Part shown: one piece after another, positions 1 through 64,000 of the stretch
Layout of the letters: each line of letters opens with the position of its first letter
Position numbering within the stretch: position 1 is the stretch's first letter
IMG/VR virus record: IMGVR_UViG_3300031857_000002
Coordinates: 124,001 to 188,000 of that record
Length of the DNA stretch: 64,000 nt
Direction: 5' to 3' (one strand)
Made by a program: the position numbers and the translations under genes
Notes under the pieces: generated by a model
What the model saw: the letters and a program-made list of their open reading frames with translations, nothing else
What the model was told of the DNA's origin: nothing
Databases searched by the model: none

Positions 1-17
1 ATATCTAGTGGAGATTT

Positions 18-206
18 TTATTCAATCCCAAAATGTTTCAACACATAAGATCCTGCTGAATCATGTTGAAATTGATTTATTGTGGCAATATCCGCACATT
101 CTCTCACAATCAAATTGGCCAGTTGATCAATTTTATCAACTGCAATCCACTTACCGCTTACGTCGGTTCCTATTTGATTTACTAATTCCTGTAGTTTGGG
201 TTCCAT
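18..206 (-). CDS. small hypothetical phage protein
   Basis: ORF in a tightly packed minus-strand gene run. Confidence 0.5.
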   Translation of the reverse strand: MEPKLQELVNQIGTDVSGKWIAVDKIDQLANLIVRECADIATINQFQHDSAGSYVLKHFGIE

Positions 207-390
207 ACTTCTTTTCCATAACTGGTTTGATGTTGATATCGTATATCTGTTCCATCACACGCCACAATCCTCGGCGTTCAAGTGCGGTCATGCCACGTAC
301 CCAAGGTGGGTCAGTGGCTAATTTTGGCACTTCATAATCTTCTCTGTACATCACACACATTGAGTGAATGATCTCTTCTCGAGTTTTCAC
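151..390 (-). CDS. hypothetical phage protein
   Basis: ORF with ATGA-type overlap to the upstream gene. Confidence 0.55.
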   Translation of the reverse strand: MKTREEIIHSMCVMYREDYEVPKLATDPPWVRGMTALERRGLWRVMEQIYDINIKPVMEKKYGTQTTGISKSNRNRRKR

Positions 391-626
391 TTGTATTCCT
401 TGATGTCCTTGTGCGTGACCACAATGATGTAATGCACTTGGCCATTGTATTTGATAGGCAAATCCAAATGCACAGTAATGCGTGGACCCTCAATGTGATT
501 GATCACTGTATCGTTACCTACTGTACCTACAAAGGGAATCTTGTTCCAATGTCCGAACACACGATCCCCTAAGTACCATATAGGGTAGTAACCGATACGT
601 TCAAAGTAATCGGTTTGATTACCCAT
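387..626 (-). CDS. hypothetical phage protein
   Basis: ORF translationally coupled to 151..390. Confidence 0.6.
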   Translation of the reverse strand: MGNQTDYFERIGYYPIWYLGDRVFGHWNKIPFVGTVGNDTVINHIEGPRITVHLDLPIKYNGQVHYIIVVTHKDIKEYK

Positions 627-801
627 TACAATTTCATCTTATGTTTATTGAGAAAGTAGTTAACGGCAGCAATGGCAAAATTAAATGCGGCACTAACATA
701 GTTTCCAACCGCTAGCGAACTCAATCCTGCCATAACACAGATACCAATGATGAACCAAGTAATAGCATCTTGGTGTGTAATATACCACGTTCTAAAAGCA
801 C

Positions 802-999
802 TCATGTTAGTTTCCTTTCGTGTACAAGAGTTTCAAACTGTTCAAACAGTTCTTCAAACTTATGATGATAAACAGCAGACAATGCCTCAAAATCGGCACT
901 CTCTGCATTCCGCTTGGCCAACAACTTAACGTCATCAACCATGCCCCAGCAACTCATAATCTGTTGCTCAAAATCAAAACGGTCTGTCATTGCTTCCAT
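802..999 (-). CDS. hypothetical phage protein
   Basis: ORF on the dominant coding strand. Confidence 0.55.
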   Translation of the reverse strand: MEAMTDRFDFEQQIMSCWGMVDDVKLLAKRNAESADFEALSAVYHHKFEELFEQFETLVHERKLT

Positions 1000-1120
1000 T
1001 CCTGTCTGGCCTTAAGGGCCTCTGTAAAAATCTTCTTAGCTATTTCCCAAATTGGATGCCAACAGTATCCTACTGCGGCACCCGCTACAAACCAATTTAA
1101 TGCATTAAGAAAGTCTTGCA

Positions 1121-2401
1121 TTAGTGAGACTTCTCCTCGTCATAGTAAGCATATTGACCCCATGGTGGCTCAATAGTTGTGGTACCGTGCAAGATCCAAA
1201 CTGTATCTGCATAGTTCTCATCACCCCAGCTACCGAATGGGTATCCGTCTGTAAACACTACAAGACGCTTGGGCTCAATCTCGTTCTCTTTTAAGTAACT
1301 GTAGATGGCGTCAAAGTCTGTGCCGCCGCCACCTTTGACCTCGTAGTCGCAAATGTCATCTAAGTTGTCACTGTCGTATTGTGCAGGGTTATATGCTTCT
1401 GTGTCAAAAGTAAACACATGGATCTTGTACGCAGGGAACGAGTCCATGATACCTTGAATCTCACCCAAGAAGTCTTTTAGCATGGTCTCGCTAATTGAAC
1501 CAGAAGCGTCCAGTGCCACAGCAATGTCAATCATGGGATCCACCTTCATGCCGGGCATGACAGCATCCATGTGCCAGCCTTTGCGGCTTGCTCTCATCCA
1601 TGTGTAGTCACTTTTAATTGTAGATTCCAATTGCATACGGAGCAGTTCACGCCAGTTCATCTGGGGCTCTGTGAGCTCTTGTATAAGACGCTTGACACCT
1701 GCGGGCAAGTTACCTGCGCCATCCACTGTAGCGGCAGCCGCCAACATGGCTTCTTTAATCTCATCCTTAATTTGCTGACGCTCTTCTGCTGTGAGCTTGG
1801 GACGACCCTTGCCTTCTTTCTCGTTGCCATCGCCATCTTGTTCCTCATCGCCTTCGCCATCTAAGTGCTCGTCGATCATCTGGTCCAGCAATTTGCCAAT
1901 GTCAAGTTTTTCTGCTTTCTCGTACAAGATATCGTAGATCTCTTCCGAGCTCATGCCGTCATACTTGGGATTGTGCAAACACGGCACTGTGGTGATCTTC
2001 TCGCCCACACGGTGCTTAATTAAATCTGCGTTGACACAATAGTCATTGGCAATGTTAAACAACTGGTGGTCCCGCTCACCTCGGCGCCCAAAGTGGTCAT
2101 ATACACAATGCAGGACCTCGTGCCCAAACAAGAATTCGATTTCTTTGGGACGCAACATTTTAATGAAGCGGCTATTGTAATAGAAGTTTCTGCCATCTGT
2201 TGCGGCAGTAGAGCACCACTCGTCTGCGTTTACTAGTTTCAACCGTGTTGCCAAGTTACCAAAGAAACTGGCCTTGAGCAACAGGCCCACACGAGCAGTG
2301 ATCAGCATCTCGCGTACTTCTCTGTCAAGTTTGGGATCTGTTTTGCCCAGAAGGTTGGCAAACTTTTTCTTGTCGTCTTTTGTTGCAGTAGTGGATGTCA
2401 T
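1121..2401 (-). CDS. DUF2201-type metallopeptidase fused to a VWA domain
   Basis: TAATDG and HEVLH zincin motif in the N-terminal half; DASGS MIDAS, GGGGTDF and FTDG in the C-terminal half; adjacent to a MoxR ATPase. Confidence 0.85.
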   Translation of the reverse strand: MTSTTATKDDKKKFANLLGKTDPKLDREVREMLITARVGLLLKASFFGNLATRLKLVNADEWCSTAATDGRNFYYNSRFIKMLRPKEIEFLFGHEVLHCVYDHFGRRGERDHQLFNIANDYCVNADLIKHRVGEKITTVPCLHNPKYDGMSSEEIYDILYEKAEKLDIGKLLDQMIDEHLDGEGDEEQDGDGNEKEGKGRPKLTAEERQQIKDEIKEAMLAAAATVDGAGNLPAGVKRLIQELTEPQMNWRELLRMQLESTIKSDYTWMRASRKGWHMDAVMPGMKVDPMIDIAVALDASGSISETMLKDFLGEIQGIMDSFPAYKIHVFTFDTEAYNPAQYDSDNLDDICDYEVKGGGGTDFDAIYSYLKENEIEPKRLVVFTDGYPFGSWGDENYADTVWILHGTTTIEPPWGQYAYYDEEKSH

Positions 2402-2427
2402 ATATGCCTTTCTAATTTGTATAACGT

Positions 2428-2456
2428 ATTATAGCAAAGAGCAATTTACTGGTCAA
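2428..2456 (-). promoter_or_regulatory. sigma70-type promoter
   Basis: TTGACC-N17-TATAAT with extended -10 TG. Confidence 0.8.
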
Positions 2457-2516
2457 GTTAAAGAGGAGGGCAGTGCGACACAGCCCTGTGTTTTTGAACA
2501 CCACCCTCCTAATTAA

Positions 2517-3599
2517 TTAAGCGGATGCCTGCAAAATGTACTTACCAAAGCGTTGATGGAACTCATCAAAGTTCTTGAGCTTGGTGGGCAAGAACGGCAA
2601 GTCGTATGTGGTCAATGCAATACGAGCACCCATAACTGTCAACTCTGTCTCAAAGTTCTTCATCATGTAGCCCAGGAAGTTGTCTGCCATGTCGTGGAAC
2701 TCTTTGTCTGCTGTCTTGTTCTCCACAGCGGCCTTGAGCTCGTAGCACATGGAGATCACCAAGCTGTACATGGCACTGACCTCTTTGACGTTCAAGTCCT
2801 TGACCTTGCCCTTAAGGATGTCTAACGGGTTGGGCATCTTGCTGGCAACCTTGCGGTGAGCCATAAACTTAACAGCAAGACCTTCACCTACTGTACCAGC
2901 AATTAAGTTGGTAAGAGTATCGTTGTCGCACTCGTCGTCTAAGAGCTCACTTACAAAACTCCATGAACGAGGAGTAGCAAAGGCACGACTGGCACTCTTG
3001 GCATCGAAGTCGTATAAGTCTTGCTTGGCAAAACTCAAATAACCTACCACGTCTTTGTGGATCTTGTTTAGAACAGCCCACTCTTGCCAAGACGCAAAAT
3101 CCACTTTCATCTCTTGGTGAATGAAACGATTGGCAAGCGGAGTAGGCATACGATAGGTAACGCCTTTGTCGCTTTCTCGGTTGCCTGCGGCTACCATAAC
3201 AACATTGTCGGGCAATTTGTATTTGCCAATACGACGATTCAAAATAAGTTGATAAGCGGCACTCTGAACACTGGGTGCGGCACTGTTCAACTCGTCTAGG
3301 AACAGGACCACAACAGGATACTGGCTGGCCAGTTCGTCATCGGGCAGTTCTACTGGGGGAGCCCAATCCATCTTGCCAGAGTCCTTGTTATAGAACGGGA
3401 TACCACGAATGTCTGTGGGCTCCATCTGACCCAACCGTAGGTCGATCATGTAGCCACCGAGATCCTTAGTAATGTTCTCAACAAGCTCGGATTTACCGAT
3501 GCCTGGAGGACCCCACAAGAACAAAGGACGTTGAACTTTAAATGCTTTGAGTAGGGATTTACGAGCCTGTACGGCTGTGACTGTGCGGGTATCTGACAT
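2517..3599 (-). CDS. MoxR-family AAA+ ATPase
   Basis: Walker A GPPGIGKS, Walker B LFLDE, AAGN sensor 1, LANRF arginine finger, ATPRSW. Confidence 0.9.
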   Translation of the reverse strand: MSDTRTVTAVQARKSLLKAFKVQRPLFLWGPPGIGKSELVENITKDLGGYMIDLRLGQMEPTDIRGIPFYNKDSGKMDWAPPVELPDDELASQYPVVVLFLDELNSAAPSVQSAAYQLILNRRIGKYKLPDNVVMVAAGNRESDKGVTYRMPTPLANRFIHQEMKVDFASWQEWAVLNKIHKDVVGYLSFAKQDLYDFDAKSASRAFATPRSWSFVSELLDDECDNDTLTNLIAGTVGEGLAVKFMAHRKVASKMPNPLDILKGKVKDLNVKEVSAMYSLVISMCYELKAAVENKTADKEFHDMADNFLGYMMKNFETELTVMGARIALTTYDLPFLPTKLKNFDEFHQRFGKYILQASA

Positions 3600-3644
3600 G
3601 GGCTGTGCCTTTCTAGGGTTGAAAAATTAACTAACTAAGCTTCT

Positions 3645-3673
3645 ATTGTAGCAAAACACGATTTTCGTGTCAA
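3645..3673 (-). promoter_or_regulatory. sigma70-type promoter
   Basis: TTGACA-N17-TACAAT. Confidence 0.75.
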
Positions 3674-3855
3674 CTGTTGACTGTTGCAAAAGGGCTACAG
3701 TCTTCATGTTCCTGGTTGACAGGATTTTCTGAAGGATCTGCAACTTCGTACACCCAGTTGATGGGCACATCAAGAAGTCGGGCAATAGTAACAGGCAAAT
3801 AGCCCTCAACTAACATGCCGTCAATTTCCACGGCGAGATTGCTCATAGCACTCAT
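3670..3855 (-). CDS. small hypothetical protein
   Basis: AAGGAG RBS and its own promoter. Confidence 0.6.
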   Translation of the reverse strand: MSAMSNLAVEIDGMLVEGYLPVTIARLLDVPINWVYEVADPSENPVNQEHEDCSPFATVNS

Positions 3856-3885
3856 AACTAACTCCTTTTTAACTACAATACACGT

Positions 3886-3914
3886 ATTATAGCAAAAAGC
3901 AATTTAATGGTCAA
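3886..3914 (-). promoter_or_regulatory. sigma70-type promoter
   Basis: TTGACC-N17-TATAAT. Confidence 0.8.
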
Positions 3915-3933
3915 CCTGGGCAACCGCCACAAT

Positions 3934-5079
3934 CTATGCGGGTGCTGTGGGGGTAAAGTCTTTGATATAGATGGCCGAACTCATACACGTATTAAATCCT
4001 GTAATAGGGTTCCAAATCTCAGCATGATTGTTGTTTAGGTATTGTAACCCTTGCACCCAGTGGTTATAAATTTTTGAGTTGGTTTTTTCTGCTAGGTCTT
4101 TGAGTACTGCACTGTCGTAATTGGTTGTACTGCTGATACCGTTTTCTGATTTGGTGTCATAGTAATATTTGTTAAAACCTGAGGCTGCAACAGCATCAAA
4201 CACGTTGCTACGCCCAAAACTTTTGTTCCAATCAGCATACAGATCACCTCGTTCGCGCAAACTGCGATTGGTTGATTTTCCCTGAACCTCGTGAACAAAA
4301 TCATGACTGCACTCTGGATGACTTTCCATCCAGGCAATACTCATCCATACTTGTTTTATATAAAGTCTAGTAGCGTCCGGGCACAGATAAAACAAATGCC
4401 TAGGACCACCAAGATGATGGTACAATGCAGAATCTGGCATCTGTGCGTACCACTTTCCGTCACGTAAGTTAACTCTGGGTTTCTCTACGCCAGTGATGTC
4501 ACATCTACCTACAATTTGATCTAGTCCAACAAGATCTTTGTGATACCTTGCTGTATTGTATCTAGAAGTTTTAGTAAAATTATGAAAATTTCCTGGCCCG
4601 TGATAGATCCAATCAGCACCGTATTCCTGATAGAATTTAAATGTGGTATCTTGATCGTACTCAACTTGCCTAATTTTTAACCAAGGTTGGAGATGAGTCT
4701 TGATATGATATGCTTGCTTGAGTGCAATCAAGTGTTCAAAATTGTCCGACGTATTGATATAAGGTCGACTGTATATCAGTATTTCGTCTAGTCTTGTGTT
4801 AGTGCGTAAAATACTATCTAGAATAGTATGGCTATCATATCCTGCACTGTACCACAACGCCAAATACTGATGTTGCTCTCTTAGATCTCTAACACGTTGA
4901 TCTATGAGTGCGTGTATTGATTCTTCTGGTTCAAGGGTCCAGTTATGCTGGCGGTGCTCATCATCTGCAAAATAAAAATGCACACGATTCATGTCACCGC
5001 CAGCAGCCTCTACTGCCAACAGTTTGTTGATGGTTTTATAATCGCCTACTTGATAGTAAAGGTACTGATCAGAATTCAT
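3934..5079 (-). CDS. PP-loop (adenine nucleotide alpha hydrolase / asparagine synthetase-like) protein
   Basis: LWYSAGYDSH PP-loop motif; no QueC-type C-terminal Cys cluster. Confidence 0.6.
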   Translation of the reverse strand: MNSDQYLYYQVGDYKTINKLLAVEAAGGDMNRVHFYFADDEHRQHNWTLEPEESIHALIDQRVRDLREQHQYLALWYSAGYDSHTILDSILRTNTRLDEILIYSRPYINTSDNFEHLIALKQAYHIKTHLQPWLKIRQVEYDQDTTFKFYQEYGADWIYHGPGNFHNFTKTSRYNTARYHKDLVGLDQIVGRCDITGVEKPRVNLRDGKWYAQMPDSALYHHLGGPRHLFYLCPDATRLYIKQVWMSIAWMESHPECSHDFVHEVQGKSTNRSLRERGDLYADWNKSFGRSNVFDAVAASGFNKYYYDTKSENGISSTTNYDSAVLKDLAEKTNSKIYNHWVQGLQYLNNNHAEIWNPITGFNTCMSSAIYIKDFTPTAPA

Positions 5080-5990
5080 AGATCAATGTTTTGTATGCTT
5101 GTTTTAAGTTGGTTGATAAATTGTAGGTACGATTGGGAACCATGCCCAATGCTGAACTGATTTCGCTTGGCAAGGCTTTCTTGTACTACAGGGTCTTTTA
5201 TAGCGTTGAGTATGTCCTGATGCAGTTGTCTAGCCTCGGTTGAATCCATCTTTGGACTTGACGCAATTAGTACTCCTCCTGTGACCTGTGCAACCCCTAA
5301 CTGTTTACTAACTGACGGCACAGACTGTCCAGCAATTTGCAAAGACTGCTCAGTAGTATTACCTAAGATACGAAGTTTACCAGCTTTGACATGTTCTTCC
5401 ACAACAGGAGTATAAGACACAATGGATACTTCTATATCGTTGGCCAATAACGCTGTAAGAATTTCCGCTGTGCCTTTGTACTTGATTGGTTCAACACTTT
5501 TTGGTCTCCACTTGAAGTGTTGGGCCAGTATATGTAAATTGGCAACCTCAACTGGGTTGGCATACCCTACAAAGTTTTTAGAATTGGTTGGTAATGTTTT
5601 GACCAAATCGCCCATGGTTTTATACGGGCTGTCGGCTCTTACTACCCAGGTAATTGGACTTAGAGCAATTGGACTGATCGGAACAAAATCATCTTCGCTA
5701 TAGGGCAAGTCTTTCATAGACTTGGGATTGAATGCCAACAGGCTGGTAGTGGTCAAAATCAGCCCAGGTTTTGCCATATTTTTAAAACGTACTGCTCCTG
5801 GAATCTGATTGCCACCACCAACACTTTCAATAATCAGTGTGTTACCAGTTTGTCTAGTGTACGCTTCGGCAATTGCCCTTGCAGTAACTTCGCTTGAAGA
5901 CCCAGGTGCATTGGGATTGATCAACACATACTCTTTGGCCGTGGCCACGTTAATAAACATTGCAAAAAGCAATGAAACAATAAATTTCAT
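5076..5990 (-). CDS. Bug/TctC-like tripartite tricarboxylate transporter substrate-binding protein
   Basis: Signal peptide; motifs PNAPGSSSEVTAR, VESVGGG-like, DFVPI, IKYKGTAE, VKAGKLRILG. Confidence 0.8.
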   Translation of the reverse strand: MKFIVSLLFAMFINVATAKEYVLINPNAPGSSSEVTARAIAEAYTRQTGNTLIIESVGGGNQIPGAVRFKNMAKPGLILTTTSLLAFNPKSMKDLPYSEDDFVPISPIALSPITWVVRADSPYKTMGDLVKTLPTNSKNFVGYANPVEVANLHILAQHFKWRPKSVEPIKYKGTAEILTALLANDIEVSIVSYTPVVEEHVKAGKLRILGNTTEQSLQIAGQSVPSVSKQLGVAQVTGGVLIASSPKMDSTEARQLHQDILNAIKDPVVQESLAKRNQFSIGHGSQSYLQFINQLKTSIQNIDL

Positions 5991-6129
5991 AATTTCCTCG
6001 ATAAGTTTAAAAAGTACTAGTAGATGAATTCTACGTACGGAAGGCGTTCTGTAGTATATTCTACAGTAAAGACATCTCTATGTCAAGCGTCAAATTGATC
6101 CGACGTCGGCCCTTGCCGGCGCTGTATAA

Positions 6130-6744
6130 TTATTTAGTATTCATGTCATGCACTGACGTTTTAATATGCTTTAGGTCTTCGTACCCTAAACTAACTTGAA
6201 GAACTATTCGCGGAGATTGCAAATTTTCCACACTATGCATGATTCGAGTATTCAGCAAATACCATGTGCGCGGCCGGAATCTTACCTTGGCATATTCTTT
6301 TAGATTGTTATAGGTGTCCAACCACTTGCCTCGAGATTCACTGACCAAGGGCTCATTGAGCACTTCCCAAAACACAGTATCCACATCTGGCCCGCCGGTG
6401 TCATATATCCACATAATGGTAACATCTCTAGACCCGTCAACATGAGGACCATGTGTGTCAGTAACATTCCCGGGGTCAGATACTGATATGGCAGCATGAA
6501 TAAATTCAGAACAAATATTAGTTTGCACCCACTCTTCTAATTCCTTGCTAATTTTTAATCTACTGTAATTTATATTTGATACACTAGTCCCATCAGGCTT
6601 GGTGATTGTACGAGTAGATTCAGCCCATTTTAGAAACAGAGGTTGGGTCAGATATTCGTTGAATTGCTGCTCGAATTGTGGCGGCAACGATGGCAGTTCG
6701 TGCAATTCTTCCCAGCACCACGGAGTTACAGTAGTATCAGTCAT
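6130..6744 (-). CDS. putative 2OG-Fe(II) oxygenase-like protein
   Basis: GPHVD...MHSVEN...PRI (HxD...H...R pattern). Confidence 0.55.
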   Translation of the reverse strand: MTDTTVTPWCWEELHELPSLPPQFEQQFNEYLTQPLFLKWAESTRTITKPDGTSVSNINYSRLKISKELEEWVQTNICSEFIHAAISVSDPGNVTDTHGPHVDGSRDVTIMWIYDTGGPDVDTVFWEVLNEPLVSESRGKWLDTYNNLKEYAKVRFRPRTWYLLNTRIMHSVENLQSPRIVLQVSLGYEDLKHIKTSVHDMNTK

Positions 6745-7817
6745 TTTATAAAACAATCATTGATAATTTTTTTATTTACACGTAGCCCCAATGCATATCG
6801 AGTCTGGGTACTGGCATTGATCACGCTATGTGTAAATGTATCATTGTTAATAACCAATGTTTCCTCGTCCATTGGCAATATTCCAGCCCCGGCGATTTTA
6901 ATAAAATTTCCCGCAGGCCATACCAATGGAACATAAAGTTGTGTACATCCTTGATAATTTTGATACTCGGGATTTGACTTACTTTGGTTATCCACATGAG
7001 GATATATAAAATCTCCCGGGGATAATTTTCCTATAAACACAGACCAACAGTCAAGGTCTAGTAGATCTATTATTTTTTGAACATGCGGGTAATCATCGGC
7101 ACAGGGCAATCTTTTACCATACTTGTACAACCAGGTAACGTCCCAGTTTGAATTGAACTTGTCTCTAAATTCTTTCTGATTTTCCGCTAGATGAGCAGAA
7201 GAGTTGGTTGTCTCGCCGATGTTTTTTATTGCTTCCTGGCCAGCAAGTTCTACTAGTGAATGTGGAATACTTTTTTTATACCACATATAAGGTATTTGCT
7301 CTGCAGTTGTTGTTTCTTTTGGAACTACTGTATAGTTAAAATTATGCAGGAAAAAATCTCTAATAATATTAGGAAACTTCTCTGAATCAACAGTCATGCT
7401 ATCAGGATAGTAAATCCAGTATTTTTCATATAGATTTGTTCCCAGCTCTCCAGGAGAAAATTTATTTTCAGCAAGCTCAAGCCAATAGCTGACAGGATAA
7501 CCAAAAGGTAAATGCCAGGTTTGTCCTGCTTCCCACAACACTGTTCCTGGTTGAAATTTTTGATGATCTGAATTTTTAATCCAGCTCATGTACAATAGTT
7601 TTCTTAGGCTAGACCCGTTTACAAATACTTGTAAAATTTCCAATCTGATAGGGTTGACACTGGTCAACGTCAATTTGTGTAGACCAAAGGTGCAATCTGT
7701 ATGGATAGAAATGCCAGCTTCGCTTGTTGTAAAGTCAACAGCTTGGCCGTTTATCTCAATACATATATCACTTTGGCTTATTTGTCCGGTTGTTTCAATA
7801 AAAATAAATGGTAACAT
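6741..7817 (-). CDS. protein with C-terminal Asp/Asn beta-hydroxylase-like 2OG-Fe(II) domain
   Basis: LSPGDFIYPHVD...FTHSVIN...TRY. Confidence 0.6.
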   Translation of the reverse strand: MLPFIFIETTGQISQSDICIEINGQAVDFTTSEAGISIHTDCTFGLHKLTLTSVNPIRLEILQVFVNGSSLRKLLYMSWIKNSDHQKFQPGTVLWEAGQTWHLPFGYPVSYWLELAENKFSPGELGTNLYEKYWIYYPDSMTVDSEKFPNIIRDFFLHNFNYTVVPKETTTAEQIPYMWYKKSIPHSLVELAGQEAIKNIGETTNSSAHLAENQKEFRDKFNSNWDVTWLYKYGKRLPCADDYPHVQKIIDLLDLDCWSVFIGKLSPGDFIYPHVDNQSKSNPEYQNYQGCTQLYVPLVWPAGNFIKIAGAGILPMDEETLVINNDTFTHSVINASTQTRYALGLRVNKKIINDCFIK

Positions 7818-7831
7818 CTTGCTATTACTAT

Positions 7832-8422
7832 TTACATAGCAGGTCCGTTACCATTTTTAAACCCTACTGAACCGCCTTCTGCTTCAATACGTTTGATAAC
7901 GTCTTCAAACAAGATAGGTGCGAAGTCAGTTTGTTCCACACATACGCAATGGTAGCGAGGATCAATTACGGGGATACCATACTTACCCACGGGTTCCATC
8001 TTTACACGACTGGCATGCAAATGACCATGAATGTTAACGCCAAACCGTCCCAATGATTCGGGATGTATCGGAATATGACTCAAGATCATTCCGTTCATCA
8101 CATGGTATGCTCTCAACTCACGAAAGTACTCGCGGTATTCAACATCGGGAAAGATATCGTGGTTGCCACGGATCAACACTTTGTCGCCGTTCAATCGATG
8201 CAATGTTTTCAAAGCCTTGCGGTTGATAACAACATCGCCCAAATGGTACACCTTGTCGCTAGGACGCACACGGTCGTTCCAACGTCGAATCATTTCTTCG
8301 TCCATCTCATCGGCATTGTCCCAAGGACGCAATTTAACGTCAGGGTCATCCGGGTGCGTGAAGCGACAGACACCGGCGTGTCCAAAGTGTGTGTCACTGA
8401 CCAAAAATACTGCTGGCATCAT
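7832..8422 (-). CDS. calcineurin-like metallophosphoesterase
   Basis: SDTHFGH, HLGD, GNHD, SH and HGHLH motifs. Confidence 0.9.
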   Translation of the reverse strand: MMPAVFLVSDTHFGHAGVCRFTHPDDPDVKLRPWDNADEMDEEMIRRWNDRVRPSDKVYHLGDVVINRKALKTLHRLNGDKVLIRGNHDIFPDVEYREYFRELRAYHVMNGMILSHIPIHPESLGRFGVNIHGHLHASRVKMEPVGKYGIPVIDPRYHCVCVEQTDFAPILFEDVIKRIEAEGGSVGFKNGNGPAM

Positions 8423-8444
8423 GTGCTCCTTTCTTTAATAAAGT

Positions 8445-8473
8445 ATTATAGCACAGATGCCTTTTGAGGTCAA
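8445..8473 (-). promoter_or_regulatory. sigma70-type promoter
   Basis: TTGACC-N17-TATAAT. Confidence 0.75.
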
Positions 8474-8751
8474 CGGCTATAAGTTTGTTGTTGTTTCTGA
8501 CGATGTCGGTCTTCTGCTGTTTCTTTTAACAAATAGTTGTTGCCTACAAGACCTTCTTCAATCTCTAAAATGGCAGTAACCATGGGTCCGTATTTGGTAG
8601 CAATCTTGGGAGCATGACCTCGACGGAGTTCTCTCACTCGCTGACTTGCAACCAACACCAAGTCATATCTATTGCCCAGGGCTTCAACTGCATGCTCACT
8701 TGTAAGGCCAGCAGTTCTACCACGTACATCATGTTTAATTTTCATCTTCAT
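8470..8751 (-). CDS. rpoZ: RNA polymerase omega subunit homolog
   Basis: GNRYDLVLVASQRVREL and AILEIEEG match the omega signature. Confidence 0.85.
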   Translation of the reverse strand: MKMKIKHDVRGRTAGLTSEHAVEALGNRYDLVLVASQRVRELRRGHAPKIATKYGPMVTAILEIEEGLVGNNYLLKETAEDRHRQKQQQTYSR

Positions 8752-9046
8752 CTTTCGTTGTTAAACCATTTGAATGTTTGTCTGTGACTTGTTCTAAGTC
8801 CTGGAACAAACGCTTTTCTTGAGCTGTGAGTCGATCCTTGTGAGTCTTGCGTGGATTACCACACAAGTAACAGCCTGGGTTTCCACAATCCATCACATGG
8901 TGTTTGGCAGTACGATGAGGTTGTTTTATTACCTGATCATGAAACCCTAACCCATGTGCTTTGGCAATTTTTACTTGCCTAGCAATCTTGACATCGGTTT
9001 TGTGCCGACGTCTTGAATTCATAAATTTGGCTAATTCGTTACTCAC
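8735..9046 (-). CDS. basic hypothetical protein with a CGNPGCYLCGNPR Cys cluster
   Basis: ORF with GGAG RBS; possible Zn-binding motif. Confidence 0.65.
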   Translation of the reverse strand: MSNELAKFMNSRRRHKTDVKIARQVKIAKAHGLGFHDQVIKQPHRTAKHHVMDCGNPGCYLCGNPRKTHKDRLTAQEKRLFQDLEQVTDKHSNGLTTKDEDEN

Positions 9047-9065
9047 AATGTCTCCGTTTCAATGT

Positions 9066-9094
9066 ATTATACAACAACCCAACATTATTGTCAA
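9066..9094 (-). promoter_or_regulatory. sigma70-type promoter
   Basis: TTGACA-N17-TATAAT (perfect consensus). Confidence 0.8.
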
Positions 9095-9867
9095 CTTGCT
9101 ATTGCCCGATCTGTGCGGGTCATGTCTGCACACGTATAAGTTTGGTAACTCTGCTTTAGGTGTTCGGGCATGGGTATTTCATCTATAGGTACACCAAATT
9201 GTTCTGCAACTTCATAAAAACTTTGGGTCCGGCCTGTACCTACATTGAACACGCCTGACTGTTTGATGTGTAAGAAGGCCAAGTGGGTATCAACGATTTG
9301 ACTTACAGGCACAAAATCTCTGCGGTACTCTCTACTGCCCTCAAACACACGTATGCGTCCTGTTTCTCTAGCTTGTTTTTCAAACTGATGATACGGGCTG
9401 GCTTGCCCGCCTTTGTGAGCTTCACCAGAGCCATACACATTAAAATACCGAAATCCTTGTATGCGATCGCCAACCTGGTCAGCAAACTCTTGACGCTTGA
9501 GTGCATAGCGTTCAAACATGTATTTTGACCAAGCATAAGGTGTGCGTGGATCTACAGGTGAGTCTTCACGGAATTCTTGATTCAAACCATACACGCTGGC
9601 ACTACTGGAATACTGAAAATGTGTGCCAGTGTTCATGCAACGATCCAACAAGCGACAACTGAAGTCATAGTTTTGACGCATGACTTTGTCTACATCACGT
9701 TCGGTGGTGCTGGATATGCCACCAATGTGAATACACACATCTCGATCTCTAGTATCTAGCTTGTCTTCGTCTTCGCCCCAGTCGTATGTTCTAACATCAT
9801 GTCCTGACAGCGCCTTTAGCATGTTTGATCCAATAAAGCCTCGGTGGCCTGTGAGTAAAATTTTCAT
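9091..9867 (-). CDS. hldD: ADP-L-glycero-D-manno-heptose 6-epimerase
   Basis: TGHRGFIG, SSTTE, SSASVYG, YAWSK, RYFNVYG, RDFV; start taken at MKILLTG. Confidence 0.8.
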   Translation of the reverse strand: MKILLTGHRGFIGSNMLKALSGHDVRTYDWGEDEDKLDTRDRDVCIHIGGISSTTERDVDKVMRQNYDFSCRLLDRCMNTGTHFQYSSSASVYGLNQEFREDSPVDPRTPYAWSKYMFERYALKRQEFADQVGDRIQGFRYFNVYGSGEAHKGGQASPYHQFEKQARETGRIRVFEGSREYRRDFVPVSQIVDTHLAFLHIKQSGVFNVGTGRTQSFYEVAEQFGVPIDEIPMPEHLKQSYQTYTCADMTRTDRAIAS

Positions 9868-10220
9868 TGTTGACTGTCTCCTTTGCCCACACGATAGTTG
9901 TCTTCTACAGAGTCTGGTGTAGATACTTCGCAAATCATGCCTGGCTCTATGCAAATCAACTGATGTGGCGACAGTGGAGGATTGTGCCATACATCGCCGG
10001 GCACTAGCTCACGTTCTTCAACTTCTGCAGTGGCAGTATCGATCACACGCACAACAAAGCGGCCCATGATCACATACCAAGTTTCATCCTTTTCGGCGTG
10101 AAAATGCATTGAAAACTTTGCACCTGCTTTGAAGTTCAACATCTTGCCACAGTACTTGTCGGTGCTGGCCCAGATGTTTTCAGAGCCCCATCCTTTTTCT
10201 ACAAAGCCATTTAATCTCAT
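9864..10220 (-). CDS. cupin (mannose-6-phosphate isomerase-like)
   Basis: KGWG, SMHFHAEKDETW and EVST motifs. Confidence 0.75.
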   Translation of the reverse strand: MRLNGFVEKGWGSENIWASTDKYCGKMLNFKAGAKFSMHFHAEKDETWYVIMGRFVVRVIDTATAEVEERELVPGDVWHNPPLSPHQLICIEPGMICEVSTPDSVEDNYRVGKGDSQQ

Positions 10221-10975
10221 GTGATTTCCTCTAATGTAGGAGCATACACTCCTATGTGTTGTACGGTAACTGCGCTGGCTCGAATTGCAAACTCTATAGC
10301 CTGATCCATGTGTTGTGATTTTAAATATTCATAACACAAGGCAGCAAGAAATGTGTCACCTGCACCACACACATCTGTCACTGCTATTTCCACAGCAGGA
10401 TATGTTTGGTCTTTGTAACGAGCACCTTGACGACCTTGTGTGACAATGAGATCTTCGCACACGGTCTTGGCATCGTTGTATTCTTTGTTGTTGATTTTTA
10501 CAATACATCCTGCAAGTCTTGCCAGGTCAGTTTTCTTTGTGTCTACAAAGATAGGGCCTGTGTATGCTCGACGCAGATTCTCAATAAGTTCGTAGGTAAC
10601 ATTGCCTTTGTTGTAATCACTAACAACTACAGCATCGCATACACTGAGATTAACCCCACTGAGTTGATACGGCTGATTGATATAGTCGTTGTCTATGCGA
10701 ACAATCTGTTGTCGGCTACGTTCGTCAATAAGTCGAGTTTTTGATCCAGGTTGTCCACTAGCTACTACAACTTCACAACCTAGTGCCACAAGATTAGCTG
10801 CCACATTAGCAGCCATGCCATTGCGACTTTCTTCTCTTGTGGGGACAAACACAGGAACAGGTGCCTCGGGGCTGATACGATCAACTATACCATACTGGTA
10901 GTTGTCCACGCACACATCACCTACTACTAATATCCTGAATGGCTCGGGTGGTTGAGTATGGTTCAATTCTGTCAT
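10217..10975 (-). CDS. D-glycero-beta-D-manno-heptose-7-phosphate kinase (HldE/RfaE kinase domain, PfkB family)
   Basis: RISPEAPVPV, SDYNKG, DVCGAGDTF. Confidence 0.85.
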   Translation of the reverse strand: MTELNHTQPPEPFRILVVGDVCVDNYQYGIVDRISPEAPVPVFVPTREESRNGMAANVAANLVALGCEVVVASGQPGSKTRLIDERSRQQIVRIDNDYINQPYQLSGVNLSVCDAVVVSDYNKGNVTYELIENLRRAYTGPIFVDTKKTDLARLAGCIVKINNKEYNDAKTVCEDLIVTQGRQGARYKDQTYPAVEIAVTDVCGAGDTFLAALCYEYLKSQHMDQAIEFAIRASAVTVQHIGVYAPTLEEIT

Positions 10976-11312
10976 AAAACACTATTTCTTTACAGTACTG
11001 TTGGCCTATAATGTGCCGATCCTGATAGTCTGATCCTTTGACCATGACAGGATTGTACAATCTACAGATATCCTCGAGCTCTTGGTCACTGTTAAAAATC
11101 CAAACGCTGTCTACACTGCGTAGGCTTTCTAACATGAGCTTGCGGTCATCTTCAGAGTTTATAGGACGGCTGGCGCCTTTGAGTTCTCGAACACGTTGAT
11201 CGCTGTCAATTGCGACAATTAAAGAATCACCCAGGCTCCGTGCATAATTTAGCAATTGTACATGGCCTGGGTGTAAGATGTCAAATGTTCCGTTGACGAA
11301 TATGGTTTTCAT
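10917..11312 (-). CDS. heptose-1-phosphate adenylyltransferase (HldE/RfaE nucleotidyltransferase domain)
   Basis: NGTFDILHPGH, KGASRP, KGSDY, YSTT. Confidence 0.85.
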   Translation of the reverse strand: MKTIFVNGTFDILHPGHVQLLNYARSLGDSLIVAIDSDQRVRELKGASRPINSEDDRKLMLESLRSVDSVWIFNSDQELEDICRLYNPVMVKGSDYQDRHIIGQQYCKEIVFYDRIEPYSTTRAIQDISSR

Positions 11313-11827
11313 TAACTGTTTAGGACTCTGGCTACACTAGTAATTACCGCCGCAATGCGACCAATGTCACGTAATTGCTCTACTGTGTATCCTTCCTTTT
11401 TCAGTGTCTCATAATGTGCTTTGACGCAGAAGTGGCACTTGCCCACAATGCTGGCTGCCAAACTATAGGCTTCAAATCTAGCTTTAGTTGTGCCACCATG
11501 GCTGGCAATAGCATTCATGCGTAACTGCGCTGGTAACCCTTTTAGATTCTCGTCATCGGCCATTTCAACATAAGGATACCAGATGTTGTTTTGTGCCATG
11601 ATTGATCCGGCAGTCAGTGCGGCATCACGCTCAGTAGTGTTTGCAATATTACTCGAAATAAACGTAATCAGCTTACCATTTCCTGTAGCAAAAGCTGCCG
11701 CTAGTGCAACAGCTTCTGCTTGTTCTGGGTCAATGGCACTACGCTTGATCACAGCATCCAAGTTCAGTTTAGTGTCTTTGGCATACTCTGGCAAGCCTTC
11801 TTTGAGTTGATCAACCCAGGCGGTCAT
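11312..11827 (-). CDS. ahpD: alkyl hydroperoxide reductase AhpD
   Basis: LPEYAKDTKLNL, MAQNNIWY, KCHFCVKAH (CxxC); follows ahpC. Confidence 0.9.
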   Translation of the reverse strand: MTAWVDQLKEGLPEYAKDTKLNLDAVIKRSAIDPEQAEAVALAAAFATGNGKLITFISSNIANTTERDAALTAGSIMAQNNIWYPYVEMADDENLKGLPAQLRMNAIASHGGTTKARFEAYSLAASIVGKCHFCVKAHYETLKKEGYTVEQLRDIGRIAAVITSVARVLNS

Positions 11828-12396
11828 TATAGAGTCTCTCCGCCAACTGTACGATTGCAAGCACACAGTTCGCCTGTTTGCAATGCATCCAACACACGAA
11901 GTGTTTCTTCCGGGCTACGACCAACATTCAAGTTGTTCACAGTAACGTGTTGAATTTCGTTGTTAGGGTCAACAATGAATGTTGCACGAAGTGCGGCACC
12001 AGCTGGCACATAAAACACACCCAACTGCTCAATCAAGCTGAGATTAGTGATGCTGTTGGTCACAGGATCATACTTAGCACGTTGTGTGTCAGCAAATTGT
12101 GTGTGAGTGATCTTCTTCAAATCGGCATGTGCATTTTGCCAAGCTACTTTGCAGAACTCATTGTCTGTTGAACCTGTGAGCAACACTGCATCGCGGTCAG
12201 CAAAGTCCTGTGCCAACTTGTCGTATGCCACAATCTCTGTTGGGCAAACGAATGTAAAGTCCTTGGGGTAGTACACAATGACTTTCCACTTGCCTTCGAA
12301 ACTTTTCTCTGTGATGTCAAAGAATGCATCTTCGGGTTGTCCTGGACGCACACCTGTTACCACAAATGGTTGTATTTTATCGCCTACTGTTTTCAT
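11827..12396 (-). CDS. ahpC: peroxiredoxin AhpC
   Basis: YPKDFTFVCPTE, GRSPEETLRVLDALQTGELC. Confidence 0.95.
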   Translation of the reverse strand: MKTVGDKIQPFVVTGVRPGQPEDAFFDITEKSFEGKWKVIVYYPKDFTFVCPTEIVAYDKLAQDFADRDAVLLTGSTDNEFCKVAWQNAHADLKKITHTQFADTQRAKYDPVTNSITNLSLIEQLGVFYVPAGAALRATFIVDPNNEIQHVTVNNLNVGRSPEETLRVLDALQTGELCACNRTVGGETL

Positions 12397-12444
12397 ATTT
12401 TCTCCTAGTAAAAATTAGTACATCAGTGTTTGTACTGAGTGTTT

Positions 12445-12473
12445 ATTGTACTAGTATATAGTCTCGAAGTCAA
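12445..12473 (-). promoter_or_regulatory. sigma70-type promoter of ahpCD
   Basis: TTGACT-N17-TACAAT. Confidence 0.7.
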
Positions 12474-12493
12474 GCAAAATTTGTGATTTTTGC

Positions 12494-12530
12494 CAAAAAT
12501 GTTTCTATGACTGTAATAGGAAAAATCAAT
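12494..12530. promoter_or_regulatory. putative OxyR binding site
   Basis: Minus strand ATTG-N7-CTAT-N7-ATAG-N7-TTTG, upstream of the ahpC -35. Confidence 0.6.
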
Positions 12531-12532
12531 AG

Positions 12533-12685
12533 TTAACTGGGAATCATTTTGGGAAGATACGGCACTGCTCTGGGTCCGTAACGTTGTTGCAGAAGAAATC
12601 GGGCCGCTTGTGCTGTATCTGCGCCCACACGGTCTTTGAATTCGCGACCGTCGGGTGTGCGTATGGTTGCTTCAAAAAGTTTCAT
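12533..12685 (-). CDS. 50-aa hypothetical protein (MKLFEATIRTPDGREFKDRVGADTAQAARFLLQQRYG...), not in the ORF track
   Basis: Translated by hand; preceded by TATAAATA; resembles ORF 59528..59752. Confidence 0.6.
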   Translation of the reverse strand: MKLFEATIRTPDGREFKDRVGADTAQAARFLLQQRYGPRAVPYLPKMIPS

Positions 12686-12697
12686 ATGGTATTTATA

Positions 12698-12772
12698 TGG
12701 CCGGTCCGGAGAGATTCGAACTCCCGACAGCTGGTTTCGAAGACCAGAACTCTTCCACTGAGCTACGGACCG
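12698..12772 (-). tRNA. tRNA-Arg(TCG)
   Basis: Cloverleaf, loop CT-TCG-AA, encoded CCA. Confidence 0.9.
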
Positions 12773-12783
12773 TTAAATAGTTT

Positions 12784-13962
12784 ATGCTTAAATCTAAAAC
12801 TTCTTGTGTGATGCCTTACATGGGTCTAGCAATTCAAAATGACGGAGACTTTTGTGCTTGTAATAGAAACAATTGGAGTTATACCAATCGACAACAAGAA
12901 GTTTTGTTTGCCAATAAAAACACACTAGAAGAAGCATGGGCAAGCCCCACTAGAAAAATGTTGGCTGCTGGATTGGATTATGGAAAATCAATACCAAGTT
13001 GCAGTCCATGCACTAACTTAGAAGCCAGTGGCAAAATCAGTGCAAGACAAACGTTCAATAACCAATTTGGTCATCTTGCTCCGTTGCCTACTCAACCACG
13101 TGTGTTGATCATGAAACCAGGCAATGTTTGTAATCTGTCCTGTAGGATGTGCAATCCAGCAACCAGCACCACATGGTATCAGGATGGGTATAAATTAGCA
13201 AAGGCACATGACAATTTTGTTGGCACTCAAAAAGAATACACTGCACAATTTGAAACTATACGTTCGGCATTCAATCAAGAAAATCCCATATGGGATACCA
13301 TGGAACAGTGGCTGCCCAGTTTGGAATTTTTTGACATCTACGGAGGAGAACCATTCCTAGCTCCTGGTTTGTTTAAAGCCCTAACAGCAGTGGCCAAAGC
13401 AGACAAAAGTTCAACAGTGAGCTTGCAATTGCATACCAATGGTACGATATGGAATCCTGATTACTTGAATACATTGTCCAAGTACAAACACGTAAGAATA
13501 GGCATCAGCATTGACAGTGATGTAACCAGTCAGCTTGAGTACATTCGTTATCCACTGGAAGCTGACGTTGTTTGGCAAAATCTCAGCAGGTACAAAGACT
13601 GGGCAAGCAATCATTCCAACATAGAACTTTATATTTGTGTTACCCTTACGCCTCTTAATATATTTTACTTTGATTCAATTGACAAAAATTTAAGCAGGCA
13701 TTCATTACCAGTTGGCCACAATATTGTTTATAGCCCAACCGAATACGATGTGCGACACATACCAGTATCAGTGAGAAAAATTATTGCTGAGAAATTAAAA
13801 CATTATCCCACCCTGGCAAACTTTTTAATGCAGACCATACCAGGATGCGATGTTGCTTGGCCTAAGTTTTGGAAAATTACAAAAGAATTAGACAACATAC
13901 GCAATCAATCATTTGAATCAACGTTTCCTGAGTTTTATGAATTGATCAAGATGTATGTATGA
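12784..13962 (+). CDS. radical SAM protein with N-terminal SPASM/twitch-like Cys motif
   Basis: CNLSCRMC, GGEP, HTNGT, SID; preceded by TAAATA. Confidence 0.85.
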   Translation: MLKSKTSCVMPYMGLAIQNDGDFCACNRNNWSYTNRQQEVLFANKNTLEEAWASPTRKMLAAGLDYGKSIPSCSPCTNLEASGKISARQTFNNQFGHLAPLPTQPRVLIMKPGNVCNLSCRMCNPATSTTWYQDGYKLAKAHDNFVGTQKEYTAQFETIRSAFNQENPIWDTMEQWLPSLEFFDIYGGEPFLAPGLFKALTAVAKADKSSTVSLQLHTNGTIWNPDYLNTLSKYKHVRIGISIDSDVTSQLEYIRYPLEADVVWQNLSRYKDWASNHSNIELYICVTLTPLNIFYFDSIDKNLSRHSLPVGHNIVYSPTEYDVRHIPVSVRKIIAEKLKHYPTLANFLMQTIPGCDVAWPKFWKITKELDNIRNQSFESTFPEFYELIKMYV

Positions 13963-13963
13963 T

Positions 13964-14039
<76 letters not shown>

Positions 14040-14043
14040 AATT

Positions 14044-14118
14044 TGGAGCAGGATATCGGGTTCGAACCGATGACATTTTCGTTGGCAACGAAACATTCTA
14101 CCACTGAATTAATCCTGC
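14044..14118 (-). tRNA. tRNA-Gly(GCC)
   Basis: Cloverleaf, U73 + CCA. Confidence 0.92.
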
Positions 14119-14130
14119 AATCCGTTACTA

Positions 14131-14601
14131 TTAGGCAGCTCGAAGACTTTTAAATCTATCTGCCGCGTATGATGCCGCAAATGCTTCAGGCTTCACAAAT
14201 GGTACTACATTGCATACACCTTTGATGTAGCCAATAGCCTGGCTAATAACACAGCTTGAGCCGTACATTTCGTCAGGGTTGATGTCCAAATGAACTTCAA
14301 CATTGCGTCCTTCAAGTACTTCTGCTAATTTTAAATACAGCTCAGCTACTTTGTAGACTTCGGTCATCAGACGCATGGCAGGCTTGGATTCTTTTTGGTC
14401 GTACACACGTTCACGGTGCACCTCGCCAAATAGTTTACAGCCGTTGTTGCCATTGATGTGTACTACAACCGCTAACACATAGTCCGCATGCCACACACCG
14501 TCAATTCTGATTCTTTCACTGTCACACCCGAGATAAATTTTGGTCTCTGGAGTCTGATCCTTGATAAATTTTGATACCTCTGCCAGATTTAGTTTTTTCA
14601 T
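14131..14601 (-). CDS. RNase H-like YkuK-family protein
   Basis: IYLGCDS, RLMTEV, EVHLDIN, KPEAFAASYAAD. Confidence 0.75.
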   Translation of the reverse strand: MKKLNLAEVSKFIKDQTPETKIYLGCDSERIRIDGVWHADYVLAVVVHINGNNGCKLFGEVHRERVYDQKESKPAMRLMTEVYKVAELYLKLAEVLEGRNVEVHLDINPDEMYGSSCVISQAIGYIKGVCNVVPFVKPEAFAASYAADRFKSLRAA

Positions 14602-14605
14602 GATA

Positions 14606-15772
14606 CTATTTTTGTTTAGTGGATTGATACACCTGATTGATTTCTTCTAAACTAAGTGATTGCCAATTGAGATGTAAAATATCTGTGTTAGCAGGACTTG
14701 ATACATTCAATTGGTATCCGTGCTGATGAATAATTTCATCTTGTATATCCTTGGGTAATGTATAAAAATTGTTTTCATCAGATATCATGGGCCATGATGG
14801 ATCTTTGATTTTGGTATAAAACTCTGTCCAATTCGACTGTTGAACGTGTATATTACTATTCTTAAAGATTCTTGTCAGAACATGTGCTTCTATCCCACAA
14901 TGACTGGTAAGGTAAGAATCTAACACTCCAGTGGCCTCCCACTTGTTTATAGATTCAAACCACTGGAGATTGGATTGCGAGTTGATATAATTATCTTGAT
15001 AATTTGTTACATGGTCGCAGTTGTATGCATCACTTACCCCGCTGTTATTCATAAAATTTTCTAGCCACTGTGGAAAATAATTGGATGCAATGTCGGCACA
15101 TGAAATATCAAAAACTCTATTGTCTAACGCAAAATTGGTAACATAAGTTGACTCATTTACTTCGTGTGGCTGTAGTCTATTTCTTGTTTGATACCAGTTC
15201 ACTCCTCTTTGAATCTCGTTTTTCAATTCGTTGTAATCAGGTTTCTCCATGTGTTCAAAGAAGGCAGAATGATGTTTAACAATAAAATTTCTGTAGGCTT
15301 TACTTGATTCATGGAAACTAAAATCTTCTTCCCGTGGATCTGTGGGCAATAGTTGAAGTTTTGCATCACCGTATGAAGGCCACTTAGTAACACAATTAAT
15401 AGTGCCATAGGCGTCAACGTCAACGTCAGAATTGTTATGAACAATAACAAATACTCCAGTTGGATCCGATTGCATTATGATCCTAACTGATTGATACACG
15501 GTCGGAGTACCTTCATTGATAATGTATATTTTTTTATCTGTTGGTCGGTTGTAGATAACCCATGACAAGTGCCACAAAATACCCTGATGCGTAGGAACTC
15601 TCACATGCTTGTGTGAGGTGCCAGCACCTCCGAATTGAGCACTAGTTGATGTATTAATTGGTGACTTTACAGTGGTGTTGTAAAGATCGTTGTCACTGAT
15701 GTGAATAGCCCAATTGAGATAACTTCCGCTGTATCCAGCTGGATACAGTATGTATATGTTTTTTGTAAGCAT
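14606..15772 (-). CDS. hypothetical protein, possibly P-loop/sulfotransferase-like
   Basis: N-terminal YPAGYSGSYL loop; AT-rich accessory gene. Confidence 0.45.
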   Translation of the reverse strand: MLTKNIYILYPAGYSGSYLNWAIHISDNDLYNTTVKSPINTSTSAQFGGAGTSHKHVRVPTHQGILWHLSWVIYNRPTDKKIYIINEGTPTVYQSVRIIMQSDPTGVFVIVHNNSDVDVDAYGTINCVTKWPSYGDAKLQLLPTDPREEDFSFHESSKAYRNFIVKHHSAFFEHMEKPDYNELKNEIQRGVNWYQTRNRLQPHEVNESTYVTNFALDNRVFDISCADIASNYFPQWLENFMNNSGVSDAYNCDHVTNYQDNYINSQSNLQWFESINKWEATGVLDSYLTSHCGIEAHVLTRIFKNSNIHVQQSNWTEFYTKIKDPSWPMISDENNFYTLPKDIQDEIIHQHGYQLNVSSPANTDILHLNWQSLSLEEINQVYQSTKQK

Positions 15773-15811
15773 TAATTAATGATGCAATGATGTTGCACCA
15801 CTCAAAAATAA

Positions 15812-16084
15812 TTATTCAGGCGGTGCGTCTGTTATTGAGGTTGATACAATGTTACAATTATAAATTTCTGCCTGTGCCGTGACGAAGGAAATAAACTCTT
15901 CGGCGGCAGCTAAATCTCTCCAGTATCTTTTGGTAGTAACTTCGTCAACCGCTTCCCAGCGACCATTAGTTTTTCCATCAGTTTGCATCTCTTCAAGTTT
16001 TGGTGCGCGAACTTCGGTCAGTCGTGTTTCATTCTGGTGGTCTGCAGATCCCCAGATAATTGTAGTAATTTTAGTCATTGACAT
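15812..16084 (-). CDS. hypothetical protein
   Basis: AAGGA RBS and TATAAATA upstream. Confidence 0.6.
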   Translation of the reverse strand: MSMTKITTIIWGSADHQNETRLTEVRAPKLEEMQTDGKTNGRWEAVDEVTTKRYWRDLAAAEEFISFVTAQAEIYNCNIVSTSITDAPPE

Positions 16085-16158
16085 AATAGCGTTTCCTTTG
16101 TGCTTATTTATAGGCAAGCAGTAACATCTCCAAGAGATTATCTAACATACAATATGAA

Positions 16159-16330
16159 TTTGCAAACAAACCGGTTTCGCTAGGGCGGGAATTTGTACAC
16201 CAATCGTTAATAGATTAGCTCTACACCGGCAACAATCAAGGACCTCTCATCCTGACAACTGGTCCGACAGATACGCATCACTGCGCAGAGCCATCGGGGT
16301 TTACCCCTAAACGTTTTTTTTGTTTGCAAA
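16159..16330 (-). ncRNA. unassigned structured RNA, copy 1 (paralog of 20219..20376)
   Basis: 12-bp terminal inverted repeat TTTGCAAACAAA; internal hairpins; shared motifs AGGTCC, TGCC, AGAGCTA, ACAAAT. Confidence 0.65.
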
Positions 16331-16333
16331 ACT

Positions 16334-16418
16334 TGGTGCCCTAGGTCGGACTCGAACCGACACATATTTCTACGCCAGAACCTAAATCTGGTGCGTCTAC
16401 CAATTTCGCCACCAGGGC
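16334..16418 (-). tRNA. tRNA-Leu(TAG)
   Basis: Cloverleaf with long variable arm, encoded CCA. Confidence 0.92.
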
Positions 16419-16592
16419 TTATACTTCTACAACTTCTTGTAAACTGTCTTTGCGCATGAGAACTTTTCTTTCTTCTCCTACGCGGCGAACACTTAGGTAC
16501 TCAATCCCATCTAGTCGACGTACCATTCGTATGTTGTCACAGATGTAACGTTCAAGTGTGATTTTGTTTTCAAAAGTTTTAGTTTTTGTCAT
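16419..16592 (-). CDS. 57-aa hypothetical protein (MTKTKTFENKITLERYICDN...), not in the ORF track
   Basis: AGGAG RBS; translated by hand. Confidence 0.6.
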   Translation of the reverse strand: MTKTKTFENKITLERYICDNIRMVRRLDGIEYLSVRRVGEERKVLMRKDSLQEVVEV

Positions 16593-16622
16593 AGTGGTCT
16601 CCTATTAGATGTTGTACTTATC

Positions 16623-16714
16623 TGGCGGAAGACGGAGGAGTCGAACCCCATCCCATTTCTGAGAACCTGGTTTTCAAGGCCAGTCGCGGCACCAACGCCA
16701 CTGCATCATCTTCC
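16623..16714 (-). tRNA. tRNA-Ser(TGA)
   Basis: Long variable arm, G73 + CCA. Confidence 0.88.
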
Positions 16715-16721
16715 AAAAAGG

Positions 16722-16798
16722 TGGTCGGAATAGTAGGATTCGAACCTACGACCTCCTGGTCCCAAACCAGGCGCACTACCAGGCTGTGCTACACTCCG
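16722..16798 (-). tRNA. tRNA-Pro(TGG)
   Basis: Cloverleaf, encoded CCA. Confidence 0.92.
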
Positions 16799-16804
16799 AA
16801 TGTG

Positions 16805-16879
16805 TGGTACCTGGACACGGTTTCGAACCGCGGACCCTCTCCGTGTAAAGGAGACGCTCTACCCCTGAGCTATCCAGGC
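16805..16879 (-). tRNA. tRNA-Val(TAC)
   Basis: Cloverleaf, encoded CCA. Confidence 0.92.
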
Positions 16880-16887
16880 AAATTGTG

Positions 16888-16961
16888 TGGAGCGGAGTAG
16901 GGGAATCGAACCCCTCGCTTTAGCTTGGAAGGCTAAGGTATTACCACTATACGAACTCCGC
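16888..16961 (-). tRNA. tRNA-Gly(TCC)
   Basis: Cloverleaf, encoded CCA. Confidence 0.92.
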
Positions 16962-17010
16962 GTGTTGATACTTATAATAGTGTAACATGTACACTATAAA
17001 TAGTCAATCT

Positions 17011-18171
17011 ATGAACTTCCCAACCAACTACTGTGCATTGCCGTTTAGAGGCATGCAACTCGAATGTGATGGTGAGATTAAATCTTGCTGTCTGTACAAA
17101 CCACATCTTGATCAATCAATTACTCAATATCATATGACCAATTATGATCACTGGTGGAACAAATCTCTTGACCGAATACAAAATCATGTGATCAACAACA
17201 CCGTTGATCCTGGCTGCTCTTATTGTCTAGAGCCAACTATTCTTCCGCATCCTATGCGAACAGGCGCCAATGACTTTTTCAAACATGATCCACAATACAC
17301 ACCAGGTGACTCGCCTGAGTGGTTGGACATACGATTTGGCAACTTCTGCAATCTCAAATGTATGATGTGTACTCCTCTAAATAGTAGTCAAATTGAACTG
17401 GAATACAAAAACAATACCGCAGCCTACAATGCACAAGGAATTGCACACAGCAGTGGATGGAAACGATTCAGCATCGAAGACCAAGCGGCCAGCAAAGAAA
17501 ACTGGTGGGACAATTCTGAAACGTTTGCCAAGGTAGTCCAAATAGTAAATCGTGCTAGATATGTGAACTTCTCAGGAGGTGAACCTCTAATGATGCCACA
17601 ATTGTATGATCTCATGGATGCTATGAATCCCAACTGCATCATTACATTCAATACCAACTTGACCAGACTCACTGATCGCACTATGCAAGCATTGAAAAAA
17701 TTTAAAGATGTTAACTTGCAAGTCAGTTTAGACGGTGTTGGCGCACATCAAGAGTGGATACGTTGGAACAGCAACTGGCCTGAACTTGATCGCAACATTC
17801 AAACAGTTTGTAACACACCTAACATTAGAGTTACATTTAGTTATTTGTTACAACACACCACAATCTACACATGGCCAGCACTTTGGAAATATCTTGAACC
17901 ATTGAACTGTCAAATACTTGCAATGCCAGTGTACGCAGACACTATTGGCAAAGGTGTGTTAACACAACATTCGGCTGTGTCTACGGATGTTGAACGGTTT
18001 GTAGATTGGATCAAAGCCAACCCCAGTTCATGCAATCAAGAAATTGAACACTGGATTAGCAGTTATCAATTTGATCCTGTACTACACAAACAGTTTAGGG
18101 ACTATGTTGGTATGCTTGACAACATACGTGGTGGCAATTTCCGTGCCACGTTTGATCCTGCTTGGGACTAA
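17011..18171 (+). CDS. radical SAM protein with N-terminal SPASM/twitch-like Cys motif
   Basis: CALPF..DGEIKSCC; CNLKCMMC; SGGEP; TATAAATA just upstream. Confidence 0.85.
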   Translation: MNFPTNYCALPFRGMQLECDGEIKSCCLYKPHLDQSITQYHMTNYDHWWNKSLDRIQNHVINNTVDPGCSYCLEPTILPHPMRTGANDFFKHDPQYTPGDSPEWLDIRFGNFCNLKCMMCTPLNSSQIELEYKNNTAAYNAQGIAHSSGWKRFSIEDQAASKENWWDNSETFAKVVQIVNRARYVNFSGGEPLMMPQLYDLMDAMNPNCIITFNTNLTRLTDRTMQALKKFKDVNLQVSLDGVGAHQEWIRWNSNWPELDRNIQTVCNTPNIRVTFSYLLQHTTIYTWPALWKYLEPLNCQILAMPVYADTIGKGVLTQHSAVSTDVERFVDWIKANPSSCNQEIEHWISSYQFDPVLHKQFRDYVGMLDNIRGGNFRATFDPAWD

Positions 18172-18524
18172 TCCCAATACATTTCATTGTGGCACTGGTA
18201 GTAATACTCACGCTCTAAGGCAATCATGTCCTCATAGTCAACTCTGTAGTTGAACATGGGATTGCCCCCAATGGAAATTCTAACATAACTTGCCGGCGCC
18301 CACTCGGGACCTGGCGTTTGTTTTTTGTACTGGATGAACCAGGCATTGTTGTTGTGCTGGAACGAATGGCCTCGTTGGTTACGCCAGTTTGCCACAATGT
18401 CCGCAAACACTGCCTGAGGCAAACTCCATGTGTGTGCATGTGCATCACTCACACGTATGCTCAAGTCTATTGACTCGCGATCCTTGAACACATATAATTT
18501 TAATGGTTTGGTAAATTCTAACAT
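18168..18524 (-). CDS. hypothetical protein
   Basis: ORF between tRNA-Gln and the radical SAM gene. Confidence 0.55.
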   Translation of the reverse strand: MLEFTKPLKLYVFKDRESIDLSIRVSDAHAHTWSLPQAVFADIVANWRNQRGHSFQHNNNAWFIQYKKQTPGPEWAPASYVRISIGGNPMFNYRVDYEDMIALEREYYYQCHNEMYWD

Positions 18525-18538
18525 ACACTACTTATTGG

Positions 18539-18615
18539 TGGCAGGAGATATAGGATTCGAACCTATGCGTGTCGGAATCAAAATCCGATGCCTTGACCAA
18601 CTTGGCGAATCTCCA
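18539..18615 (-). tRNA. tRNA-Gln(TTG)
   Basis: Cloverleaf, unpaired 1:72, encoded CCA. Confidence 0.9.
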
Positions 18616-18626
18616 GTAAAACTACA

Positions 18627-18701
18627 TGGTGGATGAGAGTAGAGTCGAACTACTACTTGACTCCGTATGAAGGAGGCGCACTACCATTATGCTACTCATC
18701 C
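18627..18701 (-). tRNA. tRNA-Met(CAT), probably elongator
   Basis: G1-C72 paired, loop TT-CAT-AC, encoded CCA. Confidence 0.8.
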
Positions 18702-18778
18702 TGGGGTGCATGATGGGGGTCGAACCCACGCATATCGGAATCACAATCCGAGGTCTTAACCACTTGACGACACGCACC
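18702..18778 (-). tRNA. tRNA-His(GTG)
   Basis: Encoded G-1 and C73, encoded CCA. Confidence 0.92.
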
Positions 18779-18894
18779 ATATAGGAGCACTCTCAACAGC
18801 AGGCCTAGAAGGCAATCTGGTTGCTGAAACTTTTGCATCTGCAGATACTAGGTTTCTTCTTCCGCTTTGACTTACGCCAAGAATGCTTTTATAT
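18779..18894 (-). ncRNA. unassigned stem-capped RNA between tRNA-Lys and tRNA-His
   Basis: Terminal stem AUAUAAAAGCAUUCU / AGAGUGCUCCUAUAU fills the entire spacer. Confidence 0.5.
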
Positions 18895-18967
18895 GGTAGG
18901 GGTGTTCGGGAACGATCCGAATTTTACTGGTTAAAAGCCAGTTACTTCACCTTAAAGTTTCACCCCC
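18894..18967 (-). tRNA. tRNA-Lys(TTT) with atypical T-loop
   Basis: Anticodon arm ACTGG-CTTTTAA-CCAGT; T-loop ATCGTTC; encoded CCA. Confidence 0.85.
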
Positions 18968-19017
18968 GTAGGTTTGGGTATCTTATCACTGTCCATCGGG
19001 ACTCTCCTTTAAAAATC

Positions 19018-19091
19018 TGGTAGCCTGTAGAGGTTACGATCCTCTGTCGCTCGATTATCAGTCGAGTGCTCTTCCATTGAGCTAACGGGCT
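19018..19091 (-). tRNA. tRNA-Ile(GAT)
   Basis: Cloverleaf; T-loop ATCGTAA; encoded CCA. Confidence 0.85.
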
Positions 19092-19095
19092 GTAT

Positions 19096-19170
19096 TGGTA
19101 CCGCCATATGGAATCGAACCACAATTTCCAGGTTCGTAGCCTGGAGTATTATCCATTATACTATAGCGAT
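19096..19170 (-). tRNA. tRNA-Arg(ACG)
   Basis: Cloverleaf, encoded CCA. Confidence 0.9.
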
Positions 19171-19175
19171 GTTGT

Positions 19176-19250
19176 TGGTGCCGACTATCGGATTCGAACT
19201 GATGACCTATCGCTTACAAGGCGATTGCACTACCACTGTGCTAAGTCGGC
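19176..19250 (-). tRNA. tRNA-Thr(TGT)
   Basis: Cloverleaf, encoded CCA. Confidence 0.92.
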
Positions 19251-19254
19251 TAAT

Positions 19255-19330
19255 TGGCTCCCCAACGTGGGCTCGAACCACGGACCAACAGATTAACAGT
19301 CTGCTACTCTACCGACTGAGCTATTGGGGA
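19255..19330 (-). tRNA. tRNA-Asn(GTT)
   Basis: Cloverleaf, encoded CCA. Confidence 0.92.
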
Positions 19331-19340
19331 ATGATTGATA

Positions 19341-19430
19341 TGGCCGAGAGCCTGGGAGTCGAACCCAGTGACCGTATTACTACGGTCTACGGATTAGCAA
19401 TCCGCTGCATTACCGTCCTGCCCGCTCTCG
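19341..19430 (-). tRNA. tRNA-Ser(GCT)
   Basis: Long variable arm, encoded CCA. Confidence 0.9.
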
Positions 19431-19470
19431 ACAATCTACTTAGTAGGCACTCAAGCCTTCTACAAAAATC

Positions 19471-19545
19471 TGGTGGACCGTCCCGGGATCGAACCGGGGA
19501 CTGAAGCTTGCAAAGCTACTGTGTTCCCATCTATACCAACAGCCC
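19471..19545 (-). tRNA. tRNA-Ala(TGC)
   Basis: G3:U70 pair, encoded CCA. Confidence 0.92.
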
Positions 19546-19550
19546 ATGTG

Positions 19551-19624
19551 TGGCGTACCTCCAAGGACTCGAACCTTGACTGACGGTTTTGGAGACCGCG
19601 GTGCTGCCATTACACCAGAGATAC
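19551..19624 (-). tRNA. tRNA-Trp(CCA)
   Basis: Loop CT-CCA-AA, encoded CCA end. Confidence 0.9.
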
Positions 19625-19794
19625 CTAACACACTCTTTGGAATGTGTGTATTAAAGCACTCTAAAATACTTAGGCTGCCTGTTCTTAAAGAATGCTTTAA
19701 TACGCTGTAATTTTTTGTTCTACAAGAAGAACTCTATCCTACAGGCCGCCCATTTGCAGTTTTGAGTGATGCAGGCTCTCGTTGCCATTGCACT

Positions 19795-19829
19795 AAAAGA
19801 AAAACCCTAGAGTGTTTAGTTCCAGGGTC
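19795..19829 (-). terminator. intrinsic terminator of the putative attenuator
   Basis: Stem GACCCUGGA / UCUAGGGUU followed by UUUCUUUU. Confidence 0.8.
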
Positions 19830-19853
19830 CTTTGGGTAGAATACTAATGTACT

Positions 19854-19970
19854 TTACACGGACCCCGGGTCTCCTGGAATGCTATTCACGCGACCGTTCG
19901 CATGCGTCCAGGCCGATGGCTGGATAAACATGGATGTCTTTGACAGTGAATAGAATTTTGTTTTCATCAT
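19854..19970 (-). CDS. putative 38-aa attenuator leader peptide MMKTKFYSLSKTSMFIQPSAWTHANGRVNSIPGDPGSV
   Basis: ATG lies 6 nt after the -10 hexamer (leaderless); last codons form the antiterminator arm. Confidence 0.7.
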   Translation of the reverse strand: MMKTKFYSLSKTSMFIQPSAWTHANGRVNSIPGDPGSV

Positions 19971-19976
19971 GTACCT

Positions 19977-20005
19977 ATTATAGTTTATTTATGGTTGACA
20001 GTCAA
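19977..20005 (-). promoter_or_regulatory. sigma70 promoter of the leader/tRNA operon
   Basis: TTGACT-N17-TATAAT; palindrome GGTTGAC-N-GTCAACC overlaps the -35. Confidence 0.8.
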
Positions 20006-20042
20006 CCTGTTTTTGAACTTTTATTTATCAAGTTCACCAAAT

Positions 20043-20118
20043 TGGTTGCGGGAGGAGGAATCGAACCTTCCATCTGTGAGCTTATGAGACTCACGTGCGA
20101 CCACTACACTTTCCCGCG
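20043..20118 (-). tRNA. initiator tRNA-fMet(CAT)
   Basis: C1:A72 mismatch, 5' CGCGGG, ends AACCA. Confidence 0.85.
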
Positions 20119-20137
20119 GTAATACTTATACAAAAAT

Positions 20138-20215
20138 TGGAACACAGGGTGAGATTTGAACTCACGACTTTACGGATTTGCAATCCGTTGCATTTGACCG
20201 CTCTGCCACCTGTGC
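20138..20215 (-). tRNA. tRNA-Cys(GCA)
   Basis: U73 + CCA. Confidence 0.9.
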
Positions 20216-20218
20216 ATA

Positions 20219-20376
20219 TTTTTATAGTCAAGCACCGAGAGATGCCGATTTGTCAACAAAGTAGCTAGCTCTGACAAGCGAATGGCAGTTATGTCAGGAC
20301 CTGTTCCTCGCACAGTTAGGCCCGAATAGTGACAGCGTCCCGTCACGATACCTTTATCGATGCTTGACTATAAAAA
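20219..20376 (-). ncRNA. unassigned structured RNA, copy 2 (paralog of 16159..16330)
   Basis: Perfect 16-bp terminal inverted repeat TTTTTATAGTCAAGCA; internal hairpins; shared motifs with copy 1. Confidence 0.7.
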
Positions 20377-20459
20377 CATATTGAAACACACTAACTACCT
20401 TGGTATGTACTCAAGTTCATTGAACCGCTACGACCCTATCTTTAATGTGCTTCAATATG
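20377..20459 (-). ncRNA. unassigned stem-capped RNA
   Basis: Terminal stem CATATTGAAGCACA / TGTGTTTCAATATG. Confidence 0.5.
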
Positions 20460-20658
20460 CTCTGCATCCCCCGGCGGTAATTGTAGTACAGAAAGATACG
20501 ACGCTATCGTACCCATCACACGTACCTTCCACCCGCTTCCCGACAGGGACCGTTCTCGCATTGCTAGCGGCCTTTAGGTTCGAAGACTACCACCCGTAGT
20601 TGTCACACTACTTCTCATCCTGTGGGTCACAGTATCCAGAGACTAATCTGGAACGTTC
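20460..20658 (-). ncRNA. unassigned GC-rich structured RNA directly 3' of tRNA-Tyr
   Basis: No credible ORF; hairpins such as TCCAGA/TCTGGA, CTGTG/CACAG, GTAGT/ACTAC, TACGA/TCGTA. Confidence 0.55.
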
Positions 20659-20743
20659 TGGTGGAGATGATAGGGATCGAACCTATCGTGACCGAAGTCG
20701 GAGGAGTTACAGTCCCCTGCCACACCATTGCGGCGGCATCTCC
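20659..20743 (-). tRNA. tRNA-Tyr(GTA)
   Basis: Long variable arm, encoded CCA. Confidence 0.9.
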
Positions 20744-20748
20744 ATGTG

Positions 20749-20823
20749 TGGTACTCGATAGCGGAGTCGAACCGCTCTTGCCTGGATGAAAACCAGATGT
20801 CCTAACCGATAGACGAATCGAGC
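20749..20823 (-). tRNA. tRNA-Glu(TTC)
   Basis: Cloverleaf, encoded CCA. Confidence 0.9.
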
Positions 20824-20831
20824 AAATAAGG

Positions 20832-20896
20832 GAGAGCCACGGTTGCAGGACCTAGTGCTTCGTTACCGAAGGAAGTGTCCAGGCGATGTGACTCTC
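20832..20896 (-). ncRNA. unassigned 65-nt structured RNA
   Basis: Stems GAGAGTCAC/GTGGCTCTC, CCTGG/CTAGG and CTTCG-GTAA-CGAAG (GNRA loop). Confidence 0.55.
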
Positions 20897-20902
20897 AAAA
20901 CT

Positions 20903-20977
20903 TGGCGGTCTGTGGGGGAATCGAACCCCCGTAAGTGGATAGACAATCCACAGTAATAACCTCTATACGAACAGACC
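20903..20977 (-). tRNA. tRNA-Asp(GTC)
   Basis: Cloverleaf, G73 + CCA. Confidence 0.9.
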
Positions 20978-20985
20978 AAAATCTA

Positions 20986-21200
20986 CTATATTAAAAAATA
21001 CTAAAGGAACCATTGTGCATCTATGTCTACCTATAGGACCGTCTCCTATAGACCTGCACGGTCATTACTGCCTACATGCTCCGCCGCTTTTCTGGACATT
21101 TCTGCCCGGTTTCATAGACCTAGCTTGAGCGTGGGCGGCCCCACTGTCCTCGCCTTAGATCCCTAACGGTGTAGGTAACCTTTAATACATTTTAATATAG
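20986..21200 (-). ncRNA. unassigned ~215-nt structured RNA, first element after the tandem promoters
   Basis: ~20-bp AU-rich terminal stem (CTATATTAAAA...TAAAGG / CCTTTA...TTTTAATATAG) enclosing a GC-rich multi-hairpin core. Confidence 0.6.
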
Positions 21201-21233
21201 CAACCCTTGCGGGCTACTACAAGCAAACTTAAC

Positions 21234-21266
21234 TTTTTAAAGAACATCTAGTTAATTTCTAACTAG
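21234..21266 (-). promoter_or_regulatory. boxB-like hairpin plus boxA antitermination signal
   Basis: CTAGTTA-GAAAT-TAACTAG hairpin followed by TGTTCTTTAAAAA (rrn boxA: TGCTCTTTAACA). Confidence 0.65.
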
Positions 21267-21271
21267 TCTCT

Positions 21272-21300
21272 AGTATAACACAATAGCTATATCTAGTCAA
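21272..21300 (-). promoter_or_regulatory. tRNA/ncRNA operon promoter P2
   Basis: TTGACT-N17-TATACT. Confidence 0.75.
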
Positions 21301-21368
21301 CTTGTTTTTGCAAGTCCCTTCATTTTGGAAGGATTCTGCTAAGAACACTTGTTTCTTAACTTGTTTCT

Positions 21369-21397
21369 ATTGTAGCAAATTGCAAATATTGCGTCAA
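21369..21397 (-). promoter_or_regulatory. tRNA/ncRNA operon promoter P1
   Basis: TTGACG-N17-TACAAT. Confidence 0.7.
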
Positions 21398-21405
21398 CCA
21401 CCAAT

Positions 21406-21431
21406 AAAAAACCCGCTTAGTGCGGGTTTTT
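21406..21431. terminator. intrinsic terminator
   Basis: AAAAAACCCGC-TTAGT-GCGGGTTTTT. Confidence 0.85.
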
Positions 21432-21457
21432 ATAAATGTAATACTTTTGTTTACATT

Positions 21458-22357
21458 TTATGCAACGAACGGAGTATACTCAATTCCTGTTGTTGCTAAC
21501 CCTACTAATCCAATTGTGGTTTCAAACGCTGCCAACTCACTTGCGGCTACTAACACATCTGCTTGGCTCAAATTGCTACTGGTCATCCAAGCTGTGTAGT
21601 CAGTGACTTGTGTCAATGTAGCATCTGTACCAAATACGTTTTTGTAAACGTGCTTGATGAATGTTTCATTGCTGACACCACCTGCATCAGTTTTGTAAGC
21701 ATCGGTGGCCAACAATGCTGTGGCTAGTTCTTTGTTTGTCCACCCTGCATCGGCAAGATAGATACCAATGCCTTTGTATGCGTTGGTTACGTCTGTGGTA
21801 CCCAATGCGGCTGCCAACAATGCGTAAACATCACCAGCACGACCTGCGGCATCATAGGCAATGGCCTTGTCTGTGAATACCACACGCTCGTGGTCAGCAA
21901 GATTGAATTCCATGTTGCTGACCAATGTGCTGGCTAAGGTAACTTTAGCGGCAGTTTTGGTTGTGGTGAATTCTGTGCTGGCACCACCCATGGTGTAGGT
22001 GTCAACGCCTGTGGTGCCTGTAACATCCACAACGACATCAACTGTGCCATCACCTGCACGACCTGTGCCCACTACACCAAAGGTGGCAACTTTACCTAGT
22101 GTGCCAACAGTAGCCACTGTAACGATCAAGTTGTTGGCTACTGTACCACCCAATGCTGTTCCAGCAAGAGTGATAGTGTCTCCTGCCACATAGCCGCGAC
22201 CTGCACTTGCGGCAAGACTATCTAATACAACGGAATAAACACCGTTGGTCTTTGTAACATCAAATGCGGCTTCAACACCTGCACCGCCCGTTAACCCTGT
22301 AACGTTTTGGTATGTGGCATTGACTGCTTTGTCTTTGATTGTGATTGTTGTTGTCAT
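21458..22357 (-). CDS. Thr/Ala/Gly-rich S-layer-like protein with C-terminal DUF4214-like domain
   Basis: ERVVFTDKAIAYD, VSNETFIKHVYKNVFG; strongly biased composition. Confidence 0.65.
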   Translation of the reverse strand: MTTTITIKDKAVNATYQNVTGLTGGAGVEAAFDVTKTNGVYSVVLDSLAASAGRGYVAGDTITLAGTALGGTVANNLIVTVATVGTLGKVATFGVVGTGRAGDGTVDVVVDVTGTTGVDTYTMGGASTEFTTTKTAAKVTLASTLVSNMEFNLADHERVVFTDKAIAYDAAGRAGDVYALLAAALGTTDVTNAYKGIGIYLADAGWTNKELATALLATDAYKTDAGGVSNETFIKHVYKNVFGTDATLTQVTDYTAWMTSSNLSQADVLVAASELAAFETTIGLVGLATTGIEYTPFVA

Positions 22358-22485
22358 AATTTTCCTTTAAAATAAAAATGATCTATAAACTTAATTAGTG
22401 GTTTATACTAGTAGTATACATGAATTTTCTAACAAAACTTGTGCGTGTGCGCACATGATTGGTACGAAAGTTTGAAATTATTGCC

Positions 22486-22512
22486 AAAAGAAAACCCGCC
22501 GGAGCGGGTTTT
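22486..22512. terminator. intrinsic terminator ending the tmRNA coding piece
   Basis: AAAACCCGC-CGGA-GCGGGTTTT. Confidence 0.85.
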
Positions 22513-22694
22513 GGTGGTTTCTGTTACGAGGTATTTCCTACCCTAGGCTGCGTTTAGGCTGCCAAAGCGAACTGTTCGTCGTTTGCATTTACGGTTTTTG
22601 TGTCTTCGACCAGGTTACCCCAATCCTAACGGCTTCTACCTTGCCGGACTGTCCATGTTGTTACTCTTGACCCAATCGATCCTGTGTCAGGCCC
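22495..22694 (-). ncRNA. ssrA: two-piece (permuted) tmRNA, coding piece; tag ANDEQFALAA* at 22554..22586
   Basis: 5' GGGCCTG acceptor strand, GGATCGA D-region, GTAAAT-GCA resume context, typical proteolysis tag. Confidence 0.9.
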
Positions 22695-22695
22695 A

Positions 22696-22905
22696 TCATA
22701 ACGATTTTCGTCCCCAATTAATAATGTTCCATACTCTTTCATGAATATAATACAATATTGTATTCACTATTAATTGTGTTATAGCAATAGGTCCTGCAAT
22801 TGATAAGTTACCTGAAATTAACAAGACTATGAGGAATGTTGCACCCGATCCTGTTAATCTCCAACTTATAGTTTTTACAATGCTTCTCAAATTGCTATCG
22901 TTCAT
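22696..22905 (-). CDS. DUF2061-like small membrane protein inside the tmRNA intervening segment
   Basis: RSIVKTISWR...YYIHERVW..I.WG; AAGGA RBS immediately after the tmRNA CCA. Confidence 0.8.
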   Translation of the reverse strand: MNDSNLRSIVKTISWRLTGSGATFLIVLLISGNLSIAGPIAITQLIVNTILYYIHERVWNIINWGRKSL

Positions 22906-22914
22906 AAATCCTTA

Positions 22915-22978
22915 TGGTGGACCTGGCGGGCACTGCCCCCGCGTCTTGAATCCTTTTCTCTCTACTTCATACAGTCTT
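22915..22978 (-). ncRNA. ssrA: two-piece tmRNA, acceptor piece
   Basis: T-arm GCGGG-GGCAGTG-CCCGC; CAGGTCC-A-CCA pairs with GGGCCTG giving G3:U70. Confidence 0.88.
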
Positions 22979-23156
22979 AAACTTGCTCCACTATCTGAAT
23001 ATCCAGTCTTAACGGCTGATCCCAGTTGACCCAGGGTATGGTGCCGGCTTCTCTGGCACTCTCAATATCATCCAATATTTCGGTGACATTGTAGCCAGGC
23101 CCAGGAATGTCTCGTTCCTGCCATAGTTGATTTTGCATTGAGATAGTGATTTTCAT
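22977..23156 (-). CDS. 59-aa hypothetical protein (MKITISMQNQLWQERD...), not in the ORF track
   Basis: Translated by hand; TAAATA upstream. Confidence 0.5.
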   Translation of the reverse strand: MKITISMQNQLWQERDIPGPGYNVTEILDDIESAREAGTIPWVNWDQPLRLDIQIVEQV

Positions 23157-23167
23157 AACGATATTTA

Positions 23168-23722
23168 TTAGTCAACATCAATATCATCGTCTAGCACAAC
23201 CCATCCCAATCGAAACAAATCTTCACGAATTTCATCAGTGATCACGCTTTCAGGCACATAATTTTTTTTAGCTAGAATCTCTGCCTCTATTTCTGGACTA
23301 GATTCACTACCTCCGCCAATTACACCGCCAATGCCTGAACAATACCAATCCATGTAATCACCTTGTACTCGCATGTCTGCAATGATACCGCCAGCATACC
23401 GCCAGCTACAACTCCAGGTTTGATTCTTAAGAGTGGCCCAGACTTCGTTTTTTTGAAAGGTACGATTGCACATGGCCGCATAGAGATTCTGCGAATAGGA
23501 CTTGCTAGAACGAACTTTGGCCAACATGAAATCAGAGGTACGAAGATCGTACTCCATGTTGTTTTGTTGCCATTCGGTATCTTGTTCTTTGGCCATCTTG
23601 TTAATATTTGCTTGTTCAAACATTTTGATGTAGGCTTTATTGAGTTTTTTGCCGTTTTCTGCACATCGTTTGATGTAGTTTTCTTTTTGGAAAGTATTAC
23701 GACTAGGACTACAACTGATCAT
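23168..23722 (-). CDS. hypothetical phage protein
   Basis: GGAG RBS; conserved-looking motifs QNLYAAMCN and SWRYAGG. Confidence 0.65.
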   Translation of the reverse strand: MISCSPSRNTFQKENYIKRCAENGKKLNKAYIKMFEQANINKMAKEQDTEWQQNNMEYDLRTSDFMLAKVRSSKSYSQNLYAAMCNRTFQKNEVWATLKNQTWSCSWRYAGGIIADMRVQGDYMDWYCSGIGGVIGGGSESSPEIEAEILAKKNYVPESVITDEIREDLFRLGWVVLDDDIDVD

Positions 23723-23735
23723 TGTTACTCCAAAA

Positions 23736-23819
23736 TGGTACGAGTAGCCGGAGTCGAACCGGCACGCATTAAGCGGCGGATTTTAAGTCCGCTGGGTCTA
23801 CCGATTCCCCCATACTCGT
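23736..23819 (-). tRNA. tRNA-Leu(TAA)
   Basis: Long variable arm, encoded CCA. Confidence 0.9.
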
Positions 23820-23826
23820 ATGTTGT

Positions 23827-23988
23827 TTATCCGCCTCGGCCAGTGACCTTTTTAACAGGTTTACCCACTGGTGCAGGTGCTGTTGTTTTTTTAACTGACT
23901 TGGAACCTTTGGTAGGTTTTGCATCAGGATGTTGCGCGGCATGTTTTTTCTCTAATGCCGATTTTACTGCTGTGATAAATGAAGCCAT
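23827..23988 (-). CDS. 53-aa Lys-rich basic protein (MASFITAVKSALEKK...KKVTGRGG), not in the ORF track
   Basis: AGGAG RBS; translated by hand. Confidence 0.6.
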   Translation of the reverse strand: MASFITAVKSALEKKHAAQHPDAKPTKGSKSVKKTTAPAPVGKPVKKVTGRGG

Positions 23989-23997
23989 AGTGTTCTC

Positions 23998-24198
23998 CTA
24001 GTACTTGTTATTTAACGCGGCCCAGGTCATCCAGGCACGAAAAGCATTATATACTGTGAGGGCTTCGTTTTCGTCTACAGGAACTTTGACACCACGAACA
24101 TAAAATCCATCTGCAGTGACTCGCAACATTTCATCATCGCTACCTGCATGAAGTATGATTTTGGGTTTGCTATCTGATTGATGTAGCGTGTATGTCAT
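23998..24198 (-). CDS. hypothetical protein
   Basis: AAGGA RBS after the tRNA-Arg CCA. Confidence 0.55.
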   Translation of the reverse strand: MTYTLHQSDSKPKIILHAGSDDEMLRVTADGFYVRGVKVPVDENEALTVYNAFRAWMTWAALNNKY

Positions 24199-24207
24199 AA
24201 TATTCCT

Positions 24208-24282
24208 TGGTCCGGCCACTAGGAATCGAACCTAGATTGATAGCTTAGAAGGCTACTGTATTATCCATTATACTATGGCCAG
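24208..24282 (-). tRNA. tRNA-Arg(TCT)
   Basis: Cloverleaf, encoded CCA. Confidence 0.9.
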
Positions 24283-24288
24283 AGAGTT

Positions 24289-24365
24289 TGGTGCGCCCAC
24301 AAGGACTTGAACCTTGGACCAAAGGATTATGAGTCCTCTGCTCTGACCAACTGAGCTATAGGCGC
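24289..24365 (-). tRNA. tRNA(CAT), probably Ile2 (lysidine)
   Basis: GACTCATAATC anticodon arm and GGTTCAAGTCC T-arm resemble bacterial Ile2. Confidence 0.8.
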
Positions 24366-24373
24366 ATTGTTTT

Positions 24374-24402
24374 ATTGTACAAGGAAAACTATTTATAGTC
24401 AA
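24374..24402 (-). promoter_or_regulatory. sigma70-type promoter for the tRNA pair
   Basis: TTGACT-N17-TACAAT; spacer contains TATAAATA. Confidence 0.7.
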
Positions 24403-24639
24403 CCCATCTGGCGGATCTCTACCACCTGATACCGGCTGTATGGGTAGCGTTCCTGTAGCCACTCCAGCAGGCCTTCTTCCCAAGGTAGTACCACAGTCTC
24501 GGCTGAATTTACAATCACTCTCATAGTAGGGACTTGATGTAGGCAATCACAGCCTGGGCTTCTGTGAAGTCTGTGATTTCGGGTGCAAGTGCCTCATATC
24601 TATAAGATGTCCACCCTAGTTGGCTAAAGTCTGCTCGTT

Positions 24640-24954
24640 TCATGCTGTCATCCATTTTACTTCTCCTTTTATTTCGATACTTTCAGCACCGTCGTATTCG
24701 TTGATTTGAAATTCAGTGCCCACAGGAAGCCAGGCTATGGCCAAGTCTTTCATGCCACCTGTGTAGAGTCCTGGATACTTGAGTGCGACATAAGTTTCCA
24801 TTTCTGCCCACTGGTCAGTTTCCACGAACTTTACAATGGCCGGATCAAACACAAGTTCTGGCACTTCCTTGTTCCAGGTCGACCAACCTGCACCGAACCC
24901 TGGCGAGTATAGCACAGCCACTTTGCCGTTGTCAATCAACTTGTTCATTACCAT
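24640..24954 (-). CDS. hypothetical phage protein
   Basis: VAVLYSPGFGAGWSTW and EYDGAES motifs. Confidence 0.7.
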   Translation of the reverse strand: MVMNKLIDNGKVAVLYSPGFGAGWSTWNKEVPELVFDPAIVKFVETDQWAEMETYVALKYPGLYTGGMKDLAIAWLPVGTEFQINEYDGAESIEIKGEVKWMTA

Positions 24955-25178
24955 TCTTTCTTGTCGCCATTGGCTTCGTTGTCACGATAGCCGGCTGTGT
25001 AGGCCGCAAGCTCGGCTGGGGTCATCTGATCCATGTCAATGCGAGGACTTTTGTGAGTGTCTCTCACAAAGTAATGGGGCCAGTAGTCACGACCGTAGTA
25101 GCTGTCACAGACGCCACGATCGTAAGGACCACCATGTCGTTGGTCGTGATAACCAGATTGTGTTTGTTCTTTAATCAT
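24948..25178 (-). CDS. hypothetical phage protein
   Basis: RHGGPYDRG..DSYY motif; coupled overlaps. Confidence 0.65.
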   Translation of the reverse strand: MIKEQTQSGYHDQRHGGPYDRGVCDSYYGRDYWPHYFVRDTHKSPRIDMDQMTPAELAAYTAGYRDNEANGDKKEW

Positions 25179-25378
25179 ATTGTTTCCTTTGGTGCCATCA
25201 TTTTGCGTCCTGCCGCTATAAACATACGATAGGCCACTCGCTCTTCTTTCTCAAGATCGTCGTAGCATTCTTCCATGCTCTTAAGACCTTCTAAAACGTT
25301 GCCTTCGCAGTAGAGTTCTGCGTATTCCTGCACAATACGGCAAGCATCGCCGAGTTCCATGTATAGTGGTGTTCCCAT
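25175..25378 (-). CDS. hypothetical protein
   Basis: AGGAG RBS before MGTPLY. Confidence 0.6.
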   Translation of the reverse strand: MGTPLYMELGDACRIVQEYAELYCEGNVLEGLKSMEECYDDLEKEERVAYRMFIAAGRKMMAPKETI

Positions 25379-25388
25379 TGTGTTCTCC

Positions 25389-25766
25389 TTAAGCCGCTTT
25401 GCGGAAGTATTGATAGGGCAAGCCCAGGGTCCAAGCAAGGTAATCATTGTCGCCTTGGGTGCCTTCGGCTTCGTGGATCCAACGCATGGCCATGTCCTGA
25501 TCCTTGGCACCAATGCTGATTAACTCAGCAACACGGCGCTCAAACTTTTCTAGGTTGATAGCCTCTGCGGCCTTACGAGCGATTTCTTCACGCTCGATAA
25601 TTTCTTCCAACTGCTTGAACTCAGCAACATAGTCTGCCTCTGTCCAAGCAGAAGTGTCAATGCCACGTGGGCGGATACCAAACGCATCTTTGTACATATC
25701 CCAATAGGTGCAGGCATACTGCTCAAGAGTTGTCATCTGTTCCCAAGTTGTAAATTCTGTAGTCAT
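25389..25766 (-). CDS. hypothetical phage protein
   Basis: DMYKDAFGIRPR motif; AGGAG RBS; own promoter. Confidence 0.65.
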   Translation of the reverse strand: MTTEFTTWEQMTTLEQYACTYWDMYKDAFGIRPRGIDTSAWTEADYVAEFKQLEEIIEREEIARKAAEAINLEKFERRVAELISIGAKDQDMAMRWIHEAEGTQGDNDYLAWTLGLPYQYFRKAA

Positions 25767-25796
25767 CTGTGGCTCCTTATTTCTTACTATGTTCAT

Positions 25797-25825
25797 ATTA
25801 TAGCAAATTGGTAATTATTGGTCAA
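25797..25825 (-). promoter_or_regulatory. sigma70-type promoter
   Basis: TTGACC-N17-TATAAT. Confidence 0.8.
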
Positions 25826-25844
25826 CCAAAATGCAGTGTTGTAA

Positions 25845-26183
25845 TTAAACAACACCACGCACATCTGTGTTTAAATTGGGTTTGTGCTCACGGATCAATT
25901 CACGCTCTAATTTATGAGCGTCAGTTTTGCCGCGCACAACGTCCACAACCACCAAGTTAAATGTGTCAACACCACGCTCACGCATGCACTCATATAGTGC
26001 CCAGGATTTGTCTTCTGAACGTGAGCGATATACGTGTTTGTTAAAACGCACTTGAGCACTCTTGTTAACAGTGCTTTCAGTCTTGGCTGTGACACCAATG
26101 TAGAAGTCAGCACCACTTTGCAACATATAGATGATATGTGTACGATCGGTGCGCTTTTTACGTGATTGCTTTTTAAGTTCCAT
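25845..26183 (-). CDS. GIY-YIG nuclease-family protein (apparently leaderless)
   Basis: IIY...FYIGVT, RF..H, E..LI, PNLN; ATG 6 nt after TATAAT. Confidence 0.7.
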   Translation of the reverse strand: MELKKQSRKKRTDRTHIIYMLQSGADFYIGVTAKTESTVNKSAQVRFNKHVYRSRSEDKSWALYECMRERGVDTFNLVVVDVVRGKTDAHKLERELIREHKPNLNTDVRGVV

Positions 26184-26189
26184 ACAAGT

Positions 26190-26218
26190 ATTATAGCAAA
26201 TCGGGCATTTCTGGTCAA
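26190..26218 (-). promoter_or_regulatory. sigma70-type promoter
   Basis: TTGACC-N17-TATAAT. Confidence 0.8.
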
Positions 26219-26273
26219 CCAAAATAATGTGGCAAAAAAGCCACAAAAATACGGTAATACTTGAGTATTACCC

Positions 26274-26360
26274 GGATAATCCAATAATATTATCGATAAT
26301 CCCTGATAATATTATAGTGGATTATAGTGAATTATAGTCAATCTAATAGATTGGGATTAT
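26274..26360. repeat. AT-rich short repeat cluster
   Basis: GATAATCC..ATAATATTAT x2 and ATTATAGT x3 at a divergent strand switch. Confidence 0.55.
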
Positions 26361-26393
26361 TTGGTCAACTGTTTTGTGTTTATAAGTATTTCC

Positions 26394-27455
26394 ATGAACT
26401 TTGATCCTTACACACAAGAGCCCATCCATCGCAAAGGAATTTGGAACAGTGGGTGCTTGTCACAAGAGCAAGCTACTTTAGATTATTTTGAAACCACGCT
26501 AACTAATCTTGGCTGGCAAAGAGATGATCAGCAACGACGCAATTGGCATCGTGGAGATAAAAAAGTTGTGCTATGTCTAGTTGACGACATACGTGATTGT
26601 GCCGACAACTATCATGTGGATGTACCTTACATGTTTGATCGCAACACCACAGTTATCACCGACAACTATATTGGATGCCCAACACAATATCGAGTTTGGC
26701 AGTTGCCTCCTAGCTTTTACGGAATCTACAGTCACAATGAACTCATGCCAGAATGGCAACCAGATCGACAGTTTTGTTTCAGTGTGAACAGGATTGACCC
26801 TCGACGACTCAAACTCGTGTTAGAGTTGGCCAAACGTGTACATCTACACAAAGGTTATGTAAACTTCAACTGTCAAGATCAATTTGATGGTGACACATTT
26901 GGTGGCACTGATCGTTTGCCTGCAGTATTTGAAAAATACTGGAACAATGAGTTGTCTGATGACGACAAGGCACTATGGCAAGCCAGTTATAAACTATTAG
27001 CACCACAAATGCCACTGAAAAATTATGACATTGCACATCATGAAATATACACTCGCAGTTGGTTAACTATTGAATGTGAAACCTACAGTAGCGATAACAC
27101 AGTAGCACTCAGTGAAAAAATCTTTAGACTGCTTACGTTACCTGTGCCATGGACAGTATACATGGGACGTTATGGAGTGGCGTACTTAGAAAGTCTTGGG
27201 TTTGATTGTATGAGTGATATGATTGATCACAATCATTATGACAAACTCAAAGTTGTAGAAAACAGAATAGGTATTTTTGTGTGGAAAAGCATTAGTGATA
27301 CATCAAAAGTGCTAATGAATGGAAATCAAGATCAAATACGTGCCCGATGTTTAAAAGCAGCCACTTACAACAGAGAACTACTCAAGCTCTACAAAAACAA
27401 CTGGGACGCAGAATTTGAGCAATGGAAACAGGCCTATTTGTCTCACCTGGCATAG
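26394..27455 (+). CDS. putative glycosyltransferase (GT10/GT-B-like)
   Basis: ECET...LSEKIFR..LESLGFD..DH..YD motif; paralog of 28113..29087. Confidence 0.5.
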   Translation: MNFDPYTQEPIHRKGIWNSGCLSQEQATLDYFETTLTNLGWQRDDQQRRNWHRGDKKVVLCLVDDIRDCADNYHVDVPYMFDRNTTVITDNYIGCPTQYRVWQLPPSFYGIYSHNELMPEWQPDRQFCFSVNRIDPRRLKLVLELAKRVHLHKGYVNFNCQDQFDGDTFGGTDRLPAVFEKYWNNELSDDDKALWQASYKLLAPQMPLKNYDIAHHEIYTRSWLTIECETYSSDNTVALSEKIFRLLTLPVPWTVYMGRYGVAYLESLGFDCMSDMIDHNHYDKLKVVENRIGIFVWKSISDTSKVLMNGNQDQIRARCLKAATYNRELLKLYKNNWDAEFEQWKQAYLSHLA

Positions 27456-28084
27456 ATGTCCCAATTAATATGGTTTCTAGCCCAGTCAACTGAAAACTCA
27501 AAGGTATCTTCCTGTGTGTCAACATAGCGTTGCATCATAGCAATACGTTGATCAACATCATGCAAATGATGTGCAGTGGTATGGTCACCAATTTCTAACC
27601 ATTCAATCCTACCAGCATCGTTGACTCGTAATGCAATATCAGCGCCGCGTCCAAATCCTGTAACCCGCATAAGATCTCGATTGGTATGTATTTGACGCCA
27701 ATCAGAATACTCCCCAGCTTGGGAAATTGGCACAACAACCATCACACTTACTGTACCCGGGTCCGGCAACAAATTCAAGCTCATTAGCCTAGTGTCACCA
27801 CAATCTACTACCAGCTGTTCGTTGTGTTTGTGTACCAGCACCGGCTTGCGTATGGGTTCAGCACCTAGTCGTTGATACATCCAGTTGACCCATAGCAGCC
27901 TGGCTATTTCATCTTGATGCGCATACTTCCATTGACTTAGATCACGCACACTTTGCAGTTGTTGATTTACTGTGCGCACACTTTGTTCTAGTGTGCAAAC
28001 TGGCTGTAGATCTTCCACAGGCCATTGTGAGTGATAAAACATAGCCCATTGATCGCCCAGTGCTTGTTCAATTGTTAGTTCCAT
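27443..28084 (-). CDS. hypothetical protein, possibly ParB/Srx-like
   Basis: PIRKPVLV...VVDCGDTRL. Confidence 0.4.
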   Translation of the reverse strand: MELTIEQALGDQWAMFYHSQWPVEDLQPVCTLEQSVRTVNQQLQSVRDLSQWKYAHQDEIARLLWVNWMYQRLGAEPIRKPVLVHKHNEQLVVDCGDTRLMSLNLLPDPGTVSVMVVVPISQAGEYSDWRQIHTNRDLMRVTGFGRGADIALRVNDAGRIEWLEIGDHTTAHHLHDVDQRIAMMQRYVDTQEDTFEFSVDWARNHINWDIYAR

Positions 28085-28112
28085 GCAGTATTTACAGGTT
28101 AAATAGATCACT

Positions 28113-29087
28113 ATGAATTTTGGACAATTTTTTAATAAAACACTAGGCCCAATGGGGTTTGACATAACTCCAAATCGGTACCATGCTTACCGGGGAGAGT
28201 TTGATGCTGAGAATGGCTGGGACTTGTGGCTAGACAACATTGAGTTCACTCCTAAAACATTGGCAGTGGTACACTTTCCTGATTTTGTAAAAATGAATGG
28301 TAGTCGTGTGTTAGAACTAGAAAAAGTTGAACAGTTTTATGGCGCCAACTCAAATCAAGTTCTTGTCACATACTGGACCAGTGACATGGATCAGTACTAC
28401 ACAGGTCCCTTGAACTTGATCAAATTTAGCAATCACAACTATGACATGTGTAATGCACTGGCACAAGGGTTTGATCAATGGAAAGATATTCTAGGCAAAC
28501 CACGTACACATGCCTGGCAATGTTTGAATGGCAGAATTACTCCTCACAGATGTCAAGTTGCTTATATGTTAAAAAACTGGCACAATGGTTGGGTGAGTCT
28601 CGGACAAGAAATACCTTTGCCAGAGTGGGACTACAGCAGATATTTTGGTTGCGATAACTTTCCTAACTTTCTAGCACTGAAATATGTGTACGGATCAGCG
28701 GCTGTTAATGTTGTGACAGAAACACAATACACAGAAGCCACAGGTATTGTTACAGAAAAAACACTGCTGGCCATGGCAGCAGAACAGATACCCATTGTGA
28801 TTGGTCATCGAGGCATTGTGGATCAGTGTCGTCGTATGGGGTTTGACATGTTCGACGACCTAGTAGATAACAGTTACGACACCATGCCAAATGAATCTCG
28901 AGCAGAGATGGCACTGCGTCTAAATCAAGATGTTATCTGTGGCAAGATTAATCTTGAACCTTATCGTGACAGACTTGAACGTCAACGTGAGTATGTGTTG
29001 TGGGGCTTGCCTGATCGCATGGAGCGTGAATTTGTAATACAGGCTCGGGCACTAGCCGACAGATTACTGCCGGCTTATGCCCCTTAG
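28113..29087 (+). CDS. putative glycosyltransferase (GT10/GT-B-like)
   Basis: NVVTET..VTEKT..GFDMFDDLVDNSYD. Confidence 0.5.
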   Translation: MNFGQFFNKTLGPMGFDITPNRYHAYRGEFDAENGWDLWLDNIEFTPKTLAVVHFPDFVKMNGSRVLELEKVEQFYGANSNQVLVTYWTSDMDQYYTGPLNLIKFSNHNYDMCNALAQGFDQWKDILGKPRTHAWQCLNGRITPHRCQVAYMLKNWHNGWVSLGQEIPLPEWDYSRYFGCDNFPNFLALKYVYGSAAVNVVTETQYTEATGIVTEKTLLAMAAEQIPIVIGHRGIVDQCRRMGFDMFDDLVDNSYDTMPNESRAEMALRLNQDVICGKINLEPYRDRLERQREYVLWGLPDRMEREFVIQARALADRLLPAYAP

Positions 29088-29429
29088 GAACTTTTCAAGA
29101 TCTCCGTACAAGGAATACATTGTGGCTTCCTTGCTGCCAAATAATAATAGTTTGGGTTTCTTGCCAAGAAAGATGTAGTAAGGACATGTGAGCTTGCGAT
29201 CAAGTGTTAGTAATTGCCCAGGCTTTGCTGGCATACTTGCAGGAACGTCAAACTCGTAATGTGCAATTTCCAATTGACTAAAAACAAAAAAGCCCTCGGC
29301 AGTTAAGCGTAGGCCTGCATGTTCGTCGGGGTTTTTCCACCACTCTTGTAGTGCTTGATCTAGCGTGGGTTTGATCTCCCACTTGAGTTGATCTAATATC
29401 TGTTGAGTTAGAAAGATCTTATTGGGCAT
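29064..29429 (-). CDS. hypothetical phage protein
   Basis: GLRLT..G and LDRKLTCPYY; in core-like operon. Confidence 0.65.
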   Translation of the reverse strand: MPNKIFLTQQILDQLKWEIKPTLDQALQEWWKNPDEHAGLRLTAEGFFVFSQLEIAHYEFDVPASMPAKPGQLLTLDRKLTCPYYIFLGKKPKLLLFGSKEATMYSLYGDLEKFLRGISRQ

Positions 29430-29715
29430 TGGGGAACACTTGCGCCCCTTGCGTTAACAGTACCACACTAAATTTGTCTGTTTTAAACTGCGTGTTGAGT
29501 TTGCGAGCCAAGTTGATTGCGTGGCCAGGATTTGAAAAACTGACCTTTTTGTACTTGGGTCCAGGATACTGTGTCAGCATGTTGCTGGTCTTTAGGTTGA
29601 TAGGTTTTGAGTCATAGAACACAGCCCACACTCCTTCCGACGCTAGCACTTGCTCGGTCTTGTAAGTTTGTTTGTTTGTGTGCTCTATTAACACACTGGG
29701 TTTAGGTCTGCTCAT
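29419..29715 (-). CDS. hypothetical phage protein
   Basis: MSRPKP...GPKYKKVSFSNPGHA; AGGAG RBS and TAAATA upstream. Confidence 0.7.
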   Translation of the reverse strand: MSRPKPSVLIEHTNKQTYKTEQVLASEGVWAVFYDSKPINLKTSNMLTQYPGPKYKKVSFSNPGHAINLARKLNTQFKTDKFSVVLLTQGAQVFPNAQ

Positions 29716-29756
29716 TGATAAACTCCTAGCATTATTTATGCTAAAAACTGGGTACT

Positions 29757-29960
29757 TTAAAAAGTACCTCCGGTCAATTCAACCTTTACTACCTCATCAA
29801 CTTTGCTCTGATCTTCACGAAGTTTCTCAAGTGTTAGCAATAACTTGGTAATATCTGCGTGTAGATCCTTGGCGTCTTTGAGCGGTAATGTAACATCTCT
29901 GCCGCCGCGGCTTTCTTGTGCTTTAATTAAATCAATAAAGCGATTTATATGTAAACTCAT
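29757..29960 (-). CDS. hypothetical phage protein
   Basis: Translationally coupled ORF. Confidence 0.6.
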   Translation of the reverse strand: MSLHINRFIDLIKAQESRGGRDVTLPLKDAKDLHADITKLLLTLEKLREDQSKVDEVVKVELTGGTF

Positions 29961-30367
29961 TTGTTTTCCTGTTCAAGTTCGGCCATTTTGGCATGGTACC
30001 GATCCCAGTAACTGTGATACACAGCATGATTCTCTTGGCTAATGGTGTTCATCCACTTCACGTGAACTTCCTGATTGCGCCATTTGATCTGCACATTATA
30101 CTGATCAGTTCGATCATGAAAGCAATCACCAGCGGCAATGGCAGCGTGTACCGCTTCCTCGTGTATGCGATCCTGCTCCAGCCATTCGGCATTTTCTTCA
30201 GGAGTGAGGTATTTTTCTCCCCACTCATTGATAGTAATCTTGCCATGCTTGACTGTGATTACTTTGTCGTAATCAGGATCGTCGCCAAATGTGGTATCAA
30301 CTTTTGTGGTCACTAGCTTCTTCTTTAGAGTGGAAAGGTCCTTGATACTTGTAGCGTTCAAGTACAA
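29957..30367 (-). CDS. hypothetical protein (true start probably near 30313)
   Basis: ORF overlapping the upstream gene. Confidence 0.5.
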   Translation of the reverse strand: MYLNATSIKDLSTLKKKLVTTKVDTTFGDDPDYDKVITVKHGKITINEWGEKYLTPEENAEWLEQDRIHEEAVHAAIAAGDCFHDRTDQYNVQIKWRNQEVHVKWMNTISQENHAVYHSYWDRYHAKMAELEQENK

Positions 30368-30743
30368 TTAGTTTGGGGTTTTGTACCGGTTTCCAGTTGC
30401 GATGTTGTTTGATCATGTACCATCCAGCGGCGTACCATGATTTACTTTTGGTGTCTTTGGTAAACAATGGTAATTTGTGCTTGACGTCCCAGATAGGATT
30501 GTGTGCTCTGCATCCAGTGGGATATCCATGAACCACATCCATGGCCGGCTTGGTTGTTTTCTCTGCTGGCTCGAATTCCACATTCTCACGTTTGCGCAAC
30601 ATGGGAATGGTTTTGTACAATCCTGTTTTGTTCTCAATGGTTATTTGATAACCATCATTGACTGCTTGAATATTGCCAACTTTTTGGTCGTCTTTTTTCA
30701 AGATCCAATATTCGTTATCAACTACTGGTTTGGCGTGTATCAT
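30297..30743 (-). CDS. hypothetical phage protein
   Basis: LPLFTK..KSKSWYAAGWY..PKLI.LERY.YQGPF. Confidence 0.65.
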   Translation of the reverse strand: MIHAKPVVDNEYWILKKDDQKVGNIQAVNDGYQITIENKTGLYKTIPMLRKRENVEFEPAEKTTKPAMDVVHGYPTGCRAHNPIWDVKHKLPLFTKDTKSKSWYAAGWYMIKQHRNWKPVQNPKLIVLERYKYQGPFHSKEEASDHKS

Positions 30744-31737
30744 TTAATACTCCTTTGTATGTTTCATTGAGCCATCGACTGATTGTATCAGCTTGGTCAC
30801 TGAGCTTGGTCAGCTCGTACTTGCCACAAAACTTCATGAAATGTGCGCCTACCATGCCCACATCTTTGTGACTAAGTTGTTCACGGATTGCGGCATCTAC
30901 AGTTGCCTTGACCGCATCCGGTTGTGCGTTGAGATCGATCAATGTACAGTTACGTTCATAATCGTCCAACACTCTGTGCTCTTCGCCGTTGTGGTCGGTC
31001 CAGCGTTGAAGCATCATGTTGTTCCACGAGTATCCTCGCTTGTCTCTGTCGGCAAAGGCCTCACGGAGACCAACTTTATTCTTTGTCCCTTTTTCACGTA
31101 CTCCCGGATAAGCAGAGAAGACATTGTCGGAGGTGTCGCCACGCATGCACTTCTCAAATAATAGCCAGGACGGATCCGGGATGGTTTTTGGTTGTTTAGT
31201 TTTTTTATCTGTAACAGGCTTACCCTTGGCATCAAATATGCCCTCCAGTGTGATCAATTCATCTGTGATGCCATTGTATTGTGTGACGTTAGGTGCCACC
31301 AACTGTACAAAGTCTGTATCTGAACTAACTACTACGTGATCGTCTTGGGGGTGTAATGATATCCAACGTGCAATGATGTCATCTGCTTCGGCTGTTGCGC
31401 AACGGATCACACTGCAATTGGTTCGGTCTGACAAGTATTTAGTCAGATTGTCATAGGTTTCCCAAAACAGTTTATCTTCGTCTGCTTCGTCCTCGGTCAT
31501 TTTACCACGTGCTACAGCGCGATTCTTTTTGTAGGGTTCGTAGTAGTCCTTGCGCCACGAGCGACCTTCTAGTGCGAAAATCACGTGATCTGCTTGAAAA
31601 CGCTTGGCTACTTTGTTGGCAGCCATCATTGTAACGTGTAGCGCAAAGCCCAGTTTAGTCCAAGTGTCACTGGCTCTGTGGGCACCGTGACGTGCTCGGA
31701 AAAACATGTTGGCTGTATCAATAAGTAGGTATTTCAT
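30718..31737 (-). CDS. rnh: T4 RNase H-like 5'-3' exonuclease/flap endonuclease
   Basis: LIDTAN, SWRK..Y..YK.NR, EADD, SSDTDFVQL, GDTSDN. Confidence 0.88.
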   Translation of the reverse strand: MKYLLIDTANMFFRARHGAHRASDTWTKLGFALHVTMMAANKVAKRFQADHVIFALEGRSWRKDYYEPYKKNRAVARGKMTEDEADEDKLFWETYDNLTKYLSDRTNCSVIRCATAEADDIIARWISLHPQDDHVVVSSDTDFVQLVAPNVTQYNGITDELITLEGIFDAKGKPVTDKKTKQPKTIPDPSWLLFEKCMRGDTSDNVFSAYPGVREKGTKNKVGLREAFADRDKRGYSWNNMMLQRWTDHNGEEHRVLDDYERNCTLIDLNAQPDAVKATVDAAIREQLSHKDVGMVGAHFMKFCGKYELTKLSDQADTISRWLNETYKGVLNDTRQTSS

Positions 31738-32446
31738 TTGGACTCAATAGTTGGTTGCGTTTAATGTATTGTAACACATATTCCGCCCAATAGCAATGGG
31801 CATCTGGCCCAAAATGCCAACTATTTGGATTAACCGTTTTGAATCCTTGCCGCTTTAGTACCGAATTGTAAGTCATTTCGTCATCATATGGATGCATGTA
31901 GCTAGCACCCCAGGCTCTTTGGTCAGTAATACCACCAAAATGGCTATTGCCATTAAACATAACATGGCGTATGCCCAAATCATCTAGCTCTCGGTGGAAT
32001 GCCCAAATCTCTCGGTGGGCACGTTGCCTGCACTCTTCCCAATTTACATCAATGACAAATTGTTTGTAGCGTTGGTGTAGTTCGTCAGGAACGTCGTCAA
32101 TGCCACTGGCATTAACTTGAAAGTCATGCCCTTCGTGCCACCACTCTTCTCGTTCCCACGTAGTCCATTGGATGACCATGAAGCAATCTTTGACTGCATC
32201 AGGATTGGCCTTGATCCATTCTCTTGTGGTACGCATGATACGTGTGTTTGAACAACCGGCTTGTGCATCCAGATACAAGATAGCACGTAGCCAATTGGCT
32301 AATTCACAACCAAAACTCACACGTTCATTGTCAGGATGTGGTTGTCGACCCAGTCCATAAAACAATCCATCATCCTGTGCCCAGGCATGTGGATTTACTG
32401 CTTCAGCAGCGGCAGCATGACTATCACCGTTTACATATAGAATCAT
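31718..32446 (-). CDS. SGNH/GDSL-like protein
   Basis: NGDSH, G.SN..I.R, C-terminal HFGPDAH. Confidence 0.6.
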   Translation of the reverse strand: MILYVNGDSHAAAAEAVNPHAWAQDDGLFYGLGRQPHPDNERVSFGCELANWLRAILYLDAQAGCSNTRIMRTTREWIKANPDAVKDCFMVIQWTTWEREEWWHEGHDFQVNASGIDDVPDELHQRYKQFVIDVNWEECRQRAHREIWAFHRELDDLGIRHVMFNGNSHFGGITDQRAWGASYMHPYDDEMTYNSVLKRQGFKTVNPNSWHFGPDAHCYWAEYVLQYIKRNQLLSPNEIPTY

Positions 32447-33092
32447 AGACTTGTCGTTGGTTCATGTAATCAACTAAGGTCTGTGCCCAGGCGGCATGCG
32501 CATCTTCATTGTAGTGTTGCCAGCCAGGTGTGATTTCTTCAAACTCATGTTCCACACAGTAGTTGATATAGCAAAGATTTTGCTGGTAAGGATGGAAAAA
32601 GCATTCGTCCCAGTCCAGTTGTTCGGCTGTGTTAGCAACCTGGAACGCATTGAACGCATTGAAAAACAAGTGCGGAATGCCACGCTCTTTGAGAATCAAG
32701 TGCAGGTTATAGATCTTGTTGTGCCAGTAGTAGCCCATCACACGATGCCACTCGCCTTCTTTCTGAATGTGATTTTTCCAGAACTGATATCGTCGGCGAA
32801 ACTCTTCAGGAATACGCTGACCAACATCCAACTGATTGATCTCGTGGAAAGCACCTTCAAAATACCATTGCTCACGACCATGCTCAGTCCACCCAATCAC
32901 CACAAGGTCCGGCTTGTTATCTTTAAGATACTCAAGTGTGGAATTGTAGATCAAGTCGTTGCTAGCACCACTCACTGATAGGTTAGTGCCTGTTCCGCCA
33001 AGATGTCTTGATATCTCACCAATCATGCTACGGCTGCGGTCTTGCAACTCCTCGCCATTCATGTTGGAGTCACCGTTAAACAGTATGTTCAT
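32424..33092 (-). CDS. SGNH/GDSL-like protein (tandem paralog)
   Basis: NGDSN, SGASN, HYNEDAH. Confidence 0.6.
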   Translation of the reverse strand: MNILFNGDSNMNGEELQDRSRSMIGEISRHLGGTGTNLSVSGASNDLIYNSTLEYLKDNKPDLVVIGWTEHGREQWYFEGAFHEINQLDVGQRIPEEFRRRYQFWKNHIQKEGEWHRVMGYYWHNKIYNLHLILKERGIPHLFFNAFNAFQVANTAEQLDWDECFFHPYQQNLCYINYCVEHEFEEITPGWQHYNEDAHAAWAQTLVDYMNQRQVYDSICKR

Positions 33093-33561
33093 TTTTAAGT
33101 ACCTTTAGAGTTTCAGCATGTGCCACACGCTTACGCAGGCTTGAGCTAGAGAAAGAGTGATCTCGACCATTGAATACTAGTTCAATTCCACGCTCACTAC
33201 CTTCCCATCTTCCAGTAAACTCTTTGTCAGCATATTCTACTCCTAGAATTCGAACGTCCAATGGTAGAATTAGCAAGAGGTCAATAAGGTCTTGTTCAGT
33301 TTGGTACACCACAACTTCGTCCACATAGCGACAGGCTGCAAGTTGAATCTGTCGTTCTACAATACTTTGTATAGGTTTGTTCTTGGTATCAGGTCTATCA
33401 ATTGTGGGATCAGTTTGTAGTCCACAGATCAAGTAATCGCAGTGATTTTTAGCTTCGCTTAACATGGCAACATGGCCAGCATGCAACATGTCAAAGGTTG
33501 AGAATGTGATGCCGATCTTTTTGCCTTGTGCTTTTAGTTCTTTGATGTGATTGAAAATCAT
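33076..33561 (-). CDS. cytidylyltransferase-family protein (TagD-like)
   Basis: STFDMLHAGH (HxGH), YVDEV, R.H.FSSS. Confidence 0.8.
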   Translation of the reverse strand: MIFNHIKELKAQGKKIGITFSTFDMLHAGHVAMLSEAKNHCDYLICGLQTDPTIDRPDTKNKPIQSIVERQIQLAACRYVDEVVVYQTEQDLIDLLLILPLDVRILGVEYADKEFTGRWEGSERGIELVFNGRDHSFSSSSLRKRVAHAETLKVLKNEHTV

Positions 33562-33953
33562 GACACTTCACTCCTGCCGTTGCCAATGTCTTTACTCTGC
33601 ACCCAGATACCCGAGTTCTTGATCGCTTGCTCTTGTTCCCAAGTTTCCATAACAACGTGCCTGCACACATTCTGAAACCACTGGTCCACAATGTCTGCAT
33701 CTACTTTGCCTTGGTAGCCGGCCTTGATCAATCTAGCAACAAAGATATCATTCCAGTCTAGTTCAAACGCACCTTGATGTAGATTATTAAGATCCACATC
33801 CATGCCCAGCACAGCCACATACGGCTCGCCAGCTTCAGTAGCCAATTGCTTGGCTGTTTTTTCAGGAGCCTTGACTTTGGGAGTAGATGGCGTCTTGGCT
33901 TCTACAGGCTTTGCTTCCTTCTTGGGCTTTAAGAATCTATCAAACAAGCCCAT
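33558..33953 (-). CDS. hypothetical phage protein
   Basis: GEPYV..FELDWN..IVDQWF. Confidence 0.65.
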   Translation of the reverse strand: MGLFDRFLKPKKEAKPVEAKTPSTPKVKAPEKTAKQLATEAGEPYVAVLGMDVDLNNLHQGAFELDWNDIFVARLIKAGYQGKVDADIVDQWFQNVCRHVVMETWEQEQAIKNSGIWVQSKDIGNGRSEVS

Positions 33954-34798
33954 TATTTGCCCCAGCCATTGCCCCAAAGATCAACGTGTAATCTTGGGCT
34001 ATACCAGTAACCACGCTTGAGTGCTTCGTCTGCAACATTAATACGATTGCCATCGTACACACTGACAACACCACCTACGGGCATTACAAACACAGGACCT
34101 GCAAACTGTGCGAGTCTATATTCATCCACTGCACGATCCAGCTCGTCAAAGTCTTGAACTTTCTCAACCACAAACTTGAGATAAGTTATGCCATATGTTT
34201 CGAGATCAAAAATAATCTCTGGCTTGATTGCCTCTTCCCACTTCTCGCCCGACACACTTAGCTTGGGACTTACTGAGAATGTGATCTCACCGTGCCAGTT
34301 GCTCAGGTACAGTTTGAAGTCTCTTGATAGTTCTTGAGTACCATTGGTCTCAAATGTAATGTGACGCAGGCCACGTTCATGCAGTTTGTCCAGCAATGCA
34401 GGATACGCACGTTGCCACCCCAACAAAGGCTCACCGCCTGTGATAACCAAGTGTACAGGATTGCCATTGGGTTGTTGCCAGTTACCGTTGGGCAATAGTG
34501 CTGCCATCTTTTCCACTAGTTCATCTTCTGTGTAGGTAGGGCTGAGTTCTTTAAATGCAGGATGCCATGACGCATAGCTGTCACAGCCTGTGCTAACAAG
34601 AGGCAGCTCTTCAAATGTCTTGTAGAGATGCACACTCTTGGCAACTTCATCTGCTTCCAACGATGCCTCGCCTGGCTTGCAACCAAACCCCGAGCAGGTA
34701 AAGTTGCAACCAAACATGCGAAGGAACACGCTGGGAACACCAACGTAACGACCTTCGCCTTGTGCTGAATAGAATAGTTCTGATACTTTAAATTTCAT
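33953..34798 (-). CDS. queE: 7-carboxy-7-deazaguanine synthase (radical SAM)
   Basis: ELFYSAQGEG..GVPSVFLR..GCN, CDS, TGGEP, ETNGT, SPKL, RLH. Confidence 0.9.
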   Translation of the reverse strand: MKFKVSELFYSAQGEGRYVGVPSVFLRMFGCNFTCSGFGCKPGEASLEADEVAKSVHLYKTFEELPLVSTGCDSYASWHPAFKELSPTYTEDELVEKMAALLPNGNWQQPNGNPVHLVITGGEPLLGWQRAYPALLDKLHERGLRHITFETNGTQELSRDFKLYLSNWHGEITFSVSPKLSVSGEKWEEAIKPEIIFDLETYGITYLKFVVEKVQDFDELDRAVDEYRLAQFAGPVFVMPVGGVVSVYDGNRINVADEALKRGYWYSPRLHVDLWGNGWGK

Positions 34799-35463
34799 AA
34801 TCTTGTTACCTTTGTCATTCCTGTACGGTTAGGATCTTTATTTAGATTGATACTCTGCTCGTGCATTATAACACGAGTGTTTTGTTTTGTCACCCATCCC
34901 GGCAACACAACATCTAAATAGGCTAAATGCTCTGCAGGCGTAGGATGCGGATCTTGTCGATCAGGCCACCCTTCGGGATGCAATACCTTTTGGTAGCTGG
35001 GCAGAACACTATCAATTACATCTTGATACAAATCAATCACGTCTGAGTCACCGTCAAAGTTTGCCATGCTCATGAATTTCCATCTGATGTTGCGATGTTC
35101 TAGCAATGTTTTTATTGATTTAATATATGCTAGGTCTCTTATAAGGTACCCACGAGAGTCAACATGTGTTGTAAGATACTCTTTATCATAGATAGGACAA
35201 GTAAACATGTTGCCTAGCGTGTGCCATCTACCTTGTGCATATCGATCATCTCTGTGTACTGTAGTCCAACAAACAACTACAGTATCATTTGGACCAAATT
35301 GTGTTCGCTGATCGGCCTCTATAATACTGTTAAAGATGTAGCTGTTGCCAGCACCACTTTGTCCCCAATTTTCAACTGTGTCAAACTCAGGTTCTAAACA
35401 GTCAACCCAGGTACTCCAACGATAGTTAGTAAAACTACATCCAAATGCAAACAGTCTACTCAA
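34795..35463 (-). CDS. SGNH-like protein
   Basis: FGCSFT, GAGN, DPHPTPAEH. Confidence 0.55.
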   Translation of the reverse strand: MSRLFAFGCSFTNYRWSTWVDCLEPEFDTVENWGQSGAGNSYIFNSIIEADQRTQFGPNDTVVVCWTTVHRDDRYAQGRWHTLGNMFTCPIYDKEYLTTHVDSRGYLIRDLAYIKSIKTLLEHRNIRWKFMSMANFDGDSDVIDLYQDVIDSVLPSYQKVLHPEGWPDRQDPHPTPAEHLAYLDVVLPGWVTKQNTRVIMHEQSINLNKDPNRTGMTKVTRL

Positions 35464-36248
35464 ATTTTTCTTGCTTTAACTAACAAATGCCAGCCCAGAT
35501 ATTCTCTCACAGCCTGTCGATGTGACTCTGTCATGGCTTCAAACCAAGGTTCTAACTCGTAACGGCCTTCTTTGTACGCATCTACATTATACATAAAGCA
35601 ATGATCCTGACGGAGGCGTTCGATGTACCAGCCGTTGTCGCTGTTCATCAATTGGTGGATTTCATCTTTGCTGAATGCCTGTGCGTATGGACACCCTGCT
35701 TGTGCTTCAAATTGGTCAAGACCCTTTTGAATCATGGCATACTTCCAGGAGTTCTTGGCGTATACCATGTATCGGAATTCGCCACCATGCTTGACCACCT
35801 CATGTACATTGTCAATGATTTTGTCAATGCCTGGAAAGTGATGGATTACACCATAACTGTACACAAGATCAAACTCACCTAGTTTGGCAAGTGCTACTCC
35901 ATCAGTTGCATCTACATTGTAGAACTCGCCTTCAAGGCCTAGTGTTTCGAATCGTTGCTTGCTTAGTGCAATACTTTGATCGCTGAGATCAATGCCCACA
36001 TACTCAGCACCGTGTTTGGCAAACTCTTCGGCATCCGAACCAATCCCGCAGCCAATTTCCAACACACGTTTACCAGCCCACAAGTGAAACCCCGCAAACT
36101 CAGCAATGTGCGGCTCTACACGATAACGACGTTCGCTTACTTCTCGAAAGAACTCGGGTGTGCCTATGTCGCTTTGACCGTGCTTGATGTTGCACGGCTG
36201 TGTGTTCCAGTAGCGTTTAATACGCTCTTCAAGACTTAGTTGTTGCAT
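35460..36248 (-). CDS. class I SAM-dependent methyltransferase
   Basis: VLEIGCGIG, GIDLS, FDLVYSYGVIHH. Confidence 0.85.
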   Translation of the reverse strand: MQQLSLEERIKRYWNTQPCNIKHGQSDIGTPEFFREVSERRYRVEPHIAEFAGFHLWAGKRVLEIGCGIGSDAEEFAKHGAEYVGIDLSDQSIALSKQRFETLGLEGEFYNVDATDGVALAKLGEFDLVYSYGVIHHFPGIDKIIDNVHEVVKHGGEFRYMVYAKNSWKYAMIQKGLDQFEAQAGCPYAQAFSKDEIHQLMNSDNGWYIERLRQDHCFMYNVDAYKEGRYELEPWFEAMTESHRQAVREYLGWHLLVKARKI

Positions 36249-37116
36249 TTTGTTTTTCTGCTTCCTGTTGACGTGCCTTTTCAGCAAAGTGGCTGTGAGG
36301 ATTTTTAAACTGCACCATTTGTTTGTTGACATCATTCAATGCCAACTTTTCCCAAGGATCTTGTGTGCCACGGAAGATGTTGGCAAAGAAACTCATATCT
36401 TGACCAAGTTCTGTTTCAAGATACTGTGCTATTTTTGCACAGTCTGTGTGACGAACATCCATTTGCTGTACACTGTGAAAGTCTCGGGGATCTCGGGGAT
36501 TGCCTTCTAACATGGGACGATTTTGGAATGTTTCGTCTCCATTGTTGCCTGTAAGGTCATGGCGGTCATGCAATACATTAACTGGAATACGTTCCCAGAT
36601 GTCCAGCATGTAAGCCTGTTGACTTAACCATGCATCAGAGATTTGATGCGGGCTCAAGTATCCCAACAAGTCCAACCACTTGCGAGGCACAATAGGGAAG
36701 ATACTATAAGGATGATCATTGTGTGTATGAAAGGCCAACAGCTTGAACTCACCTTCGTGAATCATGATCTCTTGATCCCAGGCACCTGTTTCCATCACAG
36801 CATCATCGTTCCAGAATACCAACCAACGGGCATCACTTTTGCGAGCTAGTTCATTCACATATTCATTGAGACGAATGTATCCTAGTGGATTGAACGTCAT
36901 AGCAGTGTAGTTTACCTTGTGTTCGTCCAACCAAGGCTGTAGCTCATCAACGAAACATTGTGTGCCCACATCATCGTCGTTGTCAAACCCAAACATGATT
37001 TGAATACGACTTGGGTCAGCCGCTAGTTCAATCACGCTTTTTACACTGCGTTCCAGTGAGTCTGATCGCCCACGAGTGGGCAACAAGATTGCAATATCAA
37101 ATTCAGGTGTTGTCAT
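36229..37116 (-). CDS. GT2 (GT-A) glycosyltransferase
   Basis: ILLPTRGR, FDNDD, WNDD. Confidence 0.75.
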   Translation of the reverse strand: MTTPEFDIAILLPTRGRSDSLERSVKSVIELAADPSRIQIMFGFDNDDDVGTQCFVDELQPWLDEHKVNYTAMTFNPLGYIRLNEYVNELARKSDARWLVFWNDDAVMETGAWDQEIMIHEGEFKLLAFHTHNDHPYSIFPIVPRKWLDLLGYLSPHQISDAWLSQQAYMLDIWERIPVNVLHDRHDLTGNNGDETFQNRPMLEGNPRDPRDFHSVQQMDVRHTDCAKIAQYLETELGQDMSFFANIFRGTQDPWEKLALNDVNKQMVQFKNPHSHFAEKARQQEAEKQNATTKS

Positions 37117-37667
37117 TCAAATAAATCCTCATTCCATTCTCTGTGGCCTTCTCTAAACGCCATGTTTGCTTGTGTTTCACGTACTTCCACTCGGTAGCAC
37201 CACAGGCGTTGTGCTTCGCCCTCGCCCCAAAAGTCTGGAATGTAAACACCGTTCACATACTTGTACAGCATGTCAGCAAGTGATTCACATCCTACTCTGG
37301 GCAAGATTGTAAGTTTGGCCAGTTTGCGACGTTCCATCTCTTTGTAAAATTCAAGTTCAGGATCATCGGCGCTGACCAGGGTTGTGTGATCAAATTGATC
37401 TTCTAAAATTTTCTTGAGTTCTTTCAAGCCGCCATAGTCAGCGGCCCAGTTGCGAACATCAAGGTCGTTTGTACCAAAGTAAAACTTCATTGAGAAACTG
37501 TAACCATGATTCAAGTTACAATGACTGTCGGCCCTCCATTGACGATAAGCACAAGGAAATGCGTCAATGTACTCTTTGGTACTGGTAAACTTGTATTGAA
37601 CAGGTCCGCGATATGGAAGGTTTTGCTCCATGTGTTTAATTAGATCCTGAGTTGATGATAGTGCCAT
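37113..37667 (-). CDS. queD: 6-carboxy-5,6,7,8-tetrahydropterin synthase
   Basis: SHCNLNHGY, DYGGLK, QFDH, GCE, VRET. Confidence 0.85.
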   Translation of the reverse strand: MALSSTQDLIKHMEQNLPYRGPVQYKFTSTKEYIDAFPCAYRQWRADSHCNLNHGYSFSMKFYFGTNDLDVRNWAADYGGLKELKKILEDQFDHTTLVSADDPELEFYKEMERRKLAKLTILPRVGCESLADMLYKYVNGVYIPDFWGEGEAQRLWCYRVEVRETQANMAFREGHREWNEDLFE

Positions 37668-37674
37668 TATTATT

Positions 37675-37745
37675 CTCCTATGTTAAATGTTAGCATAGGC
37701 TTGCAGAATTTATATAGCGGGATGAATGCTCTAAAGGCCGCTGAG
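37675..37745 (-). promoter_or_regulatory. candidate preQ1-I-like riboswitch in the queD leader
   Basis: P1 AGCGG/CCGCU, A-rich tail, loop-tail pseudoknot, RBS-sequestering hairpin. Confidence 0.45.
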
Positions 37746-37753
37746 ATCATTAC

Positions 37754-38155
37754 TTATGCTGGCTTTGTGTAACCACTAGCTTTATAGTTGGCCTGTCCGT
37801 GGATCACGCCTCGAACACCGCCAATGGGATTGGCACAATCTCCTACCCGTCGTGGAATCAAGTGTATGTGTGGATACATCACAGTTTGACCTGCTGCCTC
37901 GCCGCAGTTGATACCCACGTTGTAGGCTTCCCACTCGCCGGTTACCACTTTGTGATGACCAAAACGGAAAGCATACTTCAAGGCTTCTTCGATAATTTCA
38001 TTCTTGTTCCACCGTGGCACAAACAACAAATGTCCCTTGGCCACTGGGTAAGCATCACGGAACACAGCCACATGATAGTCTGAATGCTCTGTGGCCTCAT
38101 CTGACCATGGTGCGGCACCTGCTGCCGCTGCCTCTTCTAGTGTTTCATATCTCAT
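37754..38155 (-). CDS. HIT-family hydrolase
   Basis: DAYPVAKGH, AAGQTV..PHIHLIPR. Confidence 0.9.
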   Translation of the reverse strand: MRYETLEEAAAAGAAPWSDEATEHSDYHVAVFRDAYPVAKGHLLFVPRWNKNEIIEEALKYAFRFGHHKVVTGEWEAYNVGINCGEAAGQTVMYPHIHLIPRRVGDCANPIGGVRGVIHGQANYKASGYTKPA

Positions 38156-38964
38156 CTTGGGGCAAACTCCTGTTGTAATTTAATGTTGTCAAAAAACTCT
38201 TTCTTCACAGACGGATCAGTCTTAAAAGCACCTTTGAGCACTGTGGTCTGTGTGAGACTAGAGTGTGCCATAATGCCGCGATTCTCACAACATCCATGTG
38301 TGGCCTGAATGTACACTGCTACGTTTTCGGAGTCAGTAGCTTTACTAATCTCACGGGCAATGTCGTTACAAAGTTCCTCCTGGAGAGTTCCTCGTCTAGC
38401 GCACCATTGAGCGATTCGGGTATACTTACTAAGACCAATAAGTGTATTGGCAGCAATAATGCCAATATAAGCAACGCCAGCCACAGGTTGGTGATGATGG
38501 CTACACATACTGCGCAACTCACTACGTACAACCAACATACCCTCATAACGATCCGCCGAATCATTTGGAAACGCTGTGGCGTCAGGTCCTGGTTCATATC
38601 TACCCTCCATAATTTCATTGAAGTACATTTTAGCAAGTCGTCTTGCTGTGCCATGCGAGTTTGGATCTGTTTCTCGATCAATTAGCAAGCGGTCAAGCAC
38701 CAGTTCAAACGCTTCAGTTGCTTCATCTATAAGGGTATGTTTCATCTCTTCCGAAACATAATCACTAATGTTGTCGCCTGCCCAAAAACGTTTGTTATCA
38801 CGTTTCATCTTGGTACGAATGGCATCTGCTAGATACCCTTCTTTGTAGCCCTTGTCGCTCATGTCCTTGCCGGCTTTTTCAATTGCGCTTTGATGGGCAT
38901 GGGGGATAAATGTGTTTTTTGAATCCGTATGTATAACAGGATCTGGAATAAAGTCTTTTGTCAA
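38152..38964 (-). CDS. folE: GTP cyclohydrolase I
   Basis: SMCSHH, GLSKYTR, LQE, HGCCENRG. Confidence 0.92.
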   Translation of the reverse strand: MTKDFIPDPVIHTDSKNTFIPHAHQSAIEKAGKDMSDKGYKEGYLADAIRTKMKRDNKRFWAGDNISDYVSEEMKHTLIDEATEAFELVLDRLLIDRETDPNSHGTARRLAKMYFNEIMEGRYEPGPDATAFPNDSADRYEGMLVVRSELRSMCSHHHQPVAGVAYIGIIAANTLIGLSKYTRIAQWCARRGTLQEELCNDIAREISKATDSENVAVYIQATHGCCENRGIMAHSSLTQTTVLKGAFKTDPSVKKEFFDNIKLQQEFAPR

Positions 38965-39003
38965 TTTAGTTCTCCGAGTTAATGACGTGGATGTCTTTGT
39001 GCT

Positions 39004-39032
39004 ATTGTATTGTATTTAGATCGCTGTGTCAA
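39004..39032 (-). promoter_or_regulatory. promoter of folE-HIT-queD
   Basis: TTGACA-N17-TACAAT; spacer contains TAAATA. Confidence 0.7.
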
Positions 39033-39036
39033 CTGT

Positions 39037-39810
39037 TTAGAAAATTTTACTAACAAAATTTTTTTCTAGTAGACAAGGAATTAAAATTTCTTGGGTCCAT
39101 TGACAATGACATTCAGGGGTAGGATGACTGTCATTTGGTATCCATTGGTTTGTTGTTCTCATAAAGTTGCCTAATGTAAGTTCATCTTCAATGTCAAAGT
39201 ATTGAGTAACTTTTTTAGTCAGTGGTGTTTGTATTAGATCAAATTCCCAGTTTGGGTAGTAAAAATTTGTAAACACATACGAGAAGTTTTTTTCAATAAG
39301 ATATGATCGAAGTGCTAGTATTTTAAGAATGCTCTCGTATACCTGTGCTGTAGGTGATACCACTCGTTTATAAATTTTACATAAATCTTCTTGTAACTTT
39401 CCACGCCGTGATTCCAATGGCTGGTTGAAAATACTTAATGTTGAAAAAGTGTTATCAAAATTATAGTTTGATGACCAATGATAATCTTTGGTCATGTCTG
39501 TGGTGGCAATAACGTCAGTTCTTTGCAGCGAGCTCCACATGATAACCACCAGCGTCGATTCACTGTTGATGTTTTCGTTGAGTTCAATCTCATTGATAAT
39601 GCTGTTAAAAATATGATTTGTTCCGGCACCTGATTGAGACGTATCGTATACTTCTTCAAACCCGCAAAGATCTCTAAGATAGTATGGCCAGGTCTGTTGT
39701 TCATTATTGTCGGGATTAAAAGTAAAACTGCAACCGCCAACAAGTACATTTTTAAATCTCGATAGGTGAGTAGCCGGCAGATGTCTACTAATATTTCTGG
39801 TATGACTCAT
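39037..39810 (-). CDS. SGNH-like protein (AT-rich)
   Basis: GGCSFT, SGAGT, DSHPTPECH. Confidence 0.55.
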   Translation of the reverse strand: MSHTRNISRHLPATHLSRFKNVLVGGCSFTFNPDNNEQQTWPYYLRDLCGFEEVYDTSQSGAGTNHIFNSIINEIELNENINSESTLVVIMWSSLQRTDVIATTDMTKDYHWSSNYNFDNTFSTLSIFNQPLESRRGKLQEDLCKIYKRVVSPTAQVYESILKILALRSYLIEKNFSYVFTNFYYPNWEFDLIQTPLTKKVTQYFDIEDELTLGNFMRTTNQWIPNDSHPTPECHCQWTQEILIPCLLEKNFVSKIF

Positions 39811-40400
39811 ATGATAGTTATTTTTCTGCAATCTGGATAATCAACATGTATTGGCTTTGGCCGATTTACCTTCACCCCTTCTAGCAAGGCAAGTCCTTGA
39901 ATGGCTTCTTCGATGGTGGGTTTGTAGTGGTAACCAACTCGGAACACCTGTTGTGATTCCCATGGCTTGATGGTTAAATCTCTGCCGTCGTAGCGTTGAG
40001 CCAACATGGTATCGTATGCTTCGACATCATCTAACAAGATGGCACCACCACGCCCGATATGTAATGGCTTGCCATGGCCAAAACTCAAACAGGTCAATGT
40101 ATCTGGACGATACATATCTTGTTCGAGTCTGCGAGCACTATCCCAAATGCGAGTTTCAAGTATGGGATATTCGCCAACCCAACGTTGCCAGGCATGATCA
40201 AGATATTCATACTCAATGCCCAACTTGTGCATGGTCATTGGTATACTTAAATACGTGTAAGGTTGCATCTTGCAGTGTTTGACCTGATCATATCGCAAAC
40301 ACAGCTCAATGGCATGAGTACAGCAATCAGTCATGATTGCATATGGTGCACCGGTAAACTCTGCTAGAGCTCGTTCAAACTGCAGGATTTTATCGAACAT
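39807..40400 (-). CDS. short DegT/DnrJ/EryC1/StrS-family PLP aminotransferase
   Basis: FERALAEFTGA, CTHAIEL, DSA, SFGHGKPL..GRGG. Confidence 0.75.
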   Translation of the reverse strand: MFDKILQFERALAEFTGAPYAIMTDCCTHAIELCLRYDQVKHCKMQPYTYLSIPMTMHKLGIEYEYLDHAWQRWVGEYPILETRIWDSARRLEQDMYRPDTLTCLSFGHGKPLHIGRGGAILLDDVEAYDTMLAQRYDGRDLTIKPWESQQVFRVGYHYKPTIEEAIQGLALLEGVKVNRPKPIHVDYPDCRKITII

Positions 40401-41337
40401 ACCATTTCCAGGCATGAGTGATCATGTCGTCTAGCGTGTACTTTTGCCAGTCTTTGTATACTTGTCCAAACTTGTCTGCGCTAGCAGTTAACACAGCCGG
40501 ATCGCCAACACGCTTGTTGCCAACTACTACTTTTAACTGACGTCCTGTAATGCGTGTGGCTGCCTTGATAATCTCTGCATTGCTAGTGCCTTGGTTGGTT
40601 CCAAGATTGTACACACCGGGCGCAAGATTATCGTACAACGCACTCACGTGCGCATCGGCAATGTCTTGTACGTGAACATAATCACGTACACAGGTACCAT
40701 CTTCGGTGGCATAGTCAGTGCCATACAATGTAAATGGGGTGTTGTCTCGCAAACTTTCTAGTACTCGAGCAATAATATGTGTAGCACCTGGCTCTTGTCC
40801 ATGTCGAGCTTGCATGTCTGCACCACACGCATTAAAGTATCGGAATGCCACGTAGTCTAAGTTGTATGCTTTATGATAACTTTCCAACATCATCTCAACC
40901 ATGAGCTTGCTTTCTCCGTAAGGACTAACAGGCTCAGTGGGATCAACTTCGTGACAAGGAGGCATAATTGGTTCACCATACACAGCCGCTGAGGAACTGA
41001 AAATAAATCTAACTTTAGGCAAGGCCTGCACAATAAAGTTCAGCAAGTTCATGGTCTTGGCCACGTTGTTACCGTAGTATTCTGATGGCTTCTTGATGCT
41101 AGGACCAACCAAGCTAGTACCTGCACAATGCACAATGGCGTTGGGCTGGGTGTCTAACAATTTCTTGTAGGCAATATCGCTGTCAAAGTCGGCTTGAAGA
41201 AAGTTATCAAGTTGTCCTACTTGATGCTTTTGCAAAGGTCTACGGTCAATACCTATAACAGTATGTCCTGCGCCTTTTAACTGCAAGGCAATTTGTCCGC
41301 CAATGTAGCCGGCGACGCCTGTGACTATTACATTCAT
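40390..41337 (-). CDS. galE: UDP-glucose 4-epimerase
   Basis: TGVAGYIG, SSSAAVYG, YGESK, RYFNACG, DGTCVRDYVHV. Confidence 0.9.
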   Translation of the reverse strand: MNVIVTGVAGYIGGQIALQLKGAGHTVIGIDRRPLQKHQVGQLDNFLQADFDSDIAYKKLLDTQPNAIVHCAGTSLVGPSIKKPSEYYGNNVAKTMNLLNFIVQALPKVRFIFSSSAAVYGEPIMPPCHEVDPTEPVSPYGESKLMVEMMLESYHKAYNLDYVAFRYFNACGADMQARHGQEPGATHIIARVLESLRDNTPFTLYGTDYATEDGTCVRDYVHVQDIADAHVSALYDNLAPGVYNLGTNQGTSNAEIIKAATRITGRQLKVVVGNKRVGDPAVLTASADKFGQVYKDWQKYTLDDMITHAWKWYVR

Positions 41338-42536
41338 TCTTCAATCTTTACAACTTGATATTTCTCATGCGCAACATGATCACGATAGCGATTGCCTGCA
41401 CGATTCCACTGCTCGCCTTGACCAGTCATGATATCGATCACACGATCAATAGTGCCGTTGTTCCAGTCTGAGATAAGTCCCATGTTGTGATGTGGCTTGT
41501 GCAACATGTTTTGCATTTTGTGATAGGCATCATCAATTGACCAAGGCACATACAAGCGTTCTGGATCATTGGCAAAAGTCTCTGGGAAACTTCTGTAAGC
41601 AGGGAACACCACGTTTGCACCAAGTGTATCTGCTTCGCTTACAGTATTGCTTACCCAGTCTTGTAGCGCACAGTTGAACAACACACGGGTGTCATTGAGC
41701 AGAGCATAATAATCGTTCTTGCTGAGGTTTTCGTAGATCTTGAGCTTGCCTTCTCGTTCCAGTTGTCTAGCACGAGTAATGAACTCTGGATTGTTGCTAC
41801 GCAACGGGCCGCCTTGGAAAATAGCAAATTCACATGGTTGGTTAGTCAATTGCCCATACATCTCAATCAAGTCCATGAAGAAACCTGGCTGCTTTTCTTG
41901 ATCAAACCGTGCGGCAAATCCCACACGACGTGGACGTTGATCAAATGGCTTTATGTTCTCCGCACCGCCAATGCGTTCTAACACTTCTTCCTTGCCAAAT
42001 GCTAAGCCACTAATATTATATATAGGAGCACGCCATCCAGCAATGCGCATATGAGCAACCATCTCTTCGTTTGTGGCAAGAACTCCATCCACGAACTCAT
42101 TAACCATTTGTTCGTAGAGTCCCATCCATTTTGCCATACCCCATACGTGTACGAAGTCATCAGGATCAATGGACTGAGCAAGACAGCGCACATACACGCA
42201 AGGACGTTGATCAGCAGGAACCTGATTAAGGATATAGGGTAAACTCTCAATACCGGGTTGAAACATGTCTTCAAAGTAGATAACATCCGCACTTGTGATC
42301 TCTCCGTTCTTCATCATCTGAACTAGATTCATCATCTGGCTCATGCTAAAATAACTGCGTCCATGTGCGTCCAGCACCTGTCCTACTGAAATAGCTTGGC
42401 TATTGTCAATAGTGGTTCCGGGAACATACACAACGTCAAGACCTCTACGGTCAAACACACGCCGATTCCACTCAGTGAGCTGTAGTGTGTAACGGGCTTC
42501 ATAGCTCTCTAAGCCCATGTAAAACAGCTTTCTCAT
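41334..42536 (-). CDS. GT-B (GT4-like) glycosyltransferase
   Basis: FAARFDQEKQP, QDWVSNTVSEA, YRSFPE. Confidence 0.7.
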   Translation of the reverse strand: MRKLFYMGLESYEARYTLQLTEWNRRVFDRRGLDVVYVPGTTIDNSQAISVGQVLDAHGRSYFSMSQMMNLVQMMKNGEITSADVIYFEDMFQPGIESLPYILNQVPADQRPCVYVRCLAQSIDPDDFVHVWGMAKWMGLYEQMVNEFVDGVLATNEEMVAHMRIAGWRAPIYNISGLAFGKEEVLERIGGAENIKPFDQRPRRVGFAARFDQEKQPGFFMDLIEMYGQLTNQPCEFAIFQGGPLRSNNPEFITRARQLEREGKLKIYENLSKNDYYALLNDTRVLFNCALQDWVSNTVSEADTLGANVVFPAYRSFPETFANDPERLYVPWSIDDAYHKMQNMLHKPHHNMGLISDWNNGTIDRVIDIMTGQGEQWNRAGNRYRDHVAHEKYQVVKIEE

Positions 42537-42760
42537 GCTGGGCGATATCCTGCGAAGCGTCGAGCATCTTCCCACCACATGTTCTTGGCATTCTTGCCCA
42601 GCATCCATTTGTTGAACTGCTGGAATGCATAACTTTTAAAGTTATACAAGTCCGCTTCATTATAGCGGTAACCAAAGTCTTGGCAGAACTCCAAGTACTT
42701 TTCGAGGTCCTCGTAGATCTCAGTCACACGTGGATTGGATTTAATTGTAGGCTTGGCCAT
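42533..42760 (-). CDS. hypothetical phage protein
   Basis: AAGGA RBS; ATGA overlap with the glycosyltransferase. Confidence 0.65.
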   Translation of the reverse strand: MAKPTIKSNPRVTEIYEDLEKYLEFCQDFGYRYNEADLYNFKSYAFQQFNKWMLGKNAKNMWWEDARRFAGYRPA

Positions 42761-42770
42761 ACTTTTCCTT

Positions 42771-43214
42771 TTAATTTACAATTGATAAACTTGGACGAGA
42801 AATTTCATATTTAATCAAAGCGCCGTTCTCGCCATCCTCGGCCACTTCAATCCAGACCGCACGGTCAGGATACCTTTGAGCAATCTGTAGATACAGATCG
42901 TCAGAGATCATTTCACAACTTTTGAAGTTGAGTTCTAGTGTTCCACCAGCATAGAGTTTTTCTAACCAGCGTTTGAACTGAATAAATTCAATGTCTCGAT
43001 CATTATGAAACACGTCAATCCACACACGGAAATGAAAGATGTGTCTATGCGGCACACCAAGAAAACTCACGTCATACTCATCGCCTGTTGCTAGTGCAGG
43101 ATCAGTTGCGGCAGCAGGGTATTTGTGTATGCCTTCTTTGCGGAATGTAACCCAGATTTTTCTATCTGCATATTGTTTAATTCTGTTAATTTTTTCTCGT
43201 TGCTCTTGATTCAT
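42771..43214 (-). CDS. dpdL: DpdL-like T-fold protein (putative CDG decarboxylase)
   Basis: LGVPHRHIF fits the LxxxHRHxF motif as I recall it for DpdL; DRDIEF, SCEM, EDGENG; in the folE/queD/queE/dpdA cluster. Confidence 0.65.
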   Translation of the reverse strand: MNQEQREKINRIKQYADRKIWVTFRKEGIHKYPAAATDPALATGDEYDVSFLGVPHRHIFHFRVWIDVFHNDRDIEFIQFKRWLEKLYAGGTLELNFKSCEMISDDLYLQIAQRYPDRAVWIEVAEDGENGALIKYEISRPSLSIVN

Positions 43215-43257
43215 GTGTTACCTTTGGTTAGAACATAGTGTATAATACTACAAATAA

Positions 43258-44436
43258 TCATGTTTGTCTATGGGTGTATATGTCCGAAAACACTGTGCGA
43301 CTATCCAGATGCCTGCGTTGGTCAAGTTCTGCCAGTCGATTAAACAGACTGTGATACCCGTTGTCTACTACAGGCACATCCAAACAGTCTAGAACAAACT
43401 GTAGTTCTTGATCAAATCTAGTACCTGTGGGTTTTCTGGCAGCAATAATCTCTTTGACTTCTGCAATGTACGAAGCTGGCAGTGCCCTGGCATCACACCA
43501 GATAAACTGATGCCCGTTGTTGATATAGGCAAGATTTAGATGATCGTAATCACGTGCATGGCCGTTGTCTAGCAAGAAATCAACATAGTTCCAAATGGTC
43601 TTGGCATTGAGTGCAGAGAACACCATGTTGAATTTGACCTTGTGTGTTACAGGGATTGTGGACTTGAGTATGTCTAAGTTTTCAGCAAATACTGACCAAT
43701 CGCCTGGATAGCGAATATAATTGTATCTGTCGCCCATGTCTTCGGCACTAACCAACCAATCTACATTGGGAAACTTGGTCAGTAGCTCAAAGATTCTATT
43801 GCCGCGAATCATGCTGAGATTGGTGTTTACAATAAGATGACAATGTGGATTAATCTCAAGTAACTTTTCTAATATCACTTGATTTTCTTTGATCAACAGT
43901 GGCTCACCTCCGGCCATGTAGATCTTGCGCAGATCGGCTGCATTGTCCACAAAGTACTGCGTGACATCTGCAATAGCACTTTCGTCAATTTTGACAAACT
44001 GCTTTAGTTCGCTGGCCCAGGTTGAACTTAGATCAGGACCGCAATAAACACAGCCATAGTTACAAGTATTTCTAAATCTCAAGTCAGCATACTGTAGTTT
44101 AAAGTTTTTGGGTTGATCAAAAAATGCTTTGTCTGGTTGCCATGTATCAAACTCAACCAATTGATTGTCTCTATGATACTTACGACCTTCGTCAACGTTG
44201 TCTCCGGGTGCATAACAAACCTTACAGCCTTGAGCTCGTTGGCCAGACAGCATCTCTTGTTTGATCTGAATATTCTTGTTGCCGCCTACAATATTTTGTA
44301 GTTTGGTCTCGTGCAAATTACCAAGATTGTTATGAGCAATACAACAACTGTCTACCCTGCCGTCAGTTTCTACATAGATACTGCCCCAAGGTAGTGGGCA
44401 AAATGCATCATTGTTCCAGTATTGCTCTTGGTTCAA
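43258..44436 (-). CDS. radical SAM protein with N-terminal SPASM/twitch-like Cys motif
   Basis: CPLPW..DGRVDSCC; CNYGCVYC; AGGEP; NTNLS. Confidence 0.85.
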   Translation of the reverse strand: MNQEQYWNNDAFCPLPWGSIYVETDGRVDSCCIAHNNLGNLHETKLQNIVGGNKNIQIKQEMLSGQRAQGCKVCYAPGDNVDEGRKYHRDNQLVEFDTWQPDKAFFDQPKNFKLQYADLRFRNTCNYGCVYCGPDLSSTWASELKQFVKIDESAIADVTQYFVDNAADLRKIYMAGGEPLLIKENQVILEKLLEINPHCHLIVNTNLSMIRGNRIFELLTKFPNVDWLVSAEDMGDRYNYIRYPGDWSVFAENLDILKSTIPVTHKVKFNMVFSALNAKTIWNYVDFLLDNGHARDYDHLNLAYINNGHQFIWCDARALPASYIAEVKEIIAARKPTGTRFDQELQFVLDCLDVPVVDNGYHSLFNRLAELDQRRHLDSRTVFSDIYTHRQT

Positions 44437-44942
44437 AGTGTTTGGTCCTTGGTGTATTTAGACCAATCAGTAAACACTGAACGTTTTTGTAATGTGTGTA
44501 GACTATGGCACCACACACCGGGATTGGTTGCCGCAAAGTCTTTGTCATCTATTTTAATAGTGGCATTGTACCCTAGTTGTCGTATGTAAGGTATTTTGAC
44601 AGAAATCATGGGAATAAAATTATTGTGTTCACACAGCCCAGATTCTAACAGTCCTTCCACTTGAGAAACATCAATGTCAAAGGTACACCAATAGCCTGCA
44701 TCCAACCATTGTTGAATCATTTGTTCCCAAGGTGTCCAGAACACACTATCGTTGGTGCGTATACTTGACGGAAAGCTCATGTTGGCACCAAAGTAAATGT
44801 GCTCACAATCGGCTAGTTGATTTTTTATGTCTGTTGCGGATTGTAATCCTACTACAAATAACGTTTTTATACCAAATGCCGGAGTATGTTCTACTTCTGT
44901 TCCGGTAAAGAACTTGACGTTGTTATGGCCTTCTCTATTCAT
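44433..44942 (-). CDS. hypothetical protein coupled to dpdA
   Basis: FFTGTEVEHTPA, HIYFGAN, KIDD..F.ATNPGVW; overlaps the dpdA stop. Confidence 0.65.
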   Translation of the reverse strand: MNREGHNNVKFFTGTEVEHTPAFGIKTLFVVGLQSATDIKNQLADCEHIYFGANMSFPSSIRTNDSVFWTPWEQMIQQWLDAGYWCTFDIDVSQVEGLLESGLCEHNNFIPMISVKIPYIRQLGYNATIKIDDKDFAATNPGVWCHSLHTLQKRSVFTDWSKYTKDQTL

Positions 44943-46513
44943 AGCTGTTCCTGTTCCAGTTGATCTAATGCTGTGGTGTCTAATTGTACACTATCATCGG
45001 ATTCAGTGTCAACTTCTGGCTCATCAAAACTGAACAATGCTTTGAACTGTGTACGAGCATTCTTGGCTTTTTTGCCTTTGAAGCCACGAGTGCCCACAAT
45101 CTCCATCCAGTATGAATCATACTGTTCAATTATGGCTTCAGCAGTGTCTCGATCTGGTGCCGCAAAGATTGCTTCCACAATGTCCTCAAACTTGGCATAG
45201 TCTCCACCTTGACGTTGCATCATGGCAGGACGAGATCCTGCATCAAAGCGTCGATTGGCTTCTTGTACCGCAGTCAAGTGCATCCAAACATTGTGACCCA
45301 TAAGCAAAGCATATGAGAATGAATCCCAAGATGTTTTGCCTTCTTTGCCAATTTTATTAAGGTCACCTGGTTTGTAGATGCAGATGTCTTTCATCTTGAA
45401 CAAGTTGCTTAGTGGACTGTCTTCCCAGCGTGGATACACCCCGTCGGCTATTACTCCGTCACTCCACTTGCGTGTGTCTGTGGCGTATTTTTTGTCGTCG
45501 GCTGAAGGAGCCATGCGATACGACCACTTGGAGTCGTGTTCGTAGACATTTTCAAAATACACTTGTCCGTTGGCGGTTGCAAGGAACGGACTGGCGCAGT
45601 CAAACGAGATAGTGAATTGCGGGTTGACATATTTTCTTACGGCTCTCTGGATTACAGTTAATAAAACGGCCCACTCCAACTTGGAGGTGCCCAAGAAGTG
45701 CATCCAATCATGGCGGCCCTCTTGTAGTAGATTGTCGTAGCGCAAGGCTACCAGGCGCCGGAGCACCAAGTGTACATCGCACATGTTTTGTCCGCCCATG
45801 CCCCAGCCATCAAAGTGACGATCTGGGTACACAGCAGGGTCGCAGAAGTGTTTCATTTGCTGATACCATTCTTCTGCTGACGTATGGTTATCACCTTGTA
45901 GCACATTTAAGAAACGTGCGCCACCTTGATCTTTGCCCTTGCGGTGCTTGATAAAGTATTCATTGTTGAACTTGGTGGCTGCCACTGCTTCGTCTAGTGT
46001 TTTGATCTGACAAGCATCCGATGCTTTCTTGTCATGGATAACCCATGTGGGAATATCCAGGCCCATGCCATAGTTAGAAATAGTGTCCAACCAAGTCAAC
46101 ACAGATTCACGTTTCTTTTGTGCTTTGGCGCAACCTGAGTTGGCTTTCCAGTCACCTTCCCACAAGCCCTTGGCAATCTGGAATCCACCAGAGTCACCAA
46201 GCATGATAGTGTTGGGATCACGATTACGAACCATGTCCTCTGACCAGTCCGGCTTGGTCAAGTCCAAGTTAGCATGACCACCAGAATACAGTGACCATTT
46301 GTATGGGAACAATGCTTTCTGACTGTTGAGCCAGTTCATTTGTTCCATGTCTGTAAGACCTTGCGGCAATCTAGCAGGATCTACATATGGTCCATTTACA
46401 GGATCACGTTGCTTGCCCACAAACGTGGCGTAGAAGCCAGAGATAGCCGGAAGGAACACAGCATAGTCGTTCTGCTTGGCAGTTAAGTTGTCTTGAACTA
46501 CAGTCTCGGTCAT
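44939..46513 (-). CDS. dpdA: TGT-like DNA transglycosylase DpdA (7-deazaguanine insertion)
   Basis: GDSGGFQ, LDIP, NVLQG, HFLG, SFDCAS, HN motifs of the TGT/DpdA fold. Confidence 0.8.
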   Translation of the reverse strand: MTETVVQDNLTAKQNDYAVFLPAISGFYATFVGKQRDPVNGPYVDPARLPQGLTDMEQMNWLNSQKALFPYKWSLYSGGHANLDLTKPDWSEDMVRNRDPNTIMLGDSGGFQIAKGLWEGDWKANSGCAKAQKKRESVLTWLDTISNYGMGLDIPTWVIHDKKASDACQIKTLDEAVAATKFNNEYFIKHRKGKDQGGARFLNVLQGDNHTSAEEWYQQMKHFCDPAVYPDRHFDGWGMGGQNMCDVHLVLRRLVALRYDNLLQEGRHDWMHFLGTSKLEWAVLLTVIQRAVRKYVNPQFTISFDCASPFLATANGQVYFENVYEHDSKWSYRMAPSADDKKYATDTRKWSDGVIADGVYPRWEDSPLSNLFKMKDICIYKPGDLNKIGKEGKTSWDSFSYALLMGHNVWMHLTAVQEANRRFDAGSRPAMMQRQGGDYAKFEDIVEAIFAAPDRDTAEAIIEQYDSYWMEIVGTRGFKGKKAKNARTQFKALFSFDEPEVDTESDDSVQLDTTALDQLEQEQL

Positions 46514-47235
46514 TACTTGCTTTGTGCTGGTAAGAGATAGTTGTAAACAGCAACCCCTGAGTCTACTGTGATTTGTGCAACGCCATCATCGCTAATGCGA
46601 ATTGTTTTGTCACCAACCAAGTCCATGATGCTGGCAAATTGTTTGGCTGGATAACTCCACGCACGTTTTAATTGACCTGTAATGTCTGATTGAAACACAA
46701 AGTTGCCAGCGTGTGTAGAGTGATCACCAAAGTAAAACTTCAAGTCTGTGCCATCAGTTTTGACTTGAAAGTTTGGCTCTTCTGCGTTGGCACTCATTTG
46801 CATTTTCAGTCTCATGATGCTGGCAACTGCAGGCTCGAACTCAATGTGCCATGGCACAGATTTCATTCTAGCAGTTTTTAATTTCTCGCTAACAACACCC
46901 GATGTCATAAATCGATAGTTGTTTTTAAAGTCGCCTGTTTTGTTCACAAAGTCAATGCCATCTGGCTCTGTGGGTGTTTTGCGTGTGATAGTAAGTTTGG
47001 CATCTTCTTTATACTCTTGCAAGTTAAGCAAGGTTTTGAGTTTGCTCAAGTTGGGCATACCAAATGTACCAACAAAGTCGGGCACTGGATTTTTGTATTC
47101 GCCTTTGACGATCACGCTCAAATCTTCTGCCAGGCCCTCAATTTGTGTAGTGTTCTCATCGCCTACAATCTTGATCAGGTCAATGCAACCAAGATCATAT
47201 GTGTGTTGTACCAAGTCTAATAGACAGTCTCTCAT
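46513..47235 (-). CDS. probable sliding clamp (gp45-like)
   Basis: ~240 aa, FGMPNL.KL motif, beta-rich C-terminus; next to the DNA polymerase. Confidence 0.55.
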   Translation of the reverse strand: MRDCLLDLVQHTYDLGCIDLIKIVGDENTTQIEGLAEDLSVIVKGEYKNPVPDFVGTFGMPNLSKLKTLLNLQEYKEDAKLTITRKTPTEPDGIDFVNKTGDFKNNYRFMTSGVVSEKLKTARMKSVPWHIEFEPAVASIMRLKMQMSANAEEPNFQVKTDGTDLKFYFGDHSTHAGNFVFQSDITGQLKRAWSYPAKQFASIMDLVGDKTIRISDDGVAQITVDSGVAVYNYLLPAQSK

Positions 47236-47255
47236 AAGTTTCTCCTAAGTGTTTA

Positions 47256-47284
47256 AGTATACAGGGTTTATTTAGATCGCGCAA
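47256..47284 (-). promoter_or_regulatory. promoter of the clamp-dpdA operon
   Basis: TTGCGC-N17-TATACT; spacer shares GATCTAAATA with the folE promoter. Confidence 0.55.
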
Positions 47285-48209
47285 CTATTTTGGCTAAAGT
47301 TTGTCCGCCTCTTAACGAACTAATTTGACCAGGACGTTGCAGTTCCAACCATGACAAATCACCAAGACCTGTGTGTTGATATACAATATCAAACCCTGCT
47401 GATTCGGCTGCCTGGACAATTGCTCGACCAGGTGTATAGCACATGAATTTTTGTTCAGCTAACTCTACGTTGTGCGCACGATCACAATCGTTGATGGTCA
47501 TGATAACCATGCCACCTGGCCGCATTTTTTTGTACATCTCTACGAGATAGCGTGTGATCAATTCCATAGGACGGAAATTGAAATAGTTGTAGGCAAAGAT
47601 CAATCCAAACTGGTCATTGGGCAACGCAGCCAGTATATGTTCGTCTGTTTCGTTGATCACATAAGGTCTTAGTCTTGCTCGATATGTGTCATTGAATTCG
47701 CTTAGTGCAGGATCTATTAGATCCTGATGTTGATCCACAATATACAAAGGATCCAATGGCACAAGTTCTTGAATGAATGTTTCACGGCTAGGTCTGATAA
47801 TCATACCAGGCACACGCCAATCAGTATAACTGCGAAGACGATTTCGCAGGATCAAGTTGCTCTCATCGTCAATTGCCAACTTTCTATTCAGCAGGTACTC
47901 GTTACTTTCCCAACACATTTCATCTTGATAGAATCGTGTGCTTTCTTTATAGTAGGCAACTTCTTGCTTTTTGATCTGTAGGTCAAGATCGCTTTTGAGG
48001 CCAGAGAATACTTTGTCAAACTGGTCAAACGAATCCTTTACAGCAGAGAACCGTTTTTCAATACGATGTTTGTAAAATCCAATATCTGACTCGTTGTTAG
48101 CAACCACATGATTTATAGCAGACAACTCGTGTTCAGCCTGTCCACGTATGGCGTCAAGACTCATACTTTCAAGTTGATTACGATAGGCAATAATGCTACT
48201 GAGTTTCAT
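47268..48209 (-). CDS. coiled-coil plus SAM methyltransferase-like protein
   Basis: LPNDQFGLI..FN, MRPGG motif. Confidence 0.5.
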   Translation of the reverse strand: MKLSSIIAYRNQLESMSLDAIRGQAEHELSAINHVVANNESDIGFYKHRIEKRFSAVKDSFDQFDKVFSGLKSDLDLQIKKQEVAYYKESTRFYQDEMCWESNEYLLNRKLAIDDESNLILRNRLRSYTDWRVPGMIIRPSRETFIQELVPLDPLYIVDQHQDLIDPALSEFNDTYRARLRPYVINETDEHILAALPNDQFGLIFAYNYFNFRPMELITRYLVEMYKKMRPGGMVIMTINDCDRAHNVELAEQKFMCYTPGRAIVQAAESAGFDIVYQHTGLGDLSWLELQRPGQISSLRGGQTLAKIVARSK

Positions 48210-50866
48210 TCAAATGCAAATAAACTTGTAAATGTGTTTTCTGTGTTGGTTGCTGACGCTAAGTTCCATTCCAACACACCTAGCAAGTTGTCAACCTTTT
48301 GGTCCACAACAGTTGCTTCCATCAGTCCGTCATCAAACGGCAATTCCTTAAACCATTCTGGTAGGCGTTGTTCATCAGTGGGATAGCCGATGCTGGTCCA
48401 GCCAAGTGCATTTGACTTGAGCTTGCACACAATAGTTTTCATACCATCCACAATCTGCATTGAGTAGTTGTCACCATTCATCCTACGCATTTGATTCCAG
48501 TTCATTGCGGCCCTGACGTGCCCTGGCATGTTGGCTTTGCCAAGGCGGGCCTCTTCTGCCGCATACTTGGTCAAGTTATTCACACGCTTGGGCGAACCTT
48601 TTTCCCACCCTGGCCGTTCCATAAACTCATACTTGAATTCACGAATACGTTCGATGATTGCTTCACGTGTGGCACCATGCAATGTACTATTTAGAATTTC
48701 CAACAAGAAGTCTTGAATTACCTTGGGCGTATCACTACGCTTCAAGTCTAGGCCCATGGCTTTGGTTTTGCCTTTCTTGCCGTCCACATCTAGTCTCTTG
48801 CCCTCAAGGTCAATGATGTTTACAGCATAACGTTTCTTTGTGATAAACAATCCGCGATCTGCTACCAGTTCTCGACCTGCCGCAATCAGCGCACCCATCT
48901 CTCTTGGGCAGTGAAATGCCTGTTCCATAAAGCCCGGAAAACTCTCATTCACTTGTTCAGCAATGGAGTCATACAGTTGGATGCAAGTTTCCTTGTTCCA
49001 CTCCATGCGACCTTCTGCTACTTCCTTCTTTAACACTGGCCAAGCAGTAAAGTAACAGGAGTCTGTGTCACCATAAATGATAGCTTCGCCTGTGTGATCA
49101 TATATGCCAGTGATACACTCATTAATATGTGCATCCATGTGCCGAGCAATGGCACGACCAGTCAAGGTAGTTGACTGACCAATTCTGTGATCAAAGAATC
49201 TGCAACCTGAATTCAAAATAGCACCATATAACGAGTTCAAGTTAATCTTCTTGACCAACTGCCTCTTGTCCCAGAATGCTTCTTCTTTTTTGTCCTTGGC
49301 TGTTTTCTTTTTGGCCTGCAGTTCTTTACGTTCCGAATACCAGCGTTCCAACAAACCCGGGATGATACCCTTCTTCTCATATGTAAGGATAGTTCCGTTA
49401 GCACTCATGATCCAAGGCTGGTTGCTGTCAAACATAATGGTCCAGATCTCTGCGGCACTGTGTGTGCTTTCTGTGCCATCCTGCCAGTCAATGGTGATCT
49501 CTGTACCACGTTGCTGTTCCATCACCGCAGTGTATTCTAAACTGCCAAACAAGCCCTCCCAGGCCGCCGCAAAACTTGCACCCTTGGCAATCTTTTCTTT
49601 GATATACTGGTCAGTCATGATAGGACGCAGTTGTCCCACCACAGTCTCTGGACCCATGTTCATGGCACGAATAGCCGAAGGATACAGACTGTTAATGTCA
49701 ACAGATCCAATCCAATCATGCAAGCCCTTCTTTGGATAAGCAACATACGCACCTGCGGCTTGTGTGTCATCATCTGTTAGGCGTTGCTTGCGATTGGGTA
49801 CAACCATGCCACGTTCATGTGCTTCATTGATAATGGCCTGCTCGGTCACTGCCACAGCACCCATTGTAGTTTGTAGCAACACAGTATTGGCATGTGCCAA
49901 TTCGCTTGCTAGAGCCAAAAATTGTAGTTTACGATCCAATTTGTGCAACAACAATGTATCTTGTCTGTTGTATTCAATAAACTTTTTGAAGTGTTGATTG
50001 TACAACTGATCCAAAGTGCCTTCGAACTGTGTCTTGCGCTCATTGAGTTCGTATTCGCCAATGGCATCTAAACTGTAACTATGACGTTCTTCATACGTGT
50101 ACTTGCGATACAATTGCATATAGTCCATATGCACACGACCAATCAAGTCATATGTTTGATTCTCGCTGCCAAAGCGTTCAAACATACGCATCTTGGGCAA
50201 TTGTCCCCACAAGCAGAACTTGCGTGTGTCGTCTTTGCTTAACACACGAGTGCAACGATTCACAGTGTATGGAATATCGTAACCCTCTGAGTTCCAGCCT
50301 GACAGCACATCTGCATCTTCAATCAAGTCTAGGAATGTTTTGATCATATCCTCTTCTCGTTCAAACAGCATGGTGTTTTCAAAGTCCTTTACAAGGTCTT
50401 GCGCAGTCTCCCAACTTAACCCACGAGGCGGAACTGCTAGTGTGACCAATTGATCTAACCAGTTTAGGTAGACTGAGATTGCAGTGATGGGATTGAATGG
50501 ATCACTCACTGGCGAGAAACCTCGCTCTTTGTCAAAGTCTACCTCAATGTCAAAAAATGCAACATTGAGTTCTGGGGCGTCTTGGTCTTTGTAGTTTTCT
50601 TCTAAACAACGAAAGATTGGGTTGATATCACTCTCGTACAATTGCTTGCTGGAGTGCATTTTGACTTCCTTGCGGAACTCTTTGTTGTTGCGGGTTGAGA
50701 AACGACTAACAGGTGTGCCGTAGATGCTTTGGAACTTGCCTCGGGCATCGTCATAGTAAAAGATGTAGTTGGCAGGATACTCTTGGTATTTCCTCACGCC
50801 GTCTCGGCGTTCTACAACATGAATGCGATCGTGTTCACGATCAAAAAGTGCGTCAATATAACTCAT
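48206..50866 (-). CDS. family B DNA polymerase (gp43-like)
   Basis: FDIE exonuclease I, DINSLYPS, KINLNSLYG, YGDTDS, KKRY. Confidence 0.97.
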   Translation of the reverse strand: MSYIDALFDREHDRIHVVERRDGVRKYQEYPANYIFYYDDARGKFQSIYGTPVSRFSTRNNKEFRKEVKMHSSKQLYESDINPIFRCLEENYKDQDAPELNVAFFDIEVDFDKERGFSPVSDPFNPITAISVYLNWLDQLVTLAVPPRGLSWETAQDLVKDFENTMLFEREEDMIKTFLDLIEDADVLSGWNSEGYDIPYTVNRCTRVLSKDDTRKFCLWGQLPKMRMFERFGSENQTYDLIGRVHMDYMQLYRKYTYEERHSYSLDAIGEYELNERKTQFEGTLDQLYNQHFKKFIEYNRQDTLLLHKLDRKLQFLALASELAHANTVLLQTTMGAVAVTEQAIINEAHERGMVVPNRKQRLTDDDTQAAGAYVAYPKKGLHDWIGSVDINSLYPSAIRAMNMGPETVVGQLRPIMTDQYIKEKIAKGASFAAAWEGLFGSLEYTAVMEQQRGTEITIDWQDGTESTHSAAEIWTIMFDSNQPWIMSANGTILTYEKKGIIPGLLERWYSERKELQAKKKTAKDKKEEAFWDKRQLVKKINLNSLYGAILNSGCRFFDHRIGQSTTLTGRAIARHMDAHINECITGIYDHTGEAIIYGDTDSCYFTAWPVLKKEVAEGRMEWNKETCIQLYDSIAEQVNESFPGFMEQAFHCPREMGALIAAGRELVADRGLFITKKRYAVNIIDLEGKRLDVDGKKGKTKAMGLDLKRSDTPKVIQDFLLEILNSTLHGATREAIIERIREFKYEFMERPGWEKGSPKRVNNLTKYAAEEARLGKANMPGHVRAAMNWNQMRRMNGDNYSMQIVDGMKTIVCKLKSNALGWTSIGYPTDEQRLPEWFKELPFDDGLMEATVVDQKVDNLLGVLEWNLASATNTENTFTSLFAFE

Positions 50867-50937
50867 AGTCTCCGTTTGTGGCCGGTAAGCCGTGATTCAT
50901 GCTCGTAACGTGAGCGACTCGCTGTTGAGACAGATAT

Positions 50938-51201
50938 TTATAGAGTTTTGCCAACGGTTTCTAAAATTGTTTCTAGTGTTTCGTGGTCTTGTTTCTCTTG
51001 ACCAAAGCTGGCTTTGTGTGCTAACTTGACTGCTTTTTTAAGAATAGCAGGTTTAACTTCAAGTTCTTCCGCAACAGCTTTGATGGTGTCATTGAGACCA
51101 CCTTGTAATGTATCAATTTCATGCATGACTTGCATGCCCTCGTTGATAATTTGCACGAGTTTGATCTTTTGATCGCCATTGAAAGTTTTGGGTTGTGACA
51201 T
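50938..51201 (-). CDS. T4 DsbA/GapR-like dsDNA-binding protein
   Basis: 87-aa helical protein, pattern DTIKAVAEELEVKPAILKKAVKLAHK. Confidence 0.6.
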   Translation of the reverse strand: MSQPKTFNGDQKIKLVQIINEGMQVMHEIDTLQGGLNDTIKAVAEELEVKPAILKKAVKLAHKASFGQEKQDHETLETILETVGKTL

Positions 51202-51220
51202 AAAATACTCCTTGTTTTCT

Positions 51221-51249
51221 ATTGTATACTTGTTCTAGAGCAAAGTCAA
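51221..51249 (-). promoter_or_regulatory. sigma70-type promoter
   Basis: TTGACT-N17-TACAAT. Confidence 0.7.
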
Positions 51250-51286
51250 ATAATGTTTGGCTCAATATAGCCAAATAAATATTTGT

Positions 51287-52168
51287 ATGCCAAAATTCCA
51301 CGTTGAGATAAACAATGAGGTTGATTTCTACATCAATCTCTATAACACAGAACTTGCTGAACGATTCTATCAAGCCCATGCCAATGTAAAACGAGAACAT
51401 CCTGACTGGGCGCAGGCCCGCCTTCAAGACTACAATCGATTCAACATCACATACTTTAAAGAACTGATTGCACAGGCGCAGGCACAAAACATTGTGAATT
51501 GGGCACATTATGAAATATTGCCAGGAGCAGAAAACTACGCTGCCAATCAAGTGGTGTTTAACCACATGCATCGAGACGTTGAAGTCTGCGCTGGAATCAA
51601 CCAGTATGCAGGTCTTGAAGATGATCAACGTCTGTTAGTTGATGAACTACACTGGTGCCTCCACAGCCTTGAGTCACCAGATGCTCCTAAAGATTACAAA
51701 TTTGTGCCAAGAGATATAGTACAGTTTACCTATCGTGGAGAACTATTACGTCCCAACATGTCCAAGGATACTGTGTTTAAAAAACAGTTGTTGCCTGGCG
51801 AAATCATGCTGGACTATCCTTATGTGGGCAAAGAACCACTTTACTGTATCATTCACGAAGACAACGACATGCTAGAACAAGCCTGTAAAATTATTGAACA
51901 TATCAGTTATAGTTGGAAACTGCATTTATCCCCAACAATAGCAACACAATGGGCTGGCGGCCCATGTTGGCCCAAGGATGTTGATGCCGCTCTTACTGCG
52001 TGGTATTATGCACACCAACCAACCCTTGATCGCATGGGCTACGGGCTTGATCTTATTTTAGCTAGATCTGGATTTTGTCCTGTTGGTATCATTGATGATG
52101 TTGCCAAACTTGATTACGTAAGAAACACACCAGTAATCAAACTTACCAACTACGAATTATTAGCATGA
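51287..52168 (+). CDS. hypothetical protein
   Basis: Long ORF with TAAATA upstream; ELHWCLHSLE and YPYVGK. Confidence 0.65.
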   Translation: MPKFHVEINNEVDFYINLYNTELAERFYQAHANVKREHPDWAQARLQDYNRFNITYFKELIAQAQAQNIVNWAHYEILPGAENYAANQVVFNHMHRDVEVCAGINQYAGLEDDQRLLVDELHWCLHSLESPDAPKDYKFVPRDIVQFTYRGELLRPNMSKDTVFKKQLLPGEIMLDYPYVGKEPLYCIIHEDNDMLEQACKIIEHISYSWKLHLSPTIATQWAGGPCWPKDVDAALTAWYYAHQPTLDRMGYGLDLILARSGFCPVGIIDDVAKLDYVRNTPVIKLTNYELLA

Positions 52169-53523
52169 AAAAAGACTTCCCAGAAATTGCCGTTGTCATG
52201 TACAACAATCTTCCTGAACGTTGTAAAGAAATCAGCGAAAACCTATGTGACCTAACTAGATTCAAGTTCAACGGACAATATCAATTTTCAATATACGAAA
52301 CTGATAGCATTACAGCTACTCTAAAAACCCTTATTGGTCAGCACAAATGGGCTGTGGTAGTATCTGCTGGCAATACCTTGCAAACACAGATGTTGATAGT
52401 GGACATTGTCGACCACGCACGCCGCGAAAAATCTCCTTTGAGTTGTCATATTTTAGATCGTGGAGGATATTATCACTTGCATTCGCAGTGCTTTGCTGTA
52501 GACCTTGATGTGTACCAAGAGATTGACTGTCCCGCATTTGAAGAAACGCCAGGGCCTGTACAACTTACAACATTGCATACTACTCGCAGTGAGGACAGCG
52601 TACACGACGATTATACCCCTTGGTGGTTGCATGCTGGCACAGATTCACAGGAATACACTAGCAACCAAGGATATTTTGGTATACAAGTAATTGCTGGCAT
52701 GATACGTGCAGGATATAACATTACCAATATACCTATAGAAATACGCCAACGCAAAAACTATTGTTATCCCGAATACAACCTAGATGAAATAAAGCGTATT
52801 ATTGCTGACCCTAAATACTTGCCTGTTAACGATGGCGGACCTGTGTGGTGGTTCTCGCATGAAATGCGCGATATGGTACAAGGACTCAGTAGAGGTTACT
52901 ATGTGTTGAATACAGAGCGATTGTATTTTGACACACGATTGGTCAGTCGTAAGTTTGATTGCTTTGTTGGTGTGGCCAGCGGAGTCAAGCCTGCTTGTTT
53001 AATCGGGCAATTGGACTTTGCTGATAACTCTCAAGTAATACTAGCAGATATCAGTCCTGCAGCACTAAAATGGCAGAGATATTTGTTTAATTCGTGGGAT
53101 GGTGATTTTAACAAGTTAGAATCGTTGTTGACCACATTCAAACACCAAAATCCTAATCTTAGTCCTATCTATTACCGGCGACAGACATTTGAAGAATTAA
53201 TCTCTTGGTTCTTTTCACACGTGAACATGGAACCTGCTGAGTTTCAACAATGCTGGAAAAAATACACCAGCATGAACGTACAATTTGTTGAGCTAAACTT
53301 TTTAGAACCTAGAGGGGTAGATTTTGTGGTTGATGTTATTAATCAGCACAGTCAAGGCGCTTATGTATGGACCAGCAACTTGTTCCACATGGACTACTTG
53401 AGTTTTTATAAAACAAATCGTTGGGCTGAGCAACGCCTCACAGAATTTAAGCAGGCATTACACACACGCTGTCAACTGCCAGTTACACTAGAAAATGGTT
53501 GGTCGTTTGATTTTTTTAGATAA
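52165..53523 (+). CDS. hypothetical protein (possible GT-A-like N-terminal and Rossmann-like C-terminal halves)
   Basis: 452-aa ORF coupled to the upstream gene. Confidence 0.55.
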   Translation: MKKDFPEIAVVMYNNLPERCKEISENLCDLTRFKFNGQYQFSIYETDSITATLKTLIGQHKWAVVVSAGNTLQTQMLIVDIVDHARREKSPLSCHILDRGGYYHLHSQCFAVDLDVYQEIDCPAFEETPGPVQLTTLHTTRSEDSVHDDYTPWWLHAGTDSQEYTSNQGYFGIQVIAGMIRAGYNITNIPIEIRQRKNYCYPEYNLDEIKRIIADPKYLPVNDGGPVWWFSHEMRDMVQGLSRGYYVLNTERLYFDTRLVSRKFDCFVGVASGVKPACLIGQLDFADNSQVILADISPAALKWQRYLFNSWDGDFNKLESLLTTFKHQNPNLSPIYYRRQTFEELISWFFSHVNMEPAEFQQCWKKYTSMNVQFVELNFLEPRGVDFVVDVINQHSQGAYVWTSNLFHMDYLSFYKTNRWAEQRLTEFKQALHTRCQLPVTLENGWSFDFFR

Positions 53524-54209
53524 CTGTTGACCAGCAACGGAGCCAGTCGTTCCATGTCTGCTTCGCCGTGTACAATAATGTGAAATCGATCAGTATTGCT
53601 GTCATTGTACACACAATGTGGATAGTGATTGTTAAAATAAAACATACTGCCTGAATCTTTAAATGGTAATGTGCCGTGTGTGTTAACTAGTTTACATCCA
53701 TCTGGTTGATTAAGGCTAATGTTTACGGCCCCACCAAGGAATGACGTGTGATGATCTTGGTGTGGCATAATAAATCCACCTGGTTCCAACAACATAAATC
53801 TCACTCTTGCATATCGACGATAAGGAAATTGTTCCTTAAAAAACTTCACAGTCACAGGACAATAATCCTGTATCTCAGTCCAGTCATACTTTGCAGTTTT
53901 AGAATCTAATCCATAGGTTTCGGCCACATTGGTTTTGGTGGCACTGATACCATGGATGGCCAAGCTACTCCATCCTTGATGCCCTCCTTCGTCGCTACGA
54001 TGACCTACAAACATTGATTTTAATGCCTGTGCTTCCGTCAACATCTCTTTGTAAGGTGCATCAATGCCTAGTATTTCCAACCAAGGTGCATGACTTTGAT
54101 TGAATATCCAACCAGCTTGCCATCGAGGATGCCCTGCTGGCAATGCGGTTAGTGGTGCAAGGTCAATATTACTGTGTTGATTGATAAAGTTGGTTAGTTC
54201 AGGGTTCAT
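53472..54209 (-). CDS. Asp/Asn beta-hydroxylase-like 2OG-Fe(II) oxygenase
   Basis: RFMLLEPGGFIMPHQD...HCVYN...DRFHIIVH. Confidence 0.75.
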   Translation of the reverse strand: MNPELTNFINQHSNIDLAPLTALPAGHPRWQAGWIFNQSHAPWLEILGIDAPYKEMLTEAQALKSMFVGHRSDEGGHQGWSSLAIHGISATKTNVAETYGLDSKTAKYDWTEIQDYCPVTVKFFKEQFPYRRYARVRFMLLEPGGFIMPHQDHHTSFLGGAVNISLNQPDGCKLVNTHGTLPFKDSGSMFYFNNHYPHCVYNDSNTDRFHIIVHGEADMERLAPLLVNSYLKKSNDQPFSSVTGS

Positions 54210-54240
54210 AGTTGTATATGCTAATAAGCAACATGAGATA

Positions 54241-54335
54241 TAGCTCACTTTTGGGTTCACGGTAGCGAATCGTTACATCAAGGCAGCAGCCGCCTCACAC
54301 TATCGGTAACAAGTTACCGGTCCTAAGGTGTGTTC
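54241..54335 (-). ncRNA. unassigned structured element
   Basis: CACAC/GUGUG stem, CGGUAA-CUUG-UUACCG and AGGC/GCCU hairpins, possible UUCGCU/AGUGAG pseudoknot. Confidence 0.45.
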
Positions 54336-54338
54336 AGG

Positions 54339-54581
54339 TTATGTAGATGCTGTGTGCCTTACATTTGCATACTCTTCCCATTCAGCAAACATAGCATTGG
54401 CTTCATCATTGGCGTTTGATGAATGTGCTGATGGATTGGCTTCTTGCCAGATTTTGTGCTTTGCAGCCGCTTCCCACCATGCCGCCTGGCGCTCTGTGTT
54501 GTCATTAATCCAGTCGTCAAATCCAAGTTTGTCGTCATCATATGTGCATTCGTGTCCACTGGCGCTTCGGTATATTGCCAT
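54339..54581 (-). CDS. hypothetical protein
   Basis: AAGGA RBS. Confidence 0.55.
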   Translation of the reverse strand: MAIYRSASGHECTYDDDKLGFDDWINDNTERQAAWWEAAAKHKIWQEANPSAHSSNANDEANAMFAEWEEYANVRHTAST

Positions 54582-54591
54582 AATATGTTCC

Positions 54592-57189
54592 TTATCTAGC
54601 TAATTGTTGGCTGTGTGTTCTTCTGCGCAATGCACCAATTCTAGTGACTTCGTTGAGCAAGCGACTGCGCTGTGCATCAGCAGATTCACTGAGTTGTCCA
54701 GAAAACTGACGATTGATGTATTTTTTAATAAACGCAACGTCATCTCGTGTCTGCACAGTTTCTAACATTTTCTTTACCTGCTTGATTGTTTCGGCAACTG
54801 GTTGTGCTTTGGCAGCGGCTGCAAGACGTTGTTGATACTTGGCCATCTCATCTGGGGTTGCACCACCTGATGTGACTTTGGGTGTCTTAGGTGTAGCGGG
54901 AGCCGCAGGAGCGCCAGGCGCTTTCAACCCTGGAATACCAGTCATGGGCTTGACGCTCATGGTCGTTTTGCCATAGCCGCCCTGTTGACCAAAGTTAGCA
55001 GTCTTTGCTGCCGGAGCAGTCTTGGCATACTTTTCCATGCCAGGCATTTGCATCACGTTGGTAGCATTAAACGACGTTGTGTTATTTGGTTGTGTAATCT
55101 TACCTGGGGCAGGAGTAGTACCAGTTGCTGGCGGCAATCCAGCAGTTGGGCCACCAGTAAGTGCAGGTTGTTGTGCTCCGTCCGCTGCCGAGATTTGTGA
55201 GGGTGTTGCTCCTGAGCCATACATTCGTGCCAGTTTTTCTTTTTCGTAAGGCTTGCCAGTTTCGGGATCAATAGCATAAATGTCACCAGTTTGAATGCCA
55301 GCGCCACGTTGCGGTGCAGGTGTACCATCGGGAACTGTTGCTGGTGCTGTGTAAGGAATACCCATCTTGCCGTATACATCAGTGATAACACCTTGTGGTA
55401 CACCTTGCTTGGCCAAGAAATCCGCAAGATAATCTGAATCAGTTTGGTGCCCTTGTTGTTCCCACTCTGTTTTGAGTTTGGCAGCAGTGACCTTGCGTGT
55501 GAAGTTTTGTGCTTGCTTGCTGAGATAACCGCCGACTTTGCCAGCAGCTTTGTCCAGCCAGTTAAGACCCTTGCCAATCATTCCAGGCTTTACTGCTCCG
55601 GCTTGTGGTGCATCGGGCATGTCTTGACGAGGCACAGCAGGTATATTTGTACGATTAGGACCCATTGCGTCAAGTTCTTTTAACAACGAACGACGATGAC
55701 GATCAACGTTTTCGATCACGGTCAACACACCTTTGTGTGTCAAGTGTATGTTACGAGCAGGTGCACGGCCTGTACTTTCGTTTAGAGCCCAGGCCATCAC
55801 AGTGAGCTTCTGATCAATCAACTGGTCGGCTGGCAAATGACGCAATTTTATTGCTGGTACCCAGCTTTCTTGCACTGGATTTGAAAATTCTGCAGGGTTA
55901 AAATTCTTAATGTAGGCTTTGTCGCCTCTGATATAAGCAGTTACGTCTTGGCCAGCATAGTTTACTTGAACTGTTTCGCCGCCTGGGCCAAGTCTTGGCT
56001 GAACACCGCCTTGTGGGAAAGCATAGGCCTGTACTTCTCTTCCATCTGGCAGTGTCAATGTACCACTGTTACCACCGTCGGGGAAAGACAATGAAGGTCC
56101 TGAAGGTGCTGTGGGCACTGCGGCGTCTACAGCGGCACCACCGCCTAACGGTTCTGGACTGGCTGCTGAGCCGCCTGCACCTGGCACTTTGTCCCCATAC
56201 ATGCCGCCCTTGTAATCTGCCCACAAGCTGCCTTGCCCTGGAGTACCTGCCGCAGGTAAATTAATTTCTTGGCCCTGCTGTAATGCCTTGGAGAAATCAA
56301 TATCTGGATTTGCCGCACGAATCAATTCAGGTGTGGTACCTTGAGCCTGGGCAATAAAGCCCAGTTGGTCACCTTTCATTATAGTATAGGTGCCACCACC
56401 TCCACCAGGTACAGGTGGGGGATTGCTAGGATCATTGTAAAAATCTGGATCTCCTGCAGGTAGCGGAGTGTCGTTGTAAAAATCTGGATCACCTTGTGGT
56501 AAAGGAGTGTCATTGTAAAAATCTGGATCGCCTATTGGACCACTTGGAGCAGACAATGCGGCAGCTACTTCTTGTGCACCAAGACCCATAAGTCCGGCGC
56601 CTACACCTTTTCCAATAATACTAGATAACTTCTCGCCTTTAATGGCAGCATCAATGGCAGCAGTAAGACCGGCAATAGCAACTGCACCAGCACCGCCGGT
56701 GGCCAGGCCAGCTAATCCAATCAGTGCTGTTTTAACAAACAACTGTGTTTTGGGATATTCTTTGGCCAACAATCGATACTTCTTGATTGCGTTCATAATC
56801 TTGCTGTCATTGCCAATTGCATCGCGTAGTGCGCCAGTGGCATCATTATAGGCAGCATCAACTCCGGCAACAGGAGTAGACTTAGTGATAGAACTTAAAA
56901 CACTGTTTATAGCATCCTTGGCAGACGTGTATGCTCCTGACACCGCATCTTTACCGCGACCCAATGCAGTACGATTTTGTCCTGTGGCATTGGCACCTGC
57001 TTCAATGGCCGCAAACAAGTCAAGAATTTCTTTCTCACTCATTCGACGTTCAACAATCATGCGACTTAGATTATGAAACTTGCGATAAGTTACATCTTCC
57101 TTCAACATTTTGTTGTGACGGCTCTCACTAAAAAACTGTCGGGTGTTACCAACTACAGTGTAGGTTGTGAATAATTGATCTACTATCAT
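54592..57189 (-). CDS. large Pro/Ala/Gly-rich protein with a LysM domain (probable virion protein)
   Basis: YTIMKGDQLGFIA...IRAANPDI...LQQGQEINLP LysM; Gly/Ala-rich hydrophobic segment. Confidence 0.7.
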   Translation of the reverse strand: MIVDQLFTTYTVVGNTRQFFSESRHNKMLKEDVTYRKFHNLSRMIVERRMSEKEILDLFAAIEAGANATGQNRTALGRGKDAVSGAYTSAKDAINSVLSSITKSTPVAGVDAAYNDATGALRDAIGNDSKIMNAIKKYRLLAKEYPKTQLFVKTALIGLAGLATGGAGAVAIAGLTAAIDAAIKGEKLSSIIGKGVGAGLMGLGAQEVAAALSAPSGPIGDPDFYNDTPLPQGDPDFYNDTPLPAGDPDFYNDPSNPPPVPGGGGGTYTIMKGDQLGFIAQAQGTTPELIRAANPDIDFSKALQQGQEINLPAAGTPGQGSLWADYKGGMYGDKVPGAGGSAASPEPLGGGAAVDAAVPTAPSGPSLSFPDGGNSGTLTLPDGREVQAYAFPQGGVQPRLGPGGETVQVNYAGQDVTAYIRGDKAYIKNFNPAEFSNPVQESWVPAIKLRHLPADQLIDQKLTVMAWALNESTGRAPARNIHLTHKGVLTVIENVDRHRRSLLKELDAMGPNRTNIPAVPRQDMPDAPQAGAVKPGMIGKGLNWLDKAAGKVGGYLSKQAQNFTRKVTAAKLKTEWEQQGHQTDSDYLADFLAKQGVPQGVITDVYGKMGIPYTAPATVPDGTPAPQRGAGIQTGDIYAIDPETGKPYEKEKLARMYGSGATPSQISAADGAQQPALTGGPTAGLPPATGTTPAPGKITQPNNTTSFNATNVMQMPGMEKYAKTAPAAKTANFGQQGGYGKTTMSVKPMTGIPGLKAPGAPAAPATPKTPKVTSGGATPDEMAKYQQRLAAAAKAQPVAETIKQVKKMLETVQTRDDVAFIKKYINRQFSGQLSESADAQRSRLLNEVTRIGALRRRTHSQQLAR
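56432..56532 (-). repeat. 39-bp coding tandem repeat (GDPDFYNDTPLPx, about 3 copies)
   Basis: TTGTAAAAATCTGGATC recurs at 39-bp period. Confidence 0.85.
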
Positions 57190-57190
57190 T

Positions 57191-57880
57191 TCAACGTTCT
57201 TCCAAATAATCTTGATTGCCTTGTGGCCGGCGGTTACGCTTCTGGAATATCTTTACTGCCATGTCGGCATCATTGACATTGCGGAAACGTGTGGGCAACT
57301 TACGCTCGCCTTGGCGAATTTCAAACCCTCTTTCTTCATCCCCGTAACACTCTAACATACTGCCATCTTCCATAGGGTAAGTTTTTACAGGTGCTTCGGC
57401 CATTACAGGTTCTTGTACCGGTGCTTGAGCAGGCACAATATCTAAATCTTGTTGTGTGGGATCTTCTTCAATCTCTTCATTTTCAGGATCTGGATCATTG
57501 GCGATGTCCAACTCGTCCTTGGCCTTGCGAACCAGGTGGCCATCAATTTTATTGTCGTCTTCCAGTCGCTCAAGATAATCCACAAAGGTACGTTTGACTT
57601 TGCTGAGCATGTCTTCTTCGACTTCTTGCATGGCTTCTTCTAACGGGCTCTTGGTAGGCTCAACTGAGTCACCAACCAGTTTGCCATCCATAGGATGCTT
57701 TTGGTAAGGCTTTTTGGTTAGTGTCGGTGAAATGTCCTTGGGCTTGAACAGCGCAGGCAACTGATCCACAGACTTCTGTTGTTTGTTTAGTCCGTGCTTG
57801 ACATTGACAGGAGTAAGTTTACCTTCCTCTACTGTGGCCAAGCGATCCAGTATTGATCTAATGTCTGCTGATGAACTCAT
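57191..57880 (-). CDS. acidic hypothetical protein (possible head-associated protein)
   Basis: ATGA overlap with dps; several xxE motifs. Confidence 0.6.
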   Translation of the reverse strand: MSSSADIRSILDRLATVEEGKLTPVNVKHGLNKQQKSVDQLPALFKPKDISPTLTKKPYQKHPMDGKLVGDSVEPTKSPLEEAMQEVEEDMLSKVKRTFVDYLERLEDDNKIDGHLVRKAKDELDIANDPDPENEEIEEDPTQQDLDIVPAQAPVQEPVMAEAPVKTYPMEDGSMLECYGDEERGFEIRQGERKLPTRFRNVNDADMAVKIFQKRNRRPQGNQDYLEER

Positions 57881-58317
57881 GCTCGTTGCTCTTTCAAATA
57901 ACTTCTCAACATCCAACCATGTTTCTGGTGGGCATCAATTCGTTCTGCAATGAAGTTAGCAATGCCTTGCTGGTTTTCATTGGTTGCTACTTGGAAAGTT
58001 TCGTTGAGAAGATCCAGCATCTGACCATTGTTGGCCAAGAGTTCTTCTAGCATGAGTCTAGCACGTGGGATCTTTGTTTGTCCCTGAATCTTTGTCAGTT
58101 CTATAAAGCGTTCAAATGAGCCAGGGGCATAGTCGCCCAGGGCACGAATGTATTCAGCAGTAGGGTCAGTAGCACCATACACATCATCGTGGATCGCGTC
58201 AAAGAAAGCATGTAGTTGACCAAAGTCTGGTCCTTCTACGTTCCAGTGAAACTGTTTGGCTTTTAGAGCAAAAGCCTCTTCAGTTGCCAGGAGAATTTTT
58301 AAAGCGTCCGCTAACAT
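57877..58317 (-). CDS. dps: Dps/ferritin-like DNA protection protein
   Basis: FHWNVEGPDFGQLH..F, D..AEYIRALG, KHGWMLRS. Confidence 0.9.
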   Translation of the reverse strand: MLADALKILLATEEAFALKAKQFHWNVEGPDFGQLHAFFDAIHDDVYGATDPTAEYIRALGDYAPGSFERFIELTKIQGQTKIPRARLMLEELLANNGQMLDLLNETFQVATNENQQGIANFIAERIDAHQKHGWMLRSYLKEQRA

Positions 58318-58498
58318 TCTTGTTCCTTTTGTATTCTTTAGGTGTGTTCGGCGTAGGATCAGCACCTGTTACATATTTACCTGCTAACAAAGATCCGCCA
58401 TTTCTTGACACAACACCCAGACTGCTTTGAACAGGGGCAATTGATCCTGCGCTTGTACCGCCTACGCTGGCGTTTTCCATGATTTCTTTAAATCGCAT
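58280..58498 (-). CDS. small protein with capsid-targeting-like N-terminus
   Basis: MRFKEIMEN-ASVGGTSAGSIA. Confidence 0.55.
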   Translation of the reverse strand: MRFKEIMENASVGGTSAGSIAPVQSSLGVVSRNGGSLLAGKYVTGADPTPNTPKEYKRNKNVSGRFKNSPGN

Positions 58499-58775
58499 TG
58501 TGGATCCTTAGGGTGTTGTGAGATATGAATTCTGCTGATCCGTGATTGACTCTGGGGTTGCTCACAACAAGATTGCCCTGGCCGATCAACTGATATTCTA
58601 TCGCATAATCACCAGGTGGTGCAGAGATAGGAATAACTTCTTCAAGACTTTGATCTTGCCAGATATAGGTACGTTCAGTAAACAATTCGTTGTTTACATA
58701 CAAACGATAGCTAGGCGGAGAGTTGTGCCACTCACAGCTTACATCGTATTCAATTTGAACGTCTTTTACAGGCAT
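58488..58775 (-). CDS. hypothetical phage protein
   Basis: YRLYVNNELFTERTY.W. Confidence 0.6.
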   Translation of the reverse strand: MPVKDVQIEYDVSCEWHNSPPSYRLYVNNELFTERTYIWQDQSLEEVIPISAPPGDYAIEYQLIGQGNLVVSNPRVNHGSAEFISHNTLRIHNAI

Positions 58776-58823
58776 AGTGTATTTAGCTATGGTTTTATCT
58801 GTGTTGATCCAAGTAAATAAACA

Positions 58824-59525
58824 ATGACTGAACTAATTTACACTCTAGTGGTCACACATATTACTATAATCTGTGTCACACTATTCTTACACCGTGGCCA
58901 AGCACATCGCGGTATCGTCTTTACTCCTGCACTAGAACATTTCATGCGAGCCTGGCTATGGCTTACCACAGGCATGGTCACTCGGCAATGGGTGGCCATA
59001 CATCGCAAACATCATAGATTCACAGAAGAACCTGAAGATCCGCACAGCCCGGTACACTACGGCATATGGCGTGTGTTATTTACAGGAGCGGGATTGTATC
59101 ACTCGGCCAGCAAAGATGCCGGGATGGTTGCACAATATGGCGTGGGCACACCCGACGACTGGGTTGAACGCAACATCTACACCAAGCACAGTCGCGTGGG
59201 TATTGCACTAATGTTGTTGATTGATATTGTGTTGTTTGGCGCCTGGGGTGTGTTGATATGGGGCATCCAAATGATATGGATTCCATTCTGGGCCGCAGGA
59301 GTTATCAACGGCATAGGACACTGGTGGGGATATCGTAATGGCCAAACTAAAGATCAAAGCAGGAACATTATGCCTTGGGGCATTATTATTGGCGGTGAAT
59401 GTCTGCACAATAATCATCATATTGAACCCGGCAATCCTCGTCTCAGTCGCCGCTGGTTTGAATTTGATATAGGCTGGATGTGGCTGAGCGTGTTTAGACT
59501 TGTGGGTCTTGCCAAGCTACGCTAG
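58824..59525 (+). CDS. membrane fatty-acid (acyl-CoA Delta9-type) desaturase
   Basis: His boxes HRGQAH, HRKHH, HNNHH; DPHSP; FEFDIGW. Confidence 0.9.
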   Translation: MTELIYTLVVTHITIICVTLFLHRGQAHRGIVFTPALEHFMRAWLWLTTGMVTRQWVAIHRKHHRFTEEPEDPHSPVHYGIWRVLFTGAGLYHSASKDAGMVAQYGVGTPDDWVERNIYTKHSRVGIALMLLIDIVLFGAWGVLIWGIQMIWIPFWAAGVINGIGHWWGYRNGQTKDQSRNIMPWGIIIGGECLHNNHHIEPGNPRLSRRWFEFDIGWMWLSVFRLVGLAKLR

Positions 59526-59527
59526 TG

Positions 59528-59752
59528 TTATGATATTTTTACCACGCCGCTGACCACAGAGTCTTTACCATATTGTCCTTGCAACAGCAGTTTGGCCATG
59601 GCTGGACTTTTGGCAAACACAGCCACATCAATGCTGGTACTGTAGTCGGGATTTTTTACCTTGACTCGAGCCTGATATACTTGAAATCCCGGTGCTATGG
59701 ATTCATTGAGATTGTACTGTGATCCTGTGACATTGGTTGCATACTGTTTCAT
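59528..59752 (-). CDS. hypothetical protein
   Basis: Coupled ORF; resembles 12533..12685. Confidence 0.6.
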   Translation of the reverse strand: MKQYATNVTGSQYNLNESIAPGFQVYQARVKVKNPDYSTSIDVAVFAKSPAMAKLLLQGQYGKDSVVSGVVKIS

Positions 59753-60360
59753 TTTTTACGTCCACTCTTCATGTTGGCACACCAGTGATACATCCGGGCC
59801 TTTTCGCCTGACGCATTTTTAGCACGTTGACGCAGATCAGTTACTGATCCTGAACAACTGGCACCTGCACGTTTCACACGTCCAGGACGGCTCTTGCCTT
59901 TGACCTTGCCGTCAGCAAAGTTTTCTGCCATAGTGGATTCCGCCGCAGTACCGATCAAATGCTTTGCATCGCCTGCCTTGTTCCAGGCCGCCCACATTGC
60001 TTGGCCTTGACTTGTTTGATTGTAACTGGGTCGAATATCATTGCCTAACATTTTGGCATACGCATACATTGTAGATGCCACACCTTTGTTTCTATATGCT
60101 GGATCAACCTCAGTGCCGCCGCTTTCTAAGTAATCCGCGGATGGATCTCTCTTCCCTCCTGGAGATCTTACAATTATTTCAAACAGAATATGACCTATTT
60201 CTCTATCGCCGTCATAGGCCTTGATCGACAATATCGGCTCACCCATAAACATTTCAACTGATGCTTTGTAAGTATAATCGCCAATCACTTGTTTGTGTCG
60301 GAATCTCTTGTTGAGAATACCTGTGTTTATTGTTTCTGTTATAAACTCTTGTGCTCTCAT
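59749..60360 (-). CDS. GNAT-like domain protein with capsid-targeting-like N-terminus
   Basis: MRAQEFITE; VDPAYRNKGVASTMY acetyl-CoA motif; QTSQGQAMW; basic C-terminal module after MAEN. Confidence 0.65.
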   Translation of the reverse strand: MRAQEFITETINTGILNKRFRHKQVIGDYTYKASVEMFMGEPILSIKAYDGDREIGHILFEIIVRSPGGKRDPSADYLESGGTEVDPAYRNKGVASTMYAYAKMLGNDIRPSYNQTSQGQAMWAAWNKAGDAKHLIGTAAESTMAENFADGKVKGKSRPGRVKRAGASCSGSVTDLRQRAKNASGEKARMYHWCANMKSGRKK

Positions 60361-63300
60361 AATTCATCCTTAAACAAGTACACTTGTATAGGAGTACCAG
60401 ATTTGTGTGCATCAGCAGATCTATGATGTCCGTCAAGTATGTACAGTTTGTTGTTTTTTTGTAGCACAACAGGATGTTGTTTCATTGTGGCAAATGGTGG
60501 CTTGCCTCCACCTTGTGTGCTCAGCCAATCTTGTGTGGCCAACAAGTGTCGTGGATTAACTTGTAGCAATGTGGGTTTGGTCCCTGCATCTAGTAAACTG
60601 TGTACACGATCTTTTAAATCGCCTGAGAACTTGAACTTGCTATCATACGGCTCATTGGTAGCAGGATGTGTTTTGCCACGATACTCGCTCATGCGCAATG
60701 GCATGGCGAAAAACTCTATGCCTTCCGCCACACCTTGCTTCTTATAGTAGAAACTATGAACATCTGTTTCTGGATCATACTTGACAACTAAATCACCAAC
60801 AGTAAATTCGTCACCGTGTTCTTCAACCATGTTAGCAAAGTTATTAACATCACCAAAAATATGTTCAATAACATCATCTTCTGTGCAATTACCTTGATAT
60901 GATAGATTGGAATCGGAGCCTTCTGCCACATCTTGATTGATACCTTCCGCCATGCCTTCAGCACCGTATTGTTGAATCTTTCCAGTCTTGTGCATGGATT
61001 GAACTTGGTTGAATACTTTGTTTAAGTTATGTGTGACACGCACAATCCATCCTTGGCTAGCAATGTATTGGAACGGGTCACTGATTTCAGTTTGTTTCAG
61101 TGGTGTCCCGGGGTTCTCACTAAAGTATTCCCCGGTTGGTAATTTTCTAAAGTTTGCGGCATCAAACACAGTAAGATAAGTTTTGCGGCCACGCATCTTG
61201 GGTAAATCTTTTTGATCAAAATACACAACAGGTTGTCCGTTTCGTGTAAATTCTACATAGCGTGTTTCATGAGCATTGCCAGTGGCATACAATGCTGTTC
61301 TATGTGGATCACCTGCAAACAATCCTTTAGTGGCATTGGTTTTAAGATTTTTCTTCTGCCAATAGGAGTCATCGCCAGTGTCGATGCCACTTTGTGACCA
61401 ATCATCTGTATGCTTGTAGTTCTTGAGATTAGAGCCAAAGTCTTTGATTTTTTGAGAATCTATTCGTGTGACTGTTTGTGGGCTGTTAGAGATGCCTTCG
61501 GCAATGCCTCGCTTGTGTAGATTTTGAGATGCGTTAGATGATTCCTTTTCGGCAGCATTCCACTTGTCGGCATAGTACTTGGCATCGCGTCTCAGGTCAG
61601 TAACGTCCACCACAAAGTCACCGTCCATAATGTGCCATACAGATTTTTCTACACCAGCCTTGGACATGGTGTAAGATTTTTTAATCGTGTATTTTTTATC
61701 TGCGCCTTCTGCAATGCTCTCACTCATGATTGGAACAACTTCAATCTCTGTGCCGTAGGCGTAGCCGTTGTTTTGAACCCATTGTGTGGCCACACGGTTA
61801 GCATCGCGTTGATCGTTACCTATACCAGAGAATCTATGCATCTCGTTGCCATCATTGTCTATGATCTTCCACGCACCTGTAAATGTGCCGGGTGTGGCTC
61901 GTTGCCGTGCTAGATCATTTGTGGATCCCGCAATATCGATCAGGCCACCTTGCTGTTGATCCGGTGTTGGTGCTGGTGCAGTGTCTTCCGCAGGTTCAAC
62001 TTGGTAGTTGCCATCAAAGTTGTTTTCTCTTGCCCACAAAGAGGCCAATTCATTGGCTTTTGCTCTAGTGTTCTCTGCAGGGCGGAAACGATATAATTCA
62101 CGATTTAATCCGTCAACTATTTTCCACTGTCCAGTTGGGCTTGTGGCAGCACGGCCTTGAGCCATTGGAATGTCTATGTCAACAAGTTCAAGGCCATCGG
62201 CAGTGCGCACACTATAAAAATCATCAGGATGATTGCGACGATACTGTTCAAGTCTGGCCAAAGCAGCTTCGTCATTGGGTGCTAGGAAGGCTACCGCTGT
62301 ATGTTGGCTACTTGGATCAAATATTTGATATTCTCTACCAGAGCTGGTGGCACGGCCTGCTGGTTCTTGCCTGCGCACAGGCCTAATGCTAAACATACGT
62401 GCGGCTTGAGTGGGTTGTAATCCGTGCGGCCCATGTTGGAAATAATCTTCAAGATGAGCAATTGCTTCTGCTTCATTGGTAACTCTGTCAGGTGCATTTT
62501 CTACTGAGTTACCAGTTTGTCTGTTGTAAATTTCATATTTGGTAGTTTGTTCAGTAGGTACGTCGCCAACACGTTCTGCTGACCAACCATTGGTGCTGAA
62601 AAATTCTTCCTCAGTGCGCCCACCTACGTTTAGATTCCATTTTTGTCTGGCTTTTTGCATTGCTTCGAATTCATCGGTAGCAACAACTTCTACACCCAGT
62701 CTTTGATAGGGAGAACTATTACTACCATAAACTTTCCAAATGGAGGGTTTAGATTTTTCATAATAAGGACTCAATGGTTTGGCACGTAGACTGCCACGGA
62801 ACTGTATAGCCTGCGGTGTGTTGGGTTCATCTGGCGCCCAATAGCTTTCGTTAAATGCTTTGTCAATGGCTTCTTCTTTGGTTGTGGCCACAACTTCCAC
62901 ACGACCATTACCCCAGGACACATTCCACCAGTAGCGTTGTCCACCAGTGTCGCCCTTCTTAAGTTTGTTAGCTAGATTCTTCTGCTGGAGTTCTTGAGCA
63001 GCTACTTTTCTAAAATCTTTAATGGCCTGTTGTGTTTCTTTGCTGAGTTTGCCGCCAGCCTCTTTCCCATCGCCCTGCAACGACGTCATGTACTTGGCAA
63101 ACTCTTCGATCATATCACCGTACTCGTCTTTGATGCCATCAGGGTTCAACAACTTATACAGTTTCTTCAAGTATTCTTCACGATACATTTCAGGATTTAT
63201 GGCCGCACTCATGGCCACTGTAAAGCGCAACAAGGTGTTTTCAATCTTGTCAAAGTTTTCATCCAGCCAATCGCCACCAGGTGAACGGAATTCAATGTGT

Positions 63301-63998
63301 CCGTCTTTGACGTTGATACTAGTGTACTTTGTGGTCACACCTGAGTGGATGGCCTTGCTGGCTGCTGTATCCAAGTGTGTTTTCATTTTTTCTAATGCTT
63401 GTTCTACTGCTTCAGGACGACTGCGAATGTTATCACGAATCATGCCCATGGCACTTTTGGCGTAGAAAGCACCAAGTCGACCAAAGCTGTCAGACACATA
63501 CTCGTCACCCATTAAGATAGCCAACTTAACAAAGTCCAAGTTTTCTCTGCTGTAGTCAGGCACTGAAACATTGATGTGCAATCCTGTTGAATCATTGGTG
63601 TAACACCCATATGATTTGGCCCATCGCTTGACCTTGTTTAGATCATTAAGAATCACATCAATGGGCAGGGGCGGGCTCACAAACTCCAGGCCTCTGTCTC
63701 CGTAGTCGTCGCCTTCTAAACTGCCATCAGGTTCAACCACATAGTGATGCGAACTTGTACTGGGTCTATCCACACTTCCTGCGTGATAATTGGTGCTGGC
63801 TTGAACATCTGTTCCTATAGCATCTTGGAAATCGTTAGCCACATCTTCTATGCTTCTATCACCACCACCCTGTGAATACCAGTGAGGCCAATTAATATCA
63901 TAATTGCTTTCAACGTCCTGCATGGTATTGATATTATTATCTTCCAGCCATTCTGATTCTAAATCTGCATTTTGATTAAAATCTTCTTGAGCGGATTC
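60357..63998 (-). CDS. 5'-truncated multidomain polyprotein: amidoligase-like domain, repeated small domains, C-terminal ParB-like domain
   Basis: DGSL, LEFVSPP, STGLHINV, IEFRS; C-terminal YILDGHHR; frame remains open to the window edge. Confidence 0.75.
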   Translation of the reverse strand, partial: ESAQEDFNQNADLESEWLEDNNINTMQDVESNYDINWPHWYSQGGGDRSIEDVANDFQDAIGTDVQASTNYHAGSVDRPSTSSHHYVVEPDGSLEGDDYGDRGLEFVSPPLPIDVILNDLNKVKRWAKSYGCYTNDSTGLHINVSVPDYSRENLDFVKLAILMGDEYVSDSFGRLGAFYAKSAMGMIRDNIRSRPEAVEQALEKMKTHLDTAASKAIHSGVTTKYTSINVKDGHIEFRSPGGDWLDENFDKIENTLLRFTVAMSAAINPEMYREEYLKKLYKLLNPDGIKDEYGDMIEEFAKYMTSLQGDGKEAGGKLSKETQQAIKDFRKVAAQELQQKNLANKLKKGDTGGQRYWWNVSWGNGRVEVVATTKEEAIDKAFNESYWAPDEPNTPQAIQFRGSLRAKPLSPYYEKSKPSIWKVYGSNSSPYQRLGVEVVATDEFEAMQKARQKWNLNVGGRTEEEFFSTNGWSAERVGDVPTEQTTKYEIYNRQTGNSVENAPDRVTNEAEAIAHLEDYFQHGPHGLQPTQAARMFSIRPVRRQEPAGRATSSGREYQIFDPSSQHTAVAFLAPNDEAALARLEQYRRNHPDDFYSVRTADGLELVDIDIPMAQGRAATSPTGQWKIVDGLNRELYRFRPAENTRAKANELASLWARENNFDGNYQVEPAEDTAPAPTPDQQQGGLIDIAGSTNDLARQRATPGTFTGAWKIIDNDGNEMHRFSGIGNDQRDANRVATQWVQNNGYAYGTEIEVVPIMSESIAEGADKKYTIKKSYTMSKAGVEKSVWHIMDGDFVVDVTDLRRDAKYYADKWNAAEKESSNASQNLHKRGIAEGISNSPQTVTRIDSQKIKDFGSNLKNYKHTDDWSQSGIDTGDDSYWQKKNLKTNATKGLFAGDPHRTALYATGNAHETRYVEFTRNGQPVVYFDQKDLPKMRGRKTYLTVFDAANFRKLPTGEYFSENPGTPLKQTEISDPFQYIASQGWIVRVTHNLNKVFNQVQSMHKTGKIQQYGAEGMAEGINQDVAEGSDSNLSYQGNCTEDDVIEHIFGDVNNFANMVEEHGDEFTVGDLVVKYDPETDVHSFYYKKQGVAEGIEFFAMPLRMSEYRGKTHPATNEPYDSKFKFSGDLKDRVHSLLDAGTKPTLLQVNPRHLLATQDWLSTQGGGKPPFATMKQHPVVLQKNNKLYILDGHHRSADAHKSGTPIQVYLFKDEL

Positions 63999-64000
63999 AC

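What the first reader, a model, noticed from the sequence alone, without database searches (positions are those of the whole stretch)
16159..20376. Two diverged copies of an unknown ~160-170-nt structured RNA, each directly 3' of another RNA gene
Seen in sequence: 16159-16330 and 20219-20376 have different perfect closing stems (12 and 16 bp) but the same internal order on the minus strand. Both show hairpin, hairpin, UCGG(A/G)CC...AGG...AGGUCC(U)UGA...UGCC...UGU(C)AGAGCUA...ACAAAU. Conserved single-stranded motifs with fully exchanged helices are the usual signature of a functional ncRNA family. I do not recognise it as a tRNA, SRP, 6S, RNase P, Y RNA or known small ribozyme. Function (decoy, ribozyme, protein scaffold) is unknown.
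Basis: partly seen in the sequence, partly recalled or inferred. Interest (0 to 1): 0.78.

Follow-up and report, generated by a model that had tools for sequence, protein, structure and literature searches.

The report
Two unrelated phage tRNA-array RNAs
Both elements are real, conserved, structured small RNA genes inside a freshwater jumbo phage's tRNA array, but they belong to two separate new RNA families rather than being two copies of one, and what they do is still unknown.

Summary
The window is part of a 320-kb uncultured freshwater jumbo phage with 26 tRNAs and a permuted tmRNA on the minus strand.

**Observation.** Both elements exist at the stated coordinates. They have perfect 12-bp and 16-bp closing repeats and no Rfam match.

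**One family or two.** The claim that they are diverged copies of one family fails every test:
- The pairwise alignment is not above chance.
- A covariance model of each family does not find the other.
- A 29-sequence profile of copy 2 misses copy 1.

**Copy 2 (20219-20376, minus strand).**
- It belongs to a large new family, with at least 119 IMG/VR loci and 97 distinct sequences.
- It is single-copy in 7 of 8 near-complete relatives.
- The fold is a 17-25-bp closing helix, a four-way junction with invariant junction strands, and a covarying 4-bp pseudoknot.
- 28 of 34 pairs show compensatory change.
- The closing helix usually ends within a few nucleotides of the flanking tRNA genes.

**Copy 1 (16159-16330, minus strand).** It belongs to a small separate family of 9 distinct sequences, with 14 of 52 pairs compensatory. 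It usually lies 1-3 nt after tRNA-Leu.

Several of the "conserved single-stranded motifs" are helix strands or are not conserved in relatives.

**Best reading.** These are independent RNA genes co-transcribed with tRNAs and released by tRNA-processing nucleases. Transcription, processing and function are untested.

The parts
20219..20376 (-). Copy 2: member of a large new phage RNA family (a pseudoknotted four-way junction closed by a long helix)
   Evidence: R3 scores it 135.5 bits. Family alignments are A6 and A7, with covariation. There is no Rfam hit.
20357..20376 (-). Copy 2, P1 5' strand (16 perfect bp plus the UCGA extension)
   Evidence: Perfect 16-bp arm. The extension UCGA/UCGG changes compensatorily to UCAA/UUGA in L176, L220 and L222. 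Family P1 is 17-25 contiguous bp.
20219..20238 (-). Copy 2, P1 3' strand; it ends 3 nt before tRNA-Cys
20329..20346 (-). Copy 2, hairpin HpB (7 bp, conserved loop GACG)
   Evidence: 6 of 7 pairs show change on both sides in 97 sequences (helix 3).
20297..20323 (-). Copy 2, P3 (6 bp with a near-invariant G.U, internal loop, 2-bp P3b, apical loop)
   Evidence: 100% of cells are paired. G.U occurs in 96 of 97 sequences, and pairs 52-75, 53-74, 54-70 and 57-66 covary.
20308..20311 (-). Copy 2, pseudoknot 5' strand (GCGA in the P3 apical loop)
   Evidence: It pairs with 20278-20281. All 97 distinct sequences are paired, switching between GC/AU (56) and CG/GC (41). These columns were not in the model's structure.
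20278..20281 (-). Copy 2, pseudoknot 3' strand (UCGC in the P4/P5 joining strand)
20243..20287 (-). Copy 2, P4 (UGCC/GGCA) enclosing P5 and the conserved AAAU
   Evidence: P4 variants UGCU/AGCA, UGAC/GUCA and UGGU/ACCA, and P5 outer pairs with 3-4 pair types.
16159..16330 (-). Copy 1: member of a small, separate structured RNA family
   Evidence: R1 scores it 199 bits. Homologs are in G001, G002, G034, G036, G057, G058, L265 and L267.
16235..16256 (-). Copy 1, hairpin HpC (8 bp with a bulge, conserved loop GAGAG).
   Evidence: helix 5.
16334..16418 (-). tRNA-Leu(UAG), 3 nt upstream of copy 1
20138..20215 (-). tRNA-Cys(GCA), 3 nt downstream of copy 2
20379..20457 (-). 79-nt hairpin-closed insertion between the 200-nt RNA and copy 2
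   Evidence: It is absent at exactly these boundaries in G001, G002 and G003 and present in L125, L126, L127 and L135.
20458..20658 (-). About 200-nt conserved structured RNA between tRNA-Tyr and copy 2 (a third unknown family)
   Evidence: Compensatory changes appear. There are 44 distinct homologs. There is no Rfam hit.

Best explanation
The two loci are two different RNA genes, not paralogs.

**Shown: copy 2**
- It is the single copy, in this genome, of a widespread family of freshwater jumbo-phage RNAs about 140-165 nt long.
- The fold is a long closing helix P1 (17-25 continuous bp) leading into a four-way junction (P1, HpB, P3, P4-P5).
- The joining strands are almost invariant, P3 carries a near-invariant G.U, and a 4-bp pseudoknot links the P3 loop to the strand between P4 and P5.
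- The element fills the spacer between two tRNA genes, so the base of P1 lies within a few nucleotides of the upstream tRNA 3' end and the downstream tRNA 5' end.

**Shown: copy 1**
- It is a member of a second, rarer family.
- The fold is a 9-12-bp closing helix, three hairpins and a P4-P5 domain.
- It usually lies 1-3 nt after tRNA-Leu.

**Inferred**
- Both are transcribed from the tRNA-operon promoters as part of polycistronic precursors.
- RNase P cutting at the downstream tRNA makes the 3' end of copy 2.
- tRNA 3' processing makes the 5' ends.
- The ~21-bp perfect P1 of copy 2 is a host RNase III substrate, like an rRNA processing stem.

**Inferred more weakly**
- The compact, invariant core is then a stable trans-acting RNA. 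It would bind a protein or small ligand, or catalyse a reaction, related to translation or tRNA metabolism during infection.
- The actual function is unknown.
For: **Real RNA structure, minus strand**
- Copy-2 family: 98% of cells are paired and 28 of 34 pairs are compensatory. The covariation score is 0.626 against 0.206 shuffled and <=0.119 when slid.
- The pseudoknot is 100% paired with a concerted two-pair switch.
- Copy-1 family: 95.6% of cells are paired and 14 of 52 pairs are compensatory. The score is 0.230 against 0.113.
- Conserved G.U pairs would be A.C on the plus strand.

**Separate families**
-.

**Breadth and conservation**
- One copy in each of five near-complete relatives, and also present in G001.
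- Copy 2 is 52-99% identical to its relatives, in genomes whose proteins are about 60-67% identical.
- It is confined to phage-like DNA: only 2 true hits among representative genomes of 185,579 prokaryote species, both on short MAG contigs.

**tRNA embedding**
- 64 of 92 members have a tRNA starting within 10 nt of the P1 end.
- 35 of 92 have a tRNA ending within 10 nt before P1, and in 11 of those P1 includes the NCCA.
- 84 of 92 have a tRNA within 300 nt.
- Copy-1 members lie 1-3 nt after tRNA-Leu.

**Other**
- P1 length distribution.
- Promoter-like sites upstream of both tRNA clusters on the minus strand.
- Precedents for orphan RNAs in phage tRNA islands are T4 RNAC and RNAD (PMC9697503) and ROOL and GOLLD (PMC12286853).
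Against: - No transcript ends, processing sites or stable RNA were observed.
- The metatranscriptome contigs that cover both loci cannot be told from DNA carry-over. Copy 1 has the same depth as the neighbouring coding sequence.
- No partner protein emerged. The gene co-occurrence screen had only one copy-2-negative genome and gave nothing RNA-related.
- The phage encodes no RNase III and no Ro/TROVE protein.
- One near-complete relative (G005) lacks both RNAs, so neither is essential to the clade.
- The A7 and A8 alignments were fitted to the models, which favours the modelled pairs. The pseudoknot columns are exempt from this bias.
Confidence: 0.6

Rival explanations
1. The elements act only in cis, as folding insulators and nuclease entry sites. 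They would keep neighbouring tRNAs from mispairing and let RNase III or RNase P separate them, with no function after release.
For: P1 reaches the boundaries of the flanking tRNAs and sometimes pairs with the upstream NCCA. The elements come and go between relatives and sit in many different tRNA contexts. G005 does without them.
Against: A spacer does not need invariant junction strands, a near-invariant G.U, conserved loops and a covarying pseudoknot kept across genomes with about 60% protein identity. Most tRNA-tRNA spacers in this array are only 0-10 nt.
Confidence: 0.2
2. One or both are new self-cleaving or otherwise catalytic RNAs involved in tRNA end maturation, like the HDV-like theta ribozymes found at the 3' ends of phage tRNAs.
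For: Both lie immediately next to tRNA ends. The pseudoknotted, highly conserved core is of ribozyme grade. The precedent is PMC10879173.
Against: In copy 2 the conserved core is separated from both tRNA junctions by about 20 bp of variable helix, so it cannot reach them in cis. There is no match to any Rfam ribozyme family. No cleavage data exist.
Confidence: 0.1
3. One reading: the two are very diverged paralogs of one RNA family.
For: They share the same array and strand, a similar size, a closing helix and a broadly similar order of hairpins followed by a P4-P5 domain. They share short strings in the same order. Copy 1 occurs mostly in the sub-clade whose copy 2 also has a UGU...ACA P5 base.
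Against: The alignment is not above chance. Cross-searches with both covariance models and a profile HMM fail. The junction topology differs: copy 1 has a five-way junction with an extra GGGG/CCCC hairpin, and copy 2 has a four-way junction with a pseudoknot. None of the copy-2 invariant nucleotides are present in copy 1.
Confidence: 0.07
4. They are DNA-level elements (miniature inverted-repeat transposons, recombination sites or origins), not RNAs. Alternatively, they are short protein-coding genes.
For: They have perfect terminal inverted repeats, presence/absence polymorphism and overlapping ORFs of 52 and 58 aa.
Against: Each is single-copy per genome. The terminal repeats differ between family members while staying complementary. 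Strand-specific G.U pairs and internal compensatory changes are present. Length varies by 1-2 nt steps, which is incompatible with a reading frame.
Confidence: 0.02

Closest known systems
Phage T4 species 1 and 2 RNAs (RNAC, RNAD)
   Same: They are 119-139-nt stable RNAs encoded inside a phage tRNA gene cluster on the same strand as the tRNAs, directly after a tRNA. Their function is still unknown (PMC9697503).
   Different: No sequence or structural similarity was found. R3 finds nothing in the T4 genome. T4 RNAC carries a T-arm-like hairpin that is absent here.
ROOL and GOLLD RNAs
   Same: They are structured, pseudoknotted RNAs of phages and prophages, often next to tRNA islands, with unknown function (PMC12286853).
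   Different: They are 500-800+ nt and form multimeric cages. The RNAs here are 140-175 nt and have no Rfam match to either.
HDV-like theta ribozymes of gut phages
   Same: They are small structured RNAs placed at the ends of phage tRNA genes and are proposed to take part in tRNA maturation (PMC10879173).
   Different: Theta ribozymes are minimal nested double pseudoknots whose cleavage site abuts the tRNA 3' end. Here there is no HDV-family match, and a ~20-bp helix lies between the core and the tRNA.
rRNA-operon processing stems (RNase III)
   Same: A long, near-perfect helix formed by the 5' and 3' flanks encloses a structured RNA inside a polycistronic precursor that also holds tRNAs (established E. 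coli biology, from my own knowledge).
   Different: This is only an analogy for P1 of copy 2. No cleavage was shown, and P1 of copy 1 (9-12 bp) is too short.
Y RNAs (Ro/Rsr ligands)
   Same: They have a closing helix formed by both ends. The 8-mer CUUGACUA in the P1 3' strand of this window's copy 2 equals the vertebrate Y RNA 3' strand (recalled from memory).
   Different: There is no bulged C and no G.U in the helix. The 8-mer is confined to one P1 type and most family members have a different P1. There is no TROVE protein in the phage, no Rfam Y_RNA hit and no tRNA-like domain.

Membership tests
Copy-2-type RNA family (defined here, model R3) | Significant score with the family covariance model | tested here: met
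   Copy 2 scores 135.5 bits, E about 1e-29.
Copy-2-type RNA family (defined here, model R3) | The same test applied to copy 1 (16159-16330) | tested here: not met
   Copy 1 is not listed at E<=10 with filters off. The only hit in the own genome is copy 2. The nhmmer profile also misses it.
Copy-2-type RNA family (defined here, model R3) | Invariant junction motifs and the P3-loop pseudoknot | tested here: met
   Copy 2 has GGUAUCG, loop GACG, CUAUUCGGG, UCCUGACAUAACUG, AAAU and GCGA/UCGC. Copy 1 has none of them.
Copy-1-type RNA family (defined here, model R1) | Significant score with the family covariance model | tested here: met
   Copy 1 scores 199 bits. Copy 2 scores only 5.5 bits, E=6.4.
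Any Rfam 15 family (tRNA, SRP, 6S, RNase P, Y RNA, ribozymes, riboswitches, ROOL, GOLLD) | A match to the curated covariance model | tested here: not met
   There is no hit over either element at the gathering threshold or at E<=10, including short-stretch scans with lax filters.
T4 RNAC/RNAD | Sequence or structure homology to the T4 RNAs | tested here: not met
   R3 finds no hit in NC_000866. Inspection shows no shared motifs. R1 was not run on T4.
Y RNA | Ro-binding helix with a bulged C, and a cognate TROVE protein | tested here: not met
   P1 is a perfect helix without a bulge. PF05731 is absent from the genome. A host Ro protein could not be tested.
Self-cleaving ribozyme (HDV-like/theta or other) | Site-specific self-scission | not testable with these tools
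   The only relevant result is the lack of Rfam ribozyme matches.
Miniature inverted-repeat transposable element | Multiple copies per genome sharing the same terminal repeats | tested here: not met
   Each is single-copy. The terminal helices covary between genomes.
Stable processed small RNA | A discrete transcript with defined ends | tested here: inconclusive
   RNA-library contigs cover both loci, but depth is assembler depth and DNA carry-over is not excluded.

The most novel reading that the evidence does not exclude
The copy-2 family is a new class of functional core RNA, specific to jumbo-phage tRNA islands. It could be a ribozyme, a ligand-binding aptamer, or the RNA subunit of a phage or host RNP that acts on tRNAs or the ribosome. 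Its pseudoknotted four-way junction would be the active site, and its RNase III-length closing helix would be the release device. Copy 1 and the neighbouring 200-nt RNA would be further unrelated members of a hidden set of RNA genes carried in these arrays.
Probability: 0.25. Interest if true: 0.85.

Novelty: new variant of a known kind. Interest (0 to 1): 0.6.

Why it matters
Phage tRNA islands are known to hold orphan structured RNAs, such as T4 RNAC and RNAD, ROOL and GOLLD, whose roles have remained unknown for years to decades. This window adds at least two, and probably three or more, compact new families. One has about a hundred distinct natural variants, a well-defined pseudoknotted fold and a fixed geometry relative to the flanking tRNAs. 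That makes it a tractable object for in vitro processing, probing, structure determination and ligand or partner searches. It also suggests that jumbo-phage "tRNA arrays" are general RNA-gene islands. Finally, it is a caution for scans: shared short motifs between two structured spacers in one array are not evidence of common ancestry.

Tried and rejected
1. **Rfam.** Gathering and E<=10 scans, including short-stretch scans, found nothing over either element.
2. **GenBank phages.** Near and distant BLAST found only tRNA matches. The nearest cultured relatives by DNA polymerase are Sinorhizobium phage Phosso at 51% and Agrobacterium phage Atu_ph07 at 47%. They lack the copy-2 family.
3. **T4 RNAC/RNAD.** No likeness was found.
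4. **Y RNA lead.** It came from the 8-mer CUUGACUA in P1. I rejected it because the 8-mer is confined to one P1 type, the helix has no bulge, and there is no TROVE protein.
5. **Local hairpin CGAUA/UAUCG in copy 2.** I rejected it as a family feature. Most members lack the 5' CGAUA, and the competing P1 extension shows a compensatory G-C to A-U change.
6. **GGACC/GGUCC helix in copy 1.** Relatives break it. The 3' strand pairs instead within the GAGAG-loop hairpin.
7. **The minimum-free-energy fold of copy 2** conflicts with the covariation, for example in HpB.
8. **Palindromic CGGCCG loops as dimerisation sites.** They are better explained by the pseudoknot.
9. **Gene co-occurrence across eight genomes.** The genes absent from the copy-2-negative genome G005 (NAD synthase, a B12-binding radical SAM protein, an Rpb6-like protein and small unknown ORFs) give no convincing partner. 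There is only one negative genome.
10. **Phage-encoded RNase III.** It is absent.
11. **Metatranscriptome contigs.** They show presence only, with no ends and no proof of transcription.
12. **Supplementary tables of the IMG/VR structured-RNA catalogue (PMC10690425).** They are not held, so I could not check whether either family is already among its unnamed candidates.

Full report
**Setting.** The window is bases 124001-188000 of a 320,175-bp virus record with 44% G+C. It carries 26 tRNA genes and a permuted tmRNA, all on the minus strand, and a family-B DNA polymerase. The polymerase's nearest cultured relatives are Sinorhizobium phage Phosso (51%) and Agrobacterium phage Atu_ph07 (47%). Public runs that hold the sequence are mostly lake and freshwater metagenomes. 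This is an uncultured freshwater jumbo phage.

**The observation.** On the minus strand, 16330-16159 (copy 1, 172 nt) and 20376-20219 (copy 2, 158 nt) have perfect terminal inverted repeats of 12 and 16 bp.
- About 3.6 perfect 12-bp repeats with that spacing are expected in 320 kb and 8 are found. About 0.014 are expected for 16 bp.
- Both fold better than shuffled controls (z -3.5 and -5.7).
One pattern has a single further match.
- Copy 1 begins 3 nt after the encoded CCA of tRNA-Leu(UAG). Copy 2 ends 3 nt before tRNA-Cys.
- Neither matches any Rfam 15 family, even at E<=10 on short stretches.

**Are they two copies of one thing?** No test supports this.
- A local alignment of the two scores z=2.6. 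In 22 of 1000 dinucleotide shuffles the score is as good, and unrelated genome windows score higher against copy 1.
- A covariance model of the copy-1 family (R1) gives copy 2 only 5.5 bits, E=6.4, in the middle of about 95 chance hits.
- A profile HMM of 29 copy-2 relatives does not find copy 1 at E<=100 in the whole genome.
- The final model of the copy-2 family (R3, 89 distinct sequences), run with filters off, does not list copy 1 at E<=10. It finds exactly one hit in the genome.
- The shared motifs dissolve once relatives are seen.
  - AGGUCC(U)UGA is a helix strand in both but pairs with different partners.
  - The AGG and UGU(C)AGAGCUA strings are lineage-specific.
  - ACAAAU survives only as AAAU, and only in the copy-2 family.

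**Copy 2: family size and spread.** A first motif scan of IMG/VR found four near-identical relatives. A scan with the P1/5' sequence found 42 loci.
- After removing chance hits there are about 92-97 distinct sequences, 52-99% identical to the window's copy with a median of 65%.
- They come from contigs of up to 364 kb.
- Five near-complete relatives each carry one copy, and G001 also carries it. One near-complete relative, G005, has none. In G005 the 200-nt upstream RNA runs straight into a tRNA.
- Median protein identity between these genomes and the window's genome is only 59-67%, and 84.5% for G001. The RNA is therefore under strong constraint.
- Among representative genomes of 185,579 prokaryote species, only two short MAG contigs hold a true member. 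The family is phage-borne.

**Copy 2: the fold.** The consensus rests on alignment A7 of 97 distinct rows.
- *P1.* It has 17-25 continuous base pairs, median 21. There are two main sequence types, and 10 of the 11 modelled pairs change on both sides.
- *Joining strand after P1.* It reads AAGGUAUC.
- *HpB.* It is a 7-bp hairpin with a conserved GACG loop, and 6 of 7 pairs are compensatory.
- *Second joining strand.* It reads UAUKC.
- *P3.* It has six pairs including a near-invariant G.U (96 of 97), then an internal loop and a 2-bp P3b.
- *Third joining strand.* It reads URANAUAAC.
- *P4.* It has 3-6 bp and covaries: UGCC/GGCA, UGCU/AGCA, UGAC/GUCA, UGGU/ACCA.
- *P5.* It is a two-part hairpin followed by AAAU.
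- *Overall.* 98% of cells are paired and 28 of 34 pairs show compensatory change. The covariation score is 0.626, against 0.206 in shuffles and at most 0.119 when partners are slid.
- *Pseudoknot.* A search among unpaired columns found four further pairs between the P3 apical loop and the strand between P4 and P5. These are GCGA/UCGC in the window and GCCG/CGGC in others. All 97 sequences are paired, with a 56:41 two-pair switch. These columns were not in the model's structure, so model fitting does not explain them.
Most members lack its 5' strand, and the competing P1 extension UCGA/UCGG changes compensatorily to UCAA/UUGA.
- *Strand.* G.U pairs, including the near-invariant one, fix the minus strand as the RNA strand.

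**Copy 2: context.** Counts are from 92 distinct members.

| Feature | Members |
|---|---|
| tRNA gene starts within 10 nt after the P1 3' end (mostly -2 to +6) | 64 |
| tRNA ends within 10 nt before P1 | 35 |
| of those, P1 includes the last five tRNA nucleotides (NCCA) | 11 |
| tRNA within 300 nt | 84 |

- Upstream neighbours are mostly tRNA-Glu and tRNA-Tyr. Downstream neighbours are tRNA-Asp, Cys, Lys, Tyr and Met.
- The element therefore occupies a whole inter-tRNA spacer, and the base of its closing helix brings the two tRNA ends together.
- In the window its 5' neighbour is a 79-nt hairpin-closed insertion (20379-20457). This insertion is absent at exactly those boundaries in three relatives.
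- Beyond that lies a roughly 200-nt conserved structured RNA (20458-20658).

**Copy 1.** R1 and a three-block motif scan found homologs in only a handful of contigs, giving nine distinct sequences.
- *Parts.* It has a 9-12-bp P1 that is almost invariant, an A-rich linker, a GGGG/CCCC hairpin and a two-part hairpin whose outer stem covaries.
- *GAGAG hairpin.* This is a 7-8-bp hairpin with the invariant loop GAGAG.
- *P4-P5 domain.* It ends in the conserved GCCCURGCGAAACCGG.
- *Covariation.* 95.6% of cells are paired and 14 of 52 pairs are compensatory. The score is 0.230, against 0.113 in shuffles and at most 0.054 when slid.
- *Context.* Most members lie 1-3 nt after tRNA-Leu(UAG).
- *Distribution and rate.* It is absent from G005, G007, G031, G037 and G041. 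It evolves faster than copy 2: 84-91% identity against 98-99% in the same pair of relatives.

**How it probably works.** Three things are shown. There are two separate, conserved, strand-specific RNA structures. Their positions are fixed relative to tRNA genes. They are single-copy. The rest is inferred.
- Sigma-70-like promoter matches lie upstream of both tRNA clusters on the minus strand, at 21300-21272 and 17007-16979. Both elements would therefore be made as parts of polycistronic tRNA precursors.
- RNase P cutting at the next tRNA would create the 3' end of copy 2. tRNA 3' processing would create the 5' ends.
- The ~21-bp perfect P1 of copy 2 is the length of a classical RNase III substrate. 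It resembles the processing stems of rRNA operons. This comparison draws on my own knowledge.
- The phage has no RNase III of its own, so the host enzyme would act.
- The invariant junction strands, the G.U and the pseudoknot argue that the released core does something specific: binding a protein or ligand, or catalysis. They argue against a passive spacer.
- The core is about 20 bp away from both tRNA junctions. This argues against a theta-ribozyme-like role in cutting tRNA ends in cis.
- I found no partner. There is no TROVE protein. The co-occurrence screen had only one copy-2-negative genome and returned nothing telling.
- Transcription is not demonstrated. RNA-library contigs cover both loci, but at depths that do not exclude DNA.

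**Comparison with known systems.**
- The closest analogues are the T4 species 1 and 2 RNAs. They have the same kind of place and size, and their function is still unknown (PMC9697503).
- ROOL and GOLLD are also close in kind. They sit in phage tRNA islands, have unknown function, and are much larger (PMC12286853).
- Theta ribozymes are tRNA-adjacent but have a different fold and geometry (PMC10879173).
- Membership in any of these, or in any Rfam family, was tested and not met wherever it could be tested.
- Either family may already be among the thousands of unnamed IMG/VR candidates of PMC10690425. I could not check this.

**Verdict.**
- The interpretation "functional ncRNA" is supported.
- The interpretation "two diverged copies of one family" is not supported.
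- The copy-2 family in particular is a well-supported, widespread new structured RNA with a ribozyme- or riboswitch-grade fold and an unusual relation to its flanking tRNAs.

Noticed in passing
window 20458-20658 (-): A roughly 200-nt conserved structured RNA lies between tRNA-Tyr and copy 2. It shows compensatory changes between relatives, has 44 distinct homologs in the fetched loci, and has long invariant blocks (e.g. GGUCCCUGUCGGGAAGCGGGUGGAAGG and ACCGCCGGGGGAUGCAGAGCAU). It has no Rfam match. The metatranscriptome depth bin 20409-20575 is by far the highest in the region (up to 3394).
   Followed up: partly
window 20379-20457 (-): A 79-nt element is closed by a 12-bp helix with one G.U. 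It is present in this phage and some relatives (L125, L126, L127, L135). In G001, G002 and G003 it is cleanly absent at the same boundaries. It behaves as an insertion/deletion module of the array.
   Followed up: partly
window 16627-16714 (-): A tRNA-like sequence with a long variable arm is missed by ARAGORN. It scores 36 bits with the Rfam tRNA-Sec model, below the gathering score of 47, and has an encoded CCA end. It may be an unusual tRNA.
   Followed up: no
window 12784-13962 (+) and 16987-18171 (+): Two paralogous radical-SAM genes of about 393 aa are the only plus-strand genes inside the minus-strand tRNA array. One has a SPASM-like N-terminal match.
   Followed up: partly
window 22463-23007 (-): The phage encodes a permuted (two-piece type) tmRNA with tag ANDEQFALAA. 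It hints at a host with two-piece tmRNA, such as Alphaproteobacteria.
   Followed up: no
window 19625-20042 (-), 18778-18893 (-), 20824-20902 (-): There are further non-tRNA, non-coding-looking spacers inside the array. 19650-19701 forms a hairpin whose closing helix weakly resembles the copy-2 P1 (R3 14.7 bits, E=0.14). These could be more small RNA modules.
   Followed up: no
L317 (G005:C1:106144-106342): The relative that lacks both elements has a different insertion of about 200 nt between tRNA-Glu and tRNA-Tyr. It looks like yet another structured RNA module.
   Followed up: no
window 48206-50866 (-) versus G005: The DNA polymerase is 97% identical to that of G005, while the median protein identity of the two genomes is only 62%. 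This suggests recent exchange of the polymerase gene between diverged jumbo phages.
   Followed up: no
copy-2 family, inner end of P1 (window about 20347-20360): In both main P1 types, the conserved joining strand UAUCG has a potential partner that overlaps the inner end of P1. The partner is a 5' CGAUA in one type and a 3' GAUA in the other. Single variants do not preserve this pairing, so it may be coincidence or an alternative conformer.
   Followed up: partly

Follow-up and report, generated by a model that had tools for sequence, protein, structure and literature searches.

A leader ORF sampling nearly all amino acids and its associated candidate attenuator in front of phage tRNA genes

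The locus lies in a 320-kb uncultured phage record from IMG/VR (IMGVR_UViG_3300031857_000002), of which a stretch of 64,000 nucleotides, positions 124001-188000, was analyzed and is hereafter referred to as the window. The family-B DNA polymerase of this phage is closest to those of Sinorhizobium phage Phosso (51% identity) and Agrobacterium phage Atu_ph07 (47%), whereas the Rak2/121Q-like jumbo phages are more distant. All 26 tRNA genes of the genome and a permuted tmRNA gene lie on the minus strand between window positions 12698 and 24365. A 418-nt gap between tRNA-Met (20118-20043) and tRNA-Trp (19624-19551) within this region contains a promoter, a short ORF and two overlapping RNA hairpins, which are followed by a further structured RNA and the downstream part of the tRNA array:

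19977-20005 (-), sigma-70-type promoter: -35 TTGACT (20005-20000), 17-nt spacer, -10 TATAAT (19982-19977)
19854-19970 (-), leader ORF of 38 codons plus TAA (19856-19854), probably leaderless
19908-19910 (-), the single Trp codon (UGG, codon 21), nearly invariant in the family
19860-19868 (-), arm 1, CCGGGGUCC, the 5' strand of the antiterminator, lying in codons 35-37
19836-19857 (-), upper hairpin of the antiterminator, with the stop codon on its 5' side
19822-19830 (-), arm 2, GGACCCUGG, the shared strand that pairs with either arm 1 or arm 3
19795-19828 (-), intrinsic terminator: stem ACCCUGG / CUAGGGU (19828-19822 with 19810-19804), 11-nt loop, then UUUUUCUUUU (19804-19795)
19625-19798 (-), conserved structured RNA of unknown role between the terminator and the first tRNA
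12698-19624 (-), tRNA array presumed to be under control: 18 tRNA genes from Trp (19624-19551) to Arg (12772-12698), serving 15 amino acids

The promoter scores 11 of 12 and is the best match in the surrounding 5.5 kb (18500-24000). The ATG at 19970 follows the -10 hexamer by 6 nt, so that the expected +1 is its A, although this inference rests on spacing only. Arm 1 pairs with arm 2 over 9 bp, including one G.U, and arm 2 shares ACCCUGG with the 5' arm of the terminator, so the two helices exclude each other. In folding models, the free RNA adopts the antiterminator, whereas the terminator forms when a ribosome footprint is placed on the stop codon. An initial strict scan of the genome for perfect three-arm sites found nothing, because the terminator of the window has a G.U pair, but a relaxed generic three-arm-plus-ORF detector found this site and no other in the whole 320-kb genome on both strands. 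No Rfam model matches at E<=1 between 19625 and 20042; a sub-threshold Trp_leader-like hit at 21403-21474 overlaps the 3' end of a neighboring 299-aa gene and its terminator, and no small ORF module is present there.

A sequence-only reading of the locus had proposed that this ORF is a pan-codon leader peptide that gates the phage tRNAs, and the promoter, the 38-codon ORF, the 9-bp pairing and the overlapping terminator that it described are all confirmed. However, ARAGORN finds 18 tRNA genes downstream, not the 19 claimed in that reading; a sub-threshold tRNA-Sec-like match between tRNA-Pro and tRNA-Leu (16627-16714, minus strand; 36 bits, cut-off 47), which may be an odd or decayed tRNA, may be the additional gene. 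Moreover, the compositional diversity on which the reading relied is not beyond chance for this one ORF. The ORF has 30 distinct codons and 18 amino-acid types, but among 38-codon windows of long ORFs from the same genome, 5% have 30 or more codon types (P=0.05), 15% have 18 or more amino-acid types (P=0.15) and 2.4% contain all 15 amino acids served by the downstream tRNAs (P=0.024). Thus, the window copy alone is only suggestive, and the case for the central idea comes from comparative evidence.

Of 80 loci fetched through the neighboring 299-aa gene, only five hold the whole region, because most do not have the tRNA array beside that gene; in all five close relatives the frame is kept, although the 5' half of the ORF varies, and relatives have a perfect terminator stem CCAGGGU. 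More distant copies (loci L068, L086 and L087) keep the peptide core W[ST]HAxGRVNSIPGxxGS with synonymous changes and also show a C-G to U-A change between arm 1 and arm 2. A profile search detected called proteins of 37-43 residues from the same family in metagenomes, whereas Pfam and PHROGs yielded nothing for the peptides. Scans for the three-arm pattern then showed that the module is common: the window-type arms hit 62 viral contigs and the GGGGUCC / GGACCCCAGG / CCUGGGG type hit 106, which, together with the other loci, gave 158 distinct modules. In contrast, blastn of the window region and of two other modules against 50,697 GenBank phage records found tRNA matches only or nothing, indicating that DNA similarity does not reach the cultured relatives.

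In all 154 modules with enough upstream sequence there is an ORF (median 46 codons, 5th-95th percentile 36-49) whose stop lies between arm 1 and arm 2, 18-35 nt before arm 2. The spacers on either side of arm 1 (6+17, 8+15 and 11+15 nt) vary together, which keeps the frame. Nevertheless, the three codon positions vary equally (0.52, 0.50, 0.51), and pN/pS is about 0.66 among close pairs and 0.8 overall, suggesting that selection acts on being translated rather than on a particular protein. A few relatives depart from this pattern: in four of the called proteins (P0005, P0006, P0011 and P0014) the reading frame has no stop before arm 2 and runs on through the terminator and the structured RNA (71-156 aa as called); these may be decayed copies or a different mode of control.

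Both alternative helices covary. In a sample chosen only by a coding motif (AAYGATCGYACACCAGAR), 59 of 61 distinct sequences keep the three arms, the exceptions being one unrelated chance match and one natural deletion. The latter, in L278 (IMGVR_UViG_3300008110_005229, around 7871-7920), joins arm 1 directly to arm 3, removing arm 2 and the whole antiterminator; no terminator hairpin can form, so this copy should read through constitutively. The variant arms change together: locus L262 has GGAGUCU / AGACUCCAGG / CCUGGAGU, so that all three arms changed, L272 and L276 have GGGUUC / GAACCC, and others have GGACCCUAGG / CCUAGGG or GGACCCCUGG / CCAGGGG. Because the MAFFT alignment had register shifts in the arms, pairs were tabulated with an anchor-based script; position -1 of helix 1:2, which no search required to pair, is GC in 79 copies, AU in 52 and GU in 19. 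The upper part of the antiterminator also covaries, its sequence varying while the pairing is kept, although RNAalifold on full-length type-B sequences returned only the terminator and the antiterminator appeared only after arm 3 was cut off. Mean folding energy is -24.7 kcal/mol for the antiterminator and -13.7 for the terminator. The free RNA is predicted to form the antiterminator in 126 of 149 copies, and with a ribosome on the stop codon, arm 2 lies clear of the footprint and the terminator is the best fold of the RNA 3' of the ribosome in 149 of 149.

The same design is present at the head of a tRNA array in two cultured phages, Atu_ph07, which infects Agrobacterium tumefaciens C58, and Phosso, which infects Sinorhizobium meliloti, with unrelated arm sequences: CCGGUUCCG / CGGAACCGG(GUA) / UACCCGGUUUUUUU in Atu_ph07 and CCGGGUCGGU / ACUGACCCGGAUUAG / CUAAUCCGGGUUUU in Phosso. 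In both, the stop codon lies in the apical loop, each peptide has one Trp, and the ORFs are annotated as hypothetical proteins. The more distant relatives, E. coli phage 121Q and Vibrio phage 2.275.O, have no such module near their tRNAs.

The genomic context is strict. Of 91 modules with at least 1 kb of downstream sequence, 91 are followed by same-strand tRNA genes within 3 kb and 86 within 1 kb, with a median of 12 tRNAs per 3 kb. A promoter of the form TTGACN, 16-18 nt, TANNNT was found in 111 of 122 family members with at least 90 nt upstream; the -10 hexamer ends either 6-10 nt or about 25-60 nt before the ATG, and about half are leaderless-like and half have a 5' UTR. Between the terminator and the first tRNA lies the conserved structured RNA of about 170-210 nt, which recurs before the first tRNA of many related arrays; RNAalifold on 16 sequences gives 37 pairs, 26 with compensatory changes, and there is no Rfam match. 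In many type-B loci, an ORF of about 52 aa (MTEIDKKKQREAEF...) with its own ribosome-binding site is inserted between the terminator and the structured RNA (e.g., L015 12509-12665 and L056 5055-5210) and would be co-regulated with the tRNAs.

As a family, the leaders are pan-amino-acid. Of 152 distinct peptides, 102 contain all 20 amino acids, 24 contain 19 and 18 contain 18. The mean is 19.4, compared with 17.1 for random draws from the leaders' own pooled composition (sd of the mean 0.10) and 16.3 for 46-residue proteome windows, of which only 2.1% hold all 20 (P=0.021). Rare residues occur almost exactly once: W in 95% of peptides, H in 81%, Y in 74% and C in 72%. Within 71 type-B peptides, Cys is always present but sits in 20 different alignment columns, and all 56 peptides that lack it at the commonest column have it elsewhere; His (37 of 38), Tyr (40 of 41) and Phe (32 of 34) behave the same way, which indicates selection for presence, not position. 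Trp is different: 150 of 154 peptides have a W and 144 have exactly one, at codons 20-25, 42-57 nt before arm 1 (5th-95th percentiles), and in the 71 type-B peptides it occupies a single alignment column. Leaders also use more codon types than their peptides require (34.2 against 31.5) and use both codon boxes of Ser, Leu and Arg more often than expected. The part of the ORF far enough upstream for a stalled ribosome to leave arm 1 free (about 34 codons) holds 18.3 amino-acid types, against 15.5 expected; however, Glu, Asp and Val are often supplied only by the last codons, where a stalled ribosome would mask arm 1 rather than free it.

Furthermore, amino acids missing from a leader tend to be those without a tRNA gene downstream. 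In 41 modules with at least 4 kb downstream, an amino acid is present in the leader in 99.0% of cases where its tRNA lies downstream, against 90.1% where it does not (odds ratio 11, p=1e-7, not corrected for relatedness). The window-type leaders sit inside arrays and lack different subsets of C, D, E and Y, the amino acids whose tRNAs lie upstream and not downstream: the window lacks C and E, L101 lacks C and D, L106 lacks D and E, and L128 lacks E and Y. This supports the remark in the sequence-only reading that the tRNA genes for the two missing amino acids, C and E, lie upstream of the switch. There is, however, no match at the level of codon and anticodon: leader codons are no more readable by the tRNAs of the array than expected (414 observed, 396 expected, z=1.4). 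Throughout these comparisons the sequences are related, so that the simple statistics overstate the independent support.

Taken together, these observations are best explained by a ribosome-mediated transcription attenuator that gates the downstream part of the phage tRNA array, an interpretation that we consider probable although, in the absence of experimental evidence, the start site, termination, coupling to translation and natural trigger are inferred. Under this model, transcription starts at or near the AUG of the leader ORF, the end of which is the 5' strand of a long antiterminator hairpin with the stop codon near its top. If a ribosome follows the polymerase smoothly to the stop codon, it unzips or covers arm 1, arm 2 pairs with arm 3, and transcription ends about 55 nt past the stop. 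If no ribosome loads, or if it stalls earlier in the ORF, the more stable antiterminator forms and the polymerase reads into the structured RNA and the tRNA genes. The leaders carry about one codon for every amino acid, so a shortage of almost any charged tRNA could cause the stall, and the circuit would therefore supply phage tRNAs on demand and shut off once they relieve the stall. Several features fit this scheme less readily. The nearly invariant Trp codon and the subfamily motifs (GRVNSIPG, NDRTPE) are not explained by a pure "any codon" sensor, and no polymerase pause element that would synchronize ribosome and polymerase was found. Phosso has two promoter-like sites beginning TTGACG between its terminator and first tRNA (locus L293 2530-2640, Phosso 420030-420140), and part of the transcription of that array may bypass the switch. 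In addition, tRNA genes lie just upstream in the same direction, and read-through transcripts from upstream would carry an untranslated leader and would escape control. Metatranscriptome contigs show the region in RNA libraries but are uninformative with respect to ends and depth, and one RNA-library contig spans the terminator (19731-20068).

Among the alternatives, a nascent-peptide sensor, in which the conserved Trp and the following motif act inside the ribosome tunnel, as in TnaC or SecM, to stall the ribosome in response to one specific signal and set the same RNA switch, appears unlikely but is the strongest. It would be consistent with the single, nearly invariant Trp at a fixed distance from arm 1 and with the persistence of subfamily motifs such as W[ST]HAxGRVNSIPG and NDRTPE, with synonymous changes at H, A, S and P between the window and L068. 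However, the motifs differ between subfamilies and only W is shared, pN/pS is high, and the TnaC pattern W-x3-D-x7-P-stop is absent: in the window, W21 is followed by T, H, A and N, with no D at +4, and in the family the distance from W to the stop varies (17-22 residues). Neither the retention of all 20 amino acids at wandering positions nor the correspondence between missing residues and missing tRNAs is explained by this model.

Still less likely is an ordinary small-protein gene with its own promoter and terminator, whose peptide acts in trans while the arm 1-arm 2 pairing only shapes or stabilizes the 3' end of the mRNA. The ORF is indeed conserved, predicted by gene callers and annotated in GenBank as a hypothetical protein, but selection on the amino acid sequence is weak, no Pfam or PHROG family was found, and a pan-amino-acid composition with wandering residues fits no known folded or binding peptide. 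Moreover, apart from the deletion noted above, the antiterminator overlaps the terminator in every member and is much the more stable, so that such a gene would rarely terminate unless translated, and the position before tRNA arrays is strict. A non-coding RNA with an incidental reading frame, i.e., an sRNA or a protein-binding leader like lambda pR'-tR' or the put sites, with read-through set by a phage factor, is the most doubtful of the three. The strong promoter, short terminated transcript and downstream operon resemble lambda pR'-tR', and the 3' half is highly conserved at the nucleotide level among close relatives; on the other side stand the 154 of 154 open ORFs in diverse copies with frame-preserving changes in spacer length, the placement of the stop between arms 1 and 2, the non-random amino acid composition and the absence of an Rfam match.

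With respect to known systems, the leader-peptide attenuators of amino-acid operons (trpL, hisL, leuL, thrL, pheL and the multivalent ilvL of ilvGMEDA) likewise combine a short leader ORF, an intrinsic terminator and an overlapping antiterminator, with the position of the ribosome deciding which helix forms and stalling giving read-through (here by inference). Those leaders repeat codons for one to three amino acids and control biosynthetic enzymes, whereas the present leader has no such run, carries about one codon for each of the 20 amino acids and precedes tRNA genes in a phage; it also has three segments rather than four, with no 1:2 "protector" hairpin, so an untranslated leader should read through rather than super-attenuate. 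The leaderless polycysteine short ORFs that act as attenuators in mycobacteria (bioRxiv 10.1101/834739) are similarly placed at the 5' end of an operon and used as translation-dependent sensors, a role that is inferred here, but are rich in one amino acid (Cys), are cellular and control cysteine-related genes. The T-box riboswitch senses tRNA charging and chooses between an antiterminator and a terminator, but binds one specific tRNA directly, has no ORF and controls aminoacyl-tRNA synthetase and related genes; no Rfam T-box match is present here, and the element is coding. TnaC and SecM share with this element a short ORF with a conserved Trp whose translation state governs, or here is inferred to govern, downstream expression, but depend on a fixed peptide motif and, for TnaC, on Rho, whereas here the terminator is intrinsic. 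Lambda pR'-tR' (6S RNA) with Q antitermination also places a strong promoter and a short terminated transcript (here inferred) in front of a long phage operon, but has no conserved ORF or ribosome-dependent switch and is controlled by a protein. Full-text searches found no report of a leader peptide or attenuator before phage tRNA genes, or of a leader containing all amino acids; the mechanism class is classical, and the predicted all-amino-acid sensor and the tRNA target are what is new.

Why phages carry tRNA arrays, and how they use them against tRNA-cleaving host defenses, is an active question, and a conserved leader of this kind in front of the arrays implies that phage tRNAs are made on demand, which turns the "tRNA depletion" idea into a circuit that can be tested directly in the two cultured phages. 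It would also extend classical attenuation from sensing one amino acid to sensing all of them and offers a compact natural sensor of translation capacity. More speculatively, and with about even chances of being correct, phages of this clade might run a per-amino-acid feedback loop on their own tRNA supply, in which each leader is tuned to the set of tRNAs encoded by its array. Under this hypothesis, loss of any one charged tRNA, whether through host anticodon nucleases, host shut-off or starvation, would stall the leader ribosome and switch on the replacement tRNAs, and their arrival would shut the array off again. This would be the first attenuator that senses all amino acids and the first known regulated expression of viral tRNA genes.

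The surrounding tRNA region of the window contains additional features. The phage-encoded permuted (two-piece type) tmRNA gene (22463-23007, minus strand) has the tag peptide ANDEQFALAA, and two radical-SAM ORFs, one with a SPASM domain, lie on the opposite strand at 12784-13962 (+) and 16987-18171 (+), interrupting the array. Two further gaps of 440-480 nt in the array (20216-20658 and 20978-21457, both minus strand) hold no gene that we could name; the first has a weak permuted-tmRNA-like hit, and the second has two promoter-like sites (21397-21369 and 21300-21272) and a GC-rich, possibly structured stretch before tRNA-Asp. Outside the window, the best hit of the profile search, P0001 (501 aa), is a protein made of eight tandem repeats of about 63 aa, each resembling the leader peptide core. 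Finally, a scan of 185,579 species genomes gave five chance matches and one real member, a 6.2-kb, 42% GC contig (JBBAKF010000113.1) binned with a Polynucleobacter genome (Polynucleobacter sp. MAG), which is a weak hint at the host group of the freshwater members.

What the first reader, a model, noticed from the sequence alone, without database searches (positions are those of the whole stretch)
20377..21200. Cluster of further non-tRNA structured RNAs packed between tRNAs at the 5' end of the operon
Seen in sequence: four more ORF-free elements abut tRNA ends. They are 20986-21200 (AU-rich ~20-bp clamp around a GC-rich core), 20832-20896 (nested stems, GUAA tetraloop, also contains AGGUCCUG), 20460-20658 (multi-hairpin) and 20377-20459 (14-bp clamp). 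They lie first behind the tandem promoters. Inference: they are abundant small RNAs released by tRNA processing, possibly antidefence decoys or translation modulators.
Basis: partly seen in the sequence, partly recalled or inferred. Interest (0 to 1): 0.68.

Follow-up and report, generated by a model that had tools for sequence, protein, structure and literature searches.

The report
Structured RNAs inside a phage tRNA operon
A 320-kb uncultured freshwater jumbo phage carries at least three conserved, previously uncatalogued folded RNAs plus one variable hairpin wedged between the tRNA genes of an operon laid out like a bacterial ribosomal-RNA operon; what these RNAs do is unknown.

Summary
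All four elements lie on the tRNA (minus) strand at the stated coordinates.

- **A (21202-20984), B (20896-20832), C (20658-20460):** real structured RNA families. They recur in dozens to more than 100 IMG/VR contigs. Compensatory base-pair changes occur in 25/77 (A), 11/18 (B) and 24/47 (C) pairs, far above shuffled and slid controls. Every copy lies on the tRNA strand. No Rfam family matches.
- **D (20459-20377):** a hairpin at a variable site. Relatives have a 7-9-nt mini-palindrome or other fillers there.
- **Neighbour E (20376-20216):** a fifth family of the same kind.

New context: A follows a conserved promoter, a hairpin and an exact match to the rrn boxA consensus. A 23-bp terminal helix encloses A. 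This is the layout of a 16S rRNA leader.

Most likely these are small RNAs co-transcribed with the tRNAs and cut out by host RNase P, RNase E and probably RNase III. The terminal helices would stabilise them. Processing, abundance and any role in trans are not shown. The antidefence or translation roles remain guesses. The shared AGGUCCUG word is chance.

Closest analogues are T4 rnaC/rnaD and the GOLLD/ROOL RNAs. I rate this a new variant of a known kind.

The parts
21369..21397 (-). Upstream promoter-like site P1 (TTGACG, 17 nt, TACAAT with TG)
   Evidence: Consensus scan, 10 of 12 matches. Its -10 block (TGCTACAAT) is conserved in many relatives. Function not tested.
21272..21300 (-). Promoter P2 (TTGACT, 17 nt, TGnTATACT extended -10)
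   Evidence: Consensus scan, 10 of 12 matches. A matching promoter lies at the same aligned place in 30 of 35 distinct A-bearing relatives.
21248..21266 (-). Leader hairpin (7-bp stem, GAAAU loop) just before boxA, in the position of boxB
   Evidence: Read from the sequence. Conserved in the alignment of leaders. The predicted start of P2 transcripts falls at its 5' edge, so it may be complete only in P1 transcripts (inference).
21235..21245 (-). boxA-like element GUUCUUUAAAA
   Evidence: The only exact match in the window to the published boxA consensus GYTCTTTAANA of PMC5725501. Chance alone gives 0.36 per window. The support is position plus conservation: 25 of 35 distinct leaders match exactly and 10 of 35 have one mismatch.
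21203..21214 (-). Small GC hairpin between boxA and the A clamp
   Evidence: Fold. Its sequence differs but its pairing is kept in divergent relatives.
20984..21202 (-). Element A: about 219-nt structured RNA, 23-24-bp AU-rich terminal helix around a multi-branch core
   Evidence: z = -4.3. In 10 distinct homologues 25 of 77 pairs have compensatory changes. 96% of cells are paired against 87% in shuffles and 34-46% when slid. Divergent members were found by nhmmer in most B-bearing loci and in 59 further loci. It is usually first in the tRNA array.
20903..20977 (-). tRNA-Asp(GTC), with its CCA end encoded
   Evidence: ARAGORN and Rfam.
20832..20896 (-). Element B: 65-nt rod-like hairpin with three conserved internal loops
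   Evidence: z = -3.75. 34 distinct copies, with 11 of 18 pairs compensatory. The covariance model scores 79-100 bits in 47 loci and gives one copy in the window. 13 further variants with an altered core include GAGC/GCUC in place of GGAU/GUCC in the inner helix. It occurs next to different tRNAs and directly fused to C.
20659..20823 (-). tRNA-Glu(TTC) and tRNA-Tyr(GTA)
20460..20658 (-). Element C: 199-nt structured RNA. Three 5' hairpins, then a multi-branch domain closed by a 7-bp helix, then an invariant 13-nt 3' tail
   Evidence: 22 distinct homologues, with 24 of 47 pairs compensatory. 98% of cells are paired against 89% in shuffles. The tail pattern occurs in at least 119 IMG/VR stretches, and all 82 new ones are true C by nhmmer. 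Summed contig depth over C (up to 569 in run X1 and 276 in X2) is among the highest in the region, matching or exceeding tRNA-Glu.
20377..20459 (-). Element D: 83-nt hairpin with an 18-bp stem, filling a variable site between C and E
   Evidence: z = -5.9. 15 loci carry it at 95-99% identity and one at 82%. It shows no double compensatory change, only G-U to A-U or G-C switches that fit the minus strand. The same site is a 7-9-nt mini-palindrome in L023, L054 and L131. In L029 it has the same arms with another core, and in L133 a different hairpin. Contigs that skip it occur in RNA-library assemblies.
20216..20376 (-). Element E (just outside the finding): 161-nt structured RNA with a 20-bp terminal helix
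   Evidence: z = -6.2. 14 distinct homologues down to 72% identity, with 12 of 40 pairs compensatory. The clamp sequence is nearly invariant.

Best explanation
The stretch is the 5' part of a long untranslated phage tRNA operon that is organised like a bacterial rRNA operon.

Behind one or two sigma-70-type promoters come a hairpin and a boxA element. On nascent rRNA, boxA recruits the host NusB/NusE antitermination complex. Here it would let RNA polymerase run through kilobases of untranslated, hairpin-rich RNA without Rho-dependent termination.

The first product is A, a structured RNA of about 219 nt enclosed by a 23-bp leader-trailer helix, in the way 16S rRNA is enclosed in its precursor. 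Further independent RNA modules sit between the tRNAs with almost no spacer: B, C, the variable hairpin D, and E.

I infer that they are cut out as by-products of tRNA maturation:
- RNase P, cutting at the 5' end of the next tRNA, makes their 3' ends.
- RNase E, or trimming behind the encoded CCA of the previous tRNA, makes their 5' ends.
- Host RNase III probably cuts the 18-24-bp AU-rich terminal helices of A, D and E.
- Paired termini would then make the products stable.

What is shown: A, B, C and E are conserved structured RNA families that function on the tRNA strand and behave as shuffled, self-contained modules. The conserved promoter and boxA leader are also shown.

What is inferred: antitermination, the processing route, stability, and action in trans. 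The invariant unpaired nucleotides of A, B and C argue for binding a protein or RNA partner. That partner and the biological role are unknown.
For: - **Structure:** compensatory changes in A 25/77, B 11/18, C 24/47 and E 12/40 pairs. In my own control script no shuffle out of 300 reached the observed values, and slid partners gave only 31-50% pairing.
- **Strand:** all hits lie on the tRNA strand (A 46, B 65, C 54, D 16, E 40; none opposite). G-U pairs in the stems fit only this strand.
- **Modularity:** the same modules occur with different tRNA neighbours, or fused to each other, in different phages.
- **Leader:** a conserved promoter, hairpin and boxA precede A. The boxA consensus is from PMC5725501. 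The rrn layout of boxB-boxA-boxC followed by a 25-40-bp leader-trailer helix cut by RNase III is from PMC10250234.
- **Clamps:** the three longest inverted repeats of the tRNA region are the clamps of E, A and D.
- **Host enzymes:** the phage encodes no RNase III of its own, so a host enzyme would be used.
- **Expression hint:** contigs from four metatranscriptome studies cover the region. In run X2 depth is 100-275 over the tRNAs and C but 0-1 over the protein gene just upstream.
- **Precedent:** T4 rnaD and rnaC abut tRNA-Arg and each other in the same way and are stable RNAs of unknown function (PMC9697503).
Against: - No RNA ends, sizes or abundances could be read, because only assembled contigs were available. 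One RNA-library contig in X1 runs from tRNA-Asp through both promoters, so DNA carry-over or read-through is present there.
- The boxA match alone is not significant within one window (0.36 expected). Its support is position and conservation, and the host and its own boxA are unknown.
- RNase III cleavage of the clamps is pure inference.
- D has no covariation and is replaceable. It may be no more than a spacer hairpin.
- C alone does not fold better than shuffled sequence.
- No partner protein was identified.
Confidence: 0.6

Rival explanations
1. The elements act only in cis. They would be structured spacers that insulate neighbouring tRNAs from misfolding, give entry sites to RNase III or RNase E, and are degraded after processing. 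They would have no life of their own.
For: They abut tRNAs. D is replaceable by a mini-palindrome or other hairpins. Many other inter-tRNA gaps in relatives are single hairpins that fill the whole gap. In rRNA precursors the leader-trailer helices are discarded processing and folding aids (PMC10250234).
Against: A, B and C keep long invariant unpaired stretches and complex multi-branch cores across sequences down to about 75% identity. A mere spacer would not need this. Each module keeps its identity when moved next to other tRNAs, fused to another module, or placed behind non-tRNA sequence. Most tRNA pairs in the same operon are separated by only 4-12 nt and need no such spacer.
Confidence: 0.22
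2. They are small mobile or recombinogenic DNA palindromes (MITE-like elements) that have colonised the tRNA array. The terminal inverted repeats would serve at the DNA level.
For: Terminal inverted repeats of 18-23 nt. Presence or absence of D at a precise site, and the same arms with another core in L029. Module order is shuffled between phages.
Against: Each element is single-copy in the 320-kb genome. There is no target-site duplication at the D site. All 221 hits are in one orientation relative to the tRNAs. Stems contain G-U pairs that would be A-C mismatches on the other strand. Internal helices covary. No transposase lies nearby: the two opposite-strand ORFs in the array are radical SAM proteins.
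Confidence: 0.05
3. They are decayed or unusual tRNA or tmRNA genes. In particular, C would be part of a second permuted tmRNA-like gene that uses the T-arm and acceptor strand of tRNA-Tyr.
For: There is a weak Rfam match of tRNA-Tyr plus C to the permuted tmRNA model (19.5-23 bits, E = 0.03). In it a GGGGAUG near the 3' end of C pairs with the acceptor 3' strand of tRNA-Tyr. The phage has a true permuted tmRNA 2 kb upstream. T4 rnaC carries a tRNA T-arm.
Against: The score comes almost entirely from the T-arm and CCA end of tRNA-Tyr itself. In other phages C follows other tRNAs, B, or non-tRNA sequence while its tail stays invariant, so the pairing is not maintained. No element matches the tRNA model even at E up to 10, and none has a T-arm. 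C shows no similarity to the real tmRNA.
Confidence: 0.03
4. They encode small peptides.
For: Short ORFs of 30-79 codons overlap A, C and D on one or the other strand.
Against: Indels of 2, 4, 18 and 20 nt occur within the families, and substitutions follow base pairs rather than codon positions. The longer ORFs lie on the strand opposite to the tRNAs.
Confidence: 0.02

Closest known systems
Phage T4 small stable RNAs rnaC (species 1) and rnaD (species 2) in the T4 tRNA cluster
   Same: They are non-tRNA RNAs encoded on the tRNA strand inside a phage tRNA cluster. They abut a tRNA and each other: tRNA-Arg, then rnaD after 1 nt, then rnaC after 6 nt. Their function is still unknown (PMC9697503).
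   Different: No similarity of sequence or structure was seen. No direct alignment was run; Rfam gives the elements no tRNA-like match. rnaC carries a tRNA-like T-arm and acceptor-like stem, and the elements here have none. The T4 RNAs lie at the 3' end of the cluster, whereas A lies at the 5' end behind a boxA leader. The long 18-24-bp terminal helices are not seen in the T4 folds.
GOLLD and ROOL large ornate RNAs of phages and prophages
   Same: They are structured non-coding RNAs of unknown function encoded in phages, often near tRNA islands. GOLLD sometimes has tRNAs inside its linker and was first found in lake metagenomes (PMC12286853).
   Different: No match to the Rfam GOLLD or ROOL models. 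The elements here are much smaller (65-220 nt against about 580-800 nt) and are separate modules. Oligomer or cage formation is untested.
Bacterial rRNA operon leader: tandem promoters, boxB-boxA-boxC, and an RNase III leader-trailer helix around 16S rRNA
   Same: One or two promoters, a hairpin, and an exact match to the boxA consensus are followed by a 23-bp helix formed by the two flanks of a structured RNA. tRNAs lie downstream in the same untranslated transcript (PMC5725501, PMC10250234).
   Different: The enclosed RNA is about 170 nt and shows no rRNA similarity. There is no recognisable boxC. The spacing from boxA to the helix is about 32 nt, against 18-19 nt in Enterobacteriaceae. Binding of Nus factors and RNase III cleavage are untested.
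E. coli RtT RNA from the tyrT operon
   Same: From my own knowledge, not tested here: it is a small RNA released by processing of the transcript downstream of tRNA-Tyr genes. C mostly follows tRNA-Tyr.
   Different: No match to the Rfam RtT model in the E-value scan. C also follows other tRNAs or B.

Membership tests
tRNA (Rfam RF00005) | Cloverleaf with T-arm, D-arm and anticodon arm that scores above the family threshold | tested here: not met
   ARAGORN and cmscan call only the flanking tRNAs. No tRNA match falls inside A, B, C or D even at E up to 10.
Permuted (two-piece) tmRNA (Rfam RF04321) | Acceptor piece with T-arm and CCA, acceptor stem closure, and a tag reading frame with pseudoknots; score of at least 47 bits | tested here: not met
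   tRNA-Tyr plus C scores 19.5-23 bits, nearly all from tRNA-Tyr. The closure is not kept in relatives. The true tmRNA lies at 22554-22976 and scores 104 bits.
Any Rfam 15 family (riboswitches, self-cleaving ribozymes, 6S, SRP, RNase P, Y RNA-like, GOLLD, ROOL, RtT and others) | Covariance-model match at or near the gathering score | tested here: not met
   Nothing at gathering score across the 64-kb window except tRNAs and tmRNA. Nothing credible at E up to 10 in 19500-21500.
Stable RNAs embedded in phage tRNA clusters (T4 rnaC/rnaD type; a kind, not a homology family) | Encoded within the tRNA cluster on the tRNA strand, abutting tRNAs | tested here: met
   and for T4.
Stable RNAs embedded in phage tRNA clusters (T4 rnaC/rnaD type) | Accumulate as discrete stable species released by tRNA-processing nucleases | not testable with these tools
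   Only assembled contigs of RNA libraries were available, so no ends or levels can be read.
rrn-type antitermination leader | boxA sequence matching the consensus, promoter-proximal in an untranslated operon | tested here: met
   GUUCUUUAAAA at 21245-21235 matches GYTCTTTAANA. It lies 26 nt downstream of the -10 element of P2. 25 of 35 relatives match exactly and 10 of 35 have one mismatch.
rrn-type antitermination leader | Binding of NusB/NusE and resistance to Rho-dependent termination | not testable with these tools
   Needs biochemistry or genetics. The host is unknown.
Leader-trailer (RNase III) processing helix | Long helix (about 20 bp or more) formed by the two flanks of the enclosed RNA, kept by covariation | tested here: met
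   The A clamp has 23-24 bp, and 8 of its pairs show double changes. The E clamp has 20 bp and D has 18 bp.
Leader-trailer (RNase III) processing helix | Cleavage by RNase III | not testable with these tools
   No raw reads were available. The phage has no RNase III gene, so a host enzyme would be needed.
Y RNA / YrlA with Ro (Rsr) | A Ro/TROVE protein (often with RtcB) encoded alongside, and a match to the YrlA model | tested here: not met
   No TROVE or RtcB in the 320-kb genome. No Rfam match.
Retron msr/msd | An adjacent reverse transcriptase | tested here: not met
   No RVT_1 match in the genome.
MITE-like mobile palindromic element | Multiple copies, both orientations, target-site duplication | tested here: not met
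   Single-copy, one orientation only, no duplication at the D site.

The most novel reading that the evidence does not exclude
The phage has copied the logic of a host rRNA operon to build small pseudo-rRNA particles. In this reading:
- boxA recruits the host rRNA antitermination and chaperone complex.
- That complex folds the leader-trailer-clamped RNAs A, C and E, and the rod-like B.
- These RNAs then assemble with host ribosomal or translation proteins, or with each other as GOLLD and ROOL do.
- The result retunes or protects translation during infection.
- The modules behave as exchangeable cassettes whose terminal helices double as recombination joints between phages.
Probability: 0.12. 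Interest if true: 0.85.

Novelty: new variant of a known kind. Interest (0 to 1): 0.62.

Why it matters
Non-tRNA RNAs inside phage tRNA clusters have been known since T4's species 1 and 2 RNAs. Their function is still unknown after fifty years.

This case offers several well-supported, uncatalogued RNA families (A, B, C, E). They have large natural alignments, clear secondary structures, invariant loops that point to partners, and natural variants in which modules are present, absent or swapped. That makes the old question more testable.

The boxA leader and the leader-trailer helix suggest that a phage tRNA operon borrows the host's rRNA antitermination and folding machinery. I know of no report of this for a phage tRNA operon. 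That statement rests on my own knowledge and four literature searches, not on an exhaustive review.

If the RNAs turn out to bind ribosomal or defence components, they would be a new class of phage takeover tools. If not, they are at least new RNA families for Rfam.

Tried and rejected
1. **Shared AGGUCCUG word as a common motif of B and E.** The B covariance model finds only B in the window, and the word is not kept in the E family. Chance.
2. **B as an antisense regulator.** B has a 16-of-17 complementarity to a small DUF2061 ORF inside the tmRNA gene. The target is absent from other B-bearing loci that include the tmRNA region. Chance.
3. **C as a tmRNA-like gene closed by the acceptor strand of tRNA-Tyr**. 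The upstream neighbour varies while the C tail is invariant. Rejected.
4. **C hairpin loop complementary to the T-loop of tRNA-Tyr** (inverted repeat I8). Those loop letters vary in the family. Chance.
5. **Y RNA, retron, or phage RNase III partners.** No TROVE, RtcB, RNase III or reverse transcriptase in the genome.
6. **GenBank phages.** Only the tRNAs match; no homologue of the elements was found.
7. **A 17-nt C pattern in 596 Gb of prokaryote genomes.** It gave about 120 chance hits. Only one (L186, a contig of a Haliscomenobacter MAG) is a true A plus C locus. The pattern was too short, and this spent the single genome scan.
8. **Supplement of the IMG/VR structured-RNA catalogue (PMC10690425).** It is not held, so I could not check whether these families are among its 10,006 candidates.
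9. **Second copies in the genome.** None.
10. **Expression.** Only contigs could be laid on the region, so there are no ends, strand or level.
11. **A covariance model for A.** Not attempted because of its length; nhmmer was used instead.
12. **Complex prediction.** No job was sent, as no protein partner is proposed.
Full report
**Where this is.** The window is bases 124001-188000 of a 320-kb linear IMG/VR virus record that CheckV estimates to be 92% complete. Its DNA polymerase is about 50% identical to those of Sinorhizobium phage Phosso and Agrobacterium phage Atu_ph07. It is therefore an uncultured jumbo phage with no close sequenced isolate. The window holds 26 tRNA genes and a permuted tmRNA, all on the minus strand. 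The finding covers the first kilobase of the main tRNA array. Read on the RNA strand the order is: promoters, A (21202-20984), tRNA-Asp, B (20896-20832), tRNA-Glu, tRNA-Tyr, C (20658-20460), D (20459-20377), E (20376-20216, just outside the finding), tRNA-Cys, tRNA-Met.

**The observation.**
- A has a 23-24-bp AU-rich helix between its two ends and a GC-richer branched core (z = -4.3 against dinucleotide shuffles).
- B is a nested hairpin with a GUAA loop (z = -3.75).
- D is a hairpin with 18 contiguous pairs, not 14 (z = -5.9).
- C alone folds no better than shuffles (z = 0.03).
- The neighbouring E has a 20-bp terminal helix (z = -6.2).

The three longest inverted repeats of the whole 13-kb tRNA region are the clamps of E, A and D. 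No Rfam family matches any element, even at E up to 10.

**Relatives.** GenBank phages share only the tRNAs. IMG/VR holds many relatives:
- 80 loci were fetched through the DUF4214 protein just upstream of the operon.
- 56 were fetched through an exact B-core pattern.
- More than 119 each were fetched through a C-tail pattern and a loose A pattern. All 82 new C-pattern loci are true C by nhmmer. Only 34 of 92 new A-pattern loci are true A.
- Most of these contigs come from lake and other freshwater samples. Metatranscriptomes labelled freshwater, lake, marine and sediment also hold parts of the region.

**Are they structured RNAs?**
- A: ten distinct sequences, down to 76% identity, keep 77 predicted pairs. 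25 pairs show changes on both sides. Much more divergent members keep the clamp, the long-range helices and the conserved single strands UUACC, AUGAA and GUAAUGA.
- B: 34 distinct sequences, with 11 of 18 pairs compensatory. That core was fixed by my search pattern. However, 13 further variants found with a profile show the inner helix changing from GGAU/GUCC to GAGC/GCUC.
- C: 22 distinct sequences, with 24 of 47 pairs compensatory.
- E: 14 distinct sequences down to 72% identity, with 12 of 40 pairs compensatory.

In my own control the observed fraction of paired cells was 96-99%. None of 300 column shuffles reached it or the count of compensatory pairs. Sliding the 3' partners by 1-3 columns dropped pairing to 31-50%. 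These controls do not remove phylogenetic signal, but the margin is large.

Every copy lies on the tRNA strand (221 hits, none opposite). The stems contain G-U pairs that would be mismatches on the other strand. Indels of 2, 4, 18 and 20 nt exclude coding. Each element is single-copy in the genome.

**D is different.** It is nearly identical in 15 loci, with one variant at 82%, and shows only one-sided changes. The site between the invariant 3' tail of C and the 5' arm of E has several states:
- a 7-9-nt mini-palindrome (CAT, a few T, then G) in L023, L054 and L131;
- the same arms with another core in L029;
- an unrelated 91-nt hairpin in L133.

Contigs that skip D also occur in RNA-library assemblies. 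D is best described as one filler of a variable hairpin site, not a conserved RNA family like the others.

**Modules.** The families behave as self-contained units whose order and tRNA neighbours differ between phages. Examples: 'A asp B glu tyr C D E cys', 'A ser B glu tyr C E asp', 'A leu leu B glu asp tyr E asp', 'glu B C E'. B can be fused directly to C. C follows tRNA-Tyr most often, but also other tRNAs, B, or non-tRNA sequence. B, C, D and E usually abut a tRNA or another module within 12 nt on both sides.

**The leader.** A is nearly always first in the array, after kilobases of protein genes or after a gap of 170-500 nt. Aligning 170 nt upstream of A in 35 distinct loci shows these features in order:
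- a conserved promoter, TTGACn, about 17 nt, TGnTATACT (window 21300-21272; 30 of 35 loci);
- a hairpin (21266-21248);
- a conserved single strand, AUGUUCUUUAA(A/C)AAG;
- a small GC hairpin that covaries;
- the A clamp.

The single strand contains GUUCUUUAAAA (21245-21235). This is an exact match to the boxA consensus GYTCTTTAANA derived for gamma-proteobacterial rRNA operons and suhB (PMC5725501). One window would give 0.36 such matches by chance, so the match alone proves little. But it lies 26 nt behind the -10 element, and 25 of 35 distinct leaders match exactly while the other 10 have one mismatch.

A second promoter-like site lies about 97 nt further upstream (21397-21369). Its -10 block is also conserved. 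An intrinsic-terminator-like hairpin at about 21400-21432 follows the upstream gene (read from the sequence).

In bacterial rRNA operons the elements boxB, boxA and boxC follow promoter P2. boxA is necessary and sufficient to recruit the antitermination complex. The rRNAs are bracketed by 25-40-bp leader-trailer helices that RNase III cuts (PMC10250234). The phage operon reproduces this layout, with A in the place of 16S rRNA.

**How it most likely works.**
- Shown: conserved structured RNAs on the tRNA strand; a conserved promoter and boxA leader; terminal helices; modular shuffling.
- Inferred from established knowledge of rRNA and tRNA maturation:
  - boxA recruits host NusB/NusE and protects the long untranslated transcript from Rho.
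  - RNase P, cutting at the 5' end of each downstream tRNA, sets the 3' ends of the modules.
  - RNase E, or trimming behind the encoded CCA, sets their 5' ends. B, for example, begins CCA|AGUUUU.
  - Host RNase III cuts the 18-24-bp AU-rich clamps. The phage has no RNase III of its own.
  - Paired ends make the products stable.
- Pointing to a partner: the long invariant unpaired stretches of A, B and C argue for a specific partner and against a pure spacer role. No partner was found. The genome has no Ro/TROVE, RtcB or reverse transcriptase.

**Expression.** Thirteen RNA-library runs from 12 of the 13 studies that hold the stretch carry parts of it. Four were laid on it. All are assembled contigs, so ends, strand and level cannot be read. 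Contigs cover A, B, C, D and E. In run X2 summed depth is 100-275 over the tRNAs and C, but 0-1 over the protein gene just upstream, as expected for RNA rather than DNA. In run X1 one contig runs from tRNA-Asp through both promoters, so DNA carry-over or read-through is present there. This is a hint, not proof.

**Comparison with what is known.** The closest kind is the pair of T4 stable RNAs. In the T4 record tRNA-Arg, rnaD and rnaC follow each other with 1 and 6 nt between them. They are still 'RNAs of yet unknown functions' (PMC9697503). They differ in that rnaC has a tRNA T-arm, which the present elements lack. GOLLD and ROOL are larger phage RNAs found near tRNA islands, also of unknown function, that form RNA-only cages (PMC12286853). 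Their Rfam models do not match here. I found no report of an rRNA-type boxA leader and leader-trailer helix on a phage tRNA operon. That rests on my own knowledge and four literature searches.

**Verdict.** I rate it a new variant of a known kind, with interest 0.62. Confidence that A, B and C are functional structured RNAs is about 0.9. Confidence in the full processing and antitermination model is about 0.6.

Noticed in passing
window 22696-22905 (minus), inside the tmRNA gene at 22463-23007: A 69-codon ORF of the DUF2061 membrane-protein family (E = 3.5e-20) sits in the intervening loop of the permuted tmRNA gene. That loop lies between the CCA end of the acceptor piece and the 5' end of the coding piece. 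Relatives have shorter tmRNA genes (328-557 nt). A protein gene in the excised loop of a two-piece tmRNA is unusual.
   Followed up: partly
window 20216-20376 (minus): Element E, next to the finding, is a fifth structured RNA with a 20-bp terminal helix. 12 of 40 pairs are compensatory in 14 sequences down to 72% identity. The clamp sequence, which includes TTGACT, is almost invariant even where the core has diverged.
   Followed up: yes
window 19625-20042 (minus): The 418-nt gap between tRNA-Met and tRNA-Trp (F) is conserved in many relatives. It holds a near-consensus promoter (TTGACT, 17 nt, TATAAT; 20005-19977), a 15-bp hairpin (19648-19703) and two one-mismatch boxA-like words (19693, 19659). 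It may start a second transcription unit of the same kind.
   Followed up: partly
window 12784-13962 and 16987-18171 (plus strand): Two radical SAM proteins of about 393 residues (one also with a SPASM domain) are encoded on the strand opposite to the tRNAs, inside the tRNA array. An RNase H-like protein (PF04308) is at 14131-14601 on the minus strand.
   Followed up: partly
L186 5164-5938 (NZ_JBBAKG010000090.1, 23-kb contig of a Haliscomenobacter sp. MAG): This is the only true hit in the prokaryote genome collection. It carries both A and C. It is either a phage contig binned with the MAG or a hint at the host. A two-piece tmRNA would be unexpected for a Bacteroidota host.
   Followed up: no
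L021 14799-14881 and 19500-19637; L056 8073-8234; L023 12171-12379; L076 11077-11118: Other inter-tRNA gaps in related phages are filled from end to end by unrelated hairpins with 14-18-bp terminal stems. The clamped-module habit is therefore general in this phage group and goes beyond families A to E.
   Followed up: partly
window 20903-20977 and relatives: The phage tRNA genes that precede B and C encode their CCA ends (for example ...GACCGCCA). Their 3' maturation would therefore need trimming, not CCA addition.
   Followed up: no
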